Below are positions 1 through 4,985 of a stretch of DNA of 4,985 bases, piece by piece (positions within the stretch are counted from its first letter, which is position 1; each line of letters begins with the position of its first letter). Both the position numbers and the translations under genes were made by a program. The notes under the pieces were generated by a model, which did no database searches, was not told where the DNA came from, and was given only the letters and a program-made list of their open reading frames with translations. This DNA is from a virus (lineage: Duplodnaviria > Heunggongvirae > Uroviricota > Caudoviricetes), in IMG/VR virus record IMGVR_UViG_2579778535_000006; one strand, written 5' to 3'.

Positions 1-118
1 ATGACAAAGTCATCGGGCATTATCTGAACATAAAACACTATCAATAAGTTGGAGTCATTACCGTGGTTATGAATTTTATATTGAGAATTATCCTGAAGCA
101 GGGCTTTATCTTGCAGAA

Positions 119-679
119 ATGCTTTACTTACCCATTGATTTAATTGAGAGTTTCCAAAAACTTTATACGGTAACTGATCAAATACGTAACAAAACAAGTT
201 TCTTTTTACCTCAGAATCCTGAGTTAATATATTGTTGGGAGCAACTAAAAACATCTGTTTCCCGAGGCTTCTCAACTAAAATTCAGGAGCACTTAGCAAT
301 GGGCGTTCTACTTTCGTTAGGAGTGAATCATGTTAATCATTTACTTTTATCATATAGTAAACAATCATTGATAAGTCGTTGTTATAACCTGCTGCTATCC
401 GAACCCGGCACAAAATGGACAGCAAACAAGGTTGCTCGATATCTCTACATTTCTGTTTCTACATTACATCGCCGTCTAGCAAGCGAGGGGGTAAGTTTCC
501 AAAGTATACTGGACGATGTGAGGTTAAATAATGCGTTGTCTGCTATACAAACGACGGTAAAACCTATAAGCGAGATTGCCAGAGAAAATGGTTATAAGTG
601 TCCTTCTCGTTTTACTGAAAGATTTCATAATCGTTTTAATATAACACCAAGAGAGATAAGAAAAGCTTCCAGAGAGTAA
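119..679 (+). CDS. AraC/XylS-family transcriptional regulator; 5' end uncertain, possibly truncated or frameshifted
   Basis: The C-terminal ~95 aa ([42 protein letters not shown]...[26 protein letters not shown]) has the layout of the AraC-type double helix-turn-helix domain. ORF is AT-rich. First canonical start is ATG 119 with no obvious Shine-Dalgarno; the frame is open back to position 5 but closed by TGA at 2-4. By position it could correspond to the DLP12 ybcM regulator, but I cannot confirm this. Confidence 0.6.
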
Positions 680-743
680 AAGTGTTTTAAGAAGGAGCAA
701 TTCTATCGATTTTGATTTTGGGAAATCAACACGGCATAATTAT

Positions 744-772
744 GTCACCGGAGCCTGAACAACTCCGGTGAC
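744..772. repeat. Perfect 10-bp inverted repeat with 9-nt spacer (GTCACCGGAG-cctgaacaa-CTCCGGTGAC)
   Basis: Read directly from the sequence. Lies between the AraC-family stop (679) and the nin operon start; followed by TTCTGCGC, a weak T tract, so it is either a weak terminator for the upstream gene or a protein-binding site. Confidence 0.4.
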
Positions 773-795
773 TTCTGCGCTAAACGGGGACGTTT

Positions 796-897
796 ATGCG
801 CACATACAATCCAAACTCTCTTCTCCCTTCACAGATGCAGAAATGCACCTGCAATTCTTTGCATCTAGCGTTTGACCTCTGCGGAGGGGAAGCGTGA
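796..897 (+). CDS. Small hypothetical protein, 33 aa (ylcH-like)
   Basis: ATG 796 to TGA 895-897 translates to [33 protein letters not shown]. Its stop overlaps the GTG start of the next gene (GTGA), and a 33-aa ylcH sits at this position in DLP12. Not in the supplied ORF track (below length cutoff). Confidence 0.4.
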
Positions 898-1349
898 ACC
901 TCTCACAAGACGGCATCAAATTACATCGCGGCAACTTCACCGCTATCGGTCGGCAGATCCAGCCTTATCTGGAGGAGGGCAAATGCTTTCGCATGGTGCT
1001 TAAACCGTGGCGTGAGAAACGCAGTCTTTCCCAGAATGCACTCAGCCACATGTGGTACAGCGAAATCAGTGAATACCTCATCAGCAGGGGTAAAACGTTC
1101 GCCACTCCAGCTTGGGTAAAAGATGCTCTCAAACACACATATCTCGGTTATGAAACCAAAGACCTGGTTGATGTCGTAACCGGTGATATCACCACTATCC
1201 AGTCGTTACGCCATACCTCCGATCTTGATACCGGAGAGATGTATGTCTTCCTGTGTAAGGTTGAAGCCTGGGCGATGAATATTGGTTGCCACCTGACTAT
1301 TCCACAGAGCTGCGAGTTCCAGCTGCTGCGCGACAAGCAGGAGGCGTAA
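894..1349 (+). CDS. ybcN: NinB-family protein (phage recombination/DNA base-flipping protein, YbcN-like), 151 aa
   Basis: ORF 894..1349 starts at GTG 894, preceded by GGAGG at 883-887. The motif [16 protein letters not shown] aligns with the lambda NinB SLDQN region. Length and position match DLP12 ybcN immediately upstream of ninE. Confidence 0.8.
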
Positions 1350-1519
1350 TGGCTACACCGCTTATTCGTGTCATGAACGGACACATCTACAGAGTACCAA
1401 ATCGTCGTAAGCGTAAACCTGAGCTGAAGCCATCCGAAATACCAACACTGCTCGGATATACCGCCAGCTTGGTTGATAAAAAATGGTTGCGACTGGCAGC
1501 AAGGAGGAGTCATGGCTGA
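1349..1519 (+). CDS. ninE: NinE-family phage protein, 56 aa
   Basis: ATG 1349 overlaps the ybcN stop (TAATG); GGAGG lies just upstream. Product [56 protein letters not shown] is basic with the RKRKP motif typical of lambda-type NinE. The ORF track's 77-aa version (from 1286) is an upstream extension in the same frame. Confidence 0.8.
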   Translation: MATPLIRVMNGHIYRVPNRRKRKPELKPSEIPTLLGYTASLVDKKWLRLAARRSHG

Positions 1520-1802
1520 TTTGAGAAAAGCAGCGCGTGGTCGGGAATGCCAGGTAAGAATCCCTGGCGTATGTAATGGCAACCCTGAAACGTCTGTACT
1601 GGCACATATCCGGCTGACTGGATTGTGCGGCACCGGTACGAAACCGCCAGACCTGATTGCCACCATTGCATGTTCTGCCTGCCACGACGAAATCGACCGC
1701 CGCACGCATTTTGTTGACGCTGGATATGCAAAAGAATGCGCGCTGGAAGGTATGGCGAGAACACAGGTTATCTGGCTGAAAGAGGGGGTTATTAAGGCGT
1801 GA
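1512..1802 (+). CDS. ybcO: YbcO-like phage protein (DUF1364, putative Zn-binding nuclease), 96 aa
   Basis: ATG 1512 preceded by AGGAGG at 1502-1507; overlaps the ninE stop by 8 nt. Product starts [23 protein letters not shown] and carries two Cys pairs (C..C and CSAC) suggesting a Zn site. The ORF track's longer form (from 1473) lacks an RBS. Confidence 0.8.
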
Positions 1803-2161
1803 ATACCTACAGCATCACATTACCCTGGCCTCCGAGCAATAATCGCTATTACCGCCATAATCGCGGGCGCACGCACGTCAGCGCAGAGGGGCAGGCATAC
1901 CGCGATAACGTCGCCCGAATCATTAAAAACGCAATGCTGGATATCGGCCTGGCTATGCCTGTGAAAATCCGCATTGAGTGCCACATGCCGGATCGCCGTC
2001 GCCGTGACCTGGATAATCTGCAAAAAGCCGCTTTTGACGCACTCACTAAAGCAGGTTTCTGGCTGGATGATGCTCAGGTCGTTGATTACCGCGTTGTGAA
2101 GATGCCTGTTACCAAAGGTGGGAGGCTGGAACTGACCATCACCGAAATGGGGAATGAATGA
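1799..2161 (+). CDS. rusA: Holliday junction resolvase RusA, 120 aa
   Basis: GTG 1799 overlaps the ybcO stop (GTGA). Product [36 protein letters not shown]... matches my recollection of RusA, with acidic residues at the catalytic positions D70, D72 and D91 ([10 protein letters not shown] ... WLDDAQ). Confidence 0.9.
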
Positions 2162-2298
2162 TGTTTGAGTTTAATATGGCAGAACTTCTTCGCCACCGCT
2201 GGGGGCGTCTGCGCTTATATCGTTTCCCCGGTTCTGTTTTGACCGATTACCGAATACTGAAGAATTACGCCAAAACCCTGACAGGAGCAGGAGTATGA
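2158..2298 (+). CDS. ylcG: Small phage protein YlcG-like, 46 aa
   Basis: ATG 2158 overlaps the rusA stop (ATGA). Translated by hand to [46 protein letters not shown], stop TGA 2296-2298. Position between rusA and Q matches DLP12 ylcG. Not in the supplied ORF track. Confidence 0.6.
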
Positions 2299-2383
2299 AG
2301 TCAGAGATAACAATCAACTAATACTGTTTTGTTGATTTTTGCTTGTAATTGGCGTTCTGGTCTGATTTTTGTGGAGTAAGTTG

Positions 2384-2767
2384 ATGCGTGATATTCAGAT
2401 GGTTCTTGAGCGTTGGGGAGCGTGGGCGGCTAATAATCATGAAGATGTGACCTGGTCGTCCATTGCCGCCGGTTTTAAGGGATTAATTACTTCAAAAGTA
2501 AAATCTCGCCCGCAATGTTGTGACGATGACGCGATGATCATTTGCGGGTGCATGGCCCGTCTGAAAAAGAACAACAGCGATTTGCACGATTTATTAGTAG
2601 ATTATTATGTAGTCGGTATGACATTCATGTCACTGGCAGGTAAGCATTGCTGCTCTGATGGTTATATCGGGAAAAGGTTACAGAAGGCTGAGGGCATAAT
2701 TGAAGGGATGTTAATGGCATTAGATATCCGGTTAGAGATGGATATCGTTGTTAATAACTCTAATTAA
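2384..2767 (+). CDS. quuD: Late-gene antitermination protein Q (phage 82 / DLP12 QuuD type), 127 aa
   Basis: ATG 2384 preceded by GGAG at 2373-2376. Product [26 protein letters not shown]... with Cys cluster (PQCCDD, ICGC) typical of the Q82/QuuD family. The ORF track start at 2369 is a TTG extension; ATG 2384 has the better RBS. Confidence 0.85.
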
Positions 2768-2906
2768 TATGCCAATTGTTTACTAAAAATTATTAAAAAT
2801 GGGGCGTTGAGACGCCCCCAAAAATAAAGGGTAATATATAACAGAAGGTTTATATAGTTAGAAGCAAGGTTGTGCTTCTAAAGGAAGTGGCTTGAGGGAG
2901 CCACTT
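2768..2906 (+). promoter_or_regulatory. Candidate late promoter / Q-utilisation region (pR'-qut-like) with three stem-loops
   Basis: Sits immediately after Q, where lambdoid phages carry pR' and qut. Stem-loops seen at 2801-2818 (GGGGCGT-tgag-ACGCCCC), 2858-2881 (9-bp stem) and 2885-2906 (AAGTGGCT-tgaggg-AGCCACTT). I could not identify a convincing sigma70 -35/-10 pair by eye, so the promoter assignment is positional only. Confidence 0.25.
2785..2818 (-). terminator. Candidate intrinsic terminator for minus-strand (porin) transcripts
   Basis: The 7-bp GC-rich stem at 2801-2818 is followed on the minus strand by ATTTTTAATAATTTTT. It lies about 140 nt past the porin stop. Confidence 0.35.
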
Positions 2907-2947
2907 ATATGTTGGGGAGGCAACGCCTCCCGCAACATATCTTTTTC
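2907..2947 (+). terminator. Candidate intrinsic terminator for plus-strand transcripts (tR'-like)
   Basis: ATATGTTGGGGAGG-caacg-CCTCCCGCAACATAT forms a roughly 14-bp stem with one bulged G, followed directly by CTTTTTC on the plus strand. Position after Q and the candidate pR' matches lambda tR'. Confidence 0.5.
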
Positions 2948-2956
2948 GTAATCAGA

Positions 2957-4054
2957 TTAGAACTGGTAAACCAGACCTACAGCAACGATGTCATCAGTGC
3001 TTACACCGAGTGCTTTAGTGAAGTCATTTTTGTCAAGCAGGTTGATTTTGTAATCAACGAAAGTAGACATATTTTTGTTGAAGTAATAGGTTGCACCTAC
3101 ATCAACATATTTGACTAAGTCCTGATCGCCCCATACTCCAAGATCCTTACCTTTAGATTGCAGGTAAGCAACGGACGGACGCAGACCGAAATCGAACTGA
3201 TATTGTGCAACAGCTTCGAAGTTTTGGGCTTTATTAGCAACGAAGTGATCAGCAAATACAGTCATATTCTGGGTTTCAGAATAGGTAGTGGCCAGGTAAA
3301 TGTTGTTAGCGTCATATTTCAGACCTGCGGCCCAAACTTCTGCATTTTTACCGGAAGCAAATACTTCAGGAAGAACTTTCCCTGCATTAACTTGAGTGTC
3401 GGTACGATCAGATTTCGCATAAGTTGCACCGATACCGAATCCTTCGTATTCATAGGTAGCAGAGAAACCGAAGCCATCACCGTTACCTTCAGTGTAGTTA
3501 TCGAAATCGCTACGATCGTTTTTGCCTTGGTACTGAGCAGCAAAGTTCAGACCATCAACCAGACCAAAGAAGTCGTTGTTACGATAGGTTGCAACACCAG
3601 TTGCACGTTGAGTCATGAACACGTCGGTTTGAGTCCAAGTGTCACCACCGAATTCTGGCAGGACGTCAGTCCACGCACCGATGTCGTATGCTACACCGTA
3701 GTTACGGCCGTAATCGATGGAGCCGTAGTCACCGAATTTCAGGCCAGCGAAGGCAAGACGGGTTTTATCTTTGGAGGAACCTTGAGATTCAGCGCGGTTG
3801 CCTTTGAATTCATATTCCCACTGACCGAAACCAGTCAGTTGATCGTTGATTTGGGTTTCACCTTTGAAGCCAAGACGGGCATAAGTAGTATCACCATCAT
3901 CTGCATCATTAGAGGAGAAGTAGTGCTTAGCATTAACTTTCCCGTACAGATCCAGCTTGTTACTGTCTTTATTATAAATTTCAGCTGCCTGAGCAGACAT
4001 CGCCATTAGTACTGATGCAGCTACAGCAGAAATTGCCACTGTTAATTTTTTCAT
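2957..4054 (-). CDS. nmpC: Outer membrane general porin, OmpC/OmpF/PhoE/NmpC family (prophage-encoded, NmpC/Lc-like), 365 aa, intact
   Basis: Minus-strand ORF; true start is ATG 4054-4052 ([23 protein letters not shown] signal peptide, [10 protein letters not shown] cleavage site). Mature N-terminus [17 protein letters not shown] and the motifs RLGFKGETQ and GNGDGFG, plus a C-terminal ...GLVYQF, are those of enterobacterial 16-strand porins. The ORF track's start at 4114 adds 20 non-signal residues and is rejected. No IS interruption. Confidence 0.9.
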
Positions 4055-4481
4055 CGTGAGCCCTTTTTTTGAACTATTATTAAAAAATGATGTCACTGCG
4101 CGATAAATATTCATCTAATCAATGTGATTATTTCAAGATGTAAGTTTTGGTTTCTCGTTTGATTTGTGAAGTAGATCTCTATTTTTATCTGAACTTTTTT
4201 CTATCGAATCCTATTCATGGCTCTTGGCTGAATAAAAATAAATCTATTAGCCAATTTATATTAACGGCTGTTATTTATAAGTGCTCTATAATTTGAAGGT
4301 TCAATTTAAACCGGCTAAAAATAACACTGGAAATTATTTTTTGGTTATTTGTTGAGATTTGCTTATGTATTTGTAGTGGTGTTTTCAATACTCGGTAGCA
4401 TTCTCTCAAATATCATTTAGTGGTTTACGTACGTAAAAAATTGGTTATGCTGTTAAGAGTGGTTACTTCGTCACACAGCTT
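4055..4481 (-). promoter_or_regulatory. AT-rich upstream control region of the porin gene (promoter not mapped)
   Basis: Roughly 570 bp without a credible ORF between the porin start (4054) and the holin start (4627), strongly AT-rich with many A/T tracts, as in porin regulatory regions. The exact promoter is not resolved. Confidence 0.3.
4424..4437. promoter_or_regulatory. Perfect 14-bp palindrome TTTACGTACGTAAA, candidate dimeric regulator binding site
   Basis: Read directly; self-complementary over all 14 nt, embedded in AT-rich DNA about 45 bp upstream of the plus-strand terminator and about 190 bp upstream of the holin start. Confidence 0.3.
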
Positions 4482-4515
4482 AAACCCGCCGTCGAGCGGG
4501 TTTTTCCATTTTTTG
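4482..4515 (+). terminator. Rho-independent terminator, plus strand
   Basis: AAACCCGC-cgtcga-GCGGGTTT stem (8 bp, GC core) followed by TTCCATTTTTT. Orientation is unambiguous: the T tract follows the hairpin only on the plus strand. About 110 nt upstream of the holin start. Confidence 0.6.
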
Positions 4516-4626
4516 AGTCTCGATATTAGCTGATAACCCAATACCTGAGTTATTCACTGACTCCGAGTCTGTTACGTTTCGTAGTATTCCCTCAATTTAC
4601 ACCCGCTTTGTCTGCGAGGTGGGGTT

Positions 4627-4842
4627 ATGAAATCCATGGATAAGTTAACAACGGGTGTCGCCTATGGCACCTCAGCAGGTAGTGCCGGGTACTGGTTTTT
4701 ACAGCTGCTAGATAAAGTCACTCCCTCACAGTGGGCAGCAATAGGTGTGCTGGGTAGCCTGGTATTTGGCCTGCTGACGTACCTGACAAACCTTTATTTC
4801 AAGATTAAAGAAGATAAGCGCAAGGCTGCGAGAGGTGAATAA
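4627..4842 (+). CDS. essD: Class II holin (pinholin), phage 21 S-type, 71 aa, with dual-start motif
   Basis: ATG 4627 preceded by GAGGTG. Product [71 protein letters not shown]: Met1-Lys2-Ser3-Met4 dual start, a Gly/Ala-rich weakly hydrophobic TMD1, a hydrophobic TMD2 and a charged C-terminal tail, as in S21 pinholin. Confidence 0.9.
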
Positions 4843-4985
4843 TGCCTCCATCATTACGAAAAGCCGTTGCTGCTGCTATTGGTGGCGGAGCAATTGCTAT
4901 AGCATCAGTGTTAATCACTGGCCCAAGTGGTAACGATGGTCTGGAAGGTGTCAGCTACATACCATACAAAGATATTGTTGGTGTA
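4842..4985 (+). CDS. rrrD: SAR endolysin (phage 21 R-type lysozyme), 5' portion only; continues past window end
   Basis: ATG 4842 overlaps the holin stop (TAATG). Translated by hand to [48 protein letters not shown], whose Gly/Ala-rich N-terminal segment is a signal-arrest-release domain. Partial, 48 codons in window. Confidence 0.85.

Follow-up and report, generated by a model that had tools for sequence, protein, structure and literature searches.

The window analysed here (the whole stretch of DNA, 4,985 nt) opens with the right-hand terminus of the insertion sequence IS1, which is followed directly by the 3' part of ybcM, an AraC-family regulator gene of the DLP12 prophage, and then by the same series of DLP12 neighbours that is found in Escherichia coli K-12, comprising a ylcH-like ORF, ybcN, ninE, ybcO, rusA, ylcG and quuD. 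The features discussed below are collected in Table 1. Between positions 63 and 3018 the window is identical base for base to K-12 MG1655, up to the point at which an IS5 lies in the nmpC gene of that strain, and positions 63-4985 match, in one piece and at 100% identity, strains of the K-12 lineage and related ones in which nmpC is uninterrupted (among them NCM3722, WG1 and some animal isolates).

The porin gene of DLP12, nmpC (2957-4054, minus strand), is uninterrupted in the window as well, with a 365-codon frame beginning MKKLTV; in MG1655, IS5 interrupts the gene about 62 nt before its 3' end, at a site that corresponds to 3018/3019 in the window. The lowest GC content in the window, 0.28, occurs at 4050-4350, in the spacer between nmpC and essD; as the porin gene is on the minus strand, this spacer lies upstream of it.

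Table 1. Features of the IS1-ybcM junction and the DNA next to it, in window coordinates.
Feature	Position	Strand	Remarks
Right end of IS1 (IS1 nt 707-768)	1..62	+	62/62 identity to IS1A/IS1B copies
IS1 terminal inverted repeat ATCAATAAGTTGGAGTCATTACC	40..62	+	Ends ...GGAGTCATTACC at 62
5'-truncated ybcM (b0546, DLP12 prophage) remnant, nt 182-798 of 798	63..679	+	100% identity to K-12 MG1655
Predicted target-site duplication GTGGTTATG, 9 bp	63..71	+	Inference only; expected to be repeated beyond IS1 if the event was a simple insertion
Longest ORF with a canonical start, 186 aa	119..679	+	ATG 119 is internal Met80 of YbcM, without a Shine-Dalgarno sequence
AraC/XylS-type DNA-binding domain, HTH_18 with HTH_AraC in its C-terminal part	434..664	+	Pfam; YbcM residues 185-261
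Perfect 10-bp stem (GTCACCGGAG / CTCCGGTGAC) with a 9-nt loop	744..772	+	z = -2.6 for window 676-800

The IS1 terminus and the ybcM remnant

Comparison of positions 1-62 with complete E. coli genomes returned IS1A and IS1B transposase features, matched at 62 of 62 positions in 71,186 places (E=1e-23). When a full 768-bp IS1 copy was set against the window, its last 62 nt proved to be positions 1-62, down to the terminal base. The annotated transposase coding sequence of the full copy ends at the equivalent of position 47, which makes TAA 45-47 the stop codon of insB, and the final insB codons fall within positions 1-62. The terminal inverted repeat, which we take to be 23 bp long (positions 40-62), adjoins the 3' end of the insB frame, the arrangement by which the segment is recognised as IS1. 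The window holds the terminus only of this 768-bp element of the enterobacteria, and these last 62 nt, with the insB stop and the terminal inverted repeat in them, are identical to those of IS1A/IS1B; the transposase is oriented in the same direction as ybcM.

The first-pass annotation had reported that all three forward frames are stopped within the first 50 nt, and this is correct: TGA 2-4, TGA 25-27 and TAA 45-47 occur one per frame, and all three are in IS1 DNA. The cause was missed in that annotation, for according to the alignments positions 1-62 are IS1 and not ybcM.

A megablast search of positions 1-720 against 5,426 complete E. coli genomes found perfect ybcM matches, every one of which began at position 63. 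The intact gene of MG1655 is 798 nt long, encodes a protein of 265 aa (WP_000881075.1) and starts 9 nt after ybcL, so placed that its start codon is 181 nt upstream of the position equivalent to 63 in the window. What is present in the window begins with the second base of codon 61 and ends with the TAA stop at 677-679. Across the junction, marked here by a slash, K-12 reads ...TTATTTCCTT/GTGGTTATG... and the window reads ...GAGTCATTACC/GTGGTTATG.... Nucleotide identity to the K-12 gene, which encodes an AraC-family regulator of the ybcLM operon, is 100% over nt 182-798 and continues through the downstream DNA, with 4,923 nt of DLP12 nin-region context. Nucleotides 1-181, by contrast, are gone from their place, where the IS1 end is found instead, and that end severs the remnant from the ybcLM promoters, the ribosome-binding site and the first 60 codons of ybcM, its start included. 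The assignment of the gene to DLP12 ybcM, made from the sequence alone, is borne out by this identity. Its low GC content relative to the nin genes is also correct (0.36 for positions 63-679 versus 0.51 for the nin region, 780-2300).

The AraC frame is open from position 5 to position 679 (224 codons and a stop). The full 265-codon frame, with its native start downstream of ybcL, is absent, codons 1-60 having been replaced by IS1 and the frame being closed by TGA 2-4. The earliest ATG, GTG or TTG in the AraC frame is ATG 119, which had been described as the first canonical start and as lacking a Shine-Dalgarno sequence. Both statements hold, with the best anti-Shine-Dalgarno duplex at -3.1 kcal/mol and badly placed, compared with -5.2 at the native ybcM start and -5.9 to -11.8 for the neighbouring genes in the window.

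The AraC-type helix-turn-helix recognised earlier in the translation was detected by two Pfam models, PF12833 (E=6e-17, 62 bits, cut-off 33.6) and PF00165 (E=9e-7, 29.4 bits, cut-off 26.6), and the C-terminal domain of about 100 aa with two helix-turn-helix motifs that defines AraC/XylS membership is thus present. The C-terminal domain of YbcM can be aligned with the DNA-binding domain of GadX (3mkl) and with residues 164-257 of Rns (6xiu). In size and layout the intact protein is like the two-domain regulators of the Rns/CsvR/ToxT/GadX type (about 265-276 aa), although the similarity is confined to the C-terminal DNA-binding domain (E about 1e-6 to 1e-7), and the window copy differs from all of these in lacking a complete N-terminal domain. 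By model score, YbcM reaches no NCBIfam equivalog cut-off. Full-length YbcM also has a weak, sub-threshold N-terminal match of the ExsA_N type at residues 32-129, and because this match spans codon 61 the cut passes through the N-terminal domain, so that the insertion would split the regulatory domain and leave the DNA-binding domain intact.

Origin of the junction

The blocked 5' end is very probably the result of IS1 abutting ybcM at nt 181/182, in codon 61, with the remnant a non-functional, 5'-truncated pseudogene. A transposition junction at this point would part the 3' 617 nt of ybcM from its translation start signals (start codon and ribosome-binding site) and from the ybcLM promoters. 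The insertion target is AT-rich (GC 0.36), and IS1 generates 9-bp target duplications. Simple insertion seems the most likely event, in which case ybcM nt 1-190 and ybcL would be found beyond the other IS1 end; the N-terminal part of the gene, if it survives, is on the other side of the element, no less than 768 bp from the remnant. The remnant would not be expressed at any meaningful level, and it is best read as a dead pseudogene because it has no promoter, no Shine-Dalgarno sequence and no native start. Both the gene and the insertion sequence are known, and an interruption of this kind is ordinary.

A 40-mer across the junction (positions 46-85) had no matches in GTDB representative genomes, IMG/VR or JGI metagenomes, and a 70-nt junction probe searched against the 5,426 complete E. 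coli genomes yielded only chance extensions from other IS1 copies, at about 85% identity. The junction thus appears to be a private IS1 event, probably a recent one, on a K-12-like background.

The same IS1 junction could also have arisen, with a lower but appreciable probability, by an IS1-mediated adjacent deletion or inversion, in which the first 181 nt of ybcM were lost or moved, perhaps together with ybcL and further DNA. Deletions and inversions next to IS1 are a known effect of the element (PMC9330008), the left junction of the element lies beyond the window edge, and there is an analogous case in strain Trp01, where an IS5-adjacent deletion ends inside the gene and joins the IS5 end to ybcM nt 232 (L012:2320-2570). 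There is no direct counter-evidence to such an origin, but simple insertion is the commoner outcome, and in the loci examined K-12-lineage genomes have no resident IS1 beside DLP12. The consequence for ybcM is the same whether IS1 arrived by simple insertion or produced a deletion or inversion.

Expression signals on either side of the junction

In K-12, ybcM belongs to the autoregulated ybcLM operon (PMC8464067). Two promoters are given for it in a table from genomic SELEX (PMC3946193): GTGGCA-17-TACAAT, which precedes ybcL and carries an H-NS flag, and an internal one where ybcL meets ybcM. Both of these published promoters would sit on the far side of IS1. The element has an outward -35 box in its inverted repeat, which can activate neighbouring genes only when a suitably spaced -10 element follows (PMC8764528; PMC9330008). 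In the window this box, TTGGAG (49-54, 3/6), has no acceptable -10 element at 16-18 bp spacing, the best pairing being 8/12 with a 19-bp spacer, and a sigma-70 consensus scan found no promoter-like site upstream of ATG 119.

Further into the remnant there is a promoter-like sequence, TTTACC-17-TATATT, at 205-233, followed by an AGGAG and an in-frame ATG at 299 (284-301). The AGGAG is 10 nt upstream of ATG 299, with a duplex of -6.6 kcal/mol, and translation from this codon would give a stand-alone AraC DNA-binding domain of 126 aa.

On the strength of such signals the remnant might be imagined to be expressed as an N-terminally truncated regulator, either Met80-265 from ATG 119, by initiation independent of a Shine-Dalgarno sequence, or the 126-aa domain from ATG 299, which would act as a regulator-independent activator or a dominant competitor at YbcM sites; we regard this as improbable. 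In favour of it, the remnant keeps an intact DNA-binding domain, some AraC-family proteins (XylS, AraC, RhaS) stay active as isolated C-terminal domains when overproduced, and with IS1 and ybcM co-oriented, transcription reading through from the element or from the ybcLM promoters upstream is conceivable. IS1 insertions are classically polar, however, and at this junction neither a hybrid IS1 promoter nor a Shine-Dalgarno sequence at ATG 119 was found. Promoter-like sites occur here at the frequency that chance predicts for AT-rich DNA (3 found versus 2.3 expected), and the internal signals at 205-233 and ATG 299 are equally present in intact K-12 ybcM, for which PMC8464067 and PMC2824699 report no short isoform.

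A translated remnant would in principle resemble the stand-alone regulators MarA and SoxS (about 107-129 aa), which consist of the domain with two helix-turn-helix motifs and have no sensor domain. Those proteins have their own promoters and start signals, whereas the remnant has none upstream of ATG 119 and carries a partial N-terminal domain. It scores 21 bits with the SoxS model, for which the cut-off is 174 bits, and with no Shine-Dalgarno sequence at ATG 119 and no promoter-like site before it, the ORF does not have the features of a short, stand-alone AraC-type regulator. It is very doubtful that read-through, or the 205-233 site in combination with ATG 299, makes this a neomorphic allele, from which truncated YbcM would bind YbcM sites (ybcL, ucpA, ubiT) without its regulatory domain; if it did, the stress response would be rewired rather than simply abolished.

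Downstream of the remnant, the hairpin at 744-772 begins 65 nt after the ybcM stop, has no T-run after it and is the same sequence as in K-12. It was not flagged by a terminator scan, and an Rfam scan of the window gave no match. The hairpin may be the end of the ybcLM transcript, or a protein or RNase site.

Silencing by H-NS had been raised on account of the low GC content. The spacers upstream of ybcK and ybcL are flagged as H-NS sites in the genomic SELEX table (PMC3946193), and in a literature search for direct H-NS data on ybcM this table, flagging the upstream spacers, was all that was found. Silencing is a plausible idea for the entire island; it leaves the blocked 5' end unexplained.

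Remaining readings, consequences and other ybcM alleles

It is highly unlikely that the junction is an assembly artefact in which 62 nt of IS1 were misjoined to ybcM. Insertion sequence copies are a classic source of misassembly, and the junction occurs in no other genome or collection searched. A k-mer misjoin, however, needs sequence shared by IS1 and ybcM, and none was seen at the breakpoint. The join coincides exactly with the final base of the IS1 inverted repeat, as is characteristic of transposition, and this favours real transposition over a chimera.

The explanations first put forward for the short ORF, namely that the AraC protein is a naturally short variant, that its start is unusual, or that a frameshift has left the N-terminus directly upstream in another frame, have next to no probability left, even with a frame open from nt 5 and with real ybcM alleles elsewhere that carry a +1 T at about nt 179 (L004:3276-4074) or G214T, Glu72stop (L007:3035-3832), both in K-12-type ybcM, since positions 1-62 are not ybcM in any frame and the identical gene in 672 complete genomes runs 181 nt further upstream and encodes 265 aa. 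Homologues do not start at the equivalent of ATG 119, which would have meant an intact gene; this codon is Met80 of YbcM. An unusual start is not needed. Of the frameshift proposal one half stands, in that the gene is a pseudogene, truncated at its 5' end; the other half, that a frameshift had left the N-terminus just upstream, fails on the 62 nt of IS1 found there.

With ybcM read as a pseudogene cut by IS1, we infer that the source strain is phenotypically ybcM-null. Deletion of ybcM in K-12 lowered survival of H2O2 about 8-fold (PMC8464067), and a ybcM::Tn5 mutant was hyper-susceptible to killing by nalidixic acid, a phenotype that could be complemented (PMC2824699). For annotation, the ORF at 119-679 should be recorded as a ybcM pseudogene fragment beside IS1 and not as a novel short AraC regulator, and the case illustrates that a stop in every frame at the edge of a window can simply be the end of a mobile element. 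The value of the finding is limited to annotation and strain genotype, both the gene and the element being already known.

Complete E. coli genomes contain two groups of ybcM, one in 672 genomes at 99% identity or more (K-12 type) and one in about 2,580 at about 90%. Members of the latter are often at a different chromosomal position. The 3' part of the gene was covered in 3,216 genomes as against 674 that matched a 141-nt 5' probe, a mismatch that arises because there are two allele groups and megablast with a short, AT-rich probe misses the one at about 90%.

Disruption of the K-12-type gene is not confined to the window. Besides the frameshift, the nonsense allele and the Trp01 deletion described above, ybcM::IS2 is found in EV36 mutants (L011:1320-3453), where PGAP labels the gene as two incomplete pseudogene pieces, the label given to copies split by an insertion sequence. 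In all of these the same gene is inactivated as here, but the element and the position differ, and none has IS1 at nt 181/182. A Glu72Asp variant of YbcM has also been described in work on arylomycin resistance (PMC7817135).

A look-up of exact matches to the 186-aa product returned six short draft contigs from different assemblies (L002, L003, L005, L006, L008 and L009) that begin at the window equivalent of 117-119. An insertion sequence hotspot or a repeat boundary at 117-119 seems the less likely reading; the pattern is most simply a selection effect, because only contigs that break within this 3-nt range give the identical partial product. The only real internal 186-aa calls in the look-up were those of the frameshift allele (L004) and the nonsense allele (L007).

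Follow-up and report, generated by a model that had tools for sequence, protein, structure and literature searches.

What is the short spacer between the late antiterminator gene and the porin gene of a lambdoid prophage for, given that it can be folded into a series of hairpins? The stretch analysed here (4,985 nucleotides, called the window throughout) poses this question at positions 2768-2956. A sequence-only reading of the window had left three answers standing side by side: face-to-face terminators for two converging transcription units, a short plus-strand RNA started at a late promoter pR' in the manner of the lambda 6S late leader, or a structured small RNA derived from the 3' untranslated region of the porin mRNA. 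The evidence assembled below favors the last, and the hairpin cluster, taken as a whole with its origin and its action, is very probably the gene for the small RNA IpeX. How this RNA may act on the porins of its host is a separate matter, for which a base-pairing mechanism is proposed as a prediction.

The spacer and its prophage setting

According to its open reading frames, Pfam matches and annotation, the window holds the late region of a lambdoid prophage. The plus strand carries, in order, a truncated AraC-type ybcM, ybcN, ninE, ybcO, rusA, ylcG and quuD, and the holin and endolysin genes follow from position 4627, beyond the porin gene. The quuD gene converges on the minus-strand porin gene nmpC, whose stop codon occupies 2957-2959, leaving a spacer of 189 bp (Table 1). 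The window is co-linear with the cryptic prophage DLP12 of E. coli K-12 (window 63-3023 and 3015-4985, one mismatch in total) and by this sequence identity is a prophage of the DLP12/PA-2 type. The sole structural difference from K-12 is the IS5 element inside the K-12 nmpC, at about window 3015-3023; up to the porin stop codon, K-12 coordinates are converted into those of the window by subtracting 571572. The parent porin gene is thus intact here whereas it is interrupted in K-12, and the strain that carries the window could express both porin and IpeX from the porin promoter. An IS5 at the same point of nmpC also occurs in phage 434B.

An inverted-repeat scan recovers the four hairpins first noticed by eye and adds a fifth, weak one made of A and T only, which had not been listed. 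The leftmost hairpin has a 7-bp G+C stem (2818-2812/2807-2801) with the loop CUCA, followed by A and UUUUU. On the plus strand it is flanked by A-runs on both sides, and the terminator scan calls it on the minus strand only, as the sequence-only reading had proposed. The largest hairpin begins 19 nt after the nmpC stop codon and pairs 2907-2914 and 2915-2921 with 2925-2931 and 2933-2940; on the plus strand the motif CTTTTTC lies directly 3' of it, at 2941-2947, where it had been reported. The suggestion that both strands be folded against shuffled controls was also borne out. The minus strand (2960 to 2791) reaches a minimum free energy of -62.9 kcal/mol, compared with -30.6 +/- 3.5 kcal/mol for 200 dinucleotide shuffles (z -9.3, none as good), and the plus strand (2768-2956) reaches -65.5 against -41.9 +/- 4.0 kcal/mol (z -5.9). 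The weak A/U hairpin is dropped from the RNAalifold consensus; its loop and 3' arm belong to the predicted seed described below. The three G+C-rich hairpins (2858-2940) would mainly serve to keep the RNA compact and resistant to nucleases.

Table 1. Features of the spacer and its surroundings, in window coordinates
Feature	Position	Strand	Evidence
quuD, Q-type late antiterminator, convergent with nmpC	2384-2767	+	Pfam PF06530, E 3.5e-53; annotation
IpeX small RNA, 167 nt, 3' untranslated tail of nmpC/lc porin mRNA	2793-2959	-	K-12 coordinates and sequence identity
Intrinsic terminator of nmpC/IpeX	2795-2818	-	Terminator scan; Term-seq 3' ends
Predicted antisense seed, IpeX nt 106-138, 5'-UAUAAACCUUCUGUUAUAUAUUACCCUUUAUUU	2822-2854	-	Duplex calculation; conservation
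Weak all-A/U hairpin, 7 bp (2835-2841/2850-2856)	2835-2856	-	Inverted-repeat scan; folding
Hairpin, 9 bp (2858-2866/2873-2881)	2858-2881	-	Inverted-repeat scan; folding; consensus
Hairpin, 8 bp with 6-bp conserved core (2885-2892/2899-2906)	2885-2906	-	Inverted-repeat scan; folding; consensus
Large hairpin, 15 bp, one bulged C	2907-2940	-	Inverted-repeat scan; folding of both strands
nmpC/lc-type porin gene, intact (no IS5), parent mRNA of IpeX	2957-4054	-	Pfam Porin_1, E 4.7e-157
Late promoter pR', qut-like block and tR'	4424-4510	+	Homology to VT2-Sakai and phi24B; terminator scan

A small RNA on the porin strand

The K-12 gene ipeX is tabulated on the reverse strand at 574365-574531, with a length of 167 nt (supplement of PMC8313858). 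Converted, this interval is window 2793-2959; on the minus strand it begins exactly with the nmpC stop codon and ends in the U-run that follows the leftmost hairpin. The spacer sequence is shared at 100% identity with K-12, the 3' flank of lc in phage PA-2 and phage 434B, and over window 2700-3000 the identity with K-12 is likewise 100%. The element lies between the stop codon of the prophage porin and a Rho-independent terminator, on the porin strand, as it does downstream of lc in PA-2. In sequence, place, strand and length it is the same as the IpeX of DLP12 and PA-2 (Castillo-Keller, Vuong and Misra 2006; EcoCyc ipeX). Judged by these coordinates and this identity, the spacer element is the already described IpeX, and hence a rediscovery; the suggestion of a structured small RNA from the porin 3' untranslated region was the right one. 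Reviews describe IpeX as a 167-nt RNA of DLP12 that is synthesised within the porin transcript, from the promoter of the porin gene, and then processed out of it, and that lowers the synthesis of the host porins OmpC and OmpF or, in other words, represses ompC and ompF.

A reading of the raw sequence had thereby picked out a real regulatory RNA that is labelled neither by Rfam nor by the RefSeq record of MG1655. A search of the whole window against Rfam at E <= 1 returned no IpeX family and no relevant match, the only one being a chance match to a Wolbachia sRNA model at 566-798 (24 bits against a gathering score of 291). The MG1655 record leaves ipeX unlabelled, while it does label micC and micF.

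Published Term-seq data from K-12 place strong minus-strand 3' ends at 574367/574366, equivalent to window 2795/2794, with an exactly matching sequence. These fall within the interval (2785-2800) in which the sequence-only reading expected minus-strand ends, and confirm the leftmost hairpin as a terminator of that strand. The plus-strand ends expected at 2941-2947 are not listed, expression in uninduced cells being low. A further minus-strand end at K-12 574476 corresponds to window 2904, 3 nt past the large hairpin, and could mark a short RNA of about 55 nt or else a decay intermediate that this hairpin protects. A Rho-dependent minus-strand end at K-12 574331 (window 2759) lies inside quuD, in antisense, and is attributed to transcripts reading through the IpeX terminator.

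A promoter scan of the minus strand finds nothing promoter-like immediately upstream of 2959. The RNA has been quantified in K-12 transcriptomes, and the IpeX-containing RNA of that strain is probably made by read-out from IS5, because the transposase gene insH2 has the orientation of nmpC, the 3' ends at the terminator are strong, and a table derived from RIL-seq includes a node named insH-2.ybcQ.IGR, listed without partners.

Conservation of the spacer and readings of the plus strand

Of 5426 complete E. coli genomes, 2510 (about 46%) carry the IpeX element, which also occurs in 36 phage records. Every one of the 128 matches to the terminator pattern in IMG/VR is the IpeX element, at an identity of at least 90%. 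A 20-base pattern searched in one genome per prokaryotic species finds it in E. coli only, apart from one contaminant contig. That contig, NZ_VJYK02000722.1 (442 bp), belongs to an assembly of Streptomyces alkaliterrae and carries an exact 21-base IpeX match, almost certainly as E. coli or phage contamination of the assembly. One prophage (IMG/VR contig, 3823-4588) carries an insertion of an IS200-type transposase gene after the porin stop codon and ahead of the large IpeX hairpin, so that IpeX is separated from its parent mRNA. The sequence upstream of IpeX in that prophage, which is not porin, was considered as a possible module boundary and rejected, being this same insertion.

Nucleotide diversity ranges from 0.002 to 0.06 across IpeX, similar to quuD, compared with 0.1-0.35 in the adjoining porin coding sequence, and it falls sharply at the porin stop codon (coding 2960-3540, IpeX 2793-2959). 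The porin gene is diversifying or mosaic, and its 3' tail is held constant. Within IpeX, stem columns vary less often than the others (12 of 64 against 24 of 50; Fisher p 0.001), a value that is indicative only, as are all p-values from this set of related sequences collected with a terminator pattern. The terminator stem is also invariant in six E. coli variants picked by BLAST and not by that pattern. The variants analysed number 30-39 distinct sequences, all at least 90% identical, and divergence this low makes covariation uninformative about the hairpins or the strand: for every hairpin there are 0 compensatory pairs in 30 distinct variants, with a covariation term of -0.09. One-sided stem changes give G.U pairs at about five sites on the minus strand and at four on the plus strand, with no clear strand preference; one of them, A to G at 2877 (6 of 30 variants), leaves G.U in the minus-strand RNA but A.C in the plus-strand RNA.

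These data bear upon a simpler view, in which the spacer contains only face-to-face terminators and stem-loops that stabilise mRNA, the leftmost ending the porin transcript and the rightmost the Q transcript, without any independently functional RNA. Convergent genes are often separated by bidirectional or convergent terminators. The minus-strand half of this arrangement stands, through both the scan and the Term-seq ends, and the rightmost hairpin, read on the plus strand, has a 15-bp stem with five T behind it. That it terminates transcription on this strand is unproven. About half of the distinct variants have a shorter run of four or three T (CTTTTAG or CTTTGAG), the terminator scan does not call this hairpin, and the Term-seq tables list no plus-strand 3' end at K-12 5745xx, although the missing end is weak evidence because quuD is poorly expressed in uninduced cells. 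The same hairpin is, moreover, part of the minus-strand RNA, with the minus-strand 3' end at 2904. Conservation is higher across the 140 nt that separate the outer hairpins than in the porin gene, which is more than mere terminators would require, and the spacer corresponds to a published RNA with a reported OmpC/OmpF phenotype. A terminator for the Q transcript at 2907-2947 is accordingly possible but unsupported, and the view that the spacer contains terminators and nothing else is improbable.

Far less probable still, and refuted by the evidence here, is a short plus-strand RNA of the 6S type, which would start at a diverged pR' after Q, fold into four hairpins, end at 2947 and comprise qut and tR'. 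It would have the expected position, since pR' directly follows the Q gene in lambda, 933W and phi24B, and the plus strand does carry a hairpin with a T-run at 2907-2947. Yet on the plus strand the promoter scan calls nothing from 2633 to 2957, the mapped 3' ends of the spacer in published Term-seq are those of the minus strand, and the true homologue of pR'-qut-tR' lies elsewhere, at 4424-4510. There, window 4423-4505 is 78% identical to the stretch annotated in VT2-Sakai and phi24B as 'putative late promoter / Q utilization / rho-independent terminator'. The alignment includes a -35 element TTTACG (4424-4429), a -10 element TATGCT (4446-4451; TATGCT/TATCAT in the alignment), the conserved GAGTGGTTAC and the terminator, whose hairpin (4482-4503, with a T-run) is also called by the terminator scan. 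The similarity to known pR'-qut regions that had been sought in the spacer is therefore found here, 120 nt before the holin gene essD. In VT2-Sakai and phi24B this block directly follows Q, and its location beyond the porin gene implies that a cassette of porin and IpeX was inserted between Q and pR'. With the lambda 6S/pR'-qut-tR' system the spacer shares only the neighbourhood of a Q gene and a plus-strand hairpin with a T-run; it has neither a promoter nor sequence similarity.

Hardly any credence can be given to a third plus-strand reading, namely that the region serves a protein gene, ORF1 (2909-3118). This frame is annotated in the PA-2 record and as a hypothetical protein in 434B, and it has a Shine-Dalgarno-like GAGGGAG (2893-2899) at good spacing from an ATG inside the large hairpin. 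It is open for 69 aa, however, in only 24 of 76 distinct natural sequences, is cut to 12 aa in 27 of the 76, and runs antisense to the variable 3' end of the porin gene. As the frame is not conserved, ORF1 is probably an annotation artefact. The minus-strand RNA IpeX is thus retained as the product of the spacer.

Predicted pairing with host porin mRNAs

The longest invariant run of IpeX comprises 23 nt (2850-2828) and lies outside any strong stem. It coincides with the predicted seed, which consists of the loop and 3' arm of the weak A/U hairpin together with the U-rich linker before the terminator. Only 3 of 29 seed columns are variable, against 24 of 50 in the other unpaired parts. The seed is accessible, with a mean unpaired probability of 0.89 for its loop ACCUUCUG and an opening cost of about 4 kcal/mol. 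The invariance could also stem from recent spread or linkage, and not from selection.

Duplexes were calculated in windows, with opening energies, between IpeX and the leaders of ompC, ompF and ompA, which were taken, like MicC and MicF, from NC_000913.3. For ompC, 27 bp are predicted over -31 to -3, which take in the Shine-Dalgarno sequence as well as the MicC site: an uninterrupted block of 15 bp, including one G.U, between IpeX nt 110-124 and ompC -7 to -21, over the Shine-Dalgarno GAGGG; 9 bp between nt 130-138 and -23 to -31, at the MicC site; and three more at -3 to -5. The hybridisation energy is -24.3 kcal/mol, or -15.1 kcal/mol net of opening, and the validated MicC-ompC pair gives -22.1 and -17.4 kcal/mol with the same script. 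A 36-nt region around the seed (IpeX nt 105-140) reaches -26.7 kcal/mol with ompC, an energy attained by none of 1000 shuffled ompC leaders (z -5.1), nor by any of 1000 shuffled seeds (z -4.5). Natural phage DNA, of which about 1 Mb was scanned, likewise contains no site as good; about five distinct sites there reach -24 kcal/mol. In 5353 of 5371 genomes the stretch of ompC targeted by the seed shows an identity of at least 99%.

The match to ompF is shorter and less exceptional, comprising 19 bp over -14 to +9, which cover the Shine-Dalgarno sequence and the AUG at the MicF site. Its energies are -18.6 and, net of opening, -11.8 kcal/mol, against -20.3 and -16.5 kcal/mol for MicF-ompF, and its standing against shuffles is marginal (23 and 49 of 1000 as good; p about 0.02-0.05). 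By the same calculation, the leaders of ompA, ompN and nmpC itself form no net favourable duplex with IpeX. Cofolding with IpeX gives ddG values of -18.4 for ompC, -14.3 for ompF, -10.9 for ompA and -8.9 for nmpC.

These calculations run against the received description of the RNA. The authors who first described IpeX in 2006 reportedly found no complementarity, and Hfq is reported to be dispensable for ompC and needed for ompF, which is only partly echoed in other literature. Reviews hold that the action of IpeX on ompC and ompF involves no base pairing, or that complementarity alone does not account for it, and the effect of IpeX on ompC has been reported to be independent of Hfq. It is because reviews state the contrary that the predicted pairing is open to a test. 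No report of pairing with ompC or ompF occurs in the literature searched, the original 2006 text lying outside that search; both mRNAs are absent from a target-prediction table for ipeX published in 2021, and CLASH supplements make no mention of ipeX. The antisense match to the two ribosome-binding sites is thus apparently unreported, as a prediction from duplex calculations.

The mechanism proposed from these elements may be outlined as follows. IpeX forms the untranslated 3' end of the nmpC/lc mRNA, which encodes the phage porin, and is transcribed with it. This mRNA ends at the leftmost hairpin, the intrinsic terminator of the minus strand, and, according to the literature, IpeX is freed from the longer transcript by processing. 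Its working part would be nt 106-138, an invariant segment with little structure that lies between the hairpins and the terminator and may pair in antisense with the translation initiation regions of the ompC and ompF mRNAs and so block ribosome binding in the manner of MicC and MicF. Synthesis of OmpC and OmpF would thereby be lowered, as the literature reports for IpeX, and a cell that expresses the phage porin would exchange its own porins for that of the phage, whose leader is not complementary and would escape repression. The long duplex with ompC and the shorter one with ompF would also explain the reported difference in the need for Hfq. The plus strand of the seed segment resembles an inverted ompC-type leader, which suggests that part of a host porin leader was taken up by the phage in antisense orientation; this piece would then have been fused to the 3' untranslated region of the phage porin. 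That IpeX is a phage-borne antisense RNA of this kind, with its seed at 2822-2854, about 27 bp of pairing to ompC, about 19 bp to ompF and a captured piece of leader, appears somewhat more plausible than the contrary.

The systems closest to this proposal are MicC and MicF, whose sites on ompC and ompF overlap those predicted for IpeX (-31 to -3 and -14 to +9), with similar duplex energies. The first 16 nt of MicC (GUUAUAUGCCUUUAUU) are repeated in IpeX as GUUAUAU...CCUUUAUU, with a 5-nt insert replacing one G. The covariance models of MicC (RF00121) and MicF (RF00033) nevertheless match nothing in the window at E <= 1, so that by these Rfam models IpeX is not homologous to either and the likeness concerns the mode of action only. 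The differences extend to architecture and origin. The seed of IpeX is internal, beside the terminator, whereas those of MicC and MicF are at the 5' end; IpeX comes from the 3' end of an mRNA and is phage-borne, whereas MicC and MicF are chromosomal, with genes of their own. Furthermore, its complementarity extends into the Shine-Dalgarno sequence of ompC, which MicC does not cover.

A second comparison is with small RNAs derived from 3' untranslated regions, such as CpxQ, SroC, MalH and NarS. Like them, IpeX shares the terminator of its parent mRNA, is processed according to the literature, and has as its predicted seed a conserved single-stranded stretch upstream of the terminator. Unlike them, it has a prophage moron as its parent, it carries three extra G+C-rich hairpins, which are unusual for the class, and its effect on ompC is reported to be Hfq-independent.

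IpeX has stood in the literature since 2006 as an exception, a porin repressor that works without complementarity. Should the 27-bp match to ompC prove functional, it would become an ordinary antisense repressor, and the porin and its small RNA would together clearly exemplify a prophage moron that replaces host porins through imitation of the control exerted by MicC and MicF. The presence of the element in nearly half of the complete E. coli genomes would make this matter for phage superinfection exclusion and for antibiotic permeability. The predicted seed is the one result that deserves follow-up, and its confirmation would resolve the mode of action of IpeX.

The left end of the window provides some minor observations. 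Positions 1-62 match sequences annotated as IS1A/IS1B transposase elements, and this IS1 end truncates the AraC-type regulator gene ybcM at a junction near position 63. The junction occurs in 0 of 5426 complete E. coli genomes, where no place covers at least 80% of window 1-140. Downstream of ybcM, a plus-strand hairpin (tgtcaccggag...ctccggtgac, 744-778) coincides with a published plus-strand Term-seq 3' end, classed as 'orphan', at K-12 572350, which corresponds to window 778.

Follow-up and report, generated by a model that had tools for sequence, protein, structure and literature searches.

The locus described here raises the question of where late transcription begins in a lambdoid prophage whose late antiterminator gene, Q, and holin gene are separated by a porin gene of opposite orientation. 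The window, that is, the whole stretch of 4,985 nucleotides that was analysed, carries a porin gene of 365 codons on the minus strand (2957-4054), between Q, which ends at 2767, and the holin, which starts at 4627. These coordinates had been given in an earlier note on this DNA, and every one of them is correct. That note also placed the porin within the late operon, had Q-modified late transcription running antisense through it to the lysis genes, and deduced a mutual antagonism between porin expression and late transcription. Whether such a conflict exists depends on the position of the late promoter, pR'.

The window belongs to the DLP12 (qsr') lambdoid prophage of Escherichia coli. Positions 63-4985 are 100% identical to K-12 strain NCM3722 and to many other E. 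coli genomes, in which the porin is annotated as intact (WP_000737280.1). The plus-strand open reading frames are a truncated AraC-type regulator (ybcM), ybcN, ninE, ybcO, rusA, ylcG and the Q antiterminator; the minus strand has one long open reading frame (2957-4114), beyond which an S21-type holin follows on the plus strand. The NCM3722 annotation across the region reads, in the same order, ybcM, ybcN, ninE, ybcO, rusA, ylcG, quuD, porin, essD and rrrD. The first 62 nucleotides (1-62, strand not assigned) do not align to the ybcM of NCM3722 and match IS1 ends found in thousands of E. coli records, marking the end of an IS1 element inserted in ybcM. This insertion sets the window apart from the DLP12 prophages of the complete genomes in the collection, none of which shares it.

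The antiterminator gene, annotated quuD in both NCM3722 and MG1655, occupies 2384-2767 on the plus strand and encodes 127 amino acids; its match to the Pfam family Phage_antitermQ (PF06530, E 4e-53) was scored on the longer TTG-start reading frame at 2369-2767. QuuD is about 78-81% identical to the Q proteins of Stx phages such as 933W, and its similarity to Q21, for which a structure has been solved, is distant only (E 7.6e-7). Q21 was considered as a comparator and set aside in favour of 933W and Sp5; the two TGAGCA repeats to which Q21 binds are absent here, as expected from the distance between the two proteins. The first late gene is essD (4627-4842, plus strand), annotated as such and recognized as an S21-type holin by Phage_holin_2_1 (E 2e-35). 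The elements thus follow one another as Q, the reverse-oriented porin cassette, pR', a terminator and the holin, with 1.66 kb between Q and pR'.

The late promoter was recognized by comparison with related phages. Matches in 356 phage records were obtained with a 251-nt probe from the segment immediately preceding the holin, and 277 of these records, mostly Stx phages, matched only over 4423-4505 (60-80% identity, E 3e-7 to 6e-9); among the matches listed, the homologous segment stands directly after Q. In 933W this stretch overlaps the end of Q and is annotated as pR', qut and a terminator. The homologous pR' in the window (4424-4466, plus strand) consists of a -35 element, TTTACG, at 4424-4429, a -10 element, TATGCT, at 4446-4451 and a conserved core, TAAGAGTGGTTAC, at 4454-4466. 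Pairwise alignment with 933W showed that TTTACG lies within a 14-nt palindrome in both phages, that the -10 reads TATCAT in 933W, and that TAAGAGTGGTTAC is identical and is followed in both by a hairpin rich in G+C and its T-run. 933W, Sp5, PA-2, SfII, PhiR40_1, 1720a-02 and 4A7 all share the 13-nt core without a difference, and in six of seven relatives the -35, the -10, the identical core and the hairpin could all be aligned. The -35 region varies among phages with different Q alleles, a pattern that would suit a Q-binding region evolving together with its Q.

The start point of this promoter can be placed with the help of published data on phage Sp5, whose PR' start was mapped by dRNA-seq and whose 258-nt transcript ends at tR' (PMC7547250). 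In the Sakai (Sp5) sequence, the distance from the seventh nucleotide past the -10 to the end of the T-run of the second terminator is exactly 258 nt, so that the mapped start corresponds to an A within the conserved core, equivalent to position 4458 of the window; pR' is accordingly predicted to start near 4458. Downstream, a terminator scan (match at 4482-4503) and folding identified a plus-strand hairpin with a T-run at 4482-4510, which is shared with 933W, where it is the first annotated terminator beyond pR', and is a candidate tR' for Q to override. Since the 258-nt PR' transcript of the Stx phage passes the homologue of this hairpin (PMC7547250), the structure at 4482-4503 may be a weak or leaky terminator. 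The dependence of pR' on Q is likewise argued from homology, and the binding of QuuD and terminator read-through at this promoter are putative. A consensus promoter scan of 2600-4700 returned no plus-strand promoter at a threshold of 9 of 12 matching positions; both pR' and the porin promoter PnmpC score 8 of 12 and were therefore missed, and the placement of promoters in this work relies on homology and on the literature.

The window has a single copy of the core, at 4454-4466, and none between Q and the porin. The same layout was found in all 76 IMG/VR loci that combine an identical Q with enough downstream sequence, the core lying beyond the porin in each and the gap from Q to core measuring 1669-1689 nt in 74 of them and more in two with extra insertions; this Q-anchored search yielded identical-Q loci alone, all porin-bearing, and so sampled no diversity. 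For that reason the survey was repeated with the pR' core as anchor, as described below.

Because the sole pR' unit of the window lies at 4424-4510, late transcription would begin beyond the porin, at about 4458, and proceed rightward, away from the gene. The proposal that the porin sits within the late operon is therefore not supported, and neither is antisense passage of the late transcript through it; the postulated antagonism is contradicted by the position of pR', and with the late promoter on the far side of the porin there is no late-transcription conflict to explain. The reading that we favour, at a probability of roughly 0.85, is that the locus represents the nmpC/lc conversion cassette of a DLP12/PA-2-type prophage in its ancestral, IS5-free form, located between Q and pR' and outside the late operon.

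The identity of the gene itself is not in doubt. The minus-strand reading frame 2957-4114 would encode 385 amino acids from its first ATG, and the actual start of this nmpC (Lc-type) coding sequence is the ATG at 4054, which opens the sequence MKKLTV and gives a product of 365 amino acids, comprising a signal peptide (4054-3986) and a mature porin of 342 residues; a 23-residue signal peptide is also marked on Lc in the PA-2 record. Residues 29-365 match the Pfam model Porin_1 over its entire length (positions 1-337 of 337, E 4.7e-157, with a score of 523 bits where the cut-off is 23.7), in agreement with the proposed full-length member of the OmpC/NmpC family. The translation shows an N-terminal Sec signal peptide, the loop-3 motif PEFGG and a C-terminal YQF. 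The best relatives of solved structure are OmpC and OmpK36 (E ~1e-137), and the end-to-end alignment of OmpC, OmpK36 and PhoE chains suggests a trimeric diffusion pore of 16-stranded beta-barrels. The comparison with Lc of phage PA-2 (GenBank J02580) that had been recommended gave 98.9% amino-acid identity, and about 40 deposited lambdoid phage genomes carry the gene at the same place.

No frameshift, premature stop or insertion was found in 2957-4054, and the open reading frame and its intactness are far beyond chance. The contrast drawn earlier with MG1655-type K-12, in which nmpC is a pseudogene split by IS5 after codon 346, holds accordingly. The uninterrupted gene is nevertheless the usual state and no notable exception: of 5426 complete E. 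coli genomes, 2249 were matched by a 311-nt probe across the IS5 site, with the junction in one unbroken piece in 1923 of the 2249, and among the matches listed the split copies belonged to K-12 laboratory derivatives. The feature exists and functions, but as the long-known nmpC/lc conversion porin, together with what is probably a known small RNA.

Evidence for expression comes from published work on the identical sequence in NCM3722. Quantitative proteomics showed that NmpC makes up about 2% of the proteome of this strain, 200-fold more than in an MG1655 derivative, that it rises under carbon limitation, where it is the main porin, and that OmpC is more than 10-fold less abundant than in MG1655 (PMC8144880). 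The suggestion of an active lysogenic-conversion function is in this way supported, and the two grounds on which it might have been abandoned, an undetectable product or disrupting mutations, are answered in favour of the gene by these proteomic data and by the intact alignment. The promoter, PnmpC, is of the sigma-70 type and is activated by CRP; it was mapped by 5' RACE, its activity was lost when -199 to -1 relative to the start codon was deleted, and two CRP sites as well as OmpR, IHF and MprA sites have been listed (PMC11677980). The deleted segment corresponds to 4055-4253 on the minus strand of the window, where a scan located a CRP-like site at 4165-4180, the same site as that annotated in the PA-2 record if there are no indels between the two sequences. 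An extended -10 is tentatively predicted at 4132-4127, with a start near 4120. PnmpC and pR' are divergent and about 340 bp apart, and the spacer between them (4254-4423, no strand assigned) is AT-rich (GC 0.28-0.34 across 4051-4500) and contains no open reading frame with a family match.

At its other end, the porin gene is followed by a structured 3' untranslated region that had been missed, the earlier note being right about the porin gene while leaving out the small RNA, probably IpeX, downstream of it. IpeX is a 167-nt RNA of DLP12 that originates at the porin promoter, is processed from the porin transcript and controls OmpC (PMC12197685, a review); repression of both ompC and ompF by IpeX has also been described (PMC5069750). 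In the window, 167 nt, the published length of IpeX, separate the porin stop codon from the last position of the terminator T-run, and on this basis the RNA is tentatively placed at about 2790-2956 on the minus strand. A series of hairpins is predicted for the minus strand of 2768-2960 (-67.2 kcal/mol, z -9.2), and the 3' untranslated region shows 96% conservation between porin alleles with no more than 85-89% identity in their coding DNA. Neither IpeX nor a pR' RNA was matched when the entire window was compared with Rfam at E up to 1; the sole match, a Wolbachia sRNA scoring 24 bits where the cut-off is 291 bits, is attributable to chance. In MG1655, IS5 cuts the 3' untranslated region, and with it IpeX, off from PnmpC; the window has the complete unit, in keeping with the low OmpC level of NCM3722.

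The 190-nt spacer between Q and the porin contains a predicted terminator for each direction. The intrinsic terminator of the porin/IpeX transcript (2791-2818, minus strand) folds at -13.9 kcal/mol and has a stem at 2818-2801 with seven pairs, six of them G-C, followed by ATTTTTAATA. On the plus strand, just before the 3' end of the porin, a hairpin at 2907-2940 (-21.3 kcal/mol, z -5.45) is followed immediately by a T5 run; together, the hairpin and CTTTTTCG (2907-2949) form a predicted intrinsic terminator for rightward Q transcripts, at which unmodified polymerase coming out of Q would halt. No gene other than Q converges on the porin.

According to the proposed explanation, the cassette would operate as a self-contained leftward unit of about 1.6 kb (roughly 2790-4420). 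CRP-activated, sigma-70-dependent PnmpC (within 4055-4253) would drive a general diffusion porin and its structured 3' untranslated region, the transcript would end at the terminator at 2818-2791, and the 3' untranslated region would be processed to IpeX (about 2790-2956). NmpC would then enter the outer membrane as IpeX lowers OmpC and OmpF, so that the lysogen may exchange its major porins and thereby alter its permeability and surface receptors, and pR' would fire rightward into essD-rrrD-rzpD, away from the porin. With its own promoter (PMC11677980) and its own terminator, identified here, and with its position between two elements, Q and pR', that are adjacent in related phages, the cassette has the characteristics of a moron.

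Three alternatives have to be weighed against this explanation. In lambda, N-modified transcripts from the early promoter pR ignore terminators and extend through Q. A comparable read-through could carry lytic antisense transcription across the porin in intact phages such as PA-2, mEp332 and 4A7, starting from N-antiterminated pR and not from pR'; the porin is the next gene after Q, on which it converges. This is a possible but doubtful source of antisense RNA, and the plus-strand hairpin and T-run at 2907-2949 would stop any unmodified polymerase. In NCM3722, whose sequence is 100% identical over 63-4985, the early region of DLP12 is reduced to fragments (exo, P and ren), and the mechanism would therefore not apply to this cryptic prophage.

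Another alternative, which we consider improbable, regards the segment at 4424-4510 as a relic and has the lysis genes transcribed mainly from a different promoter between nmpC and essD, for example an RpoE-dependent one. A regulatory region of the DLP12 lysis operon described as '-121 to +650' was cloned by Pasqua et al.; their forward primer lies at 3982-4001, and the core of the reverse primer, Pdlp12Rv, at 4735-4747 is enough to place the amplicon, although the full-length reverse primer was unmatched in the window at up to three mismatches. These positions put +1 near 4103 and thereby suggest a further promoter, and a reference list names, by title, a paper on RpoE control of the cassette. 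Against this reading, porin phages, the INPHARED genomes 4A7 and PA-2 among them, conserve the pR' unit perfectly, and the title of one paper reports Q-dependent control of the DLP12 lysis cassette; moreover, a plus-strand start at 4103 would still lie outside the porin coding region and would leave the main conclusion unaffected.

The arrangement proposed in the earlier note, with pR' directly after Q as in lambda and a late transcript that crosses the porin antisense in mutual antagonism with it, is very improbable, since the adjacency of pR' and Q in lambda, 933W and 1720a-02 and a weak likeness to the pR' -35 region (GTTTAC..TAAAAAT) at 2778-2795 are outweighed by the lack of a -10 and of the conserved core in 2768-2956 (the core being found solely at 4454-4466), by the minus-strand terminator and plus-strand terminator-like hairpin in the spacer, by the complete pR' homologue at 4424-4510 and by the same layout in every porin-bearing relative examined. 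The stretch at 2778-2795 was also considered as a relic or second pR' and was rejected as a promoter, having neither a -10 nor the core; it may mark an old insertion junction, a suggestion drawn from a very short similarity.

The placement of the porin cassette between Q and pR', as preferred here, has parallels in other phages. Q and pR' adjoin in 933W, Sp5 and 1720a-02. In PhiR40_1 they are separated by a reverse-oriented open reading frame for a 148-aa lipoprotein-like product, and in SfII by two reverse genes that match the candidate defence system PDC-M53. In ev245, a reverse gene for a Blc lipocalin follows Q, and two plus-strand genes precede the sole pR'-like -35 motif of the locus, in which the conserved pR' core was not found. 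The survey anchored on the core yielded at least 118 IMG/VR loci. A Q homologue lies upstream in 98 listed loci, the gap being shorter than 100 nt in 24 of the 98 and between 600 and 2400 nt in the other 74, and the open reading frames in the gap form 34 clusters among the loci listed, 32 of them on the minus strand; these figures count contigs in a redundant sample, not independent insertion events. The cargo includes the porin, Kiwa (KwaA, KwaB), PDC-S20, PDC-S42 and an HNH/PDC-M68A-like protein, along with NA37-family proteins, an esterase, lipoproteins and many open reading frames of no known function.

The survey shows directly that the gap between Q and pR' is a variable slot with mostly reverse-oriented cargo. 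Our reading is that in phages with a QuuD/Q933W-type antiterminator this junction may serve as a dedicated exchange slot for reverse, terminator-bracketed cassettes expressed in the lysogen, such as porin and IpeX, Kiwa, PDC-S20 and PDC-M53. These cassettes would converge on Q, with the cargo transcript ending no more than about 35 nt from the stop codon of Q. A tie between cargo and Q expression could be imagined from this geometry, and the paQ antisense RNA of lambda provides a comparable case. Transcription of nmpC driven by cAMP-CRP might lower Q expression by convergent interference or by pairing of IpeX with the 3' end of the Q mRNA; such coupling is conjectural and unlikely, and if it were true, prophage induction or the timing of late genes would be tied to host physiology.

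The biological importance of the intact porin is already documented. When carbon is limiting, few outer-membrane proteins are more abundant, and the porin and IpeX jointly displace OmpC, with consequences for permeability to antibiotics and nutrients and for sensitivity to phages and colicins. The antisense conflict was the one element of the finding that sounded new, and it is contradicted by where pR' is predicted to lie. The useful outcome is thus a correction: the late promoter appears to be on the far side of the porin, which is then not antisense inside the late operon, and RNA-seq designed around a late-transcription conflict would be misdirected. Additionally, the variable slot between Q and pR' is of some practical use in the search for accessory and defence genes.

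Comparison with known systems places the window closest to nmpC of DLP12 (qsr') in E. coli K-12, which is the same locus, with ybcM...rusA-ylcG-quuD on one flank and essD-rrrD-rzpD on the other; W3110-type K-12, like MG1655, differs in having IS5 after codon 346. Porin Lc ('protein 2') of phage PA-2 is a classical lysogenic-conversion porin, and its gene, lc, agrees with the porin of the window in its orientation to the lysis genes, the pR' core, the 3' untranslated region and the end of Q; the PA-2 record of 1986 already shows lc divergent from the lysis genes. PA-2 is, however, a viable temperate phage, whereas DLP12 is a defective prophage, and four amino acids distinguish Lc from the porin of the window. 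OmpC, PhoE and Salmonella OmpD belong to the same Porin_1 family, the whole mature protein aligning with the solved OmpC, OmpK36 and PhoE at E ~1e-132 to 1e-137, and phage annotators often label the gene OmpD or OmpC. Those three are chromosomal core genes, in contrast to the porin of the window, which is phage-borne, lies between Q and pR' and probably has IpeX in its 3' untranslated region.

In 933W and Sp5, too, accessory genes stand between the holin and a Q of this family; stx occupies the interval, and the pR' unit is homologous. There, stx is a Q-dependent gene located after pR' and transcribed in the same direction (PMC7547250), whereas the porin lies upstream, is reversed and is expressed in the lysogen from its own promoter. 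The outer-membrane proteins Bor and Lom of lambda resemble the porin in being expressed by the lysogen. Their genes have their own promoters. They differ from the porin in their genome positions and in having no associated small RNA. A bor homologue is located just past the lysis genes of DLP12. Finally, the P1-like temperate phage P7 carries an nmpC homologue that is about 80% identical to the porin, in the different context of a P1-type plasmid prophage.

In phages of the QuuD Q family, the interval between Q and the late promoter pR' is a variable slot. This interval corresponds to 2768-4423 in the window, to 826-2500, 2406-3000 and 3894-5770 in the comparison loci L006, L008 and L007, respectively, and to the equivalent stretch in the surveyed IMG/VR loci, from L093 onward. 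Among the IMG/VR contigs listed, a redundant set in which contigs rather than independent insertions are counted, the gap is absent in 24 of 98 and holds 0.6-2.4 kb of cargo in the other 74. The cargo proteins group into 34 clusters, and 32 of these are encoded on the strand opposite Q. The proteins identified include Kiwa, PDC-S20, PDC-M53, PDC-S42 and an HNH/PDC-M68A-like protein, along with NA37-family proteins, an esterase, lipoproteins and unknowns.

The porin that fills this slot in the window (2957-4054, minus strand) also varies between loci carrying an identical Q. Comparison with the alleles of loci L013 and L075 placed the differences chiefly in four patches, at about residues 181-187, 219-233, 268-272 and 340-352, outside of which the protein and its 3' UTR are almost invariant. 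We suspect that the four patches correspond to surface loops shaped by diversifying selection.

A derivative of phage 434 deposited as 434B (OL657227) contains the entire block of Q, nmpC::IS5 and lysis genes. Two segments of this block were compared with the window, at 4380-4630 and over residues 1-347 of the porin, and both are 100% identical to it; the record annotates the block as non-homologous to 434. Phage 434B appears to have acquired the DLP12 right arm together with IS5. At the left edge of the window, an IS1 element interrupts ybcM, and its end makes up bases 1-62. This junction is absent from all of the collection's complete E. coli genomes. Because of the insertion, the ORF at 119-679 is just the C-terminal portion of the AraC-type regulator that ybcM encodes.

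If Q transcripts end at the hairpin predicted at 2907-2949 and porin transcripts at the terminator predicted at 2818-2791, their 3' ends would overlap by about 150 nt (within 2768-2956, both strands), and the 3' end of the Q mRNA would therefore be complementary to almost the whole of the sRNA IpeX. On the other side of the porin gene, the DLP12 lysis-operon regulatory region has been described in published numbering as -121 to +650; its forward primer lies at 3982-4001, which places +1 near 4103 on the plus strand, roughly 50 nt away from the start codon of the porin, which is read from the opposite strand. Such a start, if real, would produce a 524-nt leader running through pR' and its hairpin.

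Within pR' itself, a perfect 14-nt palindrome encloses the -35 region, both in DLP12 (TTTACGTACGTAAA, window 4424-4437) and in phage 933W (TTTACGATCGTAAA, 702-715 of locus L003). The two differ by a change of two central bases that preserves the symmetry. The palindrome may be a Q-binding element or a site for another regulator. SfII and 1720a-02, which carry other Q alleles, have different short palindrome-like sequences at the same position, GCGTACGC and the imperfect GCGGTCCGC.

Follow-up and report, generated by a model that had tools for sequence, protein, structure and literature searches.

A probable leader terminator for the Q-controlled late operon of a DLP12/PA-2-type prophage that carries a porin gene

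We analyzed a stretch of 4,985 nt of prophage DNA (the window) and suggest, with a probability of about 80%, that the hairpin and T tract at positions 4482–4514 form the leader terminator (tR' type) of the prophage's Q-controlled late operon. Such a hairpin is a known kind of element, here in a well-studied prophage. According to the model that we propose, a sigma-70 late promoter, pR' (4424–4451), would start transcription at about 4458. Without Q, polymerase would make a leader of ~50 nt and halt at the hairpin and U tract, so that the holin, the endolysin and the later genes would stay off. When Q is present it would act as in the phage 21 structures, binding a site in or near the promoter, loading onto polymerase paused within the first roughly 12–25 nt, and narrowing the RNA exit channel such that the terminator hairpin cannot form; the Q-loaded polymerase would then pass the hairpin and transcribe holin, endolysin, and later genes (10.1101/651190; PMC6606751). 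With a porin gene inserted between Q and pR', Q would act on a promoter 1.7 kb away from its own gene. Expression of the DLP12 lysis operon has been described as being under a phage Q-type antiterminator (PMC7918800, as cited there from Toba et al. 2013). The idea that passage into the lysis genes is restricted to Q-modified polymerase, already put forward in a preliminary description of this DNA, fits all the evidence.

Gene order and identity to three references show the window to be the part of a DLP12/PA-2-type lambdoid prophage that controls its late genes, here with the porin gene intact. Positions 4115–4640 are 100% identical to OL657227, a phage 434 recombinant that acquired the DLP12 region, and 94% identical to phage PA-2, the carrier of the lc porin; positions 4400–4640 are identical in Escherichia coli K-12. 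The 68-nt leader segment 4458–4525 is present in 2656 of 5426 complete E. coli genomes. Gene order was read from open reading frames and Pfam matches. An AraC-type regulator (119–679), NinB/YbcN (894–1349), YbcO (1473–1802), RusA (1799–2161), and ylcG (2158–2298) are followed on the plus strand by a quuD-type Q antiterminator gene (2384–2767; PF06530 Phage_antitermQ, E = 4e-53), which encodes 127 amino acids from its ATG (the mechanical reading frame starts at TTG 2369) and is annotated as an antiterminator in OL657227. Next comes a porin gene of the nmpC/lc type on the minus strand (2957–4114; PF00267, E = 6e-157; annotated as porin NmpC/lc). The first late gene is a class II (phage 21-type) holin on the plus strand (4627–4842; PF04971, E = 2e-35) with dual starts at 4627 and 4636, annotated as antiholin/holin in OL657227 and as essD in K-12. 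The 5' part of a SAR endolysin gene (4842–4985, plus strand) then runs off the window; in OL657227, the gene next to the holin is annotated "SAR endolysin glycoside hydrolase". The lysis genes annotated in that record (holin, SAR endolysin, and spanins) lie directly downstream of the leader terminator. We also observed that a hairpin at 4600–4621 (CACCCGC/GCGAGGTG), just before the two holin starts, pairs with the holin Shine-Dalgarno region and resembles the hairpins known to control the translation of dual-start holins.

The structure at 4482–4514 consists of a stem formed by AAACCCGC (4482–4489) and GCGGGTTT (4496–4503) around the loop CGTCGA (4490–4495), followed by TT-CCA-TTTTTT to position 4514, which gives a U5-CCA-U6 tail in the RNA. 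A pattern scan detected it as a plus-strand terminator-like site with a 6-nt loop and eight pairs, of which five are G-C. By itself, the hairpin has a folding energy of -11.5 kcal/mol (z = -3.15), and none of 200 dinucleotide shuffles folded equally well. The hairpin and its T tract are thus real, and the plus-strand terminator structure that the preliminary description had seen ahead of the holin and endolysin genes is confirmed. Its placement "about 110 nt" before the holin was also accurate, with 112 nt between the end of the T run at 4514 and the ATG at 4627. The same description called the terminator strong and canonical: its form does fit the canonical pattern, but the interrupted T tract makes it only moderately strong. 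Across the whole window, the pattern scan returned seven terminator-like sites versus 4.6 ± 2.3 in shuffled sequences. A hairpin followed by T is therefore not beyond chance as a pattern, and the case for function must rest on conservation. The scan listed no second plus-strand terminator-like site between 4516 and the holin. Rfam gave no match at the hairpin; cmscan of the whole window at E ≤ 1 returned one unrelated weak match, at 566–798. The Term-seq supplementary tables of PMC7815308, in the part available to us, contain no entry for K-12 transcript ends near essD, either by gene names or in either coordinate system; window positions 4504–4514 correspond to about 577,275–577,285 in U00096.3.

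The position of the promoter was provided by homology to Shiga toxin (Stx) phages. When positions 4300–4626 were compared by BLAST with phage genomes, 363 records matched, most of them only over 4423–4505, with 77–78% identity and immediately after Q. In phage 933W, the homologous stretch carries the GenBank features "pR'; putative late promoter", "qut", and "possible rho-independent terminator", which places a promoter 24 nt before the hairpin and points to the hairpin as the terminator of the late-operon leader. The pR' and first terminator of 933W (NC_000924, 20666–20693 and 20726–20748) are direct homologues of the window element, with 77% identity over 83 nt. In a BLAST-derived alignment of nine diverse homologues (alignment A1), the -35 hexamer TTTACG (4424–4429), the 16-nt spacer, and the -10 hexamer TATGCT (4446–4451) of the window align base for base with the TTTACG-16-TATCAT arrangement of 933W, and the window hairpin lines up with the 933W terminator. 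Positions 2 (A4447) and 6 (T4451) of the -10 hexamer are invariant in this alignment, as is the block TAAGAGTGGTTAC just downstream of it; the two phages thus have in common the -35 sequence, the spacer length, the key -10 bases, and this block. The 933W hairpin (AACCCGC/GCGGGTT) and its U run stand at the same distance as those of the window, and the 933W Q protein is 78% identical to that of the window. A promoter consensus scan did not list pR', since the promoter agrees with the consensus at only 8 of 12 positions, and our identification of it therefore rests on homology. By the same homology, a sigma-70 late promoter stands 24 nt upstream of the hairpin, and the transcription that meets the terminator would come from there, instead of from the porin control region or antisense through the porin, as had been proposed. 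Because pR' lies inside the AT-rich region, Q-modified polymerase would have to load there and not upstream of the porin.

The two loci also differ. The pR' unit of 933W overlaps the end of Q, whereas in the window it lies 1.7 kb away, behind the porin. In 933W, there is a second terminator at +258, followed by tRNA genes and stx before the lysis genes; in the window, the holin follows 112 nt after a single terminator. Homology to the Stx phages stops at window position 4505. One further signal reported nearby, a RpoS SELEX peak in the insH-essD spacer (PMC5493296), falls ~590 bp upstream of essD if U00096.2 numbering is assumed, and is too coarse to be of use here.

We estimated the start site from transcripts mapped in the Stx phages of EHEC Sakai, where dRNA-seq and Term-seq put 258 nt between the start at pR' and the 3' end at tR' (PMC7547250). 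In 933W, the same distance measured back from the T run that ends the second terminator leads to A736, 7 nt after TATCAT. The mapped start agrees with the window promoter and would correspond to window position 4458, give or take 2 nt, within a conserved initial transcribed region on the plus strand (GTTAAGAGTGGTTACTTCGTCACACAGCTT, 4452–4481; start at about 4456–4458). With this numbering, the hairpin would occupy +25 to +46 of the transcript, and the hairpin with its tail +25 to +57; the expected terminated RNA would be ~50 nt long. The pR' promoter is constitutively active in Stx phages (PMC7547250). The preliminary description had offered, as an alternative, that the hairpin marks the 3' end of a small RNA from the AT-rich region. 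This was essentially right as to the short RNA, and mistaken only in opposing it to the late-operon reading, as the short RNA would itself be the pR' leader transcript.

The first ~30 nt of the leader are strongly conserved. Among loci from IMG/VR, the invariance of the leader block is partly imposed, as the search pattern demanded that block, and the BLAST-derived alignment provides the unbiased evidence. Within this region, AAGAGT (4455–4460) is a candidate sigma-dependent pause element: it keeps A2 and T6 and aligns with AACGAT of lambda. A second candidate, TACTTC (4464–4469), lacks T6 and is variable among homologues. The resemblance to lambda extends along the initial transcribed sequence, where AACGATGGGTTAATTCG at lambda +1 resembles AAGAGTGGTTACTTCG of the window (L132 787–803 versus window 4455–4470), and continues after the pause candidate, where GGTTACTTCG of the window resembles GGGTTAATTCG of lambda. 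The lambda segment AACGATGGGTTAATTCG holds that phage's sigma-dependent pause element, and the similarity of AAGAGTGGTTACTTCG to it is seen despite unrelated Q families. The window unit would work as the pR'-6S RNA-tR' system of lambda does: the late promoter would be constitutive, and in the absence of Q its transcripts would stop at an intrinsic terminator close by. The lambda Q belongs to family PF03589, unrelated to the window Q, and the lambda leader measures 194 nt versus about 50 nt here. The 1986 PA-2 entry (J02580, 1067–1087) records a CRP site at 4458–4478, exactly where the conserved late transcript begins. We reject this site as a probable misattribution: just one of its half-sites (TCACA) fits, CCACA stands in its place in most homologues, and phages lacking a porin also have the block after Q.

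Conservation of the hairpin was assessed across loci collected with sequence motifs and BLAST. A scan of IMG/VR with TGWTAAGAGTGGTTAC yielded at least 120 loci. In a genome-wide motif scan, for which our own arithmetic predicts ~550 chance matches in 596 Gb, most of the 120 matches listed were due to chance and came from unrelated phyla; we kept only those in Enterobacterales with a Q homologue. We disregarded locus L012, one of the references in alignment A3, because its orientation was wrong. Among 133 loci that have this leader, with 79 distinct sequences, a perfect hairpin with a T run is present in 108 loci and 65 sequences. These hairpins begin between +25 and +38 from the inferred start site and are built from 20 different stem cores, for example CCCGC/GCGGG, CCTCGC/GCGGGG, CCGCCA/TGGTGG, GAAACCCTGCC/GGCGGGG, and CCTCG/CGAGG. 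RNAalifold recovered the stem from 39 sequences, with changes on both sides at two pairs in 13 of them. The same leader layout occurs in species representatives of Serratia, Yersinia, Enterobacter, Trabulsiella, and Kosakonia. Since the T run is kept along with the hairpin while the distance from the start varies, the comparison argues that the conserved element is an intrinsic terminator and not a fixed-register pause hairpin. The site can evidently do without strong termination: the G4498T allele (GCTGG) of phage PA-2, which is functional, lowers the hairpin from -11.5 to -5.3 kcal/mol, and this weak allele is common, the exact PA-2 leader being found in ~601 E. coli records versus ~1777 with the window allele.

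The Q gene and its spacing from the leader link this unit to a particular antiterminator family. The window Q belongs to the family named Q21/Q933W by Yin et al. (10.1101/651190). It shows 78–81% identity to the Q of 933W-type Stx phages, and it is related only distantly to phage 21 Q (structures 6jnx and 6p18; E = 7e-7 over about 80 residues). In ~100 loci from IMG/VR and GenBank with a detected Q homologue (42–100% identity), the leader motif is always downstream of Q and on the same strand. The distance from the Q stop to the motif is bimodal: either 39–76 nt, as in phages without cargo, or 600–3050 nt in ~12 discrete classes, with porin carriers in the class of 1670–1688 nt. Cargo between Q and the late promoter is thus common, with the porin as one example, and the Q-pR' junction is a place where cargo genes, porins included, have inserted repeatedly. 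In the window, Q lies 1.7 kb upstream of pR' because the porin gene sits between them.

The sequence between the -35 and -10 hexamers varies with the type of Q. The window has a short palindromic sequence there, ACGTACGT, with an A run after it (4427–4439, plus strand). Loci with the window-type Q have this ACGTACGT and A run, those with the 933W type have ACGATCGT, those with a Q about 50% identical have GCGGTCCGC, and those with a Q about 46% identical have GCGTACGC; other Q types come with GGAATTCC, GTCATGAC, and GTTATAAC. The type of spacer element follows the Q clade and does not change with the kind of terminator or with how far away Q lies, as would be expected of a Q-binding element, and we consider it a candidate for that role. 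In phage 21, the Q-binding element is located between -35 and -10 (PMC6606751). One locus (L018 9208–9435, compared with window 4415–4640) combines a promoter and spacer of the GCGTACGC type, with a Q 46% identical, and the exact terminator and holin leader of the window. The crossover lies inside the invariant block, and the conserved leader start appears to act as a joint for mosaic recombination.

A related system that has been characterized structurally is Q21-pR'21-tR'21 of phage 21, which has in common with the window the Q family PF06530 and the series of promoter, promoter-proximal pause (a candidate in the window), terminator, phage 21-type holin, and SAR endolysin. The two differ in the Q element, which is a direct TGAGCA repeat in phage 21 and, as a candidate, the palindrome with its A run in the window.

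We considered whether the hairpin might be no operative terminator but a leaky 5' structure or pause, with lysis controlled elsewhere, for example by how strong the promoter is, by other sigma factors, or in translation through the hairpin of the holin leader. Several observations fit this. The pR' RNA mapped in the Sakai Stx1 and Stx2a phages is 258 nt long and ends at the second terminator (PMC7547250), and hence the homologous first hairpin is read through there, at least in part, without Q; an RNA of about 50 nt could, on the other hand, have escaped the mapping methods used. The PA-2 allele is weak, the DLP12 lysis genes are reported to respond to RpoE and Hha as well (PMC7918800), and a hairpin sequesters the Shine-Dalgarno sequence ahead of the holin. 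We nevertheless regard this reading as unlikely. Across 20 stem sequences the T run is kept, and not the hairpin alone, a hallmark of intrinsic terminators; the variable position of the hairpin, from +25 to +38, goes against a pause element in fixed register; and the window, unlike 933W, has no second terminator before the holin.

A trans-acting role for the leader has also to be weighed, as short pR' transcripts can gain regulatory functions: StxS of the Stx phages is such a case (Sy, Lan and Tree 2020; PMC7547250). The StxS promoter is homologous to that of the window, and the first ~48 nt of its 258-nt precursor are homologous to the window leader. The strong conservation of the first ~30 nt and the presence of the locus in 2656 of 5426 complete E. 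coli genomes would likewise suit a regulatory RNA. The stable 74-nt 3' fragment of StxS, however, which carries the regulatory seed and a terminator of its own, comes from beyond the homologous region. The window lacks it, and the matches there are confined to +1 to +9 and +25 to +47; a blastn search with this fragment (933W 920–993) found only chance 8- to 10-mers in the window. The window leader is for this reason not StxS. Rfam has no match at the site, and the helix that RNAalifold proposes (4459–4461/4474–4476) shows no change on both sides at any pair, while alternative 5' helices, compared by eye, are not kept across the aligned variants; we therefore rejected a conserved 5' helix in the leader. 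The failure to maintain such helices fits a constraint at the level of DNA, such as Q loading and pausing. A literature text search for essD together with Hfq gave nothing relevant. That the hairpin is the 3' end of a trans-acting small RNA like StxS is very unlikely in our estimation. The broader notion that the ~50-nt pR' leader (4458 to about 4510), which K-12 and roughly every second E. coli carry, is a constitutive small RNA with some separate function is improbable.

Equally to be considered is a general insulator, whose main job would be to stop stray plus-strand transcription from the porin control region or antisense through the porin. Any unmodified plus-strand polymerase coming from upstream would indeed meet the hairpin, and the region 4115–4420 is AT-rich and could hold spurious promoters. 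A far stronger plus-strand hairpin with U5 is already in place between Q and the porin, however, at 2907–2947 (-21.3 kcal/mol, z = -5.45). Unmodified plus-strand transcription leaving Q meets it before the porin, so the protection of the lysis genes from readthrough, which the preliminary description had assigned to the hairpin at 4482–4514, is largely achieved elsewhere. Moreover, the same promoter and terminator are found 39–76 nt after Q in phages that have neither a porin nor any intervening DNA, which indicates that the terminator is a part of the pR' unit rather than of the porin insertion. Insulation as the main role is thus quite improbable. The spacer between Q and porin (2795–2956) contains several strong hairpins, among them a minus-strand terminator at 2818–2801 (-13.9 kcal/mol), about 140 nt beyond the porin stop. 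The porin 3' untranslated region in this spacer corresponds to the IpeX RNA of DLP12/PA-2; we found no Rfam match for it.

Finally, a chance hairpin, or one that is part of a small coding frame at 4448–4534 (28 codons), is a negligible prospect: although terminator-like patterns are no rarer in the window than in shuffled sequences (7 versus 4.6 ± 2.3), and a frame spanning the site is annotated as "hypothetical protein" in PhiR5_1 and other phage records (L006 1467–1583), the structure is conserved despite different sequences, the ATG of the frame precedes the probable start of transcription, and 1-nt indels in loop and spacer among the homologues would shift the frame, which is probably spurious as a gene.

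The late-operon leader terminator that we favor has a practical consequence for reporter experiments. A fragment covering 4440–4626, as proposed in the preliminary description, would give a false negative because it lacks the -35 hexamer and the candidate Q-binding spacer element; reporters of Q control must start upstream of about 4400. The understanding of Q antitermination is unchanged by these findings, and the new points are modest: cargo that displaces pR' from Q, a spacer element specific to the Q clade, a common weak allele of the terminator, and corrections of annotation. In the E. coli and K-12 records that we examined, neither pR' nor the terminator is marked. The late promoter and its terminator are now placed for a prophage region that occurs in about half of sequenced E. 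coli, K-12 included.
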